A stretch of 32,000 bases of DNA from Nanobdella aerobiophila (GTDB lineage Archaea > Nanobdellota > Nanobdellia > Nanobdellales > Nanobdellaceae): assembly GCF_023169545.1 (NCBI RefSeq), contig NZ_AP019769.1, positions 600,001 to 632,000 of the forward strand, written 5' to 3'. This document shows, one piece after another, positions 1 through 32,000 of this stretch; positions within the stretch are counted from its first letter, which is position 1, and each line of letters starts with the position of its first letter. The translations under genes were made by a program, and so were the position numbers. The notes below the pieces were generated by a model. That model was not told the origin of the DNA. It worked only from the letters and a program-made list of their open reading frames with translations, and did not search any database.

Positions 1-198
1 AATAATAACATTACTAGTAGTTATATTTATACATGCGTTACCAGAACCTGTCACTGTTAAATTCTTAGTTAAATAATAATAACCAGGAGAACTAATCGTA
101 AAACCACAAGAACTTATGGGTGTAGCAGAAAATACTTTAAAATTCACTAAAAGTAAAAGGCTAACCAATGATAATAAATATTTATATATTTTATTCAT
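1..198 (-). CDS. Partial CDS (N-terminus only; gene runs off the left edge): signal-peptide protein with a parallel beta-helix/NosD-like opening
   Basis: My own reverse-strand translation from the ATG (complement of 196-198) is stop-free down to position 1: MNKIYKYLLSLVSLLLLVNFKVFSATPISSCGFTISSPGYYYLTKNLTVTGSGNACINITTSNVII. It has a hydrophobic leader, then a C..F.I..PG.Y.L...C.I.I..SNV pattern typical of archaeal beta-helix surface proteins. It is absent from the ORF track because the window edge truncates it. Confidence 0.5.
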   Translation of the reverse strand, partial: MNKIYKYLLSLVSLLLLVNFKVFSATPISSCGFTISSPGYYYLTKNLTVTGSGNACINITTSNVII

Positions 199-210
199 TC
201 AAAATTTATT

Positions 211-219
211 AAAAAAAAA
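211..219 (-). terminator. Oligo-T tract (T9 on the minus strand) just downstream of the EF-2 stop; candidate archaeal terminator
   Basis: The run of 9 A on the plus strand at 211-219 is T9 on the coding strand of EF-2, 12 nt past its stop codon (232-234). Archaeal termination typically uses T-tracts. In DNA this AT-rich the signal is weak. Confidence 0.25.
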
Positions 220-231
220 TCTTATAAATAT

Positions 232-2436
232 TTAGTGAACACCTTCTGGAATTCCTTTTCTTTTCCTTATAGAATCTATTATTTGTTGTTGCAAGTCTTT
301 TGGTACTCTCTCAAATAATTGATCCTCTAAATACCATACTCCTTTACCAGATGTAGTAGACCTTAATTCATCAGTAAATCCAAACATATTTGCTACAGGT
401 ATCTTAGCTTTTAAAGTAGATCTCTCTTCTTGAACATCCATTTCTAATACCTGTCCTCTCCTAGATTGTAATAATGATGTAACATCACCTACCGTTTCTG
501 GAGGTGTATCTATTCTTATAATTTGTAATGGTTCAAATAATGCAGGTTGTTCTAATATTGCTTCTTTTATTGAATCTTTAGCTGCAGGAATTATTTGAGC
601 AGGACCCCTATGTATTGCATCTTCATGTAATACTGCATCAATTAATTTTACTTTCATCATTATTGTTGGCTCCCATGCTAAAGGTCCTTGTTCCATAACT
701 TCCTTAAATCCTTGTACAATATATTCTATTACTTCTGGTAAATGTACTAAACCTCTAGTCATATCTATCAATACATTTCCATTTTGTACCATAATTATTC
801 TTCTAGCTTCTTCTTTATCAAAACCAATTTCATTAAATACTTTCCATAAATCTTCTTTTTTTATTCTTCCTTCTTCTATCTTACCTTCCCTTATATATTC
901 TCTTAATTTTTCATATATATTTGGATCTAAAGGTTCTATCTGGAAATATATTTTATTATGTTTATTTGGAGACTTACCTTCATGTACCTGCGTTTGTTTT
1001 AATACAGATTCTCTATATACAACTATTGGCTCACTTACATTTATAGGAATTCCAAAATCATTTTGAACCCTATATTCTAATATTTGTAAATGTAAGTCTC
1101 CTAAACCTGAAACCAATATCTCTCCTGTATCTTTCTTTTGTTCTACCTTTATTGTTGGATCTTCTCTTCTCATTAATTCTAATGTTTCTATTAATTTTGG
1201 TAAATCATTTGGATTTTTTGGTTCAAATGATTTTGTAACTACAGGATCTAACCAATGTTTTAATTCTTCAAATGTTTCTACTGATTTTGGATCTTGAACT
1301 TTTGCTACAATTGTTTCACCTGGATATAATCCTCTTATACCAACTAAAGCAATAATATTACCAGCTTTAACAGAATCTACATTTAATCTTTGTATACCCT
1401 TCCATATTGCTACTTGCTGTATTTTCACTGGTCTTCCAGCCTGGATTAAATATACATCATCTCCCTTGTTTAATGTTCCCGAAAACATTCTAGCAGTAGC
1501 AATTTCTTGTTTAGATATCTTATCTATAATTACATTTGTAACATTTATAACTAAAGGTCCATTTGGATCTGTATTTTCCATAGCTTTACCAACTTCTGAA
1601 TTTATATTACCTTTCCATATATGTGGGATTCTATATCTTTGAGCTTCTATTGGAGATGGTAGATGATTTATAACCATATCCAAAATTACTTTTGCTACAG
1701 GAGCTTTTTTTCTCATTTCTTCCCTTAATTTTTCCTTATCATTATCGTATTTTGTGTATATATCTATTATATCTTTAAACGAAACATTATTTTTCTTCAT
1801 ATATGGTAATGATAATGCCCAATGAAATTTTGCAGACCCAAATGCTACAGAACCATCTACCACATTTACATTCCATTTACCTTTAAATTCTTGGGGAGTA
1901 TACTTTTCTATCAACCTATTTACTTCTATAACTATATTACCAATTCTTTCCATTATTTGCTGCGGACTTAATTTTAATTCAGTTATTGCTCTATCAGCTT
2001 TATTTATAAATAATACTGGTTTTACATATTCTTTTAAAGCAGTTCTCAATACAGATTCTGTTTGAGGCATTATTCCATCTACAAAATCTACAACAACAAT
2101 TGCACCATCTGACGCTCTAGCAGCTCTAGTGACTTGTCCGGAAAATTCTACATGTCCTGGTGTATCTATTAAATTTATTAAATAGTCTTGATTTTCAAAT
2201 TCATGAACCATAGATACTGCAGCACCATATACTGTCATTTCTCTCTGTTTTTCTGTTTCATGCCACCAGGTAAACATTGCCTCACCAGCAAGCTCTTCTG
2301 CTAACATTCCTGCACCGGCCAATAAAGAATCTGTCAATGTAGTTTTACCATGGTGAATATGGGCTATTATTTCCATATTTCTAATATTCTTTGGATTATC
2401 CATGACTTTCAAGACTTTGTCTGTCAATGACGCCAT
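232..2436 (-). CDS. fusA: Translation elongation factor 2 (aEF-2)
   Basis: The GTPase motifs are present: AHIHHGKTT (G1), DTPGHVEF (G3), NKAD (G4). The diphthamide-site motif HEDAIHRGPAQ is also present, and the length is about 734 aa. The track ORF opens at 2454 on a TTG (complement of caa 2452-2454). The first ATG (complement of 2434-2436) gives MASLTDKVLKVMDNPKNIRN, which matches the usual aEF-2 N-terminus, so I prefer 2436. Confidence 0.95.
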   Translation of the reverse strand: MASLTDKVLKVMDNPKNIRNMEIIAHIHHGKTTLTDSLLAGAGMLAEELAGEAMFTWWHETEKQREMTVYGAAVSMVHEFENQDYLINLIDTPGHVEFSGQVTRAARASDGAIVVVDFVDGIMPQTESVLRTALKEYVKPVLFINKADRAITELKLSPQQIMERIGNIVIEVNRLIEKYTPQEFKGKWNVNVVDGSVAFGSAKFHWALSLPYMKKNNVSFKDIIDIYTKYDNDKEKLREEMRKKAPVAKVILDMVINHLPSPIEAQRYRIPHIWKGNINSEVGKAMENTDPNGPLVINVTNVIIDKISKQEIATARMFSGTLNKGDDVYLIQAGRPVKIQQVAIWKGIQRLNVDSVKAGNIIALVGIRGLYPGETIVAKVQDPKSVETFEELKHWLDPVVTKSFEPKNPNDLPKLIETLELMRREDPTIKVEQKKDTGEILVSGLGDLHLQILEYRVQNDFGIPINVSEPIVVYRESVLKQTQVHEGKSPNKHNKIYFQIEPLDPNIYEKLREYIREGKIEEGRIKKEDLWKVFNEIGFDKEEARRIIMVQNGNVLIDMTRGLVHLPEVIEYIVQGFKEVMEQGPLAWEPTIMMKVKLIDAVLHEDAIHRGPAQIIPAAKDSIKEAILEQPALFEPLQIIRIDTPPETVGDVTSLLQSRRGQVLEMDVQEERSTLKAKIPVANMFGFTDELRSTTSGKGVWYLEDQLFERVPKDLQQQIIDSIRKRKGIPEGVH

Positions 2437-2593
2437 TAGTATTTTTTTATTCAAAATAATTTAAAAAGGATCCTATATCTAAAAATTTCATTTTTGATAT
2501 AATAAAATTTTAAAAAGATAAAATAAGATCTACTAATAGAATGCCATATTTTTATAAATATAAAAATTTATTATAATTGCATAAAAAAGATAT

Positions 2594-2770
2594 TTATTTT
2601 GTTATTTCTAATTCGAAAGGAGGAGCCTTAAACTCTACCTTTTTATGATGACCATCACAATACGGCTTATTCTCTGAATGCCCGCATCTACATAAATGAT
2701 ATATAGCCTTTCCATCTACATTTACCTCATATGGTCCATTTTCAAATCCTCTTATAACAACTCTTGCCAT
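2594..2770 (-). CDS. CDGSH-type iron-sulfur domain mini-protein (58 aa), below the ORF-track size cutoff
   Basis: My own translation is MARVVIRGFENGPYEVNVDGKAIYHLCRCGHSENKPYCDGHHKKVEFKAPPFELEITK. It contains C-x-C-x2-S-x3-P-x-C-D-G-H-H, the CDGSH 2Fe-2S signature. The region is locally GC-richer than its flanks. ATG is the complement of 2768-2770 and the stop is the complement of 2594-2596 (177 nt, in frame). Confidence 0.8.
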   Translation of the reverse strand: MARVVIRGFENGPYEVNVDGKAIYHLCRCGHSENKPYCDGHHKKVEFKAPPFELEITK

Positions 2771-2808
2771 TTATAAATTTAAAATAATATCCTTAAAAAT
2801 TTATTCTA

Positions 2809-3399
2809 ATGATAAATAAAAAATATATAATAATATTATCTGGTATAATATCTATAATAATTACAATAATATTAATATTACAAAATAATATGTATAATCA
2901 AGAACTTACAATAAAAATAAATAATAATAATTTAACATTATATAAATTAAATTTATATTATGAAGGATGTTATAATCTAACCATAAAAAATGGATATTTT
3001 ATAATATATCCTATAAGTTCTGCAGTTAATTTTTCTATGCCTACATACAATTATTTAAATACAACAAATATAATATATTGCAACGAAGATATATCATATA
3101 ATATAACAACAAATTTCTGCTCACCAATTGCCTGTCCAACTATATGTACTACAAATGGTTGTGTCAAATGCAACTATTGTAATAATTTTACATATTACAT
3201 AAATATAAACTATCCGATAATAATCGGAGAAAATAATGATTATATATCTAGTTCATCTATAGGAAATATAGTAATACTTAAATATGATAATAATGTATAT
3301 TCAACAAATAATGATATAATAATTAATAATATAGATAATAATTCAATATATTATATTATTAGCTTATATATAAATGATATAAAGAAGATTATTGTATGA
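2809..3399 (+). CDS. Hypothetical N-terminally membrane-anchored, Asn/Ile-rich, Cys-cluster protein
   Basis: The N-terminal TM segment is IIILSGIISIIITIILIL. Many N-x-S/T sequons follow, plus a cysteine cluster CSPIACPTICTTNGCVKCNYC. The stop overlaps the next start (ATGA at 3396-3399). I recognise no family. Confidence 0.55.
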   Translation: MINKKYIIILSGIISIIITIILILQNNMYNQELTIKINNNNLTLYKLNLYYEGCYNLTIKNGYFIIYPISSAVNFSMPTYNYLNTTNIIYCNEDISYNITTNFCSPIACPTICTTNGCVKCNYCNNFTYYININYPIIIGENNDYISSSSIGNIVILKYDNNVYSTNNDIIINNIDNNSIYYIISLYINDIKKIIV

Positions 3400-4061
3400 A
3401 TCTGGCAGTATTATATTCGGGTGGGAAAGATTCTAATTATTCATTATTTATAACTTCTAAATATTACAAGGTATCTGTATTATTAAATATTATTCCAAAA
3501 AATAATGAAAGTTATTTATATCAATATATAAATAACAAAATAACATTATTGCAGGCAAAAGCATTAAGTATAGATATATATAGAGCAGAAGTAAATGAAT
3601 CAGAAGAAAAAACATTAAAAGAAGCTTTAATATATCTAAAAAAAGAATATAATATTGATGGATTAGTAACTGGTGCAATAAGATCCACATACCAAGGATC
3701 TAAATTTCAAAAAATTTGTAAAGATTTAAAATTATGGTGCTTTAATCCTATATGGTTAATAAACGAAAAAATATATATTAAAGAATTAATAAAAAATAAT
3801 TTTGAATTTATAATTACGGGATGGTATTCTTACCCATTAGATATAGATATTTTAGGAAAAAAAGTCAATACATATATATTAAATAAACTAATAGAATATA
3901 ATAAAAAATATGGAATAAATATAGCTGGAGAAGGTGGGGAATATGAAACAATAGTACTATACCAACCACTATTTAAAAAAAGGATAAATATAGAAAAATA
4001 TAGGATAAATATAGAAAAAAATTATGCCGAATATATTATAGAAAAAGCTAGTCTGATATGA
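3396..4061 (+). CDS. dph6: Diphthine-ammonia ligase (Dph6 / MJ0570-PH1257 family PP-loop ATPase)
   Basis: It has the PP-loop LYSGGKDSNY at the N-terminus and the family-specific AGEGGEYET motif near the C-terminus. It is about 220 aa and collinear with my memory of archaeal MJ0570/PH1257-type proteins. Confidence 0.85.
   Translation: MNLAVLYSGGKDSNYSLFITSKYYKVSVLLNIIPKNNESYLYQYINNKITLLQAKALSIDIYRAEVNESEEKTLKEALIYLKKEYNIDGLVTGAIRSTYQGSKFQKICKDLKLWCFNPIWLINEKIYIKELIKNNFEFIITGWYSYPLDIDILGKKVNTYILNKLIEYNKKYGINIAGEGGEYETIVLYQPLFKKRINIEKYRINIEKNYAEYIIEKASLI
3981..4022 (+). repeat. In-frame 21-bp tandem duplication (2 copies, 1 mismatch) in the dph6 3' end
   Basis: aggataaatatagaaaaatat (3981-4001) is followed by aggataaatatagaaaaaaat (4002-4022). 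Together they encode RINIEKY/RINIEKN. Confidence 0.85.
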
Positions 4062-4582
4062 TAGGGGTAATATATACAAATAAATATAAATTGTCTAGAA
4101 GAGAATTTCTAAGACCTATATTATATATATTGAAAGAAAATAAAATTAAATATAAAATATTTTCATATAAAAAAATAGCTAATAATGTAGATAAAATAAT
4201 AATTACAGGAACTGCGATAATGGATTTTGATTATTTAAATTATATAGATAATTTTAAGTTTATAATAGAAAAAGATATAAAAACACTAGCAATATGTTCT
4301 GGATCACAAATTATAACAAAATTACTAGGTTATAAATTAATAAATAAAGAAATAATTGGAAAATATAATATAAATCTAGTAAATGAGAATATTTTTACAG
4401 ATAAAGATTTTGAAGCATATTTTTTAATAACTAAGGTACCCCAAATAGATAAAAAATTTAATATATATGGAAAACTAAACAATATCCCCGTATTTTACAA
4501 TTACAAAAATATATATTTTACATTATTTCATCCAGAAGTTTTAAATAAATATATTATATTAAAATTTCTATATAATATATAA
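4058..4582 (+). CDS. Class I glutamine amidotransferase-like protein (stand-alone GATase subunit)
   Basis: The nucleophile elbow is LAICSGSQ (compare GICxGxQ) and the C-terminal FHPEV supplies the His-Glu of the triad. It is 174 aa, similar in size to GuaA subunit A-type GATases. The start overlaps the dph6 stop (ATGA at 4058-4061). Confidence 0.7.
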   Translation: MIGVIYTNKYKLSRREFLRPILYILKENKIKYKIFSYKKIANNVDKIIITGTAIMDFDYLNYIDNFKFIIEKDIKTLAICSGSQIITKLLGYKLINKEIIGKYNINLVNENIFTDKDFEAYFLITKVPQIDKKFNIYGKLNNIPVFYNYKNIYFTLFHPEVLNKYIILKFLYNI

Positions 4583-4585
4583 TAT

Positions 4586-4638
4586 CCCTACCGAGGGTAA
4601 CCTTAGATTTATGAAAAGGTAGAGTTGGTGGGGGTACA
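4586..4638 (+). ncRNA. H/ACA box guide sRNA (single hairpin); predicted target is the 23S helix-69 loop U equivalent to E. coli U1917
   Basis: Lower stem: CCCUACC (4586-4592) with GGUGGGG (4627-4633). Pocket: GAGGGUA (4593-4599) opposite AGAGUU (4621-4626). Upper stem: ACCUU (4600-4604) with AAGGU (4616-4620). The apical loop AGAUUUAUGAA has facing GA/GA dinucleotides. The ACA box lies at 4636-4638, 15 nt from the pocket top. The pocket strands pair with 23S AACUC-UG-ACCCUC (complement of plus 30972-30984). Confidence 0.7.
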
Positions 4639-4693
4639 TAATGAAGATGCCATGTCCCAGTCTGATATATGATGAAAGGAGTAGCTACAGATA
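4639..4693 (+). ncRNA. Candidate C/D box sRNA directly abutting the H/ACA hairpin
   Basis: Box order is C AUGAAGA (4641-4647), 14 nt, D' CUGA (4662-4665), UAU, C' AUGAUGA (4669-4675), 12 nt, D CAGA (4688-4691), about 51 nt overall. The D-guide GGAGUAGCU (4678-4686) is perfectly complementary to 23S rRNA (plus-strand text ggagtagct, 30467-30475). The terminal boxes are non-canonical and the first spacer is long, so confidence is modest. Confidence 0.4.
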
Positions 4694-4739
4694 AAAATAT
4701 TAATAATTATTAAAACAAAATTAATTTAATATAAAAAAT

Positions 4740-6638
4740 TTATTCTTCTATCTTCTCTTTCTTATTTCCACCTCTTCCTCTTGATTCTAATAATACTGCA
4801 GCTATTATTATTATCGCAACTGCTACTAATATCCAAAATACTATCGATTCTAAATTATATGTAGGTGTTATTAATTGTTCTCCCGTCGAAGTATATGTTT
4901 GATTTAATGAATATAATATCTCTCCATTATTTGCATTTATTACATCTACATAAACTGTTACATTTCCAGATTCTGCTGTTACATTTAATGGTATTGTCTC
5001 TGAATATGTTCCACCTATTTGTACATTTTCTTCCTTTGGATATACTTTTCCACCTACTGCATATGATTGTATTATTAAATTATATATTGATGTTGTATTT
5101 GCTGTTAGTATCAGGTCTATTGTTGTATTCTGACCAACTGATAATGGTTGGTATGCTTCTAAAGATGCTGATATTGGAGTATATACAGGTACTGATCCAT
5201 TTACATATATATTATATGGATATACTTCTTGTGCTCCATTATACAAGAATACAATATTTAATGGATAATAACCTGCCTGTAGATTATTTGGTATATATAT
5301 TACCACTGGCAATTGCTCTACTTGATTTGGAGATAATGTAATTGTTGATAATTGCTGATTTATATTTAATTCTTCTGATTGTATCATTGGGGTTACCTGT
5401 ACTTCCATTGGCAAACTATCTTGTAATTGTATTTGCAATTGTACATATGATCCTGGTAGTATATTATATGTATTTGGTTCTACTGATATTACATTAACTG
5501 GATTTATTGAATTTTGATCTATTGCTACAGTATAATTATATTGATTTACTACAACTCCATTTTGATATAAATATAATATTATATTGTAATATCCTGGACT
5601 TAATTCTTCTGTATTTAATGGCAATGTTATCTCAGATTGTTGACCTGGTTGTACATCTTGTGAATTCATTAAATTATATTCTAGATATCCATATTCATTA
5701 TATAATAATAATTGTACTGTTGCATTTACAGTTTGATATCCTGAATTCTGTAATAATAAATTTATATCATATATTGAGTTTCCTAATGATTGCAATGAAT
5801 TAAAGTTTGGCGATATTGATAATACCTGTAAATTTTCTCCATTTTCATTATTCGATATATAGAATGATTGTTCTGCTACTTGGTTTAATACCTGACCATT
5901 ATCCAATACTACAGTTAATTGTTCTTCTGCATATAGTTGTCCATATATATTTTGTAGATCATAGTTTGGAACATTTATTGTCAATAAATTCTCTCCCGGC
6001 TGTAATTGTACATCTTCCTGTGTCTGATATACAATACTACCATCTTGACCATATAATGTCAGTGTCAATGTAGCTGATTGTATATTTGTCCCTATATTTT
6101 GTAGATAAGATACTGACTGTATATTTAATCCATTTTCAGATGCTTGTACTGATGATATTACTTCTGGTAAATTTACCATCGATAATGTAAAATTATATGG
6201 TACAAATGTAATATTATAACTTTCCTGACCTGTAGCTATATCTTCAACTCCATTAGAATATATTAATGATACATTTGCCTCTACTGTGAAATTATTGTAT
6301 CCATTAGAATATTCTTGAACTAACTGCTGTAATTGTAAAGGATTTACAGATATATCATATATATTTAATCCTGTTCCTACAGTTACTGGCTCATAATATT
6401 GATACACTAATTGTCCATTTGGTGCAAATATATCAAAATATAGGTATGATTCTACTGGTACCTGATTCACTCCTAATAACTTTACTATAAATGTCATATT
6501 ATTCATAGAATTTGCCAATAATGTCTGCGTCTGTGGTTCTATTATTATTTCCTGCGAATATACTGCTAATCCTACTATCCCTAATGCTCCTAAAACAAAA
6601 GAAAGCTTCTTAAGTGTTGTCACTAGTCGATTATTCAT
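4740..6638 (-). CDS. Large cell-surface protein (S-layer/adhesin candidate) with tandem CARDB-like beta-sandwich repeats and a C-terminal TM anchor
   Basis: The N-terminal signal/TM is LSFVLGALGIVGLAVYS. The C-terminal TM IVFWILVAVAIIIIAAVLL is followed by a basic tail, RGRGGNKKEK. About five roughly 100-aa modules rich in N/Q/Y/V show CARDB-like endings (for example GQQSEITLPLNTEELSPGYYNIILYLYQNG and GTYSETIPLNVTAESGNVTVYVDV). There are many N-x-S/T sequons. Confidence 0.7.
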   Translation of the reverse strand: MNNRLVTTLKKLSFVLGALGIVGLAVYSQEIIIEPQTQTLLANSMNNMTFIVKLLGVNQVPVESYLYFDIFAPNGQLVYQYYEPVTVGTGLNIYDISVNPLQLQQLVQEYSNGYNNFTVEANVSLIYSNGVEDIATGQESYNITFVPYNFTLSMVNLPEVISSVQASENGLNIQSVSYLQNIGTNIQSATLTLTLYGQDGSIVYQTQEDVQLQPGENLLTINVPNYDLQNIYGQLYAEEQLTVVLDNGQVLNQVAEQSFYISNNENGENLQVLSISPNFNSLQSLGNSIYDINLLLQNSGYQTVNATVQLLLYNEYGYLEYNLMNSQDVQPGQQSEITLPLNTEELSPGYYNIILYLYQNGVVVNQYNYTVAIDQNSINPVNVISVEPNTYNILPGSYVQLQIQLQDSLPMEVQVTPMIQSEELNINQQLSTITLSPNQVEQLPVVIYIPNNLQAGYYPLNIVFLYNGAQEVYPYNIYVNGSVPVYTPISASLEAYQPLSVGQNTTIDLILTANTTSIYNLIIQSYAVGGKVYPKEENVQIGGTYSETIPLNVTAESGNVTVYVDVINANNGEILYSLNQTYTSTGEQLITPTYNLESIVFWILVAVAIIIIAAVLLESRGRGGNKKEKIEE

Positions 6639-6643
6639 AAGTA

Positions 6644-7447
6644 TTATTTATTATAAAAAGACTTATAAACGTTACTACCCTTTAAAAGGTATAGATCACT
6701 ATCACCGGGCAAGTATATTATAATATCATTATGATCAATTTTAAAAATTTTACTTAATTCCTTGGCTATATCTAGTTGCTTTTTATTTCCAGGAACCACT
6801 ATTGCATAATTTTGATATTTTTTTGTTATTACTTCTGGAACTCCAGAAAAAATTTCGTAGTTATCAAAAGATAAAGCTATCTCTAGCTTAACATTCTTTA
6901 TATAATTTTTATTCCCATATATCATAAATGATCCTTTATTCAAATACTCTCCAGATGGTGCTTTCTTAGATACCTGATCTGGATATACATAGTATACATC
7001 TATTGAAGAAAACTTATTTTTCCAGGCTCTAGAATATGAAGCCACAAATTTTGCCGATTCATATATATCTTCTTCTCTGGCTTTTCTACCATTTTTTAAA
7101 ATACCAAAAGGAGAACCTGTAATCTCTGTATGAAAAACAATATCATTATCTTCGAGATATTTATTTATTATTATTTCATTTGTTATAGAATCTTTCCCGG
7201 CAATCAATAGAAAATCATTTGAAGTTTTTGTCCATCTGAATTTTTCATACCATTTTCTGTTTTTCTTCTTTTCTTCTTTCTTTTTCTCTATGACTATGTT
7301 TTCTTCAATATTATTTAATTTTTCATTATAATCCTTTATTATTTCCTCTATCTTTTTCTTCTTATCTTTTAAGACTTTTAATCTACTATAGATATCGTTT
7401 ATATTTTCATATATTGATTTCCTTCTATCAATTTTTATTTCCAACAT
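6644..7447 (-). CDS. NFACT-R (DUF814) domain protein; C-terminal half only of an Rqc2/NEMF/FbpA-type ribosome quality control factor
   Basis: A Lys/Glu coiled coil is followed by WYEKFRWTKTSNDFLLIAGKDSITNEIIINKYLEDNDIVFHTEITGSPFGIL, the DUF814/NFACT-R signature (GrnxxqNexl...d.wfH...GS). No NFACT-N or HhH region is present. Confidence 0.7.
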   Translation of the reverse strand: MLEIKIDRRKSIYENINDIYSRLKVLKDKKKKIEEIIKDYNEKLNNIEENIVIEKKKEEKKKNRKWYEKFRWTKTSNDFLLIAGKDSITNEIIINKYLEDNDIVFHTEITGSPFGILKNGRKAREEDIYESAKFVASYSRAWKNKFSSIDVYYVYPDQVSKKAPSGEYLNKGSFMIYGNKNYIKNVKLEIALSFDNYEIFSGVPEVITKKYQNYAIVVPGNKKQLDIAKELSKIFKIDHNDIIIYLPGDSDLYLLKGSNVYKSFYNK

Positions 7448-8247
7448 ATATTATAGAATAAACATTTTTTACATGCATCTTTATAGACCTTTCCAGGATC
7501 CTTTTTCTCTTCTATCATATTATATATCTTATCTTTGGTATATAGTATATTTTCTATTTCTTTTTTATTTGTGAACTCTATTTCTTTTTTATAATTATCT
7601 TTAGCATATAATAAGTATCCTTTATTTATCTTATACTTTGGATACTCATCCTTTAATAATAAGTAATATGCATAAAGCTGAGTGACATGTTCTCTCCTAT
7701 AAAATCCAGATTTTATTTCATAAGGTATCATTTCATCTTTATATATCTCTATTCTATCTACCCTACCAATTATATTATTTTTTAATGATGTAACATCTAT
7801 TTCTGTAACCAATTTTGGTTCTAGATTTTCCCATAATTCTATACCATATAAATCACTCTCCAATATAAAATTATATACATTTTTTGCCCTCTCTTCTATA
7901 TCTTTACTAACATAATTATATGATTTTATCTTTATCTTATTCTTATCCAATTTCAATTTCTGAATTTCTTCATCAAATTCCAATAGAATATCCTCAATTA
8001 ATTTATATGTAAATTGATTATATAAATTTAATATATATTCATAACCTTTATTTTCCTTTATACTATATATTATATCTTTTTCTTTATCATTTATCCTATC
8101 AAATATAGAATGAACAATAGATCCAAAAATCTTCTGTTCTGTACTTTCTTCTTCATAATGCATAACCCTTTTTAAATAAACCTTTCTAGGACAGAAATAA
8201 TAATCAGTAATATCTGTTACTCTAATAAATATATTATTTAATACCAC
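7435..8247 (-). CDS. Cas4-like PD-(D/E)xK nuclease with a 4-Cys cluster (DUF83/RecB-family exonuclease); stand-alone
   Basis: The N-terminal Cys lies in YYFCPRKVYL. Other motifs are GSIVHSIF, GRVDRIEI (D), PYEIKSG (ExK) and QLYAYYLLL (QxxxY). The C-terminal cluster is CKKCLFYNIC (C-x2-C-x5-C). The stop region overlaps the NFACT-R start by 13 nt. Confidence 0.8.
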   Translation of the reverse strand: MVLNNIFIRVTDITDYYFCPRKVYLKRVMHYEEESTEQKIFGSIVHSIFDRINDKEKDIIYSIKENKGYEYILNLYNQFTYKLIEDILLEFDEEIQKLKLDKNKIKIKSYNYVSKDIEERAKNVYNFILESDLYGIELWENLEPKLVTEIDVTSLKNNIIGRVDRIEIYKDEMIPYEIKSGFYRREHVTQLYAYYLLLKDEYPKYKINKGYLLYAKDNYKKEIEFTNKKEIENILYTKDKIYNMIEEKKDPGKVYKDACKKCLFYNICWK

Positions 8248-8315
8248 AATATGATATATTATATTATTTTTATAAATATATAATATTTATAAAGACCTGT
8301 AGAAAATAATATGAA

Positions 8316-8519
8316 ATGGTAAAAATAAAGATAAACAGAGATTTATGTATAGGATCAGCAGCTTGTGTTGCAGCATGTCCAGAAATATTCTATCTAGACA
8401 ATGATGGAAAGGTTGCATTAAAATCGGACAATGTTGATGAAAATAAAGATCCTGAACTAGCAGAAAAAGTAAAAGATGCTGCACAGTCCTGTCCAACAGG
8501 AGTAATATCCTTAGAGTGA
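8316..8519 (+). CDS. Mono-cluster ferredoxin (Pyrococcus Fd-like), paralog 1; Ser at the second ligand position
   Basis: The motif is CIGSAACVAACP ... SCPTGVI, that is C11-x2-S14-x2-C17-x3-C21P plus a distal CP. The numbering is the same as I recall for P. furiosus ferredoxin, which has Asp14 at that position. Confidence 0.85.
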   Translation: MVKIKINRDLCIGSAACVAACPEIFYLDNDGKVALKSDNVDENKDPELAEKVKDAAQSCPTGVISLE

Positions 8520-8710
8520 GAGTTAGAGTAGATAAAAATACATGTATAGGGTGCGGTACATGTATTGCCATAGCTCCAGAAATTTTTGATTTTGATAAAG
8601 ATGGGAAATCAATAAACAAAATAGAGGAGATAGAAGATGAAAAGTTGATAGAAGAAGCCAGAGATTCTAAAATTGCCTGTCCAACAGGATCTATATTTTT
8701 GGATGAGTAA
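8516..8710 (+). CDS. Mono-cluster [4Fe-4S] ferredoxin, paralog 2
   Basis: The motif is CIGCGTC ... ACPTGSI (CxxCxxC...CP). The GTG start overlaps the stop of paralog 1 (GTGA at 8516-8519). Confidence 0.85.
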   Translation: MRVRVDKNTCIGCGTCIAIAPEIFDFDKDGKSINKIEEIEDEKLIEEARDSKIACPTGSIFLDE

Positions 8711-8909
8711 ATATTTTATAGATATAGATTATAATAAATGTATAAATTGTTTAGCATGCTATTTAATAGATAAAGACGATTTTGATATAGTCAATAATAG
8801 AATAAAAATCAAGAACAGGTTCATATCAGATGATAAATCGATAAATAATGTAAAAAAAGCTTCTGAAGCTTGTCCTGTCAATGCTATATATTATGAAGAA
8901 ATTTCTTGA
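8703..8909 (+). CDS. Mono-cluster [4Fe-4S] ferredoxin, paralog 3
   Basis: The motif is CINCLAC ... ACPVNAI. I prefer the in-frame ATG at 8703 (MSKYFIDIDYNKC...), which overlaps the paralog 2 stop by 8 nt, over the track start at 8673. It gives the same spacing from N-terminus to first Cys as the other two paralogs. Confidence 0.8.
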   Translation: MSKYFIDIDYNKCINCLACYLIDKDDFDIVNNRIKIKNRFISDDKSINNVKKASEACPVNAIYYEEIS

Positions 8910-8951
8910 TAAACAAAAAGATTAATAAATAATAAAAAATTTCTATAGATT

Positions 8952-9530
8952 ATGGTATTTTATAATATATTTATAACATTATTAACAAATATTGGATTCT
9001 TTAATATTATAGTTCCTTTTTTACTAGTTTATGCTGTAATGTATGGATTATTATCTAATTATAAAATAATAGGAGATCCATTCAAAGATGATCCTTCTGG
9101 AAAAGCAGTAAGGAGTATAATATCCATGATTGCTGCAGCTACTGGCTTTTTGGTTGTAGGAGCTGCAAATATTGTATTATCCTTAAATCAATTGATTCCA
9201 TATATAGTTTTATTTATATTAACTGTATTCTTCTTACTAATTGCTATATCTCCATTAGTATCAAAAGACGGAAAGATAGACCTAGATAAGAATACTAAAA
9301 GATTATTAGTTATAATAGCTGTTATAATATTTTCTATAGTATTAATATTTTCACTAGGACTCGTAAATTATTTAATGTCTATAGGAAAAGCAATTAGTAA
9401 CAACTCATTACCACCAGAGATAATAAACTTTATAGAAACAATAGTAATATTATTAATAATGTTTGGAATTGTATTCTTTACAATAAGAACTCCAAAGGCA
9501 AAAGAAGAAAAGAAGGATAATAGTAAATAA
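8952..9530 (+). CDS. Uncharacterized polytopic membrane protein, paralog 1 of 3
   Basis: It opens with IGFFNIIVPFLLVYAVMYGLL, has about 4-5 TM segments, and ends in a Lys/Glu tail, RTPKAKEEKKDNSK. It shares this architecture with the next two ORFs. Confidence 0.7.
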   Translation: MVFYNIFITLLTNIGFFNIIVPFLLVYAVMYGLLSNYKIIGDPFKDDPSGKAVRSIISMIAAATGFLVVGAANIVLSLNQLIPYIVLFILTVFFLLIAISPLVSKDGKIDLDKNTKRLLVIIAVIIFSIVLIFSLGLVNYLMSIGKAISNNSLPPEIINFIETIVILLIMFGIVFFTIRTPKAKEEKKDNSK

Positions 9531-10099
9531 TGATAGACTTTACTTCTTTGTTGAGTCAATATGGGATTTTCGATGTTATATTACCTTTTTTATTAATATT
9601 TTCCATAGTATTTATGGTTTTAGAATTAGCTGGACTATTAAAAACAGGTCCGGATGATGAAGTTGGTAGGAGACTAAATGCCTTATTTGCATTATCATTT
9701 GCACTACTATCTATAGGAAATCAAAACCTAATACAATGGTTATTATCTTTTATTCCAAATGCATCTGTTGCAGTATTGGGTTTTTTCCTATTGGCAATGG
9801 TAATAAGTATAAGTAATAAAAAGGTTCCAGGCTTCTTTAGGGCAATACTAGGACTTTTGGTGATAGGAATAATACTCTGGCTAGCATTGAATGCGCTGGA
9901 ACTTACTCCAAATGCAGGAGGAAGCTCTATTTCAGGAGCTCTAAATTATATAATATCCTACTTAATTAATTCAGGATTATTAGCAATATTAATAATATTT
10001 GTTTTATTAGGAATAACTATATTTTGGTTAGTATCTCCAAGTAAAAAGGAAGATAAAAAAGAAGAAGGTACACAGGTAATTCCATTATTGAGTAAATAA
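9530..10099 (+). CDS. Uncharacterized polytopic membrane protein, paralog 2 of 3
   Basis: It opens with YGIFDVILPFLLIFSIVFMVL. The late motif is YLINSGLLAILIIFVLLGITIFWLVSPSKKEDKKEE. There is a 1-nt start/stop overlap (TAATG) with paralog 1. Confidence 0.7.
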   Translation: MIDFTSLLSQYGIFDVILPFLLIFSIVFMVLELAGLLKTGPDDEVGRRLNALFALSFALLSIGNQNLIQWLLSFIPNASVAVLGFFLLAMVISISNKKVPGFFRAILGLLVIGIILWLALNALELTPNAGGSSISGALNYIISYLINSGLLAILIIFVLLGITIFWLVSPSKKEDKKEEGTQVIPLLSK

Positions 10100-10100
10100 A

Positions 10101-10763
10101 ATGGATCTAGGATCATATATATATTTATTATTCTCAGAATATGGAATATTTACAATAGTAGCTCCTTTCTTATTAATATTTTCATTATTATATGGACTAT
10201 TAAGGAAAACAGGCCTATTTGGTAAAGACAATCCAAATAAGGAGAGATTATATGCAATAATATCTATAGCCTTATCTTTTTATTATTTATATAATTTAGG
10301 CGCAGTAATATTTACTCAAGACTTTATATCATTCTTCTTCTTTGAATTCTTAGTATTGTTCTTTATATTGATGATTATTGGTTTACTAGCCTCAATATCA
10401 CAAGGTTTTCAACCTAAAGAGGAAGAAAAAGGATTATATAATAAATACAAAAACTCTGCATATAATTCTTTGGTTGGTATACTAGGACTATTGGTATTAT
10501 TTGCATTTATGTATGCATCATCATTCTCATTTACATCATTCGGTGCAGGAGCATCAAATATACTGTACTCCATATTTTCATTCTTAATAAATACAGGACT
10601 ATTACCATTAATAATTATATTTGGAGTTTTATTTGGAATAATTGGTTGGTTAGTAAGGACTCCAAATAAAAGTCCCAATAAGAGAAAGATTAATCCAAAA
10701 TTATTATTGATATCTGCTGGTGAAGCTCCTTATCAATTTTTTGATGAAGTATCAAAAAAATAA
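10101..10763 (+). CDS. Uncharacterized polytopic membrane protein, paralog 3 of 3
   Basis: It opens with YGIFTIVAPFLLIFSLLYGLL. The late motif is FLINTGLLPLIIIFGVLFGIIGWLVRTPNKSPNKRK. It starts 1 nt after the paralog 2 stop. Confidence 0.7.
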   Translation: MDLGSYIYLLFSEYGIFTIVAPFLLIFSLLYGLLRKTGLFGKDNPNKERLYAIISIALSFYYLYNLGAVIFTQDFISFFFFEFLVLFFILMIIGLLASISQGFQPKEEEKGLYNKYKNSAYNSLVGILGLLVLFAFMYASSFSFTSFGAGASNILYSIFSFLINTGLLPLIIIFGVLFGIIGWLVRTPNKSPNKRKINPKLLLISAGEAPYQFFDEVSKK

Positions 10764-10792
10764 AATAAAAATTTTAATTATATATTAATTTT

Positions 10793-11896
10793 ATGGTAAA
10801 GTTTATAACTGGAGATCATGAAATAAAAAATATTGTAGGAGATATATACAGAGGAGAAGATATCATAATAACAGATAAAAAAGGAAAATATCTAGGTATA
10901 TTATCAAATGAGAAAGCATTAAGATATTTAAATAAACCAAATACAAAAATAGATAAATTAATTATAAAAATAAAACCAATAGACGGGGATATTACATATA
11001 TAATAGAGAAGATGATAGGATCAAATACAAGATTGATACCAGTAAAAAAAGGTGATAAAATAGAAATTATGAACATTTTTGATTTATTAAATAATATATA
11101 TAATGATAAAAACACATTAAGGAATATAAAAATAGAAGATATAAAAAATAATGCTTATACAATATATGAGAATGACAATATAAATAAAGCAATAAACATA
11201 ATGAAAGAAAATGGTATTTCTAGATTAATAGTTATAAATAATGAAAATAAACCTGTAGGTATTCTAACCATATCTGATATATTAAGAAAATTGTTAATAC
11301 AAAATAATGAAGAAATAAGGGTACCTAAAGATGAAGACTTCGATATAAAGATAAAATCCATAATAAAAAATAACCTAATATTTGCAAGCAAAAAAGATAG
11401 TATAGAAAATATTATAGAATTATTAGTAAAAAATAAAATATTTTCAGTACCTATATTGGATGAAAAAAATAATTTATATGGTATAGTAACAGCAAAAGAT
11501 ATATTAATAGCATACTTACAAAATAAAAAAGAAAAAAAATATAATATAGTAATAAGTGGTATAGATTTGGATGAAATAGATCAAAAATATATAAAAAATG
11601 AATATGAAAGGTTTAATAAAAAATACAGTAATATACTAGGAAATATAAAAATAATAATACATGTAAAAAAGATTAATGAAAATATAAAAGATAAAAAAAT
11701 ATTCTATAGTATAAAAGCAAGATTAATTTCTGATAAGTTAAGATTTTATGTACAAAATAATGGATATGATTTCTATTCAACAATAAATGATATATTTCAT
11801 ATATTATCAAATGAAGCAGAAAAATATAAACATAAAGATGAAAGAGAATATCTACTGCAAAGAATGTTTAAGGATGATATAATAAGATATATATAA
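10793..11896 (+). CDS. Four-CBS-domain (two Bateman modules) protein with a C-terminal HPF/RaiA (ribosomal S30AE)-like domain
   Basis: The CBS-like units end in GILSNEKALRYL, IEIMNIFDLLNNI, VGILTISDILRKLL and YGIVTAKDILIAYL. C-terminal residues about 250-350 (YNIVISGIDLDEIDQKYIKNEYERFNKKYSNILGNIKIIIHVKK...YSIKARLISDKLRFYVQNNGYDFYSTINDIFHILSNEAEKYKHKD) align by eye with E. coli HPF (MQLNITGNNVEITEALREFVTAKFAKLEQYFDRINQVYVVLKVEK...DMYAAIDGLIDKLARQLTKHKDK). Confidence 0.7.
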   Translation: MVKFITGDHEIKNIVGDIYRGEDIIITDKKGKYLGILSNEKALRYLNKPNTKIDKLIIKIKPIDGDITYIIEKMIGSNTRLIPVKKGDKIEIMNIFDLLNNIYNDKNTLRNIKIEDIKNNAYTIYENDNINKAINIMKENGISRLIVINNENKPVGILTISDILRKLLIQNNEEIRVPKDEDFDIKIKSIIKNNLIFASKKDSIENIIELLVKNKIFSVPILDEKNNLYGIVTAKDILIAYLQNKKEKKYNIVISGIDLDEIDQKYIKNEYERFNKKYSNILGNIKIIIHVKKINENIKDKKIFYSIKARLISDKLRFYVQNNGYDFYSTINDIFHILSNEAEKYKHKDEREYLLQRMFKDDIIRYI

Positions 11897-11897
11897 A

Positions 11898-12500
11898 ATG
11901 ATATTATTACCCGGAGATAAGTTAAATAATAAAAATATATATAGTTATGATATAAATGATGAGTTTTTTTCTAAATATATATTATTATCAAATGATAATA
12001 TAAAGTATAATAAAATATTTGGATATTATATACCAAAAATAGGAGATGTAGTTATATCAAAAGTAATAGATGTGTTAAGCAATGGATGGTTGCTAGATAT
12101 AAATTCTCCATACCTAGGATTCCTACAATTAAAAAATGTTGTACAAAAGGATATAGACCATAATAAAATATATACATATGGAGATTATATATTAACAGAA
12201 ATTACAAAGATAACTAAAAACATGATGATTAATTTAAACTTAAAAAATAGGAAAAAACTAAATAATGGATTAATTATAAGTATAGATCCGATAAAATTAC
12301 CAAGACTAATAGGTAAAAACTCTTCAATGATAAATATGATAAAGGAAAAATTAAATATAAAAATTATAACCGGAAAAAATGGTAGATTATACTTATCGGG
12401 TGATTATGCAAACATAATAAAAGCTTATAATGTAATTAAATTTATTATGAAAAATTCATATAAAAAAGGCCTAACAGAAAAGATAAATGAAATTATATAA
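11898..12500 (+). CDS. rrp4: Exosome RNA-binding subunit Rrp4 (S1 + KH domains)
   Basis: The S1 segment is PKIGDVVISKVIDVLSNGWLLDINSPYLGFL. The KH segment is LPRLIGKNSSMINMIKEKLNIKIITGKNGRLYLSG. It lies immediately upstream of, and overlaps, rrp41, as in archaeal exosome operons. Confidence 0.8.
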   Translation: MILLPGDKLNNKNIYSYDINDEFFSKYILLSNDNIKYNKIFGYYIPKIGDVVISKVIDVLSNGWLLDINSPYLGFLQLKNVVQKDIDHNKIYTYGDYILTEITKITKNMMINLNLKNRKKLNNGLIISIDPIKLPRLIGKNSSMINMIKEKLNIKIITGKNGRLYLSGDYANIIKAYNVIKFIMKNSYKKGLTEKINEII

Positions 12501-13249
12501 TGTCAAGGTTTGACGGAAGAAAAGAAGATGAATTAAGAAATATATATATAGAATTAAATCCGATAGAAAATGCAAAAGGTTCTGCAATATTTGCTTTTGG
12601 AGAAACAAGAGTATTGGCTGCCGTGTATGGTCCTAGAGGGTCTAAAATGTCAAAAGATTATGATAGAGCATTTTTAAGAGTAAAATATAATATGATTACA
12701 TTTTCTGTACCTGAAAGAAAAAAACCAACTCCAGGTAGAAGAGAAATAGAAGTATCTGAAGTTATTAAAAGAGCAATAGAACCTGCATTATTATTAGAAG
12801 AATTACCAGGAAGCATAATAGATGTATATATAGAAGTATTAAATGCAAATGCTGGTACTAGAACTGCGAGTATTAATGCAGTATCATTAGCTTTATCTTT
12901 AGCAGGTATACCAATGAGAGATTTGGTTAGTTCAGTTGCTGTAGGAAAGGTTGGACAAAAAATATTAGTTGATCTAAATAAAGATGAAGAAGACTATAAT
13001 TCGGAAAAATTAAAGGATATAGAAGAAAAAAGGAAATTTATAGAATTTTATGGAGAAGGAAGAGCTACAGATATACCAATAGCATATTTACCATACAAAA
13101 ATGAAATTTCGTTAATCCAATTAGATGGTGAAATAAATAATAATGAATTAAAAGATGCAATAAATCTAGGAATTAAGTCTTGCAAAAATATAAAAAACCT
13201 CATGAAAGACAAGATATTAGAATACTTTTCCGATACCAACATAAGGTAA
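12500..13249 (+). CDS. rrp41: Exosome RNase PH subunit Rrp41
   Basis: RNase PH motifs are present: RFDGRKEDELR, GSAIFAFGETRVLAAVYGPR, NAGTRTASINAVSLALSLAGIPMRDLV and LIQLDGE. Confidence 0.9.
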   Translation: MSRFDGRKEDELRNIYIELNPIENAKGSAIFAFGETRVLAAVYGPRGSKMSKDYDRAFLRVKYNMITFSVPERKKPTPGRREIEVSEVIKRAIEPALLLEELPGSIIDVYIEVLNANAGTRTASINAVSLALSLAGIPMRDLVSSVAVGKVGQKILVDLNKDEEDYNSEKLKDIEEKRKFIEFYGEGRATDIPIAYLPYKNEISLIQLDGEINNNELKDAINLGIKSCKNIKNLMKDKILEYFSDTNIR

Positions 13250-13283
13250 TAAATTTATAAATTATAAAATATTTTATTGATTT

Positions 13284-14615
13284 ATGGATAATAAAAAAAT
13301 AATATTATCTTTATCTTCTATAATAGGATCAAAGTTTATTTTTTCTCAAGGATCTAATAATATATATACTAGTGTAATTAGCACTAGTTCAATATATAAT
13401 GCTGCACAAGAAGCAGCAGGCGGTATCGCATATACTTTAGCAAATTTATTTCCACCAATTTATATAACAGCTGCACAAGAAATGAATATATATTCTTCAA
13501 ATCCTTATATAGGCGCAATAATTGCTGCATCTATGCTATTTCTATTATTTTTTACTATATATTTAGTTACATTAAAAATTATGTTCAGCAGAATATTAGA
13601 TAACTTTGGAAAGGAATTGAGCAATGAAGGTATAATATCAAGGGGACCTTATGTAATAGCGGCAATATTTTCATTTTTCAGTATATATCTTATAGGTCCC
13701 ATATTACTAACATTGTTCGTAGAAATAGGAATTATTGACATGATCTTTGTTATATTAATTATAGCTGTAATAGCAATACTTGGATTTAAAATATTGTATC
13801 ATGGTGGCTTAAAGGATGCGGGGGCATCTATAAAAAGTATAGGAAGTAAATTAAAAAGTATAAATAAAATACCAGAGAAATTTTATAATTATAATGATAA
13901 AAGGACTGTTATCAATTTAGGAAAAAAAATAGATCTAAAATCCTTAGATCTAGATATACAAAGGCTTATAGTATCTGTATTAAATGAGATAATTAAAAAT
14001 CTTGAAGATTTAAGTAAAGAAATGTCAAAAGTAGAAAAACAAGAAATTATTAAAAAAAATTTATCTGGGATAAAACCAGAAATTATTAAAAGAGATTTAT
14101 CTGGGATAAAACAAGGAACTGGAAAAGAAAAAGCTAATATTATAAAACAAATACGTGATAAATCGATGCCAAAAAGAAACACTCAAGAAATTATTGGACA
14201 ATATTATAACAGATTAAAAGAATATATAAGGCAGTTATCCCAGGTAAAACAAGGCATTGAAAAAGAAAATGCCGATAATATAAAAGCAATGTATAATAAA
14301 TTAGTATCATTAGGATATTTCAATACATTAGGTATATTAAAAAATATGAAAAATGAATTAAGATCATATAATAATATAATTAATAAGATAGATGAAATAA
14401 TAAATAATATAGAAAAGCTCAAAGAAGAACTTAACAAAAATTTAAATATAAATGATCTTAAAAGTGGATATGAAAAAATTAGCAAGATAAAGAATAGAAG
14501 AGATCTCCAAGGACAAAATAATGATAAAATAATTGCTAAAATAAGCGCTTTATCTGAAAAAATAGGAGAACTAGCTAAGATTAAGAGTCAATTAGAAAAT
14601 ATAATAGGTCAATAA
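13284..14615 (+). CDS. Hypothetical membrane-anchored coiled-coil protein
   Basis: The N-terminal third has several TM segments (for example IGAIIAASMLFLLFFTIYLV and IIDMIFVILIIAVIAILGF). The C-terminal roughly 250 aa is Lys/Glu/Ile-rich heptad-like sequence with an internal 12-aa tandem repeat. I recognise no family. Confidence 0.55.
   Translation: MDNKKIILSLSSIIGSKFIFSQGSNNIYTSVISTSSIYNAAQEAAGGIAYTLANLFPPIYITAAQEMNIYSSNPYIGAIIAASMLFLLFFTIYLVTLKIMFSRILDNFGKELSNEGIISRGPYVIAAIFSFFSIYLIGPILLTLFVEIGIIDMIFVILIIAVIAILGFKILYHGGLKDAGASIKSIGSKLKSINKIPEKFYNYNDKRTVINLGKKIDLKSLDLDIQRLIVSVLNEIIKNLEDLSKEMSKVEKQEIIKKNLSGIKPEIIKRDLSGIKQGTGKEKANIIKQIRDKSMPKRNTQEIIGQYYNRLKEYIRQLSQVKQGIEKENADNIKAMYNKLVSLGYFNTLGILKNMKNELRSYNNIINKIDEIINNIEKLKEELNKNLNINDLKSGYEKISKIKNRRDLQGQNNDKIIAKISALSEKIGELAKIKSQLENIIGQ
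14043..14114 (+). repeat. 36-bp in-frame tandem repeat (2 copies) inside the coiled-coil ORF
   Basis: gaaattattaaaaaaaatttatctgggataaaacca (14043-14078) is followed by gaaattattaaaagagatttatctgggataaaacaa (14079-14114). They encode EIIKKNLSGIKP/EIIKRDLSGIKQ. Confidence 0.85.
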
Positions 14616-14638
14616 ATAATATATTTTAATTTCTTTTA

Positions 14639-15214
14639 ATGATTAAAAATAATATAAAAAAAGAAATAGAAAATAATATTGAAAAATATAAAAAAGATAT
14701 TGAAAAATTATATAAAGGAAATATTATTATAAAAGGAGGAATAGAAAATCTACCAGATAGAGCACAAATATTAAAGAAATTAATAAAAAATGGATCTAAA
14801 AATGGTCCTAATACTATCTATGAAGCAATAGAAAAGAAAAAAGAAAAGATTATAGAGGTTGTAAAAATATTAAAAGAAATAAAAAAGGAAAAAGACGATA
14901 TTAAACCCGATTATAAACCATACTATATTAAATATTTTAAAGAAAATATAGAACCTATAATTACTGATATATTAAGCTCAATAGACGAATACAATAAAAT
15001 TATGTCAAATAATATTACGGTTTTTCAAAAAACTGGAATACTAGACCATGTATATAAAGATTCTAACCTTAAAATAAAAGGTGAGAAAATAAACAATCAA
15101 AATATATATAAGATACCACAATTTTTTCAAAAACAACTAGAGGATATAATTAAATTAAGAAATGAATTAATTCAAATATTTAACGAGATAAAATCTACAA
15201 GAGGCTATATATGA
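14639..15214 (+). CDS. Hypothetical Lys-rich coiled-coil protein
   Basis: This is a long ORF in a consistent frame with a charged helical composition. I recognise no motif. Its stop abuts the stop of the convergent helicase gene with 0 nt between them. Confidence 0.5.
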   Translation: MIKNNIKKEIENNIEKYKKDIEKLYKGNIIIKGGIENLPDRAQILKKLIKNGSKNGPNTIYEAIEKKKEKIIEVVKILKEIKKEKDDIKPDYKPYYIKYFKENIEPIITDILSSIDEYNKIMSNNITVFQKTGILDHVYKDSNLKIKGEKINNQNIYKIPQFFQKQLEDIIKLRNELIQIFNEIKSTRGYI

Positions 15215-16369
15215 TTATTCAAAAATAAATTTTTTTATTGCTAAGCTTTCGGCATAATCATCTGGATCTGAAGTTAATATATATCCAATAGATACTTCAT
15301 GTAATCTATGACCCGCTCTACCAACTCTTTGTAAAAATCTGGATACCTGCCTAGGAGAATTATATTGTACTATTGCATCTACAGATCCTATATCTATACC
15401 CATCTCTAAAGAGGATGTAGCTATAATAGCTTTTAATTTTCCTTCTTTAAATAATCTTTCATTTCTCTCTCTAACTTCTCTTGATAAGGAACTATGATGT
15501 ATTTCTATAGGATATTTTGGTATCCATACTTTAAATCTAGATACTAACATCTCTGCAGCCTCTCTAGTATTAACAAATATTATCACAGATTTATGATTAT
15601 CTATTATTTCTTTCATTTTCCTTAATGTCCATGCAATTTTTGGATTCCAATTATACCTTCTTGCTAATTCATAATCTTCTTCTTCAATATTTGGATATAG
15701 TACATCTATTTTATATTTTTTCTCTGCATACCAATATGATATATCATAATTTCTATATCCAAATAAAAATTTTGCAGCTTCTTCTAGATCTCCTATTGTT
15801 GCAGATAACCCTATTCTTTGAAATTCGCCTGAATAATTTACTAGTCTTTCTAATCCTAATGATAATTGTACTCCTCTCTTTTCATTTAATAATTCATGTA
15901 ATTCATCTACTATAACAAATTTTACTGTTTTCAATTGTTCTCTTAATCTTTTACCCATAAATAATATTTGAAATGTTTCTGGAGTTGTAATTAAAAAATT
16001 TGGAGGTTTTCTTGCCAATTTATTCCTATCTTTATTTTCTGTATCACCATGTCTTAAAGCTACAGTTATATTAAGATTATCACCCCACCATTTTATTCTA
16101 TCTAGTAGATCTCTATTTAATGCTCTTAATGGAGTAATATATATTCCATATAATTTATCATAAGGATCTTTATCTTTTAAATCTAAAATCTTAGAAAATA
16201 TAGGTAATATTGAGGCTTCACTTTTTCCACTTCCAGTAGGTGCAACAACTAATACATTTTTATTCTCTAATATCTTTGGAATAGCTAATTTTTGTATAGA
16301 ATTAAAATCTGGAAATCTTTTATAGAATAAATCTAATATTTCTTTCCTTAATTTTATATCATTATTCAT
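15215..16369 (-). CDS. lhr: Lhr-type superfamily 2 helicase, RecA1+RecA2 core only (C-terminal winged-helix/domain 4 absent)
   Basis: Motifs: APTGSGKSEA (I), YITPLRALNRD (Ia, Lhr-like), LRHGDT, LITTPETF, VDELHELLNEKRGVQLSLGLERL (II plus the Lhr signature), GLSATIG (III), QRVGRAGH (VI). The protein ends about 35 aa after motif VI. Confidence 0.85.
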   Translation of the reverse strand: MNNDIKLRKEILDLFYKRFPDFNSIQKLAIPKILENKNVLVVAPTGSGKSEASILPIFSKILDLKDKDPYDKLYGIYITPLRALNRDLLDRIKWWGDNLNITVALRHGDTENKDRNKLARKPPNFLITTPETFQILFMGKRLREQLKTVKFVIVDELHELLNEKRGVQLSLGLERLVNYSGEFQRIGLSATIGDLEEAAKFLFGYRNYDISYWYAEKKYKIDVLYPNIEEEDYELARRYNWNPKIAWTLRKMKEIIDNHKSVIIFVNTREAAEMLVSRFKVWIPKYPIEIHHSSLSREVRERNERLFKEGKLKAIIATSSLEMGIDIGSVDAIVQYNSPRQVSRFLQRVGRAGHRLHEVSIGYILTSDPDDYAESLAIKKFIFE

Positions 16370-16385
16370 TATTTTATATATTTGA

Positions 16386-17057
16386 TTAAGAATATAATTC
16401 TTTCTCTTCTATTAATATACCATCAAGAGTATAAACTTCGTACCTTTCTATACTATCCGCTAATGGTGTTTGAAAAGATCCTGTATCATATACTCCAGTT
16501 AAATCAGAGAAAGTAGGAAGAAATATTATATTATAATCTTTTTTATAAGCAAAAACAAAAACTTTTTCATATATTACTTCACCTATTGAGGTTCTAATAC
16601 TTTTTGCAAAGTGGTGATGTCCCAATACATAATATTTTCCTTTTAATTTTGGTTTTAAATGACCATGTGTAAAAACAATATTTTTATATCTTAATTCCTT
16701 AATTACTTTCACATTATTTATATCTGGAATTAGTTCTTCCAAATCTCCATCATGATTTCCTTTAACTAGATATATTTTTTTAAATAGATAAGATAACTCA
16801 TTTACAAAGTCAGGTATTTCTGATATTTCCTGTAAAGAAGTTTTTGGAATATTATGCTTAAAATCTCCATCAATTATCAAATATTTTGGTTTATATCTAT
16901 CATATATTTTCTTTATTTTACTAAATATATATTTCGATTGGGATGGTATATATATTCCATTTAAAGATAATTCTTTTTCTATACCTAAATGTAAATCCGA
17001 TATACATAAAATCTTCTTATAAAAAATTAATCCTTCTGTATTCGTAAATTCAAGCAT
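16386..17057 (-). CDS. Binuclear metallophosphoesterase (MJ0037/MPE family, Lhr-associated)
   Basis: Calcineurin-fold motifs are present: SDLHLG, DGDFKH, GNHD, FTHGH, GHHH. It lies directly upstream of lhr on the same strand. Confidence 0.85.
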   Translation of the reverse strand: MLEFTNTEGLIFYKKILCISDLHLGIEKELSLNGIYIPSQSKYIFSKIKKIYDRYKPKYLIIDGDFKHNIPKTSLQEISEIPDFVNELSYLFKKIYLVKGNHDGDLEELIPDINNVKVIKELRYKNIVFTHGHLKPKLKGKYYVLGHHHFAKSIRTSIGEVIYEKVFVFAYKKDYNIIFLPTFSDLTGVYDTGSFQTPLADSIERYEVYTLDGILIEEKELYS

Positions 17058-17394
17058 TAATTATTATTGATCTTATCTGATTTATATCTACAGCGTTTTT
17101 TATTTTATTCTTTAGTTCCTCATATTTACTTCTATCTTCCAACAATAATACAATATCGCCAATTGCCTGACCTGGTAATCCTTTTCTAAATCTGGCCCTT
17201 ACATGACCTTTATTACCATGTATATCGACAATTTTACCTAGAAATATTTTTTTACCAGAACTTACCCAAATAATTCTCTTACCAATTAAATTCTTTGCTT
17301 TATATTTATCATTAATATCCTCAAATCTTACAATTATATGATTTTGATATATTCTATGTCTTCCCATTCTATAATTTATAATTATACCCTTCAT
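17050..17394 (-). CDS. rpl35ae: Ribosomal protein L35Ae (eL33) with a roughly 30-aa C-terminal extension
   Basis: The sequence is GIIINYRMGRHRIYQNHIIVRF...LIGKRIIWVSSGKKIFLGKIVDIHGNKGHVRARFRKGLPGQAIGD. The HG..G.VRARF...LP signature is characteristic. Confidence 0.9.
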   Translation of the reverse strand: MKGIIINYRMGRHRIYQNHIIVRFEDINDKYKAKNLIGKRIIWVSSGKKIFLGKIVDIHGNKGHVRARFRKGLPGQAIGDIVLLLEDRSKYEELKNKIKNAVDINQIRSIIINA

Positions 17395-17424
17395 CTTAAT
17401 AATAATTACAAAAATATTAAAAAA

Positions 17425-19152
17425 TTATTTGGTTATAGAGTATAACTTAAATATTTTATTAAAAACATCTATAACCTTATTATCTATATGTTCTATACCA
17501 CTATTATTAATCTCATTCAATATTTGGGATCTATAATTTATATCATTTATGCTGCCCGTCTTTTCACCATTATAATTGTATATTTCTGTTACACCTTCGG
17601 ATACTAAATATATCTTATCTTTTGTTATATATAGATCATATGACTTGTTTAAATTATTATCTATTAGAGTATACTTGTACTTTATAATTAATTCTTCTTT
17701 CTTATTTTCTATTATATCCCTCAATAATCGTGTATAATATATTATTTGTTCCTTGAATTTTTCCATTTCTATCAAATCAAATTTTTTATCCTTGAATTTA
17801 TTTATATTATCTTCTAGAGATTTTATATTATTATATTCTACAGATATATTATTATTTACATAATCCATAAATGGTTGATTATATAATAATTTAAATTCCT
17901 CCTTCAATTTTTCATATTCTGCAATATAATTATCTATTAATTTCTTTTCATTATCTTTATCTATTATATTCTTTAAATTCTTCATCTGAGATACAAACTT
18001 TTCTGCTATATTAAATACATTTATTAGATCTTCATATTTATATTCAGAGATTAATCCATGTTCGAAATCCTTCCTCATCTTCCATACAAGTTCTAAATCA
18101 TCTATATATTTTTTCTCTAGTAAGTTTTTTTCTACAAATATCTTTCTCAGATATTCCGGAGTTTCTTTCGGATCTGGAGGTAATATACCATAATCCATTA
18201 TAACAGATTGTGCAGCAGTAACCATGGAAACAGCTAGATCTTCAATTATAAGATTATTTATAGTATTTTTTAATTTATTTCTTGCTTCATTAATCGAATT
18301 TTCGGCCAAAGTTATATATTTATCAGAAGATTCCCTAGATGGCTTTATTATCCCTTTTGATAATAATTGTTTCCATGCTATAAACATACCCCTATCATAT
18401 AATGCAATACCATCCCTTAAAAATGTAATAATTACAGGATTTGATTCTGATAGTGCTAGCCAATATTCAGTTAATGTATATACTTGTGGATGTAATACCT
18501 TTTTTGATCCTGTCAATAATCTTGATTCTACTGCCTTTTCTGTAATTGTTGTAATTAATTTCGCCTTTAATTCCTCAAAGGTATGTTGCTTTACATCTGT
18601 ATCATCAATTACGACATATACATCAATATCTGAAGATTCTACACTTCTTCCCTTTACTTGCGACCCTGCCAATACATAAGCTACAACATATTTTTGTAAT
18701 AAATATAATATCAACCTCTTATGAACTGCGGTTAATTTTACTATTTCTAAAAATCCTTTGTCATACAATACATCTCCTAAAGATAATAGATCTAATAATT
18801 CAAACTTTGAATCCATTGATATATTTTTTATATCATCTATTAACAGTATATGCAACCAAATATCTAATTTATTGCTTTTTATCAAATCTAAATATTTGGC
18901 ACTAAATTCTGCCTTTAATTTCAATTTTTCTTCAGGTTTTAGATCAAAATCTGACAATATAACAATCCAATGTTTATAAGATTCTATTTCCTTTTTGTAT
19001 TTCTCTAATGATTCTTCATTAAATATAACTGTACTATAACTCATTAAATTTTTTAATAACTCAATTATATCTTCTTTCTTCTCCTTTATCTCCTCTATAG
19101 ACAATATTCTATCCTTATATTCTCCATTCAATATACTTTCTTTTAAATCCAT
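17425..19152 (-). CDS. Fused nucleotidyltransferase (Pol-beta superfamily)-HEPN protein with extra N- and C-terminal domains
   Basis: The NTase motif is LAGSQVKGRSVESSDIDVYVVIDD (GS...G...D.D). A downstream helical domain carries MRKDFEH, matching the HEPN R-x4-H motif. A degenerate NTase-like unit lies upstream, and about 180 aa of unassigned sequence lies C-terminal. Confidence 0.65.
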   Translation of the reverse strand: MDLKESILNGEYKDRILSIEEIKEKKEDIIELLKNLMSYSTVIFNEESLEKYKKEIESYKHWIVILSDFDLKPEEKLKLKAEFSAKYLDLIKSNKLDIWLHILLIDDIKNISMDSKFELLDLLSLGDVLYDKGFLEIVKLTAVHKRLILYLLQKYVVAYVLAGSQVKGRSVESSDIDVYVVIDDTDVKQHTFEELKAKLITTITEKAVESRLLTGSKKVLHPQVYTLTEYWLALSESNPVIITFLRDGIALYDRGMFIAWKQLLSKGIIKPSRESSDKYITLAENSINEARNKLKNTINNLIIEDLAVSMVTAAQSVIMDYGILPPDPKETPEYLRKIFVEKNLLEKKYIDDLELVWKMRKDFEHGLISEYKYEDLINVFNIAEKFVSQMKNLKNIIDKDNEKKLIDNYIAEYEKLKEEFKLLYNQPFMDYVNNNISVEYNNIKSLEDNINKFKDKKFDLIEMEKFKEQIIYYTRLLRDIIENKKEELIIKYKYTLIDNNLNKSYDLYITKDKIYLVSEGVTEIYNYNGEKTGSINDINYRSQILNEINNSGIEHIDNKVIDVFNKIFKLYSITK

Positions 19153-19174
19153 CCCATATATTTAAAAATTATAC

Positions 19175-19696
19175 TTATATTCTTTTTTTAAACCAAATTT
19201 CATATCTTGAATAGTCCTTATCTTCCTTTTTATCTTCTTTCTTTTCTTCTTTTTTCTCTTCTTTATACAAATATTGTTGACTTAGACTAACCAACCCTTC
19301 CTTTACATACCTAGATAATAATTCTAGACCTTGTGGATCTTCTTTATATTTCTTTAAATAGAAATTTATATTATCTTCCTTATATCTAGGAATTATTTGT
19401 ATAACAATATGCGTACTATTTGTCTTTGTATTCCCAGAAGATAATAATAAATTCATTCCATCATATTTTAAATTATTTTTCAATATAAATGAAATATATT
19501 TTGCTATAGTAAATAATTTTTGATTTATAATATCATTCAAATTTTCAAATTCCTCTAGGTGCATCTTTGGAAATACCAACACAGATCCTTTCGAAGGTGG
19601 ATATATATCTAGTACTGCTATTATATCATTATCTTCATATAATGTATAAGAAGGCAATATTTTATTTGCAATCTTACAATATATACAATCGTCCAT
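19175..19696 (-). CDS. HIT-family protein with a degenerate histidine triad and a KE-rich tail
   Basis: The HIT opening is CIYCKI...YEDNDIIAVLDIYPPSKGSVLVFPKMH. The triad region reads THIVIQIIPRY where HxHxHxxPR is expected. The tail is KEEKKEEKKEDKKEDKD. Confidence 0.75.
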   Translation of the reverse strand: MDDCIYCKIANKILPSYTLYEDNDIIAVLDIYPPSKGSVLVFPKMHLEEFENLNDIINQKLFTIAKYISFILKNNLKYDGMNLLLSSGNTKTNSTHIVIQIIPRYKEDNINFYLKKYKEDPQGLELLSRYVKEGLVSLSQQYLYKEEKKEEKKEDKKEDKDYSRYEIWFKKRI

Positions 19697-19729
19697 AAAC
19701 TTAATAATATATATATTATTTATTAATTT

Positions 19730-20707
19730 ATGAATATTATATTTTATGTATTCATAGCAATACTAATACCATTATTGTTATACGCTTTTGTAATATATCT
19801 TTCCGAAAATATACTATTAAAATATGTAGAAAAATATTCTAAATACTATTCTTCATGGCCAAAATATTATTTATTAGTATATACTGCTGGTATTGCCTCT
19901 GCTCTACAATCATTCTTACCAGGATTATTAGTGGATATACTAGGAAAAGCTAAACTAGCCTTTTATTTCCAATTATACAATGTAGCCTTAGATTATACAG
20001 TAACATTAGGAACATTTATACTGGCATTTAATTTTAATAAAGGGATAATAGATAAAAATTTACTAGTATATATAACAATATCATATATATTAGAATTAAT
20101 ATTTTTATCTACTAAGGTAATAACGTATTTTGATGGTATAATATTGTATTTATCATTTATAATAATGTCCATAATAATATTTTATAAGTACAGAACAAAA
20201 AAGGAGAAAATTGAATATAAAGAAGAGAATAGTTTATATAGTTATTTCAAAGCATTGGTTTATACATTAGAGATAGGACTTGCGGTATCTTTAATATATG
20301 TTGGAGGTAATGTATTAAATAATATATCAAATACTTTATCCAATCTTGGTTTTTCTATACCGCTAATCGGCTTTTTAATTGCTATAATATTATTTACATT
20401 ACCCGATATAATATATGGACATTTGAGTTGGTTCAAAGAAAAGGACTTAAATACTAGTATAGCATCAATAACGGGAGAAGAGATAAGCGAATTTACAATC
20501 TTTACTGGAATATTAGCAATGATACACCCTATAGTATTTACAAACATCGATGTTATACCTATAATATCTACAATGTCTATTATGTACGTATCTATTCTAA
20601 TTTTGTTCTTTTCTTCTTATAGAGGAAAGATACCAAGGTGGGTCGGCATTATATTAATAGTATTAGGACTTTTAATGGGTTTTGTAGATGGTATTGTAAA
20701 TATATAA
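19730..20707 (+). CDS. Polytopic membrane protein, possibly a CaCA (Na+/Ca2+ exchanger, YrbG)-like two-repeat transporter
   Basis: About 10 TM segments fall into two halves separated by a charged loop (YRTKKEKIEYKEEN). Weak echoes of CaCA alpha-repeats appear (GIASALQSFLPGL and IAIILFTLPDI versus GTSLPE). The functional call is tentative. Confidence 0.5.
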   Translation: MNIIFYVFIAILIPLLLYAFVIYLSENILLKYVEKYSKYYSSWPKYYLLVYTAGIASALQSFLPGLLVDILGKAKLAFYFQLYNVALDYTVTLGTFILAFNFNKGIIDKNLLVYITISYILELIFLSTKVITYFDGIILYLSFIIMSIIIFYKYRTKKEKIEYKEENSLYSYFKALVYTLEIGLAVSLIYVGGNVLNNISNTLSNLGFSIPLIGFLIAIILFTLPDIIYGHLSWFKEKDLNTSIASITGEEISEFTIFTGILAMIHPIVFTNIDVIPIISTMSIMYVSILILFFSSYRGKIPRWVGIILIVLGLLMGFVDGIVNI

Positions 20708-20742
20708 TAATTTAAAAAGCTTACTTATATTCTTCATAATAA

Positions 20743-20859
20743 ATGAAAAGAAGTTCAAGAAGATGGAAAAAATATTTAAGATCTAGATGGAAATGGCAAA
20801 GAAGGAGAATTAGAGAAGAAAAGAGGCTTAGAAAGGTTACTAGACTTAGGGCTTTATAA
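20743..20859 (+). CDS. rpl41e: Ribosomal protein L41e (eL41), 38 aa, below the ORF-track cutoff
   Basis: My own translation is MKRSSRRWKKYLRSRWKWQRRRIREEKRLRKVTRLRAL. It is extremely Arg/Lys-rich with the RWKW..RRIR core I recall from archaeal L41e. Confidence 0.8.
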   Translation: MKRSSRRWKKYLRSRWKWQRRRIREEKRLRKVTRLRAL

Positions 20860-20885
20860 AGGTTGTGGAAATAAGCTTTTAAATA
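20853..20885 (+). promoter_or_regulatory. Candidate 16S rRNA promoter region (two TATA-like boxes)
   Basis: TTTATAAA (20853-20860) and TTTTAAATA (20877-20885) lie upstream of the 16S leader. The second box sits about 21 nt before the leader hairpin (20906). AT-rich background makes this weak. Confidence 0.3.
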
Positions 20886-20905
20886 TTAAGATAAAATCTT
20901 TCTAA

Positions 20906-20962
20906 ATACCTATGTGGTGTAGTCCTATAGATCAATGATATAGGAAATCTGAACATAGGTAT
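20906..20962 (+). other. Structured element in the 16S 5' leader: 10-bp stem, symmetric 8x8 internal loop, 6-bp stem, 9-nt loop
   Basis: AUACCUAUGU (20906-20915) pairs perfectly with ACAUAGGUAU (20953-20962). CCUAUA (20924-20929) pairs with UAUAGG (20939-20944). The internal loop is GGUGUAGU opposite AAAUCUGA. The apical loop is GAUCAAUGA, with GA...GA facing each other. Confidence 0.35.
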
Positions 20963-20994
20963 AAAAGATGTAGAGATAATCTGAAAAAGGGATA

Positions 20995-21008
20995 ATTGTA
21001 GTGGAATT
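20995..21008 (+). repeat. 5' arm of the 16S-flanking inverted repeat (pre-rRNA processing stem)
   Basis: ATTGTAGTGGAATT (20995-21008) is complementary to AATTCTACTACAAT (22544-22557): 14 bp with one G-U. Confidence 0.6.
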
Positions 21009-21055
21009 AGCGGTCATACTTCTTGGGTTAAAGCCCACGGTGGTGATCCACCGAA

Positions 21056-22536
<1,481 letters not shown>

Positions 22537-22543
22537 TAGTTAA

Positions 22544-22557
22544 AATTCTACTACAAT
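22544..22557 (+). repeat. 3' arm of the 16S-flanking inverted repeat (processing stem)
   Basis: AATTCTACTACAAT is complementary to 20995-21008 and lies only 7 nt after the GGATC end of the 16S. Confidence 0.6.
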
Positions 22558-22587
22558 CCCTAAATTTCTTTCTTATAATATTTTTCT

Positions 22588-23796
22588 ATGTTCGAAATAA
22601 AATCAAAAGATGGTGCTGGCAGGATTGGAATACTAAAATATAAAAATAAAAAATTAGAAACTCCATTAATATTACCAGTAATAAATCCAAAAAATATGAT
22701 ATTACCTATAGAAAAGATAAAAAAGTACAATATTAATGCTTTAATCACTAATGCATATATTTTATACAAAAATAAATATAATGACGATATACATAAAATA
22801 TTAGATTTTGATGGGATAATAGAAACAGACTCAGGATCATATCAGATGCTTCATTATAAAAAAGAATTAAATATAAACAATATAGATATAATAAATTATC
22901 AATTAAAAATAAATTCTGATATAATTAATGTATTAGATATACCTACGGATATAGATAAAAATCATGAAGAAGCAGAAAATGAATTAAATATAACTATTGA
23001 AAGAATAAAAGAAGGAATAAATAATAAAAAAGATAAATTAATTAATGGAGCTATACAAGGAGGAATATATAAAGATTTAAGAAAAAAATCTGCTGAAATC
23101 GTATCAAAATTAGAAGTAGATATATTCGCAATAGGAACTATAGTACCATTTATGATAAATTATAAATTTGACAAGTTATTTGAACTAATTATTGAACCAA
23201 AAATTTATTTACCATTTAATAAACCTGTACATTTATTCGGTTTAGGACACACATTAACAATACCATTATCAGTATACATAGGCGCAGATATATTCGACTC
23301 TGCATCATATATATTATATGCTAAAGATAGGAGAATTATAACACCTTTCGGTACATTTAGATATAATGAATTAAAAAATTTCTATATAGAAACAAAAAAT
23401 AATATTTATCATATTGAAGAATTAAAAGATTATAATGATAATGAATTAACAAGTATTTTAGCAGAACATAATTTATATATGCTAGTAAAAGAAATAGAAA
23501 CATTAAAAGATGCTATAAAAAACCAATATTTAACTGATCTAGTAATAATAAAGGCTCATTCACATTTTTCAATATATAAGGCTACTAAATTCATTCTTGA
23601 AAAATATTATGATTATTTAAAATATTTAGAACCTATAAGAAAAAGATCTGGGATATTTTATGATGGAGACTTTAATGATTTAAGAGTAGATGTAAAAAGA
23701 GCAATGGAAAGATTAAAAGAAAGAGTAGATCCAAAAGATATAGAATATATATATGATTATGTTTATCCTTTTAATTCATTAAAAAATATAAAATGA
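22588..23796 (+). CDS. tgtA: Archaeosine tRNA-guanine transglycosylase, catalytic domain only (no C1/C2/PUA domains)
   Basis: MFEIKSKDGAGRIGILKYKNKKLETPLILPVINPK, ETDSGSYQ, VHLFGLGH and DIFDSASYILYAKDRR are collinear with my memory of P. horikoshii ArcTGT. The protein ends at ...YVYPFNS, near where the Pyrococcus catalytic domain ends (TYPFAQS). Confidence 0.85.
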   Translation: MFEIKSKDGAGRIGILKYKNKKLETPLILPVINPKNMILPIEKIKKYNINALITNAYILYKNKYNDDIHKILDFDGIIETDSGSYQMLHYKKELNINNIDIINYQLKINSDIINVLDIPTDIDKNHEEAENELNITIERIKEGINNKKDKLINGAIQGGIYKDLRKKSAEIVSKLEVDIFAIGTIVPFMINYKFDKLFELIIEPKIYLPFNKPVHLFGLGHTLTIPLSVYIGADIFDSASYILYAKDRRIITPFGTFRYNELKNFYIETKNNIYHIEELKDYNDNELTSILAEHNLYMLVKEIETLKDAIKNQYLTDLVIIKAHSHFSIYKATKFILEKYYDYLKYLEPIRKRSGIFYDGDFNDLRVDVKRAMERLKERVDPKDIEYIYDYVYPFNSLKNIK

Positions 23797-24293
23797 ATAT
23801 ATATGAGAAATATTTAAAATCTGAAATTAGAAAATCGAAAAAATTTAAGAAAAATAACACTATTAACATTATTTCTGTAAAATCAAATACCAAAAACTTT
23901 TCTATAGATATATTAAATAAATTAAATAATAAACATAATATAGGATATAAAATAATATTAAAAGAATATAATAATATTGAAGATATTATACTAGAAAAAG
24001 ATAGTATAATTATATTACCAATAGAAGGTGTATTCTTATCATTTTTAATATATAATTACAATAAAGAAGAAAAATATAAATATCTGATTACAAAAAATAA
24101 TGAATATATTTTTAATATTGGATATGATATATCTGAATATTATATATCGAAAATAAATAATTTAGAACCTGTATTTTTTACAGAAAAATATAAAAATATA
24201 CTAAAATTTATATATGATACAGTATCTTTAAAAGAAAAATATGTATTCGGTATTAAAAATACTTTAGAATACCTATCAAGATATTATTTATAA
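23793..24293 (+). CDS. Hypothetical protein translationally coupled to tgtA
   Basis: It has an ATGA overlap with the tgtA stop. It is 166 aa, Asn/Lys/Ile-rich, with no confident motif. Confidence 0.5.
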   Translation: MNIYEKYLKSEIRKSKKFKKNNTINIISVKSNTKNFSIDILNKLNNKHNIGYKIILKEYNNIEDIILEKDSIIILPIEGVFLSFLIYNYNKEEKYKYLITKNNEYIFNIGYDISEYYISKINNLEPVFFTEKYKNILKFIYDTVSLKEKYVFGIKNTLEYLSRYYL

Positions 24294-24295
24294 AA
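24287..24295 (+). promoter_or_regulatory. TATA-like box about 26 nt upstream of the rps19 ATG (leaderless-type spacing)
   Basis: TTTATAAAA (24287-24295) is centred about 26 nt before the ATG at 24317. No GGAGG-like element lies in between. Confidence 0.3.
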
Positions 24296-24316
24296 TTTAT
24301 ACATTAAATTATTATA

Positions 24317-24727
24317 ATGTCTGAATTCATGCTAAGAGGATATAAAATTGATGAATTAAGAAATATGTCCATTAAAGAATTTGCTGAGAAAGTTGCAGAT
24401 AGTAGAGTAAGAAGAACATTATTAAGAAGATTAAAATTGGGTTTTCCAGTAGAATGGGAGAACTTTTACAGAAAATGCTATTTACAAAAAGAAGGTAAAT
24501 ATAAGAAAACTGTTAGAACACACGCAAGAGAAATAATAATATTACCATTTATGCTAGGAACAAGAATAGGCGTACATAATGGAAAAGAATTTGTAGAATT
24601 AGAAATAAAAGAAAATATGATAGGAAGAAGAGTGGGAGAATTCGTATTTACAACAAAGAAAGTTCAACATTCCAATCCAGGTATTGGTGCTTCTAAATCT
24701 TCTAGATTTATGAAAGCTAAAAAGTAA
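24317..24727 (+). CDS. rps19: Ribosomal protein S19 (uS19)
   Basis: Contains VRTHAREIIILPFMLGTRIGVHNGKEFVELEIKENMIGRRVGEFVFTTKKVQHSNPGIGASKSSRF, the classic uS19 core (RTH.R..II.P.M.G..IGV.NGK.F..V.I...MIG..LGEF). Confidence 0.92.
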   Translation: MSEFMLRGYKIDELRNMSIKEFAEKVADSRVRRTLLRRLKLGFPVEWENFYRKCYLQKEGKYKKTVRTHAREIIILPFMLGTRIGVHNGKEFVELEIKENMIGRRVGEFVFTTKKVQHSNPGIGASKSSRFMKAKK

Positions 24728-24729
24728 AA

Positions 24730-26244
24730 TTACCTTTTTAGGCTTTTTATTGTATATTTATTGAAAAATATCTTATATAATTTTAGTCTATATGGCAATG
24801 TATTTAAGAAAGGTATCCATGGTAGTAATGCTAATAATATGAAGAATCCTAATCCTGCTATACCTGTATATAATGTATGCCACCATGGTATATGATCTCC
24901 TATTATCTCTATTGCGTCTAAATAAAATAACCAATAGGAGCCTATTTGATATTCTTCCACATTAAATTTAATCATACCAAAATAATACTCATGTAACTTA
25001 TACTCTGAACCTTCTATATTATGTATTAGAGACATATCTGCAAGTAATCTATCTGTATATGTATAATCTAGAGGAGAATTATAAGGAGACTCACTTAATA
25101 ATATATCATCATATAATCCTGTTCTCCCCATCAAAACTAAAGATGCGATTACTTTTTCAAAATAATTATTGGAGTTTAAAGCAGAATAAATATTGCCATT
25201 GTCCTCAAAATATGTATATGCTGAATTTATTTGTTCTTCTTGCAATGTATAGTTTTCTGATTGGAATATAGATAAATAATTAGTTTCATTTAATGAATTT
25301 ACAAGAATATTATAAGGATACTCTACATAAACATATCTAGTATTAATTTCATAAGGATTTGTAGATAAATTATAAGGATTATAATATCCTAGAGGAGAAA
25401 ATTTTGAATATGTTGCAGTTCCAGATGTATAATTATATTCTTGAATTAAAGTAACTGCTAATAAATTTGGATAATTCTTTGCTGCATATTGTATATTTAA
25501 TTGCTCTATTTGCGGATAATACCATAAAGGTCCTAGAATAACTCCAAGAGCGATTATTAATCCTCCTATTAAACCCGCTCTAATAAACAATTTCTTATGA
25601 TCTGCTTTCACAATATTGTATTTAACATATTTTTTATCTATATTTGAAATTCCCCTCTTAGTTTCTAATAATATATGTATACCAATTAATAATGTTAATA
25701 TAATAGGAACAACTGCAATATGCCAACCATACAAAGCACCGTAATTTTCAGGATTTATAAAATATAAATAAAAAGAGTTCCATAATCCAGCACCACTCTT
25801 ATCATTATATTGAGCAACTATATTATAATTTAATCCTAATCCAAAGGCATATTGAATAGAAGCAACAAAAAATATTACCACACCTAAAACCCACATATCC
25901 TTTCTTCTTAAATGAGCTCCTGTAAAATACATTGTAATACCATGGATTATCATTAGAGTCATAAAAATTTCTGCAGCCCAGAAATGTATTTGAGATATTA
26001 ATACACCCCACCATGTAAAATTCCACCAAAATGGACCAAATATAACCATTATTACACCAGTTATTATTAAAATAATTAATGCAACAACCATAAAGATTCC
26101 TGTTTGAAAGAAGAATGAATTTCCATATTCTGGCAAATTTTCTATATAAAAAGACTCAAATATTTCTTTTAAATCTTTTAAAGTCTGATTTTTATTTATA
26201 ATATCTTTTACGAAATTCGATCTCATAAAAAATAGTATAAACAA
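24730..26244 (-). CDS. Cytochrome b (bc1/b6 N-terminal domain)-like four-helix, four-His membrane protein with a large Tyr/Asn-rich extracytoplasmic domain and a C-terminal TM
   Basis: NLPEYGNSFFFQTGIFMVVALIILIITGV...ISQIHFWAAEIFMTLMIIHGITMYFTGAHLRRKDMWVLGVVIFFVASIQYAFG...YGWHIAVVPIILTLLIGIHILLETKRG aligns by eye with bovine cytochrome b ([56 protein letters not shown]...[28 protein letters not shown]). The His pairs are H87/H101 (spacing 14) and H175/H190 (spacing 15, b6-like). Confidence 0.65.
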   Translation of the reverse strand: MFILFFMRSNFVKDIINKNQTLKDLKEIFESFYIENLPEYGNSFFFQTGIFMVVALIILIITGVIMVIFGPFWWNFTWWGVLISQIHFWAAEIFMTLMIIHGITMYFTGAHLRRKDMWVLGVVIFFVASIQYAFGLGLNYNIVAQYNDKSGAGLWNSFYLYFINPENYGALYGWHIAVVPIILTLLIGIHILLETKRGISNIDKKYVKYNIVKADHKKLFIRAGLIGGLIIALGVILGPLWYYPQIEQLNIQYAAKNYPNLLAVTLIQEYNYTSGTATYSKFSPLGYYNPYNLSTNPYEINTRYVYVEYPYNILVNSLNETNYLSIFQSENYTLQEEQINSAYTYFEDNGNIYSALNSNNYFEKVIASLVLMGRTGLYDDILLSESPYNSPLDYTYTDRLLADMSLIHNIEGSEYKLHEYYFGMIKFNVEEYQIGSYWLFYLDAIEIIGDHIPWWHTLYTGIAGLGFFILLALLPWIPFLNTLPYRLKLYKIFFNKYTIKSLKR

Positions 26245-26276
26245 AAATTTTATAAGATAAAAAGATTATTACACCG

Positions 26277-27095
26277 TTATATATTTATCAAAAAAGATCC
26301 TTTTGGAGTTATAGGAATTATTATATCAAATAATATTAATGTAGCTATTAAAAATATCAATATATACTTTGCTCCTGCTCTATAAGAATCATTATACATT
26401 TTTCCCATAGCCAAGCCAGCAAATATACCCTGTATTATAGATAAATTATACATTAAATTTGTTATATAATTTGTATTTATAGTACTCGTCTGACCCGGCA
26501 AACTTATTGATAAAAAAGGTAACAAAAATACTTGAAATGTAAATATTATACCTAAGAAAAACATGAATACTAGATATGAATCTATTATATTTTCGTGCAT
26601 TTCTGCTCTTTTAGATTCTTTTATTTTTCTAACCTCTACTAAACTATTTATAACAGCTTCCAGGCCTTTTTCTAAATTTCCACCGCTTTTATATATATCT
26701 ATTAAAGACTTTATTGTTCTTCTTATTGTTGAATTATTACTTTCTTCTCCAAACTCCATTAAAGAGTCTTCTATACTTATACCCCAATCTATTCTTGCTG
26801 ATAGATTTTTTAATAATTCATTTATTACACCATAATCATTATTTTCTAATTGTTTCAAAGATAATGGCAATGATAATCCTGATTTTAACAAATCCATTAA
26901 ATCTAATGAAAATCTAATGAATTGCTCCTCTTTTTGCATTTCTATCCTATTATTAATTTCTTGATATATTAGATATGGAAATATACCAAAAACTACGCCT
27001 GTAATTATGGCTTTGGATATATTAAAGTCCAATAAAAGACCAAACATTAATATTAATCCTATAATTAATATTATAGTAATTATCTCAAATCTCAT
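26277..27095 (-). CDS. Type IV pilus/archaellum platform protein, FlaJ/TadC-like, second (C-terminal) T2SS-F half
   Basis: One T2SS-F-type domain is present (FIRFSLDLMDLLKSGLSLPLSLKQL...IRRTIKSLIDIYKSGGNLEKGLEAVINSL), flanked by TM segments. The start overlaps the upstream half-gene stop (ATGA at 27092-27095). Confidence 0.75.
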   Translation of the reverse strand: MRFEIITIILIIGLILMFGLLLDFNISKAIITGVVFGIFPYLIYQEINNRIEMQKEEQFIRFSLDLMDLLKSGLSLPLSLKQLENNDYGVINELLKNLSARIDWGISIEDSLMEFGEESNNSTIRRTIKSLIDIYKSGGNLEKGLEAVINSLVEVRKIKESKRAEMHENIIDSYLVFMFFLGIIFTFQVFLLPFLSISLPGQTSTINTNYITNLMYNLSIIQGIFAGLAMGKMYNDSYRAGAKYILIFLIATLILFDIIIPITPKGSFLINI

Positions 27096-28471
27096 TCTGA
27101 AGATATTTTACTAAATGCAACTATAAAGCCTATATTTATCAATGGTAGCCCTACATAAACCATTAGGTCTAATAATCCAGATATATTTGTGTTATATGTT
27201 TGCTGTATTATTGACATTAACATCACTCCAATAGATAGTATTATCATCGGTAATGTTAATACCATACCTACATATAAATCTGAAAAGGTCTTTGCAGCCT
27301 GCCCCTCTTTTTTCAATAGATTATTATATCTTATCATTTCCTGGGTAGAATATAACATTAGAAATTCTGATATTTTTCTCCCAGACCTTATTGTTAATAT
27401 AAATTCTTCTAAAAAGTCTTTTAATTCTTTTGATGGTGTCTCTTCAGCAACAGACTTTAGTGCATCAGTCAGGCTTTCTCCAATATTTATCCTTTCTATT
27501 ATCTTACCGATCTCCTTAGATAGATATCTATATTCTTCGGTTTCTGCTATCAATTTAAATATTTCTTTTGGTTCTATTCCTGCCTCTGCCAAAGAAGCCA
27601 TATGTATAATTACAAATGGTAGATTTCTATCTATATCATGTTTTATACTATTTTTCCTATATTCTAAATAATAATATGGTATTATTGTTATTACAAATAT
27701 GAAAAATAGCCCATAGAAGAAAAATATTATATTCTCAAGATATATTGTAATTAATAATAAAGATATAAATATTATGAATATTATGAATATAAAAAATGAT
27801 ACAAAAGCTTCTGGAGATATATTATAATATGTTTGACTCATATATGATTTTAATCTATAATATAATCTATGATTCCTATCCAATATATAACTTGATAGTT
27901 TTCCAAATATTTTAAATGATATATCAAATATCAATAATTTTAATTCATTGAAATAATCTACATTTTCTGTCTTTCTGTATATTTTCAGTTTTATCTTTTC
28001 TTTCTTTTCTTTTTTATTCTTTTTAAATAATACATCTTGGGCTTCAAAATATTTTTTGTCTAAGTATATACGGTTATTTTTGAATATTTTAGGAAAATAT
28101 TGGTCTATTTTATTCTGGAAATTAGTGTATTGATTGTAATATTGCTCTATCTTCGTATTTTCATCTTCCGTTTTTTGTTCCATAGTTTTTAAAAAAGATA
28201 TCATCTTATTAGCTTCATTTAAGTATTCTAATAAATTATATAATATCTTATATTTTCTATTATTCAATAATTTGATTTTTTCATTTATCTTATTATTTAA
28301 TCTATTATATTCTTTTTGATCTAGGTATCCTTTATCATACATATGATAGAAATGCTTTTTCCATTTCTTGCTTTTCCTTATCTCTTTTATTATAATTTCA
28401 AGTCTATTTATCTCCCTTTTTATCTTTTCAATATAATTATCAAGTTCTACCAATATCTCTTTATTTATCAT
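27092..28471 (-). CDS. FlaJ/TadB-like platform protein, first T2SS-F half, with a roughly 170-200 aa N-terminal coiled-coil extension
   Basis: The T2SS-F domain is DIDRNLPFVIIHMASLAEAGIEPKEIFKLIAE...LKDFLEEFILTIRSGRKISEFL, with TM segments on both sides. The N-terminal third is a Lys/Glu/Asn-rich predicted coiled coil. Confidence 0.75.
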   Translation of the reverse strand: MINKEILVELDNYIEKIKREINRLEIIIKEIRKSKKWKKHFYHMYDKGYLDQKEYNRLNNKINEKIKLLNNRKYKILYNLLEYLNEANKMISFLKTMEQKTEDENTKIEQYYNQYTNFQNKIDQYFPKIFKNNRIYLDKKYFEAQDVLFKKNKKEKKEKIKLKIYRKTENVDYFNELKLLIFDISFKIFGKLSSYILDRNHRLYYRLKSYMSQTYYNISPEAFVSFFIFIIFIIFISLLLITIYLENIIFFFYGLFFIFVITIIPYYYLEYRKNSIKHDIDRNLPFVIIHMASLAEAGIEPKEIFKLIAETEEYRYLSKEIGKIIERINIGESLTDALKSVAEETPSKELKDFLEEFILTIRSGRKISEFLMLYSTQEMIRYNNLLKKEGQAAKTFSDLYVGMVLTLPMIILSIGVMLMSIIQQTYNTNISGLLDLMVYVGLPLINIGFIVAFSKISSE

Positions 28472-28515
28472 GATAAAATATTTTATATATTTAGAAATAT
28501 ATTAATTTTAAAATC

Positions 28516-30009
28516 ATGGTTAATATGAGATTCGTAGATAATATTAAATTAGAACTCCCAAAGGATAAGATTCAAACAAATATAATATATCCAATTATAG
28601 AACCATTTTCTTATGCTCATATATATTTTGATCAAAATAAACTAGATATAATATATGAAATCATAGAGCCAAAATTATCAGAAAGTGAAAGATCAGTTTA
28701 TGAAAATATAGTATATTATATAAAAAGATTATTATTCGTAAAGCTATCTGAAATAAATGATTTTAATCAAATAATGTCATATTTAGAAAGATTATATAAA
28801 TTTGTACTAAACGATCTAGGTATAAAATTAAATCAAGAATCTTATGATAAAATATTTTATTATATTTATAGAGATCTATACGGATATAATAGTATAGAAC
28901 CATTAATGAGGGATATATTTATAGAAGATATAGAATGTTCTGGCTCTAATTTACCAATATTTATAGCACATAGATATTTTGGAAATTTAAAAACAAATAT
29001 AATATTATCAGATAAAGATGTAAGAGATATAATTGAAAAATTCGCTTTAAGATCTGGAAAACATATATCTTATGCAGAACCATTATTAGATGCTACTTTA
29101 CCAGATGGTTCTAGAATCAATGCAACATATTCTCAAGATATCACTACAAATGGTCCAACATTTACTGTAAGAAAATTTAGAGAAAATCCATGGACACCAA
29201 TAGAACTAATTAGACTTGGTACGATAAGTCCAGAAATTTTAGCATATCTATGGCTAGCTATAGAATATAAGAAAAATATGATTGTCATAGGTGGTACTGC
29301 ATCTGGAAAAACTACAATGTTGAATGCAATATCTATGTTTATACCACCGCAGGCAAGAATAATTTCTATAGAAGATACAAGAGAAATAAGATTGTATCAT
29401 GATAATTGGATTCCATCTATATCAAGATATTCTTCTGATAGAAATAAGGAAATAGATATGTATGATTTATTAAGGATGTCATTCAGACAAAGACCTGACT
29501 ATGTAATTGTCGGAGAAGTAAGAGGAGAAGAAGCTTATGTAATGTTTCAGGGCATGGCATCCGGTCATGCTGCTTTATCTACAATGCATGCAGAAAGTTC
29601 TAGATCCTTAGTACAAAGGCTTATATCACCACCTATAAATTTATCTAAATCACTAATAGAGCTATTAAATATAGTGATTATAATGCAACACGATAATTTA
29701 AATGGAATAAATATTAGAAGAGTAAAAGAAATAGATGAAATAATAAAATATAATAGATTTAATAAAGCTTATATATGGAACCCATTTAAAAAAGAATATT
29801 TAGAAAATCCAAGAAAATATTTACTAAAGATAATTGAAAGAGACTATGGTATCGAATATGATAAATTATATAAAGAATATAAAAGAAGAATAAAGTTATT
29901 AAGAAGGCTATCAGAACTAAATATTTCAGATTTTCAAACATTTTCAAAAATAATACAAACTTATTATTATAATAAAGATTATATACTAAATTACTATAAA
30001 ATAAAATAA
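28516..30009 (+). CDS. FlaI/ArlI-PilB family secretion ATPase (archaeal type IV filament assembly ATPase)
   Basis: Motifs: Walker A VIGGTASGKTTMLNA, Asp box IISIEDTREI, Walker B DYVIVGEVRGEEA, His box GHAALSTMHA. It is divergently transcribed from the FlaJ-like halves across a 44-bp spacer. Confidence 0.9.
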   Translation: MVNMRFVDNIKLELPKDKIQTNIIYPIIEPFSYAHIYFDQNKLDIIYEIIEPKLSESERSVYENIVYYIKRLLFVKLSEINDFNQIMSYLERLYKFVLNDLGIKLNQESYDKIFYYIYRDLYGYNSIEPLMRDIFIEDIECSGSNLPIFIAHRYFGNLKTNIILSDKDVRDIIEKFALRSGKHISYAEPLLDATLPDGSRINATYSQDITTNGPTFTVRKFRENPWTPIELIRLGTISPEILAYLWLAIEYKKNMIVIGGTASGKTTMLNAISMFIPPQARIISIEDTREIRLYHDNWIPSISRYSSDRNKEIDMYDLLRMSFRQRPDYVIVGEVRGEEAYVMFQGMASGHAALSTMHAESSRSLVQRLISPPINLSKSLIELLNIVIIMQHDNLNGINIRRVKEIDEIIKYNRFNKAYIWNPFKKEYLENPRKYLLKIIERDYGIEYDKLYKEYKRRIKLLRRLSELNISDFQTFSKIIQTYYYNKDYILNYYKIK

Positions 30010-30017
30010 AATTATTA

Positions 30018-32000
30018 GGGTTCGAGTAGATTATATAGCTTCACGGGATATTCAGATAGTCAGCTGAACTCCTTTACGGAGCTTACACTGCTATCTTAAC
30101 GGATCTTCTATCCGAGCCCTTAATGGCTGTCTATTTTCAAGGAAGGCTTCACCCTTAGATGCTTTCAGGGCTTATCCTTCAGGGTGTGGCTACCGGGCCT
30201 GCCCTTTTCGGACAACCCGTAAACTAGAGACCCCGATCCACCGTTCCTTTCGTACTAGGTGGACCTTTCCCTCAGACAGCCGACACTTCCGACAGTTATA
30301 ACCGAGCTGCCTCGCGGCGCTCTAAACCCATCTCACGATCTCCTTTAATGGGTGGGCACCCCCACCCTTGGCGGCTTCTGCACCACCAGGATGGAGAGAG
30401 ACGACATCGATGTCGCAAACCGCGGGGTCAATAGGGGCTCTCGCCCGCGACGGCGCTGTTACCCCCGGAGTAGCTTTTTCGCCAGCCCATACCCCCACCA
30501 AAGGGAGTATGGGGTTCGCTAGGCCCAGGTTTCCCTCCTGTATCCCTTGATGGTCAGGATACAGCCAGGCTAGCTTTTGGCCTTGTCCTCTACAGCGGAT
30601 TTCTAACCCGCTTGAGCTAACCATATGGACCCTGCCGATATCTTTTCGGCAAGGTGCCGCCCCAGCCAAACTGTCCACCTGCTGATGTTCCCTTTCGGGT
30701 CAGCCTTAAAAGATTTGGAGGTGGGTGTTTCATCGTCGCATCTTTCTTACCTAGCGGCAAGAATTCATAGCTCCCCACTACACTACACACCAAATCTTTC
30801 AAGGCAACAGCAAGCTACAGTTAAGCTTCACGGGGTCTTTTTTACCCATCGGAAGTCCCTGGCTTTCTCACCAGGATGGCTTTTCAGGAGGTACCAGCCC
30901 GGGACAGTGGCGGACTAGTTACGTCGTTCGCAAAGCCGGCAATTAACCGGCAAGGCATTACGCTACCTTAAGAGGGTCAGAGTTACCCCCGCCGTTTACC
31001 GGTCCTTAGCTCCCTTGAACGGGAGGTTCAGATACCGACACTGAGCAGACGTCACCCCCAGTACACATCCTTTCGGACTAGCTGGGAGCTATGTCTTTAA
31101 TAAACAGTCCGCCCGCCCTTGTAACTGCGACCTGCAGTACTATGTACCGCAGGCATCCCTTATCCCAAAGTTACGGGACCATTTTGCCGAGTTCCCTGGA
31201 CTGGTTTAACCTCACGGCCTTAGGCTGTTCACCCAGAGGACCAATACTGGATTGCGGTACGATCGTTCGGAATCGCATCTTTTTCCTTTTCATTGCTAGA
31301 AGGCCTCGGCAGAACCTTTCGGCCCGTCAGGATTTAAGCTGGTTCTCATCATGACGATACTCCCCAGCTTTATCTCCCTTAGTATGATAGGTAGATTTTA
31401 CTCTACCCTCATATCTGCCTAGCCCTCTAGGTCGGAAAAAGAAGTTGCGTCACCGCATCTATCCGAACGGTAGAGGAATATTAACCTCTTTCCCTTTCTC
31501 CGAATCCCTCTCGGGAATCGGATTAGGATCGACTAACCCCAAGCTGATCTTCATAGCTTGGGAAACCTTTCCCCCTTCGGCCAATAGGATTCTCACCTAT
31601 CTCATTCTTACTACCGCAGAGATCTTCATTCTCAACGGCTCCAGGTTTCCTTTCAGAAACCCTTCTAGGCCATTGAGACGCCCACCTACCTCACGCCGGA
31701 CAATGTCCAGCGGACTAAGGTCTCGGCAGCCAACTTAGACCCGTCCGTTTGCGGAGCCTATCTCCTCGCCAGGTGAGTTGTTACACACTCCTTAGATGAT
31801 AGCCACTATTGGGCCCACATCCCTGGTGTCTTAGGAAATAGACTCCTTCTAAATCTATTAGCTGGCATTTTGGGGCCTTAACCTTAGTCTCGGTTGTTCC
31901 CGTCTCGGAATTGCGGATTTCCCGCAATCCCCTGCTCCCAGATAAAGGACCTTACAGCTTCGGAGTTGGACTCTATATGGGAATCCCATATAAAATCCGT
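30018..32000 (-). rRNA. rrl: 23S ribosomal RNA, 3' roughly two-thirds (5' part lies beyond the window end)
   Basis: The reverse complement contains CCUGAAAGCAUCUAAG (near the 3' end), the sarcin-ricin loop AGUACGAAAGGAAC, the PTC strand GGGGGUAACAGCG, GACAUCGAUGUCG, and H69-H71 GGUAAACGGCGGGGGUAACUCUGACCCUCUUAAGGUAGCG. It is GC-rich. The 3' end is approximate to about 15 nt. Confidence 0.95.

Follow-up and report, generated by a model that had tools for sequence, protein, structure and literature searches.

A class I amidotransferase coupled to Dph6 as a likely glutaminase subunit for diphthamide synthesis in Nanobdella aerobiophila and other archaea

The 174-residue class I glutamine amidotransferase (GATase) encoded directly after dph6 in the nanoarchaeon Nanobdella aerobiophila is quite probably a dedicated glutaminase subunit of Dph6, such that the two proteins would together constitute a two-subunit, glutamine-dependent diphthamide synthetase of the GuaAA/GuaAB-like type. 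Diphthamide is universal on archaeal and eukaryotic EF-2, where it is the target of diphtheria toxin, and the final step of its synthesis is described as ammonium-dependent (EC 6.3.1.14). Many archaea keep, or have fused, the Dph6-GATase pair, and the last diphthamide nitrogen is therefore probably derived from glutamine rather than from free ammonia. The analysis concerns a window of 32,000 nucleotides (contig NZ_AP019769.1, positions 600,001 to 632,000), for which an earlier note had taken the coupling of the two genes to suggest glutamine-dependent amidation; this proposal is supported by conserved adjacency, natural fusions, a kept catalytic triad and the failure to find other partners in the genome.

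Results

The dph6 gene (3396-4061, + strand; 221 residues), encoding diphthine-ammonia ligase, a PP-loop ATP pyrophosphatase, scores 227.1 bits with TIGR03679, against a curated equivalog cut-off of 197.3, and 182 bits with PF01902 (cut-off 23.2). The SGGKDS PP-loop (residues 8-13, 3417-3434) and the EGGEYET motif (residues 179-185, 3930-3950) can be read directly, at coordinates that match the earlier assignment. As also reported earlier, the terminal ATGA of dph6 (4058-4061) is the start of the GATase gene (4058-4582, + strand), an overlap of the kind associated with translational coupling. The protein encoded by the latter, the proposed glutaminase subunit of Dph6, scores 27.8 bits with PF00117 (gathering threshold 22.8), and its Cys and His-Glu residues, previously described as intact, were located as Cys80 (codon 4295-4297) within AICSG, and His158 (4529-4531) and Glu160 (4535-4537) within FHPE. 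An AF2 model (pLDDT 94, pTM 0.91) is predicted to have the alpha/beta GATase fold, with Foldseek matches to 2a9v, 1wl8 and 7d97 at TM 0.78-0.82 (probability 1.00), the closest PDB match being 2a9v (TM 0.82). The nucleophile elbow, usually G-x-C-x-G, has the form A-I-C-S-G in the Nanobdella genus.

The family to which this GATase belongs comprises several hundred proteins (231 cluster representatives at E<=1e-30), currently labelled 'GMP synthase-like', 'hypothetical' or 'TIGR00289 family'. All but one of 89 members (88/89) retain the Cys-His-Glu triad, on which basis glutaminase activity is predicted to be under selection in the family, and the columns of Gly51 and Gly82 are invariant (89/89).

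Overlaps of the ATGA type are possible in about 76 of the 428 same-strand neighbour pairs of the Nanobdella genome (~18%), so that the overlap is by itself unremarkable; what goes beyond chance is the retention of the dph6-GATase junction across phyla. Within the same genus, dph6 lies directly upstream on the same strand in every genome that has the GATase, and the same position is found in another five families of the class. A locus scan, taking one genome per species, gave 80 species loci from at least nine archaeal lineages: Nanopusillaceae, Woese-, Pace- and Aenigmatarchaeota, Archaeoglobales, Methanosarcinales, Methanothrix, Methanomicrobiales, Nitrososphaeria, Bathyarchaeota, Thermoproteales and Poseidoniia. 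In 72 of these loci a same-strand dph6 lies upstream, immediately so in 59 and at a distance of up to 2.5 kb in 13 more; the survey of neighbourhoods that the earlier note had called for thus finds the adjacency kept far past close relatives. The 4-nucleotide overlap was counted in 50 of the 80 loci, and five more end in ATGA or GTGA with an in-frame codon at -4, making approximately 55; the overlap recurs in the relatives examined. The sampled words of positions 2700-4700 were all present in one RNA-Seq run, for which DNA carry-over could also account, and searches with Rfam and ARAGORN over positions 1-8000 gave no matches.

The two activities are also found within single polypeptides. At least nine natural fusion proteins, with Dph6 N-terminal and the GATase C-terminal, intact GICAG and FHPE motifs and PF00117 scores of 48-85 bits, were detected by a profile search of all representatives, and their positions on the tree imply at least three independent origins; with the window GATase as query of a word-index search none was recovered, owing to the limited sensitivity of that search. 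With regard to the interface on which the earlier note had asked for a prediction, the model of one of these fusions, P0129 (pLDDT 88.8, pTM 0.88), suggests a defined arrangement of the domains. Its Dph6 half aligns with 2d13 and 3rk1 at TM 0.94-0.95, and a PDB search with the fusion model returned no solved structure aligning over both domains. Precomputed PF28410 matches are present on the fusion proteins and are not listed on the stand-alone GATases, so this domain probably falls within the Dph6 portion or the linker.

The partner is accessory, since in some close relatives it is missing or inactive. About half of the Dph6 genes in the class have no glutaminase partner; it is absent from one genome of the same genus (G005), and within the same order there is a GATase with Cys replaced by Gly (G019) and a fused GATase domain with both Cys to Gly and His to Asn replacements (G020). 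An alternative form is represented by GAT-II/AsnB-Dph6 fusions, which occur in ten sister genomes of the class, none of which has the class I partner; no genome in the sample has both. Fusions of GAT-II, Asn_synthase and DUF71/Dph6 domains were reported from Methanohalophilus mahii, Methanosalsum zhilinae and 'Ca. Nanosalinarum', and glutamine was proposed on that basis in 2012 as the nitrogen source of Dph6 (de Crecy-Lagard et al., PMC3541065). The earlier note's supposition that glutamine-dependent diphthamide amidation had not been described hence stands in part: the idea of glutamine as donor dates from 2012 (PMC3541065), and novelty appears to be confined to the two-subunit form with a class I, GuaA-like GATase, a literature search having found no paper on a class I GATase partner of Dph6.

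It is unlikely that the GATase-like partner binds Dph6 without supplying ammonia, for instance in a structural, chaperone-like or regulatory capacity (EF-2 recognition, glutamine sensing), or as a hydrolase of the gamma-glutamyl peptidase (C26) type. The persistence of the two inactive domains, including the fused domain retained despite the loss of both Cys and His, leaves room for a structural role, and there are weak Peptidase_C26 matches in the fusions. By contrast, the near-complete conservation of the triad and the invariance of the two glycines are hard to explain without catalysis, the top fold matches are genuine amidotransferase glutaminase subunits, and the independent GAT-II/AsnB fusions indicate the same need for ammonia.

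A role in supplying ammonia being preferred, the identity of the enzyme supplied has to be considered. In the Nanobdella genome dph6 is the only PF01902 gene; Dph2 is present, as two separate pieces, as is Dph5 (158 bits, cut-off 114), and the target His of EF-2 is retained, so the gene upstream of the GATase is the housekeeping Dph6. That the GATase-coupled PP-loop enzyme is instead a DUF71 paralogue amidating a substrate other than diphthine-EF-2, as might be imagined from the proposed DUF71-B12 subgroup, is accordingly very improbable. One Bathyarchaeota genome does have three PF01902 copies, but the window protein is above the Dph6_archaeal equivalog cut-off, PF01902 is single copy also in four of the five larger genomes checked, the diphthamide genes named above are all kept in Nanobdella, and B12 genes were not seen beside dph6.

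Other candidate recipients of glutamine-derived ammonia were sought in the Nanobdella genome, a single contig of 669 kb that is 94.8% complete. It has one class I GATase (PF00117) gene, that in the window. The possibility raised earlier, that another GATase-requiring enzyme might be the partner, finds no candidate there: neither GuaA-B (GMP_synt_C, PF00958) nor CTP synthase (CTP_synth_N) was found, and nor were PdxS (SOR_SNZ, PF01680), NadE (NAD_synthase), AsnB (Asn_synthase) or QueC. PF00958 was likewise not found in any relative carrying the coupled GATase. The genome has two ORFs with an SGGxDS PP-loop, i.e. Dph6 and a TtuA/Ncs6-type (tRNA) thiolase. Assignment of the GATase as PdxT was rejected, with an NF010050 score of 24.1 bits (cut-off 181) and no PdxS partner, as was assignment as GuaA subunit A (NF001975, 24.2 bits, cut-off 198; TIGR00888, 23.6 bits, cut-off 172). 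The earlier note had also asked whether the protein clusters with GuaA subunit A while a GuaA-B subunit is encoded elsewhere; in addition to no GuaA-B being found, a tree (quick search, LG+G4) places the 89 GATase family members on one side and GuaA on the other, with an SH-aLRT of 99 for the separating branch. In four of five larger genomes there is a separate true GuaA N-terminal domain, scoring 208-243 bits, compared with 21-62 bits for the coupled copy. The weak GATase matches in one further family (f5, L023-L025) come from another protein, which resembles GuaA-A (125-128 bits) and is encoded beside MTAP and RNase J genes, and they were set aside.

It is thus most improbable that the GATase represents an orphaned GuaA subunit A or serves some other amidotransferase, and lies beside dph6 through compaction only, a reading that the database name 'GMP synthase-like glutamine amidotransferase', the putative GuaA-A nature of the closest PDB match and the frequency of ATGA overlaps in this genome might favour, but that is already largely refuted by the lack of a detectable partner in the single-contig genome, the low GuaA-A scores and separate clade, the coexistence of true GuaA in larger genomes and the conservation of adjacency and fusions across phyla.

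EF-2, the substrate of the pathway (232-2454, - strand; 740 residues; TIGR00490, 927 bits), is divergently transcribed and separated by 941 nucleotides from the dph6 start; its HEDAIHRGPAQ motif begins at residue 610 and the codon of the target His615 is at 610-612, all of which bears out the earlier description of EF-2 as lying about 1 kb away on the opposite strand with its target His retained. The divergent EF-2/dph6 arrangement was, however, seen only in Nanopusillaceae, and the proximity of EF-2 was for that reason rejected as a component of the Dph6-GATase system. Between EF-2 and dph6, a membrane-anchored ORF (ORFX; 2809-3399, + strand; 196 residues), rich in Cys and N-x-S/T, heads the same-strand gene string. 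The ATGA overlap with dph6 previously ascribed to it is real (3396-3399), and is ordinary genome compaction: such overlaps could occur in many same-strand pairs of this genome (see above) and ORFX is restricted to its genus, so a functional reading of the overlap was rejected. Homologues of ORFX were found in the same genus only (37-45% identity, 10 conserved Cys columns); it gave no match in Pfam or NCBIfam and no usable match in an atlas search, and two sister genera (g3 and g4) have no such ORF in the EF-2/dph6 interval. ORFX is probably an unrelated, genus-specific surface protein. A 58-residue CDGSH iron-sulfur ORF (2594-2770, - strand), overlooked in the first reading of the sequence, lies between EF-2 and ORFX.

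Discussion

The closest parallel to the proposed system is the archaeal GMP synthase (GuaAA plus GuaAB), in which an adenylating PP-loop enzyme in need of NH3 likewise has as its partner a small class I GATase that stands alone and carries the Cys-His-Glu triad; examples are the GATase subunit of M. jannaschii (PDB 2lxn, 7d95) and Ta0944m (PDB 2a9v), and the fold similarity to the window GATase is TM 0.77-0.82. The Dph6 pair differs from GMP synthase in that the partner is a PF01902 protein, the substrate is a protein side chain of EF-2 rather than XMP, and the genes are ordered synthetase then GATase with a 4-nucleotide overlap. In GAT-QueC, NadE and AsnB a glutaminase also supplies NH3 to a PP-loop adenylating enzyme, but the synthetase families and substrates are different. 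The GAT-II/Asn_synthase/Dph6 fusions share with the present system the physical joining of Dph6 to a glutamine amidotransferase, which has been read as providing glutamine-derived NH3 (PMC3541065). They differ in that a class II (Ntn) GATase and a second PP-loop domain are located N-terminal to Dph6, whereas the window system has a class I GATase as a separate downstream subunit, which in other organisms is a C-terminal fusion. The ammonium-dependent Dph6 enzymes, i.e. yeast YLR143W/Dph6 and archaeal PF0828 and PH1257 (PDB 3rk1, 2d13), belong to the same family and have the same motifs, but have no glutaminase partner. Eukaryotic Dph6 has RidA-like domains at its C terminus (PMC3541065).

In the mechanism that we propose, Dph6 would take ATP and diphthine-EF-2 and adenylate the diphthine carboxylate, in line with established Dph6 chemistry, while the GATase would hydrolyse glutamine via a thioester on Cys80, with His158 and Glu160 completing the triad, as its conservation and the predicted fold imply. 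The NH3 released would go straight to the Dph6 site, displacing AMP to give diphthamide, a transfer for which the coupling and the fusions argue. Through the ATGA overlap, the two subunits would be made in roughly equal molar amounts. Dph6 lacking the partner can presumably still use NH4+, and the loss or inactivation of the GATase in some lineages would then be explicable.

It is likely that many archaea, including DPANN symbionts, Methanothrix, Archaeoglobales and Nitrososphaeria, complete diphthamide via a two-subunit or fused glutamine-dependent synthetase; Dph6 would in that case be supplied with nitrogen in three independent ways, through the class I subunit, through the GAT-II/AsnB fusions and, in eukaryotes, through RidA fusions. 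This would suggest that the physiological donor is often something other than free ammonia. If Dph6 does have a glutaminase subunit of its own, the enzyme would gain a new form that hydrolyses glutamine, a GATase family of several hundred proteins would be assigned a function, and inferences on purine metabolism in reconstructions from DPANN genomes would be corrected. Such a subunit would also explain the single glutaminase kept by a symbiont with a 669-kb genome: the last glutaminase of this nanoarchaeon would have been retained for one atom on one protein.

Results

The window's dph6 gene (3396-4061, + strand), encoding the diphthine-ammonia ligase Dph6 (TIGR03679, 227 bits, cut-off 197; motifs SGGKDS and EGGEYET), overlaps by ATGA both the upstream ORFX (2809-3399, + strand) and a downstream class I glutamine amidotransferase (GATase) of 174 residues (4058-4582, + strand; PF00117, 27.8 bits, cut-off 22.8; Cys80, His158 and Glu160). 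Both overlaps were confirmed in the window sequence, and every ORF and motif named in the earlier note was found where it had been placed. A G+C-rich island (4583-4700, + strand; 37% G+C versus ~18% in the flanks), directly 3' of the GATase stop codon, marks where the gene string ends at its 3' side; the island has no Rfam match, and a predicted hairpin in it with a 12-bp stem (4583-4636) is not significant (z-score -0.97). The window covers bases 600001-632000 of its source genome, a single contig of 668,961 bp (24.6% G+C, completeness estimate 94.8%), the nearest named relatives being Nanopusillus, Nanobsidianus and 'Nanoarchaeota archaeon YN1'.

The predicted GATase model has a class I fold (pLDDT 94, pTM 0.91), with Ta0944m (2a9v, TM 0.82) as its best structural match. 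The Cys-His-Glu triad is intact in 88 of 89 family members, and neither Gly51 nor Gly82 varies in the alignment, conservation which argues for the coupled GATase being a working glutaminase.

Within its own genome, the ATGA coupling of dph6 and the GATase gene is no more than chance, ~76 of 428 same-strand neighbour pairs being able to share a 4-nt start/stop overlap; across genomes, by contrast, it is clearly beyond chance. The GATase query has matches in 25 of 61 same-class genomes, 21 of which have the coupled family, the other four having different GATases, i.e. three resembling GuaA-A, the glutaminase part of GMP synthase (in another family of the class, f5), and one fused GuaA. The ATGA of dph6 is the GATase start in 17/17 same-class genomes with both genes visible, which cover every genus member with the GATase and five other families. 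A wider survey, using one genome per species, gave 80 GATase-family loci; the adjacency is kept in relatives, with Dph6 on the same strand immediately upstream at 59 loci and 0.5-2.5 kb upstream at 13 more. By script count the 4-nt overlap is present at 50 of the 80, and at five more dph6 ends in ATGA or GTGA with an in-frame codon at -4. Carrier lineages are Nanopusillaceae, Woese-, Pace- and Aenigmatarchaeota, Archaeoglobales, Methanosarcinales, Methanothrix, Methanomicrobiales, Nitrososphaeria, Bathyarchaeota, Thermoproteales and Poseidoniia.

The two proteins also occur fused. A profile built from 14 members of the family, run against 1.84 billion cluster representatives, gave 231 proteins at E<=1e-30; all six long matches among the best 150 consist of an N-terminal Dph6 followed, after a linker of 30-70 residues, by a C-terminal GATase of the coupled family, with GICAG and FHPE kept in each. 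A region search added three fusions. Among the fusion proteins is one from a Methanothrix MAG, named 'diphthine--ammonia ligase' by NCBI. The fusion label requires at least three changes on the tree, so the Dph6-GATase fusion arose repeatedly. In the predicted fold of one fusion, P0129 (pLDDT 88.8, pTM 0.88), the N-terminal half resembles PH1257 and PF0828 (TM 0.94-0.95) and the C-terminal half GuaA-A-type GATases; a structure search found no solved chain aligned across both halves. The precomputed Pfam list for fusions P0129 and P0153-P0155 includes PF28410.1.

PF01902 occurs once, as the coupled dph6, in the window's genome and likewise in four of five larger ones; the gene upstream of the GATase is the housekeeping Dph6. 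Dph5 and a two-piece Dph2 (PF01866) are present in the window's genome, the Dph2 pieces lying ~200 kb apart at G000:C1:436187-436822 (model positions 50-270) and G000:C1:636431-636643 (model positions 1-69; ~4.4 kb beyond the window end). Dph2 is also split in Nanobsidianus Nst1 (Podar et al. 2013, PMC3655853). One relative, G030 (locus L045), has tandem Dph6 genes at 2519-3208 (-) and 3223-3954 (-), scoring 256 and 234 bits on PF01902.

The class I partner is accessory and decaying in places. Sister genera g3 and g4 are without it, and G005, of the same genus, has ORFX-dph6 with nothing downstream; the GATase is shortened to 147 residues in G039 and reduced to a remnant in G024. Within the same order, G019 has a Cys->Gly GATase and no Dph6 was found in its genome, while G020 encodes a 376-residue Dph6 (L039:2017-3147, - strand) with a fused C-terminal GATase-family domain (hhalign probability 97%, E 6.6e-11) carrying Cys->Gly and His->Asn (IGNSVQ, FNPEY), a dead glutaminase retained as a fused domain. 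Ten other same-class genomes have Dph6-Asn_synthase fusions, with GAT-II fused or upstream, and none of the ten has the class I partner; among 57 same-class genomes with Dph6, ~17 have the class I partner, 10 the AsnB type and ~30 neither.

Discussion

That the GATase might serve a different enzyme was considered. It is the sole PF00117 match in its genome, in which no GMP_synt_C, Asn_synthase, PdxS, CTP_synth_N or NAD_synthase was found. A motif scan of all ORFs of the genome gave only two SGGxDS PP-loop proteins, Dph6 and an ATP_bind_3 protein with a zinc ribbon, of the TtuA/Ncs6 thiolase type. The GATase being GuaA-A itself, with the synthetase part GuaA-B (GMP_synt_C) encoded elsewhere, is rejected: it scores 24 bits on GuaA-A models requiring 172 and 198, and GMP_synt_C was found in no relative with the coupled gene. 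In four of five larger genomes having the pair, the N-terminal domain of a true GuaA is encoded at another locus (208-243 bits), whereas the coupled copies score 21-62 bits on GuaA-A. In a quick-search tree (104 sequences, LG+G4) a branch with SH-aLRT 99 sets all 89 family members apart from GuaA, TrpG-type and CarA GATases.

The GuaA-A-like GATases of family f5 (L023:93-644, -; L024:1474-2028, +; L025:1474-2025, +) score 125-128 bits on TIGR00888, under the cut-off of 172, and adjoin MTAP or RNase J genes in genomes that have AsnB-Dph6 fusions. GMP_synt_C was not found in those genomes, and these GATases are therefore a second orphan glutaminase.

The neighbours singled out earlier are real, but neither belongs to the system: the proximity of EF-2 (232-2454, - strand; TIGR00490, 927 bits; target residue His615) is family-level synteny, and ORFX, with homologues only in the window's genus, is probably a surface glycoprotein that evolves fast, given its membrane anchor at the N-terminus, its numerous N-x-S/T sequons and the 10 Cys columns conserved among its homologues. 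Between them lies a single-copy 58-residue CDGSH-type iron-sulfur ORF (CRCGHSENKPYCDGHH; 2594-2770, - strand), absent from the earlier note and retained at this position by at least six members of the genus (60-79% identity). We know of no identified electron donor for archaeal Dph2, so a CDGSH protein beside EF-2 and dph6 is of possible interest; a link to Dph2 electron supply is speculative.

Glutamine as a possible ammonia source for Dph6 has been argued from GAT-II/AsnB-DUF71 fusions, in a study that did not report a class I partner and found clustering generally absent (De Crecy-Lagard et al. 2012, PMC3541065). The glutamine idea, which the earlier note took to be undescribed, is thus not new. 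Full-text literature searches brought up no publication in which Dph6 has a class I glutaminase as a subunit. Podar et al. 2013 (PMC3655853) placed the Nst1 'putative glutamine amidotransferase' under amino-acid metabolism. Database entries for the family read 'GMP synthase-like glutamine amidotransferase', 'glutamine amidotransferase-related' or 'hypothetical', and no NCBIfam model reaches its cut-off on it.

There is very good support for the GATase and Dph6 being physical and functional partners. The most likely mechanism, which we consider probable, is that the GATase feeds glutamine-derived ammonia to Dph6. We infer that Dph6 and its GATase belong among the glutamine-dependent PP-loop amidotransferases.

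Follow-up and report, generated by a model that had tools for sequence, protein, structure and literature searches.

A probable single-hairpin H/ACA guide for helix 69 of 23S rRNA adjoins a C/D box sRNA in Nanobdella aerobiophila

The window analyzed here, a stretch of 32,000 nucleotides from the genome of Nanobdella aerobiophila, raises the question of what is encoded in a short G+C-rich spacer directly downstream of an amidotransferase gene. Outside its rRNA genes the window has a G+C content of ~25%, and a scan of the whole window identified 4584-4671 as the sole spacer G+C island outside the rRNA genes, the other islands lying inside listed open reading frames. A first-pass annotation had described an island of ~110 nt at this place and had read 4586-4638 as an H/ACA guide RNA, with a pocket that matches helix 69 (H69) of the 23S rRNA encoded in the same window. 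The island is present, and it holds two genes rather than one: the H/ACA hairpin and, beginning 2 nt past its ACA, a C/D box sRNA. An Rfam scan of the window at gathering thresholds returned the 16S rRNA gene and the partial 23S rRNA gene, and nothing else. The amidotransferase and the FlaI ATPase encoded here match N. aerobiophila proteins at 100% identity. The genes that bear on the following are:

4058-4582: amidotransferase gene, with its stop directly upstream of the hairpin
21055-22543, plus strand: complete 16S rRNA gene (Rfam scan)
28516-30009: FlaI ATPase gene
30031-32000, minus strand: 3' two thirds of the 23S rRNA gene (Rfam LSU_rRNA_archaea)

TATA-like strings are present upstream of the hairpin. 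They are uninformative, because the DNA is 75% A+T and the strings overlap the end of the coding sequence, and a promoter and terminator scan was set aside because its model is one of bacterial signals.

The hairpin is slightly longer than first proposed, and its predicted parts are as follows:

4584-4638, plus strand: candidate single-hairpin box H/ACA sRNA of 55 nt (fold, five conserved loci, covariance model R1)
4584-4592, plus strand: 5' strand of the lower stem (P1), paired with 4627-4635 over 9 bp
4593-4598, plus strand: 5' guide strand GAGGGU, predicted to pair with 23S ACCCUC (E. coli 1919-1924 equivalent)
4599, plus strand: partner of 4621 in the layer that closes the upper stem (A.A here, in relatives G-U or A-U)
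4600-4604, plus strand: 5' strand of the upper stem (P2), ACCUU, partner 4616-4620
4605-4615, plus strand: K-loop, an 11-nt apical loop AGAUUUAUGAA laid out as A-GA-UUUAU-GA-A
4616-4620, plus strand: 3' strand of the upper stem (P2), AAGGU
4622-4626, plus strand: 3' guide strand GAGUU, predicted to pair with 23S AACUC (E. coli 1912-1916 equivalent)
4627-4635, plus strand: 3' strand of the lower stem (P1)
4636-4638, plus strand: ACA box, invariant in five homologs

On re-reading of the sequence all of the initial coordinates proved correct, the pocket strands GAGGGUA (4593-4599) and AGAGUU (4621-4626) match the sequence, and the two-stem hairpin that had been folded by eye was reproduced by RNAfold (-21.2 kcal/mol; z = -2.87, with one of 200 shuffles as good). 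All five homologs fold in the same way, as stem, internal loop and stem, at -20 to -23 kcal/mol. Two details changed. The lower stem had been drawn as 7 bp, CCCUACC (4586-4592) with GGUGGGG (4627-4633), followed by GU; those pairs stand, and the "GU" before the ACA is itself part of the stem because U4585-G4634 and A4584-U4635 also pair, which extends the stem to 9 bp so that the ACA follows it directly. The pocket-to-ACA distance had been given as 15 nt, which is right as a count (4621-4635); the functional spacing is 14 nt plus target, still canonical, because A4599/A4621 forms the closing layer of the upper stem and is unpaired with the target.

The facing GA dinucleotides of the apical loop had been noted as a possible L7Ae K-loop. 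The motif N-GA-(5-6 nt)-GA-A is indeed present, with GA/GA invariant among the homologs, and its layout predicts tandem sheared pairs G4606.A4614 and A4607.G4613; from this layout we infer binding of L7Ae at the apical loop. In the folds of both RNAfold and RNAalifold the pocket is largely shut by weak A-U and G-U pairs, and a 3x2 to 5x4 loop remains. Opening the pocket would cost ~3.4 kcal/mol, which in the energy model is small relative to the guide-target duplex energies of -9.9 (5' guide GAGGGU) and -3.2 kcal/mol.

In published descriptors of archaeal H/ACA motifs the lower stem has 7-9 bp (at least 7) and the upper stem 5 bp or more, the loop strands measure 5-11 nt and the apical loop 8-35 nt, a K-turn or K-loop is present, and an ANA/ACA box lies 14-16 nt from the top of the pocket. 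[quoted passage not shown] As predicted from sequence, its structure, spacing, K-loop, ACA and bipartite complementarity thus lie within the published descriptors. Neither the scan at gathering thresholds nor permissive scans of 4400-4900, 20700-21060 and 8250-8960, with E values up to 10, gave a match to an Rfam H/ACA family. This is expected for short lineage-specific guides, and so argues only against membership of the described families and not against the class.

The length of the upper stem is the one feature that fits less well. From the pocket-closing layer to the distal G.A pair we counted nine layers in the relatives (closing A-U or G-U, 5 bp, N.A and two G.A), and in the window's hairpin nine if the A.A mismatch is counted or eight if A.A is unstacked. 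Toffano-Nioche et al. found ten layers in nearly all active Pyrococcus folds, and the 8-, 9- or 11-layer folds in the 8-11 range spanned there were mostly inactive, while Majumder et al. give 9-10 layers as the general range. The predicted upper stem is therefore one layer below the Pyrococcus optimum. An alternative with U4598-G4622 as closing pair was tried and rejected: it gives ten layers, but the spacing falls to 13 nt and four target bases are left unpaired.

The predicted target lies on the minus strand of the same window, within the 23S rRNA gene:

30972-30984, minus strand: predicted target AACUC-U-G-ACCCUC in the helix 69 loop; plus-strand A30979 lies opposite the target U

The minus-strand 23S sequence reads GGGGGUAACUCUGACCCUCUUAAGGUAGCG here, and the proposed match to the pocket holds exactly: GAGUU pairs with AACUC and GAGGGU with ACCCUC, giving 5+6 = 11 Watson-Crick pairs and leaving only U-G unpaired. 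Aligned to the E. coli H69 sequence, the unpaired U is presumably the equivalent of E. coli U1917, in agreement with the earlier assignment. U1917 would still be the sole exposed U in the rejected U4598-G4622 register, and the target call is unchanged by it. A scan in H/ACA geometry covered the 16S rRNA, the two thirds of the 23S rRNA that lie in the window, and the full 23S rRNA of the relative YN1 as a proxy for the remainder; H69 was the best single site, and the next best sites reached 7-8 pairs. A chance match had been judged very unlikely, and the controls bear this out: when the 11 pocket bases were shuffled 5000 times, five shuffles (0.1%) had a site of 11 Watson-Crick pairs somewhere, and 5000 uniform random pockets gave none. 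When G-U pairs were allowed, 2-3% of control pockets did as well.

These scans also bear on whether a real H/ACA guide at this locus might have its main substrate, or an additional one, elsewhere: in the 5' third of its own 23S rRNA, in a tRNA, or at U1915 in an atypical register. The scan of the organism's own rRNA comprised the 16S and two thirds of the 23S, with YN1 standing in for the rest. Archaeal H/ACA motifs are published as able to serve more than one site, and Haloferax sR-h45 SL2 (and, on our reading, stem 2 of the N. equitans H/ACA sRNA) exposes both H69 uridines through a UNUN configuration. Against this, no second site in the rRNAs scanned rose above 7-8 pairs, the register of this guide has U1915 paired with A4623, the UNUN register on H69 yields only 7.5 pair-equivalents for the Nanobdella guide, and no tRNA genes were found within the 32-kb window. 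We consider a different or further substrate quite improbable, and retain the U1917 equivalent as the predicted target.

The contigs of relatives that carry amidotransferase homologs were fetched by protein look-up, and the same hairpin was found 1-2 nt past the amidotransferase stop in four other Nanobdellota sequences. The resulting alignment has five copies, from the window, YN1, the Nanopusillaceae metagenome-assembled genome KM4331-08, one JGI metagenome contig and one ENA metagenome contig. Comparison of the syntenic spacers had been suggested as a check on the hairpin, and it turned out in its favor, as substitutions in the stems keep pairing, and GA/GA and the core guide bases are invariant. 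All nine pairs of the lower stem are paired in all five sequences, and four of them vary, one by a double change from C-G to U-A and three by one-sided changes that involve G-U; these G-U pairs fix the strand as plus. The upper stem ACCUU/AAGGU is invariant and therefore carries no covariation information. Positions 4599 and 4621, A.A here, form G-U or A-U in the other four sequences, which suggests that they are the closing layer of the upper stem and not guide bases.

GA/GA, AGGGU, GAGU and the ACA are invariant in the five homologs, and variation is found around them. The base flanking the K-loop is A, G or C, its 5-6-nt loop reads UUUAU, UUAUAU, UUAAU, UUUGAU or UCAAU, and the bases at the bottom of the pocket are G or A at 4593 and U or A at 4626, so that the relatives make 10 pairs with the target and not 11. 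In the two relatives whose 23S rRNA was compared, YN1 and KM4331-08, H69 is identical to that of the window. A covariance model (R1) scored 83-89 bits on all copies. Shuffle controls on covariation were not significant (five sequences, one double change), and with so few and such close sequences the covariation carries little statistical weight.

Searches were also made beyond these five copies. No H/ACA hairpin was present downstream of the amidotransferase in two more distant loci (L003 and L023), L023 having two C/D sRNAs there instead, and the contig of a further locus (L026) ends at the amidotransferase stop codon. A scan of a genome collection with a degenerate pattern returned only the two relatives already in hand and 15 bacterial chance matches; the pattern proved too strict, as it was confined to GAGTT and AGA/GAA and so excluded L021 and L022, which carry GAGTA and GGA or CGA. 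A relaxed pattern gave only two chance matches in a metagenome scan and missed even the hairpin-bearing JGI contig. A scan of viral contigs gave chance matches only, and these were used as negative controls: a lower stem of at least seven pairs together with an upper stem of at least four was absent from all 137 chance matches to the primary-sequence pattern in bacterial and viral DNA.

This conservation has to be weighed against the view that the hairpin arose by chance in a G+C-rich patch, or is a functionless remnant. In a genome of 75% A+T short conserved stretches align easily, and the hairpin is only slightly more conserved than its flanks (82-86% identity versus 79-80% for the adjacent coding sequence). 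Yet it occupies the same position in five genomes whose adjacent proteins are only ~70% identical, every stem substitution keeps pairing, none of the 137 chance matches combined both stems, and the z-score of the fold is -2.9. A chance or decayed hairpin is thus the least probable of the explanations considered, and a conserved RNA structure is strongly preferred.

The second gene of the island is a C/D box sRNA found by motif scan:

4641-4691, plus strand: C/D box sRNA, starting 2 nt past the ACA
4641-4647, plus strand: box C, AUGAAGA
4662-4665, plus strand: box D', CUGA
4669-4675, plus strand: box C', AUGAUGA
4688-4691, plus strand: box D, CAGA
30655-30666, minus strand: predicted D' target in the P-loop of 23S rRNA, GCUG[G]GGCGGCA, with the target G at ~30662

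The assignment to the C/D class follows from the four boxes, guides of 10-14 nt, and an rRNA target 5 nt upstream of D or D'. The unit is conserved in the five hairpin loci and in L023, and it is always 2 nt downstream of the hairpin where the hairpin is present. The core of the D' guide, GUCCCAGU, is conserved in these six loci and pairs with the 23S P-loop, where we take the target G at ~30662 to be the equivalent of E. coli G2251. Matches to Rfam C/D families were weak only, the best being snR67, sR2 and sR12. The first of these, yeast snR67, guides the P-loop Gm, which is the site to which the Nanobdella D' guide points. The D guides have 9-11-bp matches to 23S rRNA, and that of the relatives, which differs from the window's, has an 11-bp match; the window's D guide is that of N. 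equitans sRNA14. The string GCUG[G]GGCGG is listed as the D' target of N. equitans sRNA4. Because the H/ACA hairpin and the C/D sRNA adjoin, the spacer can be read as a small cluster of rRNA-modification guides.

A further hairpin in the window shows that the shape of the candidate need not imply its function:

20906-20963: second hairpin with the same K-loop and an ANA box, upstream of the 16S rRNA gene

In YN1 this hairpin is conserved, with covariation in its lower stem, but not in its internal loop, which lacks an rRNA match. Lacking a conserved pocket, it indicates that such shapes can exist here without being guides. The main alternative to a guide at 4584-4638 is accordingly an L7Ae-binding K-loop element that has no guide activity and is complementary to H69 by coincidence; its role might then lie in the structure or processing of either the C/D sRNA precursor or the 3' UTR of the amidotransferase gene. 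Such a role would fit the second hairpin, the consensus fold that shuts most of the pocket, the upper stem one layer short of the Pyrococcus optimum, and the constant position of the C/D unit 2 nt downstream. It would leave unexplained that ~0.1% of shuffled pockets give 11 Watson-Crick pairs in the right UN geometry and at n+15 spacing, that the match falls on the one helix-69 site that is H/ACA-guided in other archaea and in eukaryotes, and that variation in the lower stem and loop has spared the core guide bases. Weighing both sides, we regard a non-guide element as unlikely, though it is the most serious competitor.

We conclude that 4584-4638 on the plus strand is probably a functional minimal single-hairpin H/ACA guide sRNA for the U1917 equivalent in helix 69. 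Structure, motifs, spacing, a complementarity that is unique in the rRNA scanned, and compensatory change among conserved copies support the original reading as an H/ACA guide; that it is transcribed, bound by proteins and active in catalysis we infer. In the proposed mechanism, L7Ae would bind the apical K-loop, and Cbf5, together with Nop10 and Gar1, would bind the ACA box and the lower stem of 9 bp. Both sides of the internal loop would pair with the helix-69 loop (GAGUU with AACUC, GAGGGU with ACCCUC), leaving U1917 and the next G unpaired at the base of the upper stem, in the active site of Cbf5, which would isomerize the U1917 equivalent to pseudouridine. The conserved D' guide of the adjoining C/D sRNA would direct modification to the P-loop G (Gm2251 equivalent). 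To our knowledge, Cbf5 and L7Ae are near-universal in Archaea. Genes for Cbf5, Nop10, Gar1 and L7Ae were not found within the 32-kb window, and the literature and its supplements yielded no statement on Cbf5 in Nanobdella or YN1; for N. equitans the COG0130 synthase is documented as NEQ454.

The guide cluster may be transcribed as a single precursor that is later cleaved, or it may be a composite RNA. It is conceivable, if rather doubtful, that the hairpin and the C/D unit persist unseparated, as a chimeric guide of ~108 nt derived from the amidotransferase 3' UTR that assembles both Cbf5 and fibrillarin particles. If so, one transcript would deliver two of the most conserved large-subunit modifications, the helix-69 pseudouridine and the P-loop Gm, and it would be an archaeal counterpart of the eukaryotic composite scaRNAs, kept in a strongly reduced genome.

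The candidate belongs, as judged from its predicted features, to a known guide class and implies no new mechanism. In a cultivated DPANN archaeon and four related Nanobdellota sequences it would be an rRNA-modification guide that is apparently undescribed so far, of use for annotation and in asking how small an H/ACA architecture can be. Helix 69 forms an inter-subunit bridge that contacts the A- and P-site tRNAs. If the guide is real, genomes of ~0.67 Mb still keep its RNA-guided modification. With ~55 nt and an upper stem of nine layers, the hairpin is also a compact natural test case for the proposed 10-layer rule of active archaeal H/ACA particles.

H/ACA guides for helix-69 pseudouridines are documented in Pyrococcus, in Haloferax (sR-h45 SL2), in yeast (snR191) and in human (U19). 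Motif 3 of Pyrococcus abyssi Pab40, which corresponds to motif 3 of P. furiosus Pf7 and of Archaeoglobus Afu4, guides the pseudouridine at 23S position 2016; stem-loop 69 has two highly conserved pseudouridines, of which this is one. Its pocket is of the same class as that of the Nanobdella hairpin (subfamily '65' of the 10/5/9 fold), with guide strands of 6 nt on the 5' side and 5 nt on the 3' side and a lower stem of 9 bp. The motif differs in being one of three hairpins in a long sRNA, in having a K-turn instead of a K-loop, and in a GA stem of ten layers instead of nine; the two share no detectable similarity in sequence or covariance model (no Rfam match), the guides being compared by description only. 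Haloferax volcanii sR-h45 SL2 makes the pseudouridines at 1940 and 1942 (E. coli 1915 and 1917) and needs its ACA box and G.A pairs to do so. It belongs to an RNA whose two hairpins are joined by a linker of 56 nt, and its atypical UNUN pocket modifies both uridines, whereas the Nanobdella hairpin has the typical UN configuration and would expose only U1917. In yeast the same two H69 pseudouridines are guided by snR191, and in human by U19; unlike the archaeal candidate these RNAs have two hairpins, H and ACA boxes, no K-loop and no sequence homology to it. A precedent for the joining of the two guide types is P. abyssi Pab21 (Pf1), in which an H/ACA hairpin is joined to a C/D motif and which occurs in vivo in forms with and without the C/D part, though its target is 16S position 891.

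The closest comparison within the same phylum is the H/ACA sRNA of N. equitans, a 159-nt RNA between NEQ389 and NEQ392 whose expression was confirmed by RNA-seq (Randau 2012). It has two hairpins with K-turns, lies in another genomic context and has no adjacent C/D sRNA, and its published target predictions are sites other than H69. On our re-reading, however, the pocket of its stem 2, GAGAGU/GUUA, is complementary to the organism's own H69, ACUCUC/UAAC, over 10 Watson-Crick pairs. As in the Nanobdella hairpin, one guide base next to the upper stem is unpaired on each side; the register differs, being UNUN with U-G-U-A unpaired, as in sR-h45 SL2. The 5' guide strands of N. equitans stem 2 and of the Nanobdella hairpin differ exactly where the two H69 sequences differ. 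This cross-lineage covariation of guide and target supports the assignment of the Nanobdella hairpin to H69, and the sequences together suggest that an H69 guide may be common across the phylum, tracking changes in the H69 stem.

The C/D box sRNA in the window directly adjoins the candidate H/ACA guide hairpin, which is predicted to target 23S helix 69, and is followed by a gene on the opposite strand.

4641-4691, + strand, C/D box sRNA
4740-6638, - strand, 632-aa protein, putative "surface protein"

The D' guide of this C/D sRNA is predicted to direct modification of the 23S P-loop G, a site also assigned to N. equitans sRNA4. The D guide has the same core as the one in N. equitans sRNA14; in the relatives, a different D guide has taken its place. 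At the amidotransferase locus of a more distant relative (L023), the C/D sRNA has the same D' guide, there is no upstream H/ACA, and a second C/D sRNA lies downstream. The 632-aa protein has a hydrophobic segment at the N-terminus, and at its C-terminus a membrane anchor precedes a charged tail; a Pfam search of it returned no domain, and homologs of 645-650 aa occupy the same position in the relatives.

A second hairpin with a K-loop lies upstream of the 16S gene, in a region that also includes a small ORF.

20743-20859, + strand, 38-aa Arg/Lys/Trp-rich ORF (MKRSSRRWKKYLRSRWKWQRRRIREEKRLRKVTRLRAL), kept in Nanobdellota archaeon YN1 (YN1 sequence L149, 3765-3881)
20906-20963, + strand, second K-loop hairpin, with a conserved tail to ~20986 (YN1 homolog: L149, 3923-3981)
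21055-22543, + strand, 16S gene
30031-32000, - strand, 23S gene

The two rRNA genes are unlinked and lie on opposite strands, ~7.5 kb apart. The interval between them holds tgt, S19 and genes of an archaellum or pilus (two of the T2SSF family, plus FlaI), and YN1 and the Nanopusillaceae MAG KM4331-08 are arranged in the same way. A Pfam search of the 38-aa ORF gave no match; we take it to resemble ribosomal protein L41e.

The second hairpin, ~90 nt upstream of the 16S gene, has the same K-loop as the H/ACA hairpin, here reading A-GA-UCAAU-GA-U. Several compensatory changes distinguish its 8-bp lower stem in Nanobdella from that in YN1, and its box is AUA, with ACA in the YN1 homolog. Conservation does not extend to the internal loop, which has 7+7 nt in the window and is small and AU-only in YN1; a search for an rRNA target of this hairpin found none. 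The hairpin is followed by a conserved AUGUAGAGAnAAUCUGA that resembles a minimal C/D motif. Possibly the hairpin is a part of the pre-16S leader that binds L7Ae.

In N. equitans, the C/D sRNA11 and sRNA22 are predicted to methylate helix 69 at 23S positions 2003 and 2010 (Randau 2012, supplementary table). Position 2010 is the U1917 equivalent. Given these predicted C/D guides, we conclude that helix 69 is a modification hotspot in the phylum and that the guide type differs between lineages.

Stem 2 of the N. equitans H/ACA sRNA (sequence from the supplementary table of Randau 2012) has the pocket GAGAGU(C) / (U)GUUA, which can form 10 Watson-Crick pairs with its own helix 69, as tested solely against a 22-nt fragment pieced together from C/D target strings in the same paper. 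The RNAsnoop predictions published for this sRNA do not include the helix 69 site of stem 2 (Randau 2012). The pairing would leave U-G-U-A unpaired, corresponding to the UNUN register (a pocket exposing both helix 69 uridines, versus the typical UN pocket) known from Haloferax sR-h45 SL2.

Follow-up and report, generated by a model that had tools for sequence, protein, structure and literature searches.

Within the 32,000-nt stretch of the Nanobdella aerobiophila genome analysed here (the window), the intergenic region at 4583-4739 of the plus strand holds two RNA guide modules arranged in tandem. An H/ACA guide RNA hairpin (4584..4638) is followed on the same strand by a box C/D element (4641-4691), with a gap of 2 nt, read directly from the sequence, between the ACA box of the first and the C box of the second. 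This layout (same strand, 2-nt spacer, and a junction that is invariant in five loci) is that of a polycistronic sRNA unit. With so short a gap, the C/D module would lack a promoter of its own and form part of the H/ACA transcript, and co-transcription of the two modules, as deduced from this spacing, is almost certain. A possible TATA-like promoter element, TTATATTAAAA (4554..4564, plus strand), lies ~20-30 nt 5' of the H/ACA start, and relatives contain A/T-rich TATA-like blocks at a comparable distance upstream; in DNA of ~78% A+T, its assignment as the promoter of the H/ACA-C/D unit is weak. The linker between the two modules, UA (4639..4640, plus strand), can pair with the UA at 4692-4693, which would provide a minimal terminal stem for the C/D k-turn. 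No genes for sRNP core proteins were identified within the 32-kb window.

The upstream hairpin, delimited by its minimum free energy fold and by comparative pairing, displays the full architecture of an H/ACA guide on the plus strand. It consists of a 9-bp lower stem (4584-4592 with 4627-4635), a pocket with a 7-nt 5' strand (4593-4599) and a 6-nt 3' strand (4621-4626), a 5-bp upper stem (4600-4604 with 4616-4620), a K-loop (4605-4615; AGA...UGAA, with A.A and tandem G.A/A.G) and an ACA box (4636-4638) directly 3' of the lower stem. The distance from the upper stem to ACA is 15 nt (4621-4635), which is within the 14-16 nt expected for archaeal H/ACA RNAs and close to the x/5-6/9 H/ACA geometry (PMC4652768). 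All pairs are standard (14/14) in three sequences, with one compensatory and three one-sided changes among these few and closely related sequences. The pocket forms 5 + 6 Watson-Crick bp with the helix 69 sequence 5'-AACUC-UG-ACCCUC-3' of the 23S rRNA (30972..30984, minus strand), bracketing a U-G whose U, at 30979, corresponds to E. coli U1917; this is the single best match of the pocket (shuffle p ~0.005). By sequence and fold, this hairpin qualifies as a well-formed H/ACA guide with a pocket predicted for 23S U1917 in helix 69. None of the H/ACA families in Rfam matched it even at E up to 10, which affects the family name and not the class assignment. An H/ACA covariance model applied to 193 kb from 25 sources, namely the window and 24 loci, recovered only the copy in the window and a weak match in one other locus (L037, E = 0.72), and in these same sources it located no H/ACA RNA in the lineages with a stand-alone C/D element. 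Homology to the one known H/ACA RNA of N. equitans was considered and rejected, the sequences being unlike, and an AUGAAGA downstream of that RNA is the start of an ORF and not a C box. Furthermore, a 15-nt K-loop-like match in rps19 (24702-24716), 13 nt of which are identical to the K-loop of the window, was dismissed as a chance match in coding sequence.

The C/D element has the C-D'-C'-D order and, at 51 nt from C box to D box, the size of an archaeal C/D sRNA. All boxes and spacings that a sequence-only reading of this DNA had claimed at 4639-4693 are present on the plus strand: a variant C box AUGAAGA (4641..4647) with A for U at position 5, a D' box CUGA (4662..4665), a UAU spacer between the D' and C' boxes (4666-4668), a C' box AUGAUGA (4669..4675) and a variant D box CAGA (4688..4691) with A for U at position 2. 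The spacer preceding the D box comprises 12 nt and that preceding the D' box 14 nt. In every relative the latter has 12 nt; the two additional nucleotides, AU, can be accommodated as a bulge. In the window, a relaxed C/D'/C'/D pattern has a single occurrence, at 4641-4691, and none of 300 Markov-simulated 32-kb sequences, searched on both strands, contained it; such an arrangement of boxes lies well outside what chance would produce.

The same reading had proposed that U5-to-A in the C box and U2-to-A in the D box are paired changes, and the comparative data bear this out: CAGA is found only together with C boxes that have A at position 5, namely in 4 of 42 members of the C/D family described below and in sR14, sR16, sR17 and sR19 of N. 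equitans. The variant boxes are not confined to the Nanobdella locus and recur in Nanoarchaeota, the AUGAAGA C box being present in N. equitans sR14, sR17 and sR19 as well, while relatives of the Nanobdella locus have AUGAGGA. In the terminal k-turn, both G.A-forming GA dinucleotides are kept and only the next position is altered, from U.U to A.A, with G.U in the sister lineages. The tandem G.A pairs should be able to form, and a k-turn is predicted. Rfam returned no family at gathering score over the locus, only weak sub-threshold matches to C/D-box families with snR67 listed first, and the exact 52-nt sRNA sequence had no match in a genome collection that does not include the source genome among its members. 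By its boxes, guides and conservation, the C/D element is a genuine methylation guide of a family with members in many archaeal phyla.

The 14-nt D' guide, UGCCAUGUCCCAGU (4648..4661, plus strand), pairs with the P-loop of the 23S rRNA (GCUGGGGCGGCA, 30655..30666, minus strand) through 9 contiguous bp, or through 12 bp if 2 nt of the guide bulge out (-19.0 kcal/mol). This pairing places N+5 on the G at 30662, the equivalent of E. coli G2251. The sequence-only reading had named the 5' third of the 23S rRNA, which is missing from the window, and the tRNAs as places to look for a target of this guide; the predicted P-loop target lies instead inside the window. All three predicted targets (U1917, G2251 and U2438, the last being that of the D guide) are within the portion of the 23S rRNA contained in the window and sit in domains IV and V. 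Across many archaeal phyla, 42 distinct sRNAs share the GUCCCAGU core of the D' guide. Compared with shuffles, neither the D' match nor the D match of the window is significant on its own. Methylation of G2251 has been predicted in three of seven archaea (Dennis et al. 2015, PMC4644070). A second possible site for the D' guide, E. coli position 2414, which is 24 nt (E. coli numbering) away from the target of the D guide, was rejected in favour of G2251, as the match is no stronger than others and involves the non-conserved part of the guide. A tRNA anticodon-loop target for ACUGGGAC was also discarded; the window contains no tRNA genes and the P-loop accounts for the conservation. The 23S gene is adjoined by a 497-aa ORF.

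The 12-nt D guide, AAGGAGUAGCUA (4676..4687, plus strand), forms 9 Watson-Crick bp with AGCUACUCC in the 23S rRNA (30467..30475, minus strand; E. coli 2435-2443), a duplex of -16.7 kcal/mol in which N+5 falls on the U at 30472, the equivalent of E. coli U2438. In both guides, the target nucleotide is thereby positioned by the N+5 rule upstream of the D or D' box. The identity of GGAGTAGCT (4678-4686) with the plus strand at 30467-30475, and hence its complementarity to the minus-strand-encoded 23S rRNA, is as first read from the sequence, and the E. coli numbering of 2435-2443 given in that reading proved correct when the 23S rRNA of the window was aligned to E. coli rrlH. The accompanying estimate of ~0.05 for a chance 9-mer match was also close, as shuffled guides score as well in 7.5% of cases. 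On its own, the 9-bp match of the D guide is suggestive; we accept the guide as real because comparative data support it beyond this match. Within the C/D family, GGAGUAGCU (N+5 on U2438) is the partner guide seen most often, homologous xxGUARCU guides in the same register are found in 27/42 family members, and N. equitans sR14 has an identical guide core, AAGGAGUAGCU. The prediction that the D guide targets 23S U2438 is supported by these comparisons. In addition, an alternative D guide in relatives, GAGAGACGA, has a 10-11 bp match to the 23S rRNA near E. coli 2509 (shuffle p ~0.003).

Five composite loci of the Nanopusillaceae type were identified, including that of the window, and the H/ACA hairpin is present in all of them. 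The ACA-UA-AUGA junction, GGGGTACATAATGA, is invariant in 5/5 composite loci and unchanged through indels in the H/ACA loop, the D'-C' spacer and the D' guide; the C/D boxes and the D' guide are likewise conserved across the five loci while the flanking DNA has diverged. The C/D element occurs without an H/ACA neighbour in a further nanoarchaeal locus (L005), in Nanopusillus sp. and Nanoclepta, in the GMQS and DRC MAGs and in all other phyla. The sequence-only reading had named conservation of the boxes in relatives as a check. Beyond the window, boxes and guides are conserved in four more composite loci, in several nanoarchaeal copies that stand alone and in over 30 copies from other phyla. 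Altogether, the C/D family counts 42 distinct sequences (DPANN, Thermoproteota and Asgard records), in which the D' guide is the same and the D guide mostly so. Among nanoarchaeal relatives, D guides that consist of A and U only and appear dead occur in L055/L155 and L133, and the C box is broken in L139/L151.

The guide families represented at this locus are known, and it is the H/ACA-C/D tandem arrangement that is new and conserved. The earlier suggestion of a composite, scaRNA-like guide locus holds in that a genuine H/ACA hairpin lies immediately next to the C/D element; the scaRNA-like label does not hold, as the modules are in tandem and not nested and the C/D module stands alone in close relatives. 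The locus is probably one small transcription unit with two autonomous guide modules of predicted function arranged head to tail. From its anatomy, its conservation and the guide-target complementarity, we infer the following RNP assembly and modifications. The first module (4584-4638) would act as a single-hairpin archaeal H/ACA sRNA with an L7Ae-type K-loop, its pocket directing Cbf5 to U1917 in the loop of helix 69. The second module (4641-4691) would function as a double-guide box C/D sRNA, in which the D' guide would direct fibrillarin to G2251 in the P-loop and the D guide would direct it to U2438 beside the peptidyl-transferase strand. The terminal k-turn with its A.A variant should still need L7Ae for folding.

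With regard to why the two modules adjoin, we lean slightly towards the view that the arrangement reflects genome compaction, which has brought together two independent guides in a reduced genome, rather than a new kind of RNP. A true composite, in which the H/ACA-C/D RNA of ~108 nt stays uncleaved and carries both RNP modules at once as one bifunctional particle, appears possible though doubtful to us. The 2-nt junction, constant in five loci despite the surrounding indels, is in its favour, but these loci are related and constitute a small, non-independent sample. Furthermore, in the published model of maturation, by RNP protection and trimming of exposed ends, a linker of 2 nt flanked by an RNP on either side would be poorly accessible, which argues for an intact RNA; against this, the linker nucleotides are the sole candidates for the terminal stem, and the PUA domain of Cbf5 on the ACA box may clash with L7Ae/Nop5 on the k-turn. 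It is similarly tentative that such a particle would combine a Cbf5-Nop10-Gar1-L7Ae module and an L7Ae-Nop5-fibrillarin module on one RNA. The location of all three predicted targets in domains IV and V of one rRNA is consistent with a composite particle that docks on a single nascent 23S rRNA at helix 69, at the P-loop and around U2438, in the 5' strand of its peptidyl-transferase loop, although we regard this docking, too, as rather improbable. The occurrence of the C/D element alone in the closest other lineages and in other phyla indicates that it does not need the H/ACA part.

It is very unlikely that only one module is functional and the other a decaying remnant, for instance a dying C/D element on an H/ACA transcript or the reverse. 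The off-consensus terminal boxes, the 2-nt insertion in the D' spacer of the window and the relatives with dead D guides or a broken C box would fit such decay, but the variant boxes are shared with abundant N. equitans sRNAs, both C/D guides retain strong rRNA duplexes (-19.0 and -16.7 kcal/mol), and the boxes and D' guide have been kept in five composite loci with diverged flanks. Decay of the H/ACA module is likewise at odds with its perfect stems and 11-bp target match. A chance resemblance in A/T-rich intergenic DNA without any RNA gene, which the abundance of UGA-like words in such DNA and the uniformly sub-threshold Rfam families might suggest, is effectively refuted by the 0/300 simulated sequences with the box pattern and by the conservation of the element, with matching guides, in relatives and across phyla.

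The locus shows a genome-reduced nanoarchaeon that retains, in a unit of ~110 nt, RNA guides predicted for pseudouridine 1917 and Gm2251, which are among the most conserved modifications of the large subunit. Should the RNA stay joined, it would be the first archaeal or prokaryotic guide RNA of both modification classes and a tandem counterpart of eukaryotic scaRNAs. By tethering helix 69 (U1917), the P-loop (G2251) and U2438 within one nascent 23S rRNA, a joined RNA would also couple three modifications close to the catalytic centre of the ribosome in a genome-reduced symbiont, and would bear on the origin of composite guide RNAs and on guide RNPs as tethered chaperones in ribosome assembly. 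Furthermore, the natural and recurrent A.A box C/D k-turn, with its G.U counterpart in sister lineages, offers a test case for the published k-turn folding rules, and a formerly orphan D' guide gains a predicted target in a C/D sRNA family that spans DPANN, Thermoproteota and Asgard. A member of this clade is probably in culture, which would make tests practical.

Among known systems, the archaeal P-loop-guide family (CCGUCCCAGU), which includes the published Tte sR107 and Pca sR36, has the same guide, the same N+5 position on G2251 and the same box order as the Nanobdella element, and its partner guide is usually xxGUAGCU, as in Nanobdella. Most members of this family have canonical boxes and 12-nt spacers and stand alone, whereas in the Nanobdella element the D' spacer is 14 nt long, the terminal boxes are variant and an H/ACA hairpin precedes the C box. 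In Thermoproteales members, the P-loop guide occupies the D position, in contrast to the D' position in Nanobdella. N. equitans sR14 shares the AUGAAGA C box, the CAGA D box and the D-guide core AAGGAGUAGCU with Nanobdella, and N. equitans sRNA4 shares, as its D' guide, the P-loop guide GCUGUCCCAGG, for which the published predicted target is GCUGGmGGCGGCA (PMC3491384, PMC4644070). Both of these sRNAs are abundant, with 29,900 RNA-seq reads for sR14 (PMC3491384, PMC4644070), the predicted target of which is 23S U2712 in consensus numbering (Dennis et al. 2015, PMC4644070). These guides are located on separate sRNAs at different loci in N. equitans, neither of which has been reported beside an H/ACA RNA, whereas a single sRNA carries both, as D' and D guides, in Nanobdella and in many sequences from DPANN, Thermoproteota and Asgard.

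Maturation from longer or polycistronic precursors is common among archaeal C/D sRNAs and, according to a review, requires nothing beyond the box motifs; Pyrobaculum provides examples. In the tRNA-C/D units of N. equitans, I. hospitalis and T. tenax and in the C/D-C/D clusters of Pyrobaculum, with a spacing of 10 nt or an overlap of 4 nt, a promoterless C/D sRNA directly follows another stable RNA, a placement shared by Nanobdella, and is matured from a longer precursor. Unlike in these units, the upstream partner in Nanobdella is an H/ACA guide, without a tRNA-like structure to recruit RNase Z. A description of an archaeal H/ACA-C/D composite or tandem was not found in the searchable literature.

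Among eukaryotic guides, yeast snR67 directs methylation of 25S Gm2619, the equivalent of E. coli G2251, and has Um2724 as its second target. It shares the P-loop target nucleotide with the Nanobdella element, which it matches in Rfam far below threshold (16.4 bits vs a gathering score of 55), but the two have no detectable homology beyond guide and boxes, and their second targets differ. The scaRNAs have snRNA targets and carry Cajal-body signals, and in the U85-type composite scaRNAs the H/ACA domain is reportedly nested between the C/D termini. A U85-type scaRNA unites methylation and pseudouridylation domains in one RNA, as the Nanobdella locus does in one locus and possibly in one RNA. 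In contrast to the nested H/ACA domain and snRNA targets of scaRNAs, however, the Nanobdella modules stand in tandem, H/ACA then C/D, and all of their predicted targets are in the 23S rRNA.

The guide locus of N. aerobiophila is intergenic, situated between a GATase-like ORF (4058-4582, + strand) and a convergent 632-aa ORF (4740-6638, − strand), and comprises two complete guide modules complementary to three 23S rRNA sites in domains IV and V. Upon re-reading of the window sequence, all elements listed in the sequence-only reading were recovered in place on the + strand: an ACA box (4636-4638), a UA linker (4639-4640), C box AUGAAGA (4641-4647), a 14-nt D' spacer (4648-4661), D' box CUGA (4662-4665), the D'-C' spacer UAU (4666-4668), C' box AUGAUGA (4669-4675), a 12-nt D spacer (4676-4687) and D box CAGA (4688-4691). 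A relaxed C/D'/C'/D pattern has a single site in the whole window, namely this locus, and no match in 300 simulated 32-kb sequences; the box arrangement is thus not a product of chance. In an Rfam search of the window, no family reached the gathering score for the C/D element, and matches below it were weak C/D-box hits only, with yeast snR67 listed first.

Outside the rRNA genes the window is A/T-rich (G+C ~25%). The archaeal 16S rRNA gene (21055-22543, +) is unlinked to the 23S rRNA gene, of which the window holds the 3' two-thirds only (30031-32000, −). The ~7.5 kb between these oppositely oriented genes encode a TGT-family tRNA-ribosyltransferase, ribosomal protein S19, a cytochrome-b-like protein and secretion/pilus-type ATPase and membrane proteins; no tRNA genes were found in the entire 32-kb window. 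Homologues of the flanking proteins carry the names Nanopusillaceae archaeon and Nanoarchaeota archaeon YN1, which makes the organism a nanoarchaeon of the Nanopusillaceae type; relatives share the order of the NFACT RNA-binding protein (6644-7447) and Cas4-like nuclease (7435-8247) genes located 3' of the sRNA locus. Furthermore, neighbouring genes at 11898-13249 (+) match the Rrp4-type S1/KH and RNase PH domains of exosome-like subunits; the exosome is a 3'-to-5' exonuclease and could trim sRNA precursors.

In the predicted fold of the upstream module (4584-4638, +), an internal loop separates a lower stem of 9 bp from an upper stem of 5 bp; ACA directly follows the lower stem, and 15 nt lie between the upper stem and ACA. 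A.A, G.A and A.G closing pairs identify the terminal loop as a K-loop, which in five sequences begins with A, G or C and has a constant GA...UGA core. Across three sequences, all 14 stem pairs remain Watson-Crick or wobble; one change is compensatory and three affect one side of a pair only. The pocket strands GAGGGU and GAGUU complement 23S 5'-AACUC-UG-ACCCUC-3' through 11 Watson-Crick pairs, the best match in 16S and the available 23S and one equalled by 0.5% of shuffled pockets. The U left unpaired corresponds to E. coli U1917, in the loop of helix 69, and pseudouridine at this position is among the most widely conserved in rRNA. Judged from its sequence, this hairpin is a true H/ACA guide. 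It matched no Rfam H/ACA family, and kinship with the single described Nanoarchaeum equitans H/ACA RNA was rejected, the sequences being unrelated. On a comparison contig, there is a weak H/ACA-model match (L037:5862-5928, E = 0.72). Its pocket strands, AAGGAUA and AAAGUU, are similar, but it has AUA where ACA is expected; the C/D sRNA of this contig is ~2 kb away. Within the window, the 15-nt sequence CUAGAUUUAUGAAAG at the 3' end of the S19 gene (24702-24716) matches the model's K-loop region and includes UAGAUUUAUGAAA, identical to the window's K-loop, but is probably a chance match.

Orthologous loci were retrieved via the upstream protein, and four share the composite structure of H/ACA directly 5' of C/D: the KM4331-08 MAG (L002), strain YN1 (L003), a JGI contig (L164) and an ENA contig (L165). 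Among these loci the flanks, D'-C' spacer and D guide vary, but the boxes are constant, as is the D' guide in its 3' part (GUCCCAGU). The conserved D' guide is complementary to the 23S P-loop (5'-GCUGGGGCGG-3'), and its N+5 nucleotide is G2251 in an alignment of the window 23S with E. coli rrlH. The window D' guide contains a 2-nt insertion; with AU bulged out, a 12-bp duplex of −19.0 kcal/mol forms, comparable to those of relatives. The D guide GGAGTAGCT (4678-4686) is, as had been noted, identical to plus strand 30467-30475 and hence complementary to 23S rRNA; taken alone, this 9-bp match is no more than suggestive, in line with the earlier estimate, as 7.5% of shuffled guides equal it.

When metagenome and genome collections were scanned for GTCCCAGT-CTGA-N(2-6)-TGATGA, 42 different sRNAs had the full set of boxes; the records they come from are labelled Micrarchaeota, Altiarchaeales, Iainarchaeota, Undinarchaeota, Nanoarchaeota, Nitrososphaerota, Bathyarchaeia, Crenarchaeota, Njordarchaeota and Heimdallarchaeota. 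Since 27 of the 42 carry a D guide xxGUA(G/A)CU in the exact register of the window's GGAGUAGCUA, the proposed D target, U2438 on the E. coli alignment, is the family's usual second target. Other D guides are GAGACGAU or GGGCGAU (6/42), the relatives' copy having a 10-11 bp match to the window 23S near E. coli 2509 (shuffle p ~0.003), and AAGACAGU (6/42); such mixing of partner guides has been described for archaeal C/D sRNAs (Breuer et al. review). Although the window sRNA's D guide differs from the GAGAGACGA guide of relatives, its own 23S retains the perfect target GUCGUCUCUC for the latter (30395-30403, +; lsu index 1598-1606, near E. coli 2509). Outside the rRNA gene, the 32-kb window contains no further copy of GAGAGACGA, and this guide may be encoded elsewhere in the genome. 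A contig labelled Candidatus Kaiserbacteria bacterium (L143) encodes a complete archaeal C/D sRNA (4264-4312) and is probably a mis-binned archaeal contig. The 3-nt D'-C' spacer is the sole difference between this sRNA and that of comparison contig L081, and the 75 nt upstream are identical. A Planctomycetota match (L148) without a C box appears to be chance.

Published N. equitans sRNAs (Randau, 2012, PMC3491384; Dennis et al., 2015, PMC4644070) include close counterparts. RNA-seq-verified sR14 (GCTATATGAAGAGAAAGCACAATCTGAATAGTGATGAAAGGAGTAGCTGCAGAT, 29,900 reads; supplement of Dennis et al., 2015) shares the AUGAAGA and CAGA boxes and the D-guide core; for its D guide the predicted target is 23S U2712 in the consensus numbering of that study, where E. 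coli G2251 is G2520. sRNA4 contains GGCUGUCCCAGG, and its published predicted target, GCUGGmGGCGGCA, is the same P-loop G as that of the window D' guide. Methylation of this G was predicted in three of seven archaea (Dennis et al., 2015), and the P-loop guide is also present in published Thermoproteus and Pyrobaculum sRNAs. The C/D module therefore belongs, as a new member, to a known kind, and sequence comparison identifies it as a genuine guide of a widespread archaeal family.

The terminal boxes had been proposed to change in a coupled manner. At C-box position 5 and D-box position 2, the 42 family members have U/U (31), A/A (4), G/U (4), C/U (2) or A/U (1), and none combines a CAGA D box with U, G or C at that C-box position. 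A/A also occurs in N. equitans sR14, sR16, sR17 and sR19, and this co-occurrence supports the coupled change, although the cases are all nanoarchaeal and non-independent. The four other composite loci combine AUGAGGA with CUGA, giving a G.U pairing. According to McPhee et al. (2014), k-turn folding by metal ions alone needs a D-box-side G or a C-box-side C, not both. As A.A and G.U pairs provide neither of these determinants, such k-turns, like U.U, would be expected to need L7Ae, in keeping with the behaviour of box C/D RNAs.

The junction GGGGUACA-UA-AUGA is identical in all five composite loci. Its 2-nt spacing leaves no room for a promoter, and the C/D module would therefore be transcribed together with the H/ACA hairpin as one spanning transcript. 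The hairpin is preceded, at a distance of 20-30 nt, by an A/T-rich TATA-like block, which is weak evidence in DNA so A/T-rich. A co-transcribed pair of functional guides is a probable reading. L7Ae would bind three sites (H/ACA K-loop, C/D k-turn and C'/D' motif), Cbf5-Nop10-Gar1 the hairpin and ACA, and Nop5-fibrillarin the C/D part, with pseudouridine at U1917, Gm2251 and Um2438 as putative products. That the joined RNA also persists uncut as a functionally coupled composite is rather doubtful: the invariant junction, and a 2-nt linker scarcely reachable for nucleases under the published trimming-by-protection model, speak for it, but the C/D module is autonomous in other lineages, and the linker UA is, together with UA 4692-4693, the sole candidate for the k-turn terminal stem, so that the two RNPs may compete for space.

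Stand-alone C/D copies occur in L005, Nanopusillus sp. (L055/L155), Nanoclepta minutus (L133), two Nanopusillaceae MAGs (L139/L151) and every other phylum of the family. The fusion is therefore derived in one subclade, and the C/D RNA is independent of it. In L005, a C/D sRNA directly 3' of the same GATase gene is followed by a second; this tandem (835-985) is without an H/ACA hairpin, and both members have AUGAAGA and CAGA boxes. The first combines the P-loop D' guide with an unrelated D guide, AACAACGAUGAG, and the second an A/U-only D' spacer with D guide GAGAGACGA. The copies in L133 (4297-4345), L155/L055 and L139/L151 retain the P-loop D' guide, and their nearly all-A/U D spacers probably have no guide function left. 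Where the C box is expected, L139 and L151 carry AUGUAGA, a change that would disrupt one G.A pair.

Known archaeal units include tRNA-C/D dicistrons, C/D-C/D clusters (even with a 4-nt overlap) and mRNA-embedded C/D sRNAs; no description of an archaeal H/ACA-C/D pairing was found in the searchable literature. The window locus resembles the known archaeal polycistronic sRNA units in how it works, its H/ACA partner being of a new type. The scaRNA-like label initially attached to it does not hold, as the layout is tandem, in contrast to the nested layout of eukaryotic scaRNAs, and the targets are rRNA. Taken singly, the guides are unremarkable, and the N. equitans catalogue already covers them for the most part. 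The tandem H/ACA-C/D arrangement is new, as are the predicted helix 69 H/ACA guide in this nanoarchaeal lineage and the recognition that the C/D sRNA belongs to a family spread over archaeal phyla.

Follow-up and report, generated by a model that had tools for sequence, protein, structure and literature searches.

Gene Organization of the Locus

The window, meaning the whole 32,000-nucleotide stretch of DNA that was analysed, comes from Nanobdella aerobiophila, an ectosymbiotic archaeon with a genome of 0.67 Mb and a G+C content of 25%. Between positions 8952 and 13249 it carries three membrane-protein genes, a gene here termed hibA, and the genes of two exosome subunits, all on the forward strand:

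8952..10763, + strand: three tandem membrane-protein paralogues (8952-9530, 9530-10099, 10101-10763), ORFs directly 5' of hibA
10793..11896, + strand: hibA, 367-aa probable HibA/AHA-family protein (CBS tetrad and HPF/RaiA-like domain); ATG ORF, stop TAA at 11894-11896
10793..10936, + strand: CBS1, divergent (residues ~1-48); AlphaFold2 (AF2) E2-6 H15-19 E23-27 E33-37 H39-47
10955..11104, + strand: CBS2, divergent (residues ~55-104); AF2 H67-77 E81-86 E89-94 H95-103
11126..11296, + strand: CBS3 (residues ~112-168); best Pfam CBS stretch 115-168; motif G156-I-L-T-I-S-D162
11297..11350, + strand: loop after CBS3 (residues 169-186), counterpart of the HibA "PTC loop"; aligned with P. abyssi 190-207
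11351..11530, + strand: CBS4 (residues ~187-246); AF2 H204-214 E218-222 E228-233 H234-245; motif G230-I-V-T-A-K-D236
11540..11836, + strand: HPF/RaiA-like domain; PF02482, residues 251-348 against profile 2-86/88, E=0.001; AF2 domain pLDDT 84.6
11837..11893, + strand: C-terminal helical tail (residues 349-367); AF2 H351-366, lower confidence
11898..12500, + strand: rrp4, exosome cap subunit, 200 aa; NF003181 1.2e-45; RRP4_S1 and KH domains
12500..13249, + strand: rrp41, exosome RNase PH subunit, 249 aa; TIGR02065 1.3e-75; RNase_PH 1.5e-33

The hibA gene is preceded by an AT-rich spacer of 29 nt, and its start methionine is common to all nine close homologues (9/9), which are 367-370 aa in length. 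A word-based homologue search reached 10 close relatives and returned a Nanobdella aerobiophila protein with 100% identity to the hibA product.

The CBS Tetrad and Its Nucleotide Motifs

The first-pass annotation of this DNA read the N-terminal part of the protein as four CBS units forming two Bateman modules, and this assignment is borne out by several lines of evidence. Pfam detects CBS domains with E=1.9e-26 but resolves only two stretches, and the full-length AlphaFold2 model (pLDDT 84.4, pTM 0.81), built like the domain model below on a shallow alignment of 9-10 sequences, contains four β-α-β-β-α units. In Foldseek searches of the PDB this model superposes over 256-287 columns on known CBS tetrads, including SriA (2.9e-16), MJ1225, Dri, and AMPK-gamma. 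HibA entries are absent from the full-length list, which CBS tetrads dominate, perhaps because the HibA paper (2026-04-27) postdates the PDB copy, which runs to 2026-04-08.

The ribose-phosphate (GhhTxxD) motif is intact in CBS3 (GILTISD, 156) and CBS4 (GIVTAKD, 230) and degenerate in the first two units, CBS1 retaining G35-I-L-S without the Asp and CBS2 being covered by the alignment to Pyrococcus abyssi HibA described below. The Gly and Asp of both intact motifs, G156 and D162 among them, are invariant in the family, and the CBS3/CBS4 pair is thus a predicted adenine-nucleotide site.

The C-terminal Domain Adopts an HPF/RaiA-like Fold

Since CBS tetrads dominate the full-length structural search, a separate model of the C-terminal domain was used to address its relationship to bacterial hibernation factors. 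In the full-length model this part runs E252-255, H264-282, E286-297, E302-312, E317-324, and H327-346, followed by an extra helix, H351-366. The separate domain model matches HPF, RaiA, or pY structures in the best 33 of the 50 Foldseek matches listed, the best at 8e-6, with target-normalised TM scores of 0.43-0.80 that are at least 0.7 for most stand-alone chains. The best matches superpose with an rmsd of 2.4-3.5 Å over about 100 columns. The HPF/YfiA-like fold proposed in the first-pass annotation is thereby upheld.

Profile searches agree with this assignment. The hibA product misses the PF02482 gathering cut-off of 23.7 bits, scoring 17.1 bits over its full length and 20.2 bits when only the domain is used (E=0.001-0.01), and the sub-threshold match spans profile positions 2-86 of 88 and is seen again in seven of nine homologues. 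The cut-off is passed by two fusion homologues, P0016 (33.8 bits) and P0018 (35.4 bits), and by two stand-alone relatives, and TIGR00741 (yfiA) matches the hibA product itself with E=0.0025. When a narrow family profile (A2) is compared with the PDB, HPF/RaiA/YfiA or HibA account for 10 of 11 matches; the HPF chains are marginal (E 0.05-0.2) and become significant once the profile is widened with matches from the representative library. A broader domain profile (A4) recovers HibA at 6.3e-15, bacterial HPF/RaiA down to 2.9e-7, and two more archaeal-length fusion chains (9l96_a, 7.7e-7; 9i5v_14, E=0.48), all 27 of its PDB matches being HibA-type fusions or HPF/RaiA. Among 1.84 billion representatives the domain profile finds 23 matches, of which 13 are proteins of 363-390 aa that carry the domain C-terminally and 10 are stand-alone proteins of 105-146 aa.

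The motif D.Y..I......L......K.KHKD, noted in the first-pass annotation, is borne out: in an alignment, the consensus of the family, GYDLYSTIKDIF.ILENEAEKIKHKN, lines up with GQDMYAAIDGLIDKLARQLTKHKDK of E. coli HPF, and K346-H347-K348 are invariant across the family. Both modules of the protein are basic (pI 9.2). The helical tail that follows the domain (residues 349-367) is the counterpart of the HibA tail that heads to the mRNA exit channel.

Relationship to the HibA/AHA Family

HibA is the product of PAB0961 of Pyrococcus abyssi (PDB 9SR9-9SRF, 9T7H; Madru et al., Nat Commun 2026, PMC13324472), and AHA, encoded by HVO_2384 of Haloferax volcanii, belongs to the same family (Souza et al., 2026, PMC12934967), for which Hib is a further name (bioRxiv 10.1101/2025.10.11.676729). 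Their function is supported by cryo-EM, translation inhibition, and deletion phenotypes (PMC13324472, PMC12934967), with HibA function shown in P. abyssi and Thermococcus barophilus (PMC13324472). The HPF domain obstructs the 30S decoding site, the CBS tetrad lies on the 50S subunit, and the AMP/ATP site is formed at the CBS3/CBS4 junction (PMC13324472, PMC12934967).

By phmmer, the hibA product aligns with P. abyssi HibA (PDB 9SR9 chain H, "HibA-ATP") with E=1.1e-23, residues 22-342 against 35-368, so that the homology runs through both modules. Because of this two-module alignment, together with the HPF/RaiA structure and profile matches, the protein is most probably (at a rough probability of 0.88) the Nanobdella aerobiophila orthologue of HibA, the two-module archaeal ribosome hibernation factor. 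The earlier proposal of a CBS tetrad joined to an HPF/RaiA domain that silences ribosomes therefore corresponds to an architecture whose function has been demonstrated experimentally for HibA and AHA. This idea was already published in 2025-2026, and the present analysis is a confirmation, not a discovery. The accompanying impression that HPF domains are unusual in archaea no longer holds, as HibA is reported in 47% of archaeal genomes (PMC13324472).

Predicted Ribosome Contacts and the PTC Loop

In the P. abyssi complex, the loop after CBS3 (190-207) is described as inserting into the peptidyl-transferase centre, where its Y195-G-E-L tip stacks on A2834 (PMC13324472). The corresponding loop of the hibA product measures 27 residues from anchor to anchor against 31 in P. 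abyssi HibA, four fewer, and is acidic, with a net charge of -3. A deletion has removed the Y195-G-E197-L198 tip from every one of the 10 Nanobdella/Nanopusillus-type sequences (10/10), and an x-G-E-[LI] tip is kept in other HibA homologues. Since the loop is shorter, tipless, and acidic, the mode of binding on the 50S side may differ in this lineage.

On the 30S side, alignment matches the P. abyssi contacts E323, Y317, R336, and R299 with E296, H290, R310, and R273, respectively. E296 is invariant, and its equivalent E323 contacts the G530-equivalent base in P. abyssi HibA. The h44-contact residues R326, R347, R362, and R366 are aligned with D, Q, H, and N here, in a comparison for which the register of helix 2 is uncertain. 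The window also encodes the uS19 partner, which has a C-terminal tail.

The Exosome Gene Neighbourhood

The earlier observation that only 1 nt separates hibA from rrp4, with rrp41 next in line, is confirmed by the ORF coordinates and by the NF003181 and TIGR02065 matches: one spacer base separates the hibA stop from the rrp4 ATG (11898), and base 12500 belongs both to the stop codon of rrp4 and to the start codon of rrp41, an operon-like order that may reflect co-transcription. In every related Nanoarchaeales-type locus, rrp4 comes right after hibA or after a small HTH ORF, and the hibA-rrp4-rrp41 order is kept in the retrieved Nanoarchaeales loci down to 33% HibA identity, with a variable flank 3' of rrp41. 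The membrane-protein paralogues, for which there is no confident Pfam family, lie 5' of hibA wherever the upstream sequence is long enough and are part of the conserved gene block. A locus search with a single peptide pattern (alignment A5) returned Nanopusillaceae-type loci and three non-HibA CBS matches only.

The link to RNA-turnover genes proposed in the first-pass annotation thus stands as an adjacency within the Nanoarchaeales lineage. An archaea-wide hibA-exosome linkage is rejected, as at four more divergent HibA loci the surroundings are unrelated, with no adjoining exosome genes. Neither a second RNase PH gene (rrp42) nor SBDS occurs among the window ORFs scanned. A literature search returned no paper on a HibA-exosome gene link or on hibernation in Nanobdella, and neither the hibA-rrp4-rrp41 linkage nor a shortened PTC loop without its tip is described in the HibA and AHA papers. 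The gene order and the loop are two specific variations that work on HibA can put to the test.

Alternative Interpretations

The protein identical to the hibA product is named "homoserine O-acetyltransferase" in both NCBI and UniRef, and this label is the sole point in favour of an enzymatic reading, which deserves next to no credence. Its 367 residues are fully covered by four CBS units and an HPF-like domain, a content that contradicts the label, and Pfam and NCBIfam scans of the protein detect no acyltransferase or α/β-hydrolase domain. The name, which probably derives from CBS-containing MetX-type entries, is rejected here, correcting a misannotation in a group, the Nanoarchaeota, of which few members are in culture. 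The protein could also be a generic CBS regulator that does not bind ribosomes and ends in a small, unrelated α/β fold of the ACT-like or dimerisation type, an assignment that the first-pass annotation had itself named as the competing outcome. This is very improbable: no ACT or dimerisation fold occurs among the 50 Foldseek matches listed, whose ranks 1-33 are all HPF/RaiA/pY, the A4 profile searches give HPF/RaiA/HibA only, and the protein matches ribosome-bound HibA end to end. An ACT or dimerisation fold is accordingly rejected for this domain.

A third reading takes the exosome genes as its starting point and holds that in Nanoarchaeales a HibA-derived protein works mainly with the exosome, as an RNA-binding regulator or adaptor of Rrp4/Rrp41 decay, instead of or beside clamping the ribosome. 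The tight gene order, kept to 33% HibA identity while the 3' flank of rrp41 changes, argues for it, as do the missing PTC-loop tip and the replacement of several h44-contact arginines. A precedent is provided by SBDS, whose gene lies in the archaeal exosome superoperon (PMC2695463), which slightly inhibits the exosome in vitro (PMC2890523), and which, as aSBDS, is reported on idle ribosomes alongside HibA (PMC13324472). Yet a Cas4-like nuclease and the three membrane-protein paralogues are equally conserved in position, and because such unrelated neighbours are just as stable, the linkage may represent the general synteny of tiny, compact genomes. Beyond the Nanoarchaeales clade HibA genes are not found beside exosome genes, and the HPF domain is still basic and retains its fold, the invariant E296, and the H290-x-K-K and KHK motifs. 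HPF-family proteins are not known to act on the exosome, which also counts against this reading, and on balance it appears improbable. A further possibility, speculative and with the odds still well against it, is that the Nanoarchaeales hibA was drawn into the exosome operon, next to rrp4, whereas other archaea have an SBDS gene at some point of that superoperon, and lost its PTC-plug tip, giving a lineage variant that co-expresses, and perhaps physically couples, ribosome protection and exosome decay. If so, a host-dependent symbiont could either store its ribosomes or recycle them.

Proposed Action of the hibA Product

As an orthologue of HibA, the protein would be expected to act as in the P. 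abyssi and H. volcanii complexes. Its basic HPF/RaiA-like domain would occupy the 30S mRNA/tRNA channel at the decoding centre and sterically keep out mRNA as well as tRNAs of the A and P sites, and its CBS tetrad would dock at the tRNA sites of the 50S subunit. Because the two modules would thus hold the two subunits, a single protein could clamp the idle 70S ribosome and keep nucleases away from its functional RNA.

The second Bateman module (CBS3/CBS4) is predicted, again by analogy, to bind adenine nucleotides, AMP best, and this binding raises a possible link to the energy state of the cell. Of the energy-controlled silencing suggested earlier, the architecture is present, but the control itself goes further than the data on characterised members: P. 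abyssi HibA binds AMP and ATP with no measurable change in ribosome binding (PMC13324472). The "energy-charge switch" is for this reason still a hypothesis even in those members. The retention of a full-length, two-module hibernation factor in a genome of 0.67 Mb suggests that storing ribosomes is important where nucleotides and energy must come from a host.

Comparison With Known Systems

Bacterial HPF/RaiA proteins (YfiA, pY; PF02482, Ribosomal_S30AE) share the fold of the C-terminal domain (Foldseek 8e-6 to 1e-3, TM about 0.7-0.8 for most stand-alone chains) and the helix-2 motif D-x-Y-x-x-I...K-H-K-[DN], and in the solved archaeal complexes the same 30S site is occupied. The bacterial proteins are either stand-alone chains of ~95-120 aa or carry the long HPF dimerisation domain, whereas in the hibA product the domain sits behind a CBS tetrad and contains archaeal-type insertions. 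Each archaeal factor with a solved structure holds a single 70S ribosome, and 100S dimers are not reported in the available portions of these studies.

Archaeal hibernation factors made of CBS tetrads only are SriA-D/ARC of Methanosarcina and Methanolobus and Dri of Pyrobaculum. Of these, ribosome-bound SriA (9znf_4, 2.9e-16) gives the best superposition with the CBS tetrad of the hibA product, and Dri and SriC/D superpose as well. These factors block the ribosome with CBS tetrads, alone or in pairs and without HPF/RaiA, unlike the hibA product with its HPF-like domain. Published phylogenies place the HibA/AHA tetrad beside the 50S-binding SriA/Dri N-terminal-type tetrads (CM-5, HibA paper; PMC13324472, PMC12934967).

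With aSBDS the hibA product has in common that a ribosome-binding factor is encoded with exosome subunit genes, although the two are unrelated in fold and family. SBDS is said to have been placed immediately upstream of rrp4 in other archaea by Koonin et al. in 2001.

The closest counterpart is P. abyssi HibA, which at 392 aa is longer than the 367-aa hibA product and resembles it across both modules (E=1.1e-23), with the CBS3 and CBS4 motifs intact and a β2-β3 hairpin that in both proteins is longer than in bacterial HPF. It differs in a PTC loop longer by four residues, in the Y195-G-E-L tip, and in several h44 arginines that are not kept here. The hibA gene of N. aerobiophila lies directly upstream of rrp4-rrp41, a linkage on which the HibA and AHA papers are silent.

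Domain Content and Family Assignment

The hibA gene (10793-11896, + strand) encodes a 367-aa protein in which a CBS tetrad (Pfam CBS family, 1.9e-26) precedes a C-terminal HPF/RaiA-like domain. The Ribosomal_S30AE family (PF02482) matches this domain below threshold but at full length (residues 251-348 against profile positions 2-86 of 88), with E-values of 0.0096 when the entire protein is scanned and 0.001 when only the domain is; the match is repeated in seven of nine family members, and TIGR00741 (yfiA) matches the protein at 0.0025. Of the 11 PDB matches to a narrow profile of nine C-terminal domains (A2), 10 are HPF/RaiA/YfiA or HibA, at marginal E-values. This profile also gave 23 matches among 1.84 billion representative proteins (E<=0.001), comprising 13 proteins of 363-390 aa that carry the domain C-terminally and 10 stand-alone proteins of 105-146 aa. 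The curated PF02482 cut-off is reached by two of the stand-alone proteins, and P0016 (33.8 bits) and P0018 (35.4 bits), both fusion homologues, reach it as well. All 27 PDB matches of a broader profile built from 24 sequences (A4) are HPF/RaiA or archaeal-length fusion chains, including HibA (6.3e-15), the CBS-domain fusion chain 9l96_a (7.7e-7) and, with a best E-value of 2.9e-7, bacterial HPFs.

The full-length AlphaFold2 model (pLDDT 84.4, pTM 0.81) contains the four CBS units claimed in the first-pass annotation, followed by strands (E) and helices (H) in the order E252-255, H264-282, E286-297, E302-312, E317-324, H327-346 and H351-366. When a domain-only model (pLDDT 84.6) was compared with the PDB using Foldseek, ranks 1-33 were all HPF, RaiA/YfiA, pY or RafH (best 8e-6; rmsd 2.4-3.5 A over ~100 columns for the best matches; target-normalised TM ~0.7-0.8 for most stand-alone chains), and no ACT or dimerisation fold appeared among the 50 matches listed. 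Profile and Foldseek results therefore contradict both outcomes that the same annotation had set against its reading, namely a domain lacking HPF similarity or one better matched by an ACT or dimerisation fold. The CBS tetrad is matched structurally by ribosome-bound SriA (2.9e-16), Dri, MJ1225 and AMPK-gamma.

The best PDB match of the 367-aa protein is 9sr9_H ("Dehydrogenase", 392 aa; E 1.1e-23), in which residues 22-342 align with 35-368, so that coverage extends from the CBS region into the C-terminal domain. Entry 9SR9 is described in PMC13324472 as "HibA-ATP", the ribosome-bound hibernation factor of Pyrococcus abyssi. The protein thus very probably (about 0.9) belongs to the HibA/AHA family and is, therefore, of a kind already known. 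It is 100% identical to an N. aerobiophila protein labelled "homoserine O-acetyltransferase" in NCBI and UniRef, a name rejected here because domain scans of the 367-aa protein found no acyltransferase domain; such misnaming can spread to other records. Nine homologues (51-60% identity, 367-370 aa) come from Nanoarchaeota/Nanopusillaceae or metagenome contigs.

Gene Neighbourhood and Exosome Linkage

Genes surrounding hibA in the window
232-2454, -: aEF2
3396-4061, +: diphthamide synthase
6644-7447, -: NFACT-R (RqcH/NEMF-type RNA-binding) protein, 267 aa
7435-8247, -: Cas4/PD-(D/E)XK nuclease
8952-10763, +: three tandem membrane-protein-like paralogues (192, 189, 220 aa), directly upstream of hibA
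11898-12500, +: rrp4 (NF003181, 1.2e-45), one spacer base after hibA
12500-13249, +: rrp41 (TIGR02065, 1.3e-75), base 12500 common to rrp4 and rrp41
13284-14615, +: 443-aa ORF next after rrp41, hydrophobic N-terminal part, Lys/Glu-rich repetitive C-terminal part
21055-22543, +: archaeal 16S rRNA
24317-24727, +: uS19, 136 aa, tail ...SKSSRFMKAKK
24730-26244, -: 504-aa ORF, Cytochrom_B_N_2 (cytochrome b N-terminal domain), 5.9e-10
30031-32000, -: archaeal 23S rRNA

The window has a G+C content of ~25% outside its rRNA genes, and ARAGORN found no tRNA in it. The 16S and 23S genes are unlinked, lying on opposite strands ~7.5 kb apart with TGT, uS19, cytochrome-b-like protein and T2SS-F/E-type pilus genes intervening; the cytochrome-b-like ORF is surprising for a symbiont with so small a genome. 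Translation-related neighbours are aEF2, diphthamide synthase and the NFACT-R protein, whose gene overlaps the Cas4-like nuclease gene, a pair kept in related loci. No Pfam family was found for the 443-aa ORF, and the three membrane paralogues have no confident family, with only a weak DUF6097 match.

The order hibA, one nucleotide, rrp4, rrp41 reported by the first-pass annotation is borne out by ORF coordinates and the NF003181 and TIGR02065 matches. Window Rrp4 is short (200 aa, S1 domain from residue 44), and its N-terminal domain seems from sequence to be reduced, since Rrp4 of the deeper relative L019 (5635-6330) has 231 aa and an ECR1_N_2-type N-terminal domain. In Rrp41, the RNase_PH_C domain takes up residues 141-226 while its profile has 67 positions, which implies a ~20-residue insertion around 'NSEKLKDIEEKRKFIEFYGEG'. 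No rrp42, csl4 or SBDS was found in the window ORFs that were scanned.

The block of three membrane paralogues, hibA, rrp4 and rrp41 recurs, as far as contigs reach, in all 19 related loci (HibA 33-60% identical; YN1, Nanopusillus acidilobi, Nanobsidianus stetteri and several metagenome bins included), the paralogues being present wherever there is enough upstream sequence. In the deeper relatives a 140-150-aa helix-turn-helix ORF with HTH_40/HTH_38-type matches separates hibA from rrp4 (L019 5186-5638; L021 1615-2064; L022 1958-2380); Nanobdella and Nanopusillus lack it. The flank 3' of rrp41 varies, from a coiled-coil membrane protein in the window to reverse-strand genes (L003) and RFC subunits (L019). 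Four more distant HibA genes have no exosome genes nearby: they adjoin uS19 and RNA polymerase subunit L, or genes for Cas6 and MarR, or have other unrelated surroundings.

This linkage could be plain synteny of compact genomes, because other, unrelated neighbours, the Cas4-like nuclease among them, hold their places just as consistently. It is still suggestive. Decay from the 3' end in archaea is mainly the work of the exosome (PMC13324472), and SBDS, whose gene belongs to the exosome superoperon in other archaea (PMC2695463), inhibits the exosome slightly in vitro (PMC2890523) and occurs on idle ribosomes next to HibA (PMC13324472). The linkage is not mentioned in either family paper (PMC13324472, PMC12934967), and no report of it was found elsewhere in the literature.

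Comparison with Characterized Hibernation Factors

As described in PMC13324472, P. abyssi HibA has its four CBS domains in residues 1-269, and residues 270-392 form an HPF/RaiA-like domain that occupies the 30S mRNA/tRNA channel. The CBS module is found at three places on the 50S subunit (peptidyl-transferase centre, uL5 and L1 stalk), and its loop 190-207 enters the peptidyl-transferase centre. Nucleotides bind at the CBS3/CBS4 interface in the order AMP (12 uM) > ADP > ATP, without a clear effect of either AMP or ATP on ribosome binding, and T. barophilus deletion mutants have smaller 70S pools and recover later (PMC13324472). Haloferax volcanii AHA, of the same family, carries two AMP molecules at CBS3/CBS4 and places its CBS3 loop in the peptidyl-transferase centre (PMC12934967). 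The earlier hypothesis of ribosome silencing by a CBS module joined to an HPF-like domain thus agrees with experiment; its premise that archaeal genomes do not normally include HPF homologues is outdated, HibA being present in 47% of these genomes (PMC13324472). The initial observation is confirmed and the HPF-fusion interpretation supported, and the added value is modest, consisting of two lineage-specific points: the conserved place of hibA before rrp4-rrp41 and a shortened peptidyl-transferase-centre loop.

P. abyssi uS19 pairs through its C-terminal tail with strand one of the HPF domain in HibA; in the distant relative L024, hibA directly adjoins the uS19 gene (2182-2538).

Residues 35-386 of P. 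abyssi HibA were rebuilt from printed alignments, agreeing at 81/81 residues taken from the contact table (Supplementary Data 1, PMC13324472), and contacts were mapped through a 23-sequence alignment. In the 367-aa protein, CBS3 (G156-D162) and CBS4 (G230-D236) keep an intact GhhTxxD ribose-phosphate motif, which has degenerated in CBS1 and CBS2; its two modules are both basic (net +7 and +5, pI 9.2). HibA E323, the residue in contact with the G530-equivalent base, aligns with E296, and Y317 with H290 within an H-x-K-K motif, both invariant in ten close homologues; R336 aligns with position 310, a conserved R/K. R326, R347, R362 and R366 are not conserved in this alignment, where the helix-2 register is uncertain, and the window family has in their place a K-x-K-H-K patch like the "TKHKDK" of E. 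coli HPF. The anchors flanking the CBS3 loop are 31 residues apart in P. abyssi and 30-34 in distant homologues, and 27 in 10/10 Nanobdella/Nanopusillus-type proteins, where the loop is acidic. The Y195-G-E197-L198 tip, which in P. abyssi HibA stacks on A2834, is missing from all ten, whereas other relatives keep an x-G-E-[LI] motif at the loop tip.

Follow-up and report, generated by a model that had tools for sequence, protein, structure and literature searches.

The window analysed here is a stretch of 32,000 nucleotides from the genome of Nanobdella aerobiophila. Between its gene for ribosomal protein S19 and two FlaJ-like half genes lies an open reading frame (ORF) for a membrane protein that the first-pass annotation had read as cytochrome b-like. 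The features of this region, with residues counted in the 504-aa numbering, are the following:

24317..24727, forward strand: ribosomal protein S19 gene (PF00203), convergent with the cytochrome gene
24728..26276: inserted segment of 1549 nt, both flanks defined by synteny and junction sequences
24730..26244, reverse strand: cytochrome b-like ORF, stop codon at 24730-24732
24733..24879, reverse strand: last transmembrane (TM) helix (residues 456-486) and basic cytoplasmic tail LKLYKIFFNKYTIKSLKR, from hydropathy and alignment
24880..25509, reverse strand: outward-facing all-helical domain of about 210 aa (residues 246-455), from alignments and models
25510..25644, reverse strand: basic, cytoplasmic D-E loop and fifth helix (residues about 201-245), from hydropathy, alignment and model
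25645..26142, reverse strand: b6-type four-helix domain (helices A-D, residues about 35-200), predicted to hold two haems
26248..26255, reverse strand: TATA-like box TTATAAAA, -29 to -22 from ATG 26226
26277..27095, reverse strand: FlaJ/T2SSF C-terminal half gene (FlaJ-C), 272 aa (PF00482)
27092..28471, reverse strand: FlaJ/T2SSF N-terminal half gene, 459 aa (PF00482 and ArlJ/UpsF NCBIfam matches)

Counted from TTG 26244, the cytochrome b-like ORF has 504 aa; GenBank places the start at ATG 26226, giving 498 aa, and this is likely to be the true start of the protein. The GenBank entry, "cytochrome b6 [Nanobdella aerobiophila]", is 100% identical to the ORF product, so the cytochrome b identity was already known and is not new here. 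The gene lies on the same strand as the upstream FlaJ-like gene, with the gap of 32 nt reported before when measured from the TTG (50 nt from the ATG), and its stop codon is 2 nt from that of the S19 gene. The other redox genes listed earlier for the window are also present, namely three small ferredoxin ORFs (8316-8909) and a CDGSH-like ORF (2594-2770, reverse strand).

The claim that residues about 35-200 form the four-helix bundle of cytochrome b is borne out by profile, sequence and structure searches alike. Pfam model PF13631 matches residues 93-244 at 39.8 bits, above its gathering cut-off of 27 (E = 5.9e-10), and the identical precomputed match is found across all homologues; a phmmer search of the PDB hits QcrB and b6 chains, with E-values as low as 2e-7. 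In the AlphaFold model the TM helices have pLDDT values of 82-91, and the predicted fold matches only cytochromes b: the top 50 Foldseek hits in the PDB are all cytochromes b of bc1/bcc type (probability 0.98-1.00); the difference in the C-terminal half keeps the TM-scores at only about 0.35. The ORF at 24730..26244 encodes a b6-type cytochrome b N-terminal domain.

All four bis-haem ligands are in place, as had been proposed, at His87 and His101 on helix B and at His175 and His190 on helix D; the spacings of 14 and 15 are those stated before and are of b6/Bacillus type, and the domain ends in a b6-like K(Q/R)GIS. These residues align with His86/100/187/202 of b6. The four histidines, together with Gly49/63/70/121/135, are invariant in 88/88 family members spanning 22-54% identity, so that the ligands are kept in every orthologue examined. 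Gly49/63 and Gly121/135 form pairs 14 apart on helices A and C and are presumably haem-contact residues, as in the bc1/b6f structures. To judge from this pattern, the protein probably binds two b-type haems.

Beyond the four-helix bundle, hydropathy and composition agree with the layout read earlier from the sequence – a fifth TM segment, a Tyr/Asn-rich outer region of about 200 aa and a final TM segment. By hydropathy, the protein has six TM-like segments (41-78, 82-101, 116-140, 168-197, 218-245 and 456-486, in 504-aa numbering), of which the fifth, residues 210-231 in the predicted model's own numbering, is the positional equivalent of cytochrome b helix E. Signs of topology are the K/R-rich B-C loop, D-E loop and C-terminal tail, and the sequons of the large outer domain. 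In the D-E loop, VKADH(K/R)K is conserved among archaeal members, as is the basic C-terminal tail in the alignment; the 'IPWWH' directly before the last helix is not conserved. The whole protein is without any Cys, and both the Pfam search and the alignment find it to lack the PF00032/subunit IV domain with its PEWY motif.

The 210-aa region between the fifth and sixth TM segments contains 13.8% Tyr and 10.5% Asn and holds 4 of the 6 N-x-S/T sequons for N-glycosylation of the whole protein. It carries a conserved motif, E-x-N-x-[ST]-S-G-T-A-T-Y ... P-Y, and a profile of this outer domain finds 429 representative proteins. Against known families it returned no match in Pfam, nothing meaningful in the PDB by sequence (best E = 0.017, to an unrelated adhesin) and no match in the PDB by Foldseek (best E = 4.1); the family alignments show no conserved Cys or His in it.

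The similarity between the Nanobdella protein and its homologues is full-length and co-linear, with 95-98% query coverage at 37-53% identity for 16 homologues and 42 invariant columns across both halves of the protein in the family alignment; helix E, the outer domain motif, the last TM helix and the basic tail are all co-linear across the family. The two halves are fused in archaea, Actinomycetes and Saccharibacteria, and Acidimicrobiia encode them in two genes with a 4-nt overlap, the break falling after helix D, which leaves the outer domain as a separate gene. These proteins constitute a distinct, uncharacterised family in which the four-helix bundle is followed by helix E, the outer domain, one helix and a basic tail.

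The nearest relatives, at 51-54% identity, come from Acidilobus and other hot-spring Thermoproteota, not from other Nanobdellaceae. In a neighbour-joining tree, Nanobdella groups with a clade of Acidilobus, Thermoproteati and 'Nitrososphaeria' metagenome-assembled genomes (MAGs) at a bootstrap of 100/100; members of this sister cluster include A. saccharovorans ADL19893.1 and WP_158543129.1 from Acidilobus sp. 7A, the host of Nanopusillus. More distant members belong to acidophilic DPANN, Actinomycetota and Saccharibacteria. No other sequence shares the 50% cluster of N. aerobiophila. Scanning JGI metagenomes for exact patterns with the Nanobdella protein turned up no close nanoarchaeal orthologues, and a scan with the clade profile returned 34 loci, with GC contents of 36-60% and identities of no more than 54%.

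Apart from the cytochrome gene, which they lack, three related genomes (YN1, Nanopusillus acidilobi and a Nanopusillaceae MAG) show perfect synteny with N. aerobiophila at this locus; in them, the stop codons of the FlaJ-C and S19 genes lie 2-5 nt apart. The FlaJ-C orthologues of YN1 and Nanopusillus are 69-75% identical, and protein searches of a database that includes the proteins of all three genomes returned no homologue of the cytochrome from any of them. The presence of the cytochrome gene between FlaJ-C and S19 in N. aerobiophila is due to a lineage-specific insertion: the 1549-nt segment contains this gene alone, with 32-50 nt of upstream sequence. No other gene in the region examined sets N. 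aerobiophila apart from its sequenced siblings. Two repeats that flank the gene, a direct one of 23 nt (24750 / 26277) and an inverted one of 24 nt (24769 / 26236), were considered as candidate signatures of a mobile element and rejected as chance, equal or better repeats occurring in 24/60 and 6/60 Markov-shuffled sequences, respectively.

We infer that the gene was acquired horizontally from a Thermoproteota lineage of the kind that the relatives of Nanobdella parasitise. The direction and age of the transfer are deduced from the cleanness of the insertion and from the lack of the gene in YN1, N. acidilobi and the Nanopusillaceae MAG; the tree places Nanobdella beside the Thermoproteota clade, as its sister, and not within it, and the identity is only about 52%. 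That the gene is a decaying or functionless remnant of this transfer, or a haem-free repurposing of the fold, is very unlikely. Such a fate would fit the only copy known in Nanobdellaceae, which sits on a long branch at about 52% identity to its nearest relatives, but the ORF, 1.5 kb long, is intact despite lying in a genome of 25% GC, to whose composition it is fully ameliorated. It keeps every family-invariant residue and, in equal measure in both domains, 71% of the positions that do not vary in the sister clade. Judged by these sequence features, the Nanobdella gene is still under constraint. The haem-free variant, floated in the first-pass annotation, is unlikely because the ligands are conserved in every orthologue examined and because the domain passed the profile and fold tests.

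Neither the 32-kb window nor the surroundings of about 120 homologous loci yielded a Rieske gene, and no constant gene partner was found across these loci, at which recurrent neighbours are lineage-specific. Parvarchaeota-type loci have an HxlR-family regulator ahead of the cytochrome gene and a DUF981 membrane protein behind it (for the 212-aa membrane protein beside some Micrarchaeota copies, no relationship to DUF981 was detectable); Acidilobus loci have VKOR, 'Nitrososphaeria' MAG loci UbiA and PNPOx-like proteins, and Actinomycetota loci a GAF-GAF histidine kinase, a nitroreductase and PNPOx-like proteins.

The GenBank name implies a different arrangement, in which the protein would be the cytochrome b subunit of a conventional Rieske/cytochrome b complex (bc1/b6f-like) with its partners encoded elsewhere in the genome. 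The clearly b6-like N-terminal domain, with its 14/15 histidine spacing and KRGIS end, speaks for it, as does a best NCBIfam match to a cytochrome b6 model. However, the NCBIfam scores are far below the cut-offs (NF002990, 32.7 bits vs 325; NF050120, 31.3 vs 500), the PF00032/subunit IV domain and the PEWY motif are missing, the complete absence of Cys makes attachment of haem c_n as in b6 impossible, a Rieske gene adjoins none of the about 120 family loci, and related nanoarchaeal genomes are described as being without respiration (PMC11420986). On this evidence, a conventional complex is highly improbable.

Just as improbable is a haem-handling role, in which the protein would not carry electrons but capture, store or import host haem for an auxotroph, its outer domain acting as a haem receptor. 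The four conserved haem ligands and the large surface domain would suit such a role, and DPANN that have haem proteins but do not synthesise haem need an outside supply (PMC5498576). Against it stand the invariant Gly/His pattern, which is that of tightly bound bis-His electron-transfer haems, and the sibling Nanobdellaceae, which would face the same need for haem and are without the gene. Furthermore, the family is widespread in Actinomycetota, and these normally make their own haem.

A role in the pilus brings in the transcription of the gene. The TATA-like box upstream of the cytochrome gene is found at the same distance ahead of the S19, fdx1, orf443 and orf632 genes, and a T5 run lies at about 26259-26263, past the FlaJ-C stop; the gene is probably transcribed from this putative promoter of its own, although read-through from the FlaJ genes is possible. 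An accessory subunit of the type IV pilus or FlaJ platform – linking, for instance, the assembly of pili at the point of contact with the host to membrane potential or redox state – would accord with such read-through and with a position 32-50 nt downstream of FlaJ-C on the same strand, but it is highly improbable, given a locus conserved without the cytochrome gene in three related genomes, the promoter-like box and T-run, and the lack of FlaJ or other pilus genes beside any of the >100 homologous loci. The earlier placement of the gene as the third in a pilus-platform operon is rejected on the synteny and the box; the FlaJ half genes are neighbours, not part of the cytochrome system, and the cytochrome protein is presumably not a pilus component.

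The best reading, and in our judgement a probable one, is that N. aerobiophila has horizontally acquired a self-contained two-haem transmembrane electron carrier, likely to be quinone-linked and reliant on host haem. As the fold suggests, two b haems would be stacked across the membrane, and electrons would pass between a site on the cytoplasmic side and one on the outer face, the latter formed by the C-D loop together with the first, conserved part of the outer domain. By analogy with other Rieske-free dihaem cytochromes b, the membrane quinone pool would be the most likely partner on one side; without conserved Cys or His, the outer domain offers no obvious cofactor site to explain the destination of the electrons. 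Haem and quinone would both be supplied by the host, Metallosphaera sedula, since terrestrial Nanoarchaeota are reported to be without quinone synthesis (PMC6142677) and related nanoarchaeal genomes are described as lacking cofactor synthesis generally, as well as respiration (PMC11420986). A similar view of nanoarchaeal genomes had led the first-pass annotation to call a haem protein unexpected in such an organism; that expectation was overstated, in view of the GenBank name and of the published cytochrome bd and orphan "bc1" cases discussed below.

A bolder and, taken as a whole, unlikely extension of the electron-carrier reading is that a cultivated nanoarchaeon that lacks its own respiratory chain took over a redox module encoded by one gene from a crenarchaeon of the host type and, loading it with host haem and quinone, moves electrons across its membrane at the contact site or close to it. 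Such electron movement would amount to charge movement across the membrane of the ectosymbiont itself, and a single protein would provide a minimal tap into the host redox pool. The conserved helical outer domain would then be an extracytoplasmic site of a new kind, for electron exit or for a substrate, and would stand in for the Rieske/Qo half of bc complexes; the family that carries it is common to acidophilic DPANN, Thermoproteota, Actinomycetota and Saccharibacteria.

As N. aerobiophila is one of the few DPANN in stable co-culture, the protein is open to direct testing, and it offers a clean example, dated by synteny, of a gene common to a nanoarchaeon and its host phylum. If the protein binds haem, this haem, and probably quinone too, must be taken from Metallosphaera, which would support the idea of "cofactor piracy" raised for cytochrome bd in other nanoarchaea. 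More broadly, the analysis delimits a family of Rieske-less cytochromes b whose outer domain is novel; it comprises about 430 representative clusters, fused or split, and genome papers have filed it under "bc1 complex".

Among known systems, the closest in the N-terminal half are b6 (PetB) of b6f and QcrB of the bc/bcc complexes of Firmicutes and Actinobacteria, which share the four-helix bundle, the histidine pairs 14 and 15 apart, the presumed haem-contact glycine pairs 14 apart on helices A and C, the Y-x-T-G-...-basic loop after helix B and the K(Q/R)GIS end; some bacterial genes of the family are even split at exactly the same point as b6 and subunit IV, after helix D. Unlike these proteins, the Nanobdella protein has no Rieske gene nearby, no subunit IV/PF00032, no PEWY and no Cys for haem c_n. 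In their place it has helix E, followed by a helical outer domain of ~210 aa that matches nothing in the PDB, and then a further helix; its scores are ten-fold under the NCBIfam family cut-offs. The 'cytochrome b/b6 N-terminal' proteins of Acidilobus and the homologues in hot-spring Thermoproteati and 'Nitrososphaeria' MAGs share the full-length architecture at 51-54% identity, yet they differ in residing in the 40-60% GC genomes of free-living Thermoproteota, next to VKOR, UbiA, PNPOx-like or HxlR genes. The literature searched contained no experimental characterisation of these homologues and no discussion of the Nanobdella protein.

The same architecture is found, at 35-42% identity, in other small symbiotic archaea, as the orphan 'cytochrome bc1' cytochrome b of ARMAN-type DPANN (Micrarchaeota and Parvarchaeota, e.g. 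ARMAN-4), most of whose genomes are without the iron-sulfur (Rieske) subunit (PMC5864196). These copies, unlike that of Nanobdella, form a separate clade and usually stand behind an HxlR-family regulator, in organisms that retain much more metabolism. A parallel in cofactor supply is the cytochrome bd-I of terrestrial Nanoarchaeota and Mia14, a haem- and quinol-dependent oxidase in ectosymbionts that make neither cofactor – in terrestrial Nanoarchaeota without quinone synthesis (PMC6142677) – and one that has been explained by host quinol and haem (PMC6142677; PMC5498576). In contrast to the Nanobdella protein, cytochrome bd-I belongs to an unrelated family and has a known acceptor, O2. Finally, Rieske-free dihaem membrane cytochromes b include NarI, FdnI, MsrQ and CybB, which are of different folds or families from the Nanobdella protein, and the archaeal NarC; they serve as a working analogy only, in which two bis-His haems link the quinone pool to a reaction across the membrane.

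Nanobdella aerobiophila is a cultivated thermoacidophilic ectosymbiont of Metallosphaera sedula, and the window comes from its complete genome (GenBank contig of 668,961 bp). As far as sequence and predicted fold show, one of its genes encodes a cytochrome b:

24730-26244, minus strand: cytochrome b ORF, 504 aa from a TTG start

GenBank – which places the start six codons later, at ATG 26226 – holds a 100% identical product as 'cytochrome b6 [Nanobdella aerobiophila]'. The protein reaches 39.8 bits with the Pfam profile PF13631 (Cytochrom_B_N_2), whose curated cut-off is 27; the NCBIfam matches to cytochrome b6, actinobacterial QcrB and ExtP are weak, every one far under its cut-off. A phmmer search of PDB sequences returned QcrB and b6 chains only, plus one marginal match to photosystem II protein Z (E 0.18), and in these alignments the known ligand positions are occupied by His residues of the Nanobdella protein. 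Pairwise alignment with a b6 sequence equates His87/101/175/190 with b6 His86/100/187/202, and Gly121/135 with b6 Gly121/135. The AlphaFold model, built with 19 homologues, has a mean pLDDT of 72.8 (82–91 in the transmembrane helices), and the best 50 Foldseek matches to it are all bc1/bcc cytochromes b. Across a conservation set of 36 archaeal and 52 bacterial family members, 22–54% identical, the four His residues and Gly49, 63, 70, 121 and 135 are invariant (88/88). The cytochrome b fold with four haem ligands proposed in the first-pass annotation is thus supported by profile, PDB matches, model and conservation alike. The alternative it raised, a haem-free repurposing of the fold, is unlikely, since the profile relationship to cytochrome b is present and the ligand His residues are kept across the family.

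Every feature listed for the ORF in that annotation was found again, including the four His residues at 87, 101, 175 and 190 (spacings 14 and 15), six hydrophobic segments and, between segments 5 and 6, a Tyr/Asn-rich region of 210 aa (Tyr 13.8%, Asn 10.5%), which carries four of the protein's six N-x-S/T sequons. Helix D is followed by a basic loop and helix E, then by this domain of about 210 aa, and the chain ends with a single helix and a basic tail that is conserved. The K/R-rich B–C loop, D–E loop and C-terminal tail match the standard cytochrome b topology, with the N-terminus inside and the large domain predicted outside.

The gene had also been taken for part of a pilus operon, and it does lie 32 nt (TTG) or 50 nt (ATG) from the FlaJ-like gene upstream:

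26277-28471, minus strand: FlaJ/T2SSF platform gene, as two ORFs of 459 and 272 aa overlapping by 4 nt

YN1, Nanopusillus acidilobi and one Nanopusillaceae MAG (loci L087, L089 and L090) keep this division (459–461 + 274 aa), which is therefore an ancient gene fission rather than an error of sequencing; orthologues of the C-terminal half (FlaJ-C) in YN1, N. acidilobi and Nanopusillaceae MAGs are 69–75% identical. All three related loci examined share the window's order of ATPase, FlaJ-N, FlaJ-C, convergent S19, a 165-aa ORF and TGT (in N. acidilobi there is no gene call for TGT or ATPase), and in all three the stop codons of FlaJ-C and S19 are only 2–5 nt apart. These gene-free junctions speak against membership of a pilus operon, as does the lack of pilus genes near other members of the family (about 120 loci). 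At the same junction N. aerobiophila has:

24728-26276: inserted segment of 1549 nt, holding only the cytochrome ORF and a short upstream region

The TATA-like box TTATAAAA lies at −29 to −22 of the cytochrome ATG – the same box stands at equal distance from S19, the first ferredoxin gene, orf443 and orf632 – and a T5 run follows the FlaJ-C stop. With this segment present at an otherwise syntenic locus, the gene is a lineage-specific insertion, and it probably has a promoter of its own. Mobile-element-type repeats flanking the insertion were considered and rejected as no better than chance: a 23-nt imperfect direct repeat (24750-24772 and 26277-26299) and a 24-nt inverted repeat (24769-24792 and 26236-26259) bracket the gene, and shuffled sequences of the same composition contain an equally good direct repeat in 40% of cases and an equally good inverted repeat in 10%, so that both are probably fortuitous.

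The nearest relatives of the protein, 51–54% identical, lie on contigs of 40–60% GC with ordinary crenarchaeal neighbours; their clusters include Acidilobus saccharovorans ADL19893.1, Acidilobus sp. 7A (the host of Nanopusillus acidilobi) and hot-spring MAGs labelled Thermoproteati or Nitrososphaeria. In a neighbour-joining tree the Nanobdella protein is sister to this clade (bootstrap 100/100) and apart from the Micrarchaeota/Parvarchaeota (35–42% identity) and bacterial (about 23%) clades. Three separate searches found no homologue from YN1, Nanopusillus or other Nanobdellaceae, though their proteins are in the database searched. The gene's GC content of 26% equals that of its neighbours in a window of about 25% GC, and the protein keeps 71% of the sister clade's invariant sites, evenly over both domains. 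The simplest explanation is that the gene was acquired horizontally long ago, from a Thermoproteota lineage of the sort that hosts such symbionts, and was then ameliorated under purifying selection; as the protein is sister to the clade and not nested in it, it is chiefly the synteny that indicates the direction of transfer.

Across the family loci there is no universal gene partner, and a Rieske protein gene was never found adjacent; its absence was likewise remarked for ARMAN genomes annotated with a "bc1 complex" (Chen et al., PMC5864196). Many acidophilic DPANN genomes, those with Parvarchaeota-type loci and several from Micrarchaeota, have a winged-helix regulator of the HxlR family (116–138 aa, same strand) directly upstream (loci L003-L006, L012-L015, L017, L018, L020, L023, L025 and L027); the Parvarchaeota-type loci have a DUF981 membrane protein after the cytochrome gene, with aldo-keto reductase and isochorismatase-family genes close by. 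This arrangement may form a small regulon of redox-stress type. In Acidilobus-type loci a gene of the vitamin K epoxide reductase (VKOR) family lies about 250–390 nt upstream:

9252-9746 of locus L001, an Acidilobus-type contig: VKOR gene
5578-6063 of locus L093, an Acidilobus-type contig: VKOR gene

The closest relatives of the Nanobdella gene thus neighbour another quinone-dependent membrane protein. In the 'Nitrososphaeria' type, UbiA and PNPOx-like genes precede the cytochrome gene and ArsR/HxlR regulators follow it. Actinomycetota copies often stand beside a GAF-GAF-HisKA_3 sensor kinase of DevS/DosT-like domain order, a response regulator, nitroreductase-family and PNPOx-like proteins and a Zn-dependent dehydrogenase, the kinase/regulator/nitroreductase/PNPOx-like set recurring within about 3 kb upstream in L032, L035-L037, L042, L043, L056 and L070; this hints at hypoxia- or redox-regulated expression. 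Circumstantially, the common theme is quinone, electrophile and redox-stress chemistry.

The window holds further features of a redox or structural kind:

2594-2770, minus strand: 58-aa ORF with a CDGSH-type iron-sulfur motif (C-x-C-...-C-D-G-H-H)
8316-8519, 8516-8710 and 8673-8909, plus strand: three tandem overlapping small ORFs of 67, 64 and 78 aa, four Cys each
21055-22543, plus strand: 16S rRNA gene
30031-32000, minus strand: 23S rRNA gene

The CDGSH-type ORF is flanked by the EF-2 gene and by a membrane or secreted ORF of 196 aa (2809-3399) that is rich in Cys and Asn. The third small ORF matches the single-cluster ferredoxin families Fer4_13/Fer4_15, and three consecutive ferredoxin paralogues are many for a genome of 0.67 Mb that is described as largely devoid of metabolism. 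The archaeal 16S and 23S genes, both present, are not linked: they lie on opposite strands, and about 7.5 kb with protein genes separates them; ARAGORN detected no tRNA genes over the 32 kb.

What alignments and model establish for the cytochrome is a bundle of b6 type, complete in both of its bis-His sites, to which a predicted outward-facing domain is functionally coupled. By analogy with cytochrome b and with further membrane cytochromes of the dihaem kind, a stack of two b haems would span the membrane and pass electrons between one site on the cytoplasmic side and another on the outside. The C–D loop, together with the conserved first part of the outer domain, would make up the outer site, and on one side the partner is probably the quinone pool. 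According to PMC11420986, related nanoarchaea lack respiration and the synthesis of cofactors; haem and quinone would therefore need to be host-derived. The same explanation has been offered for the cytochrome bd of terrestrial Nanoarchaeota (PMC6142677) and of Mia14 (PMC5498576). The earlier view that such a protein is unexpected in nanoarchaea is partly deflated by the existing GenBank name and by cytochrome bd being known in the group; two findings are new to the record. N. aerobiophila, alone among its sequenced relatives, carries this gene as a clean insertion of a single gene, akin to those of the Acidilobus type; and the gene belongs to a Rieske-less family of cytochromes b, so far uncharacterised, whose outer domain is novel.

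That domain is conserved along its entire length (motif E-x-N-x-[ST]-S-G-T-A-T-Y ... P-Y), shows no conserved Cys or His in the family alignments, is predicted to be all-helical (core pLDDT 91–97) and has no relatives in PDB searches by sequence or fold. Used alone as a profile in an exhaustive search, it recovered 429 representative proteins, many of about 320–345 aa with the domain beginning near residue 45, which suggests a stand-alone form of helix, domain and helix. Unlike bc1 and b6f cytochromes, the Nanobdella protein lacks the PF00032/subunit IV domain and the PEWY motif; in a further difference from b6f it has no Cys at all, making haem c_n impossible. Whereas cytochrome and outer domain are fused in Actinomycetes, Saccharibacteria and all archaea, five Acidimicrobiia loci (L059, L062, L075, L079 and L083, each at about 9,000-12,300) split the gene after helix D into two ORFs overlapping by 4 nt, the first b6-like, the second (329–563 aa) with the order helix, outer domain, helix. 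This split coincides exactly with that between b6 and subunit IV in b6f complexes, which argues that the two halves form one functional unit and that the second half replaces subunit IV.
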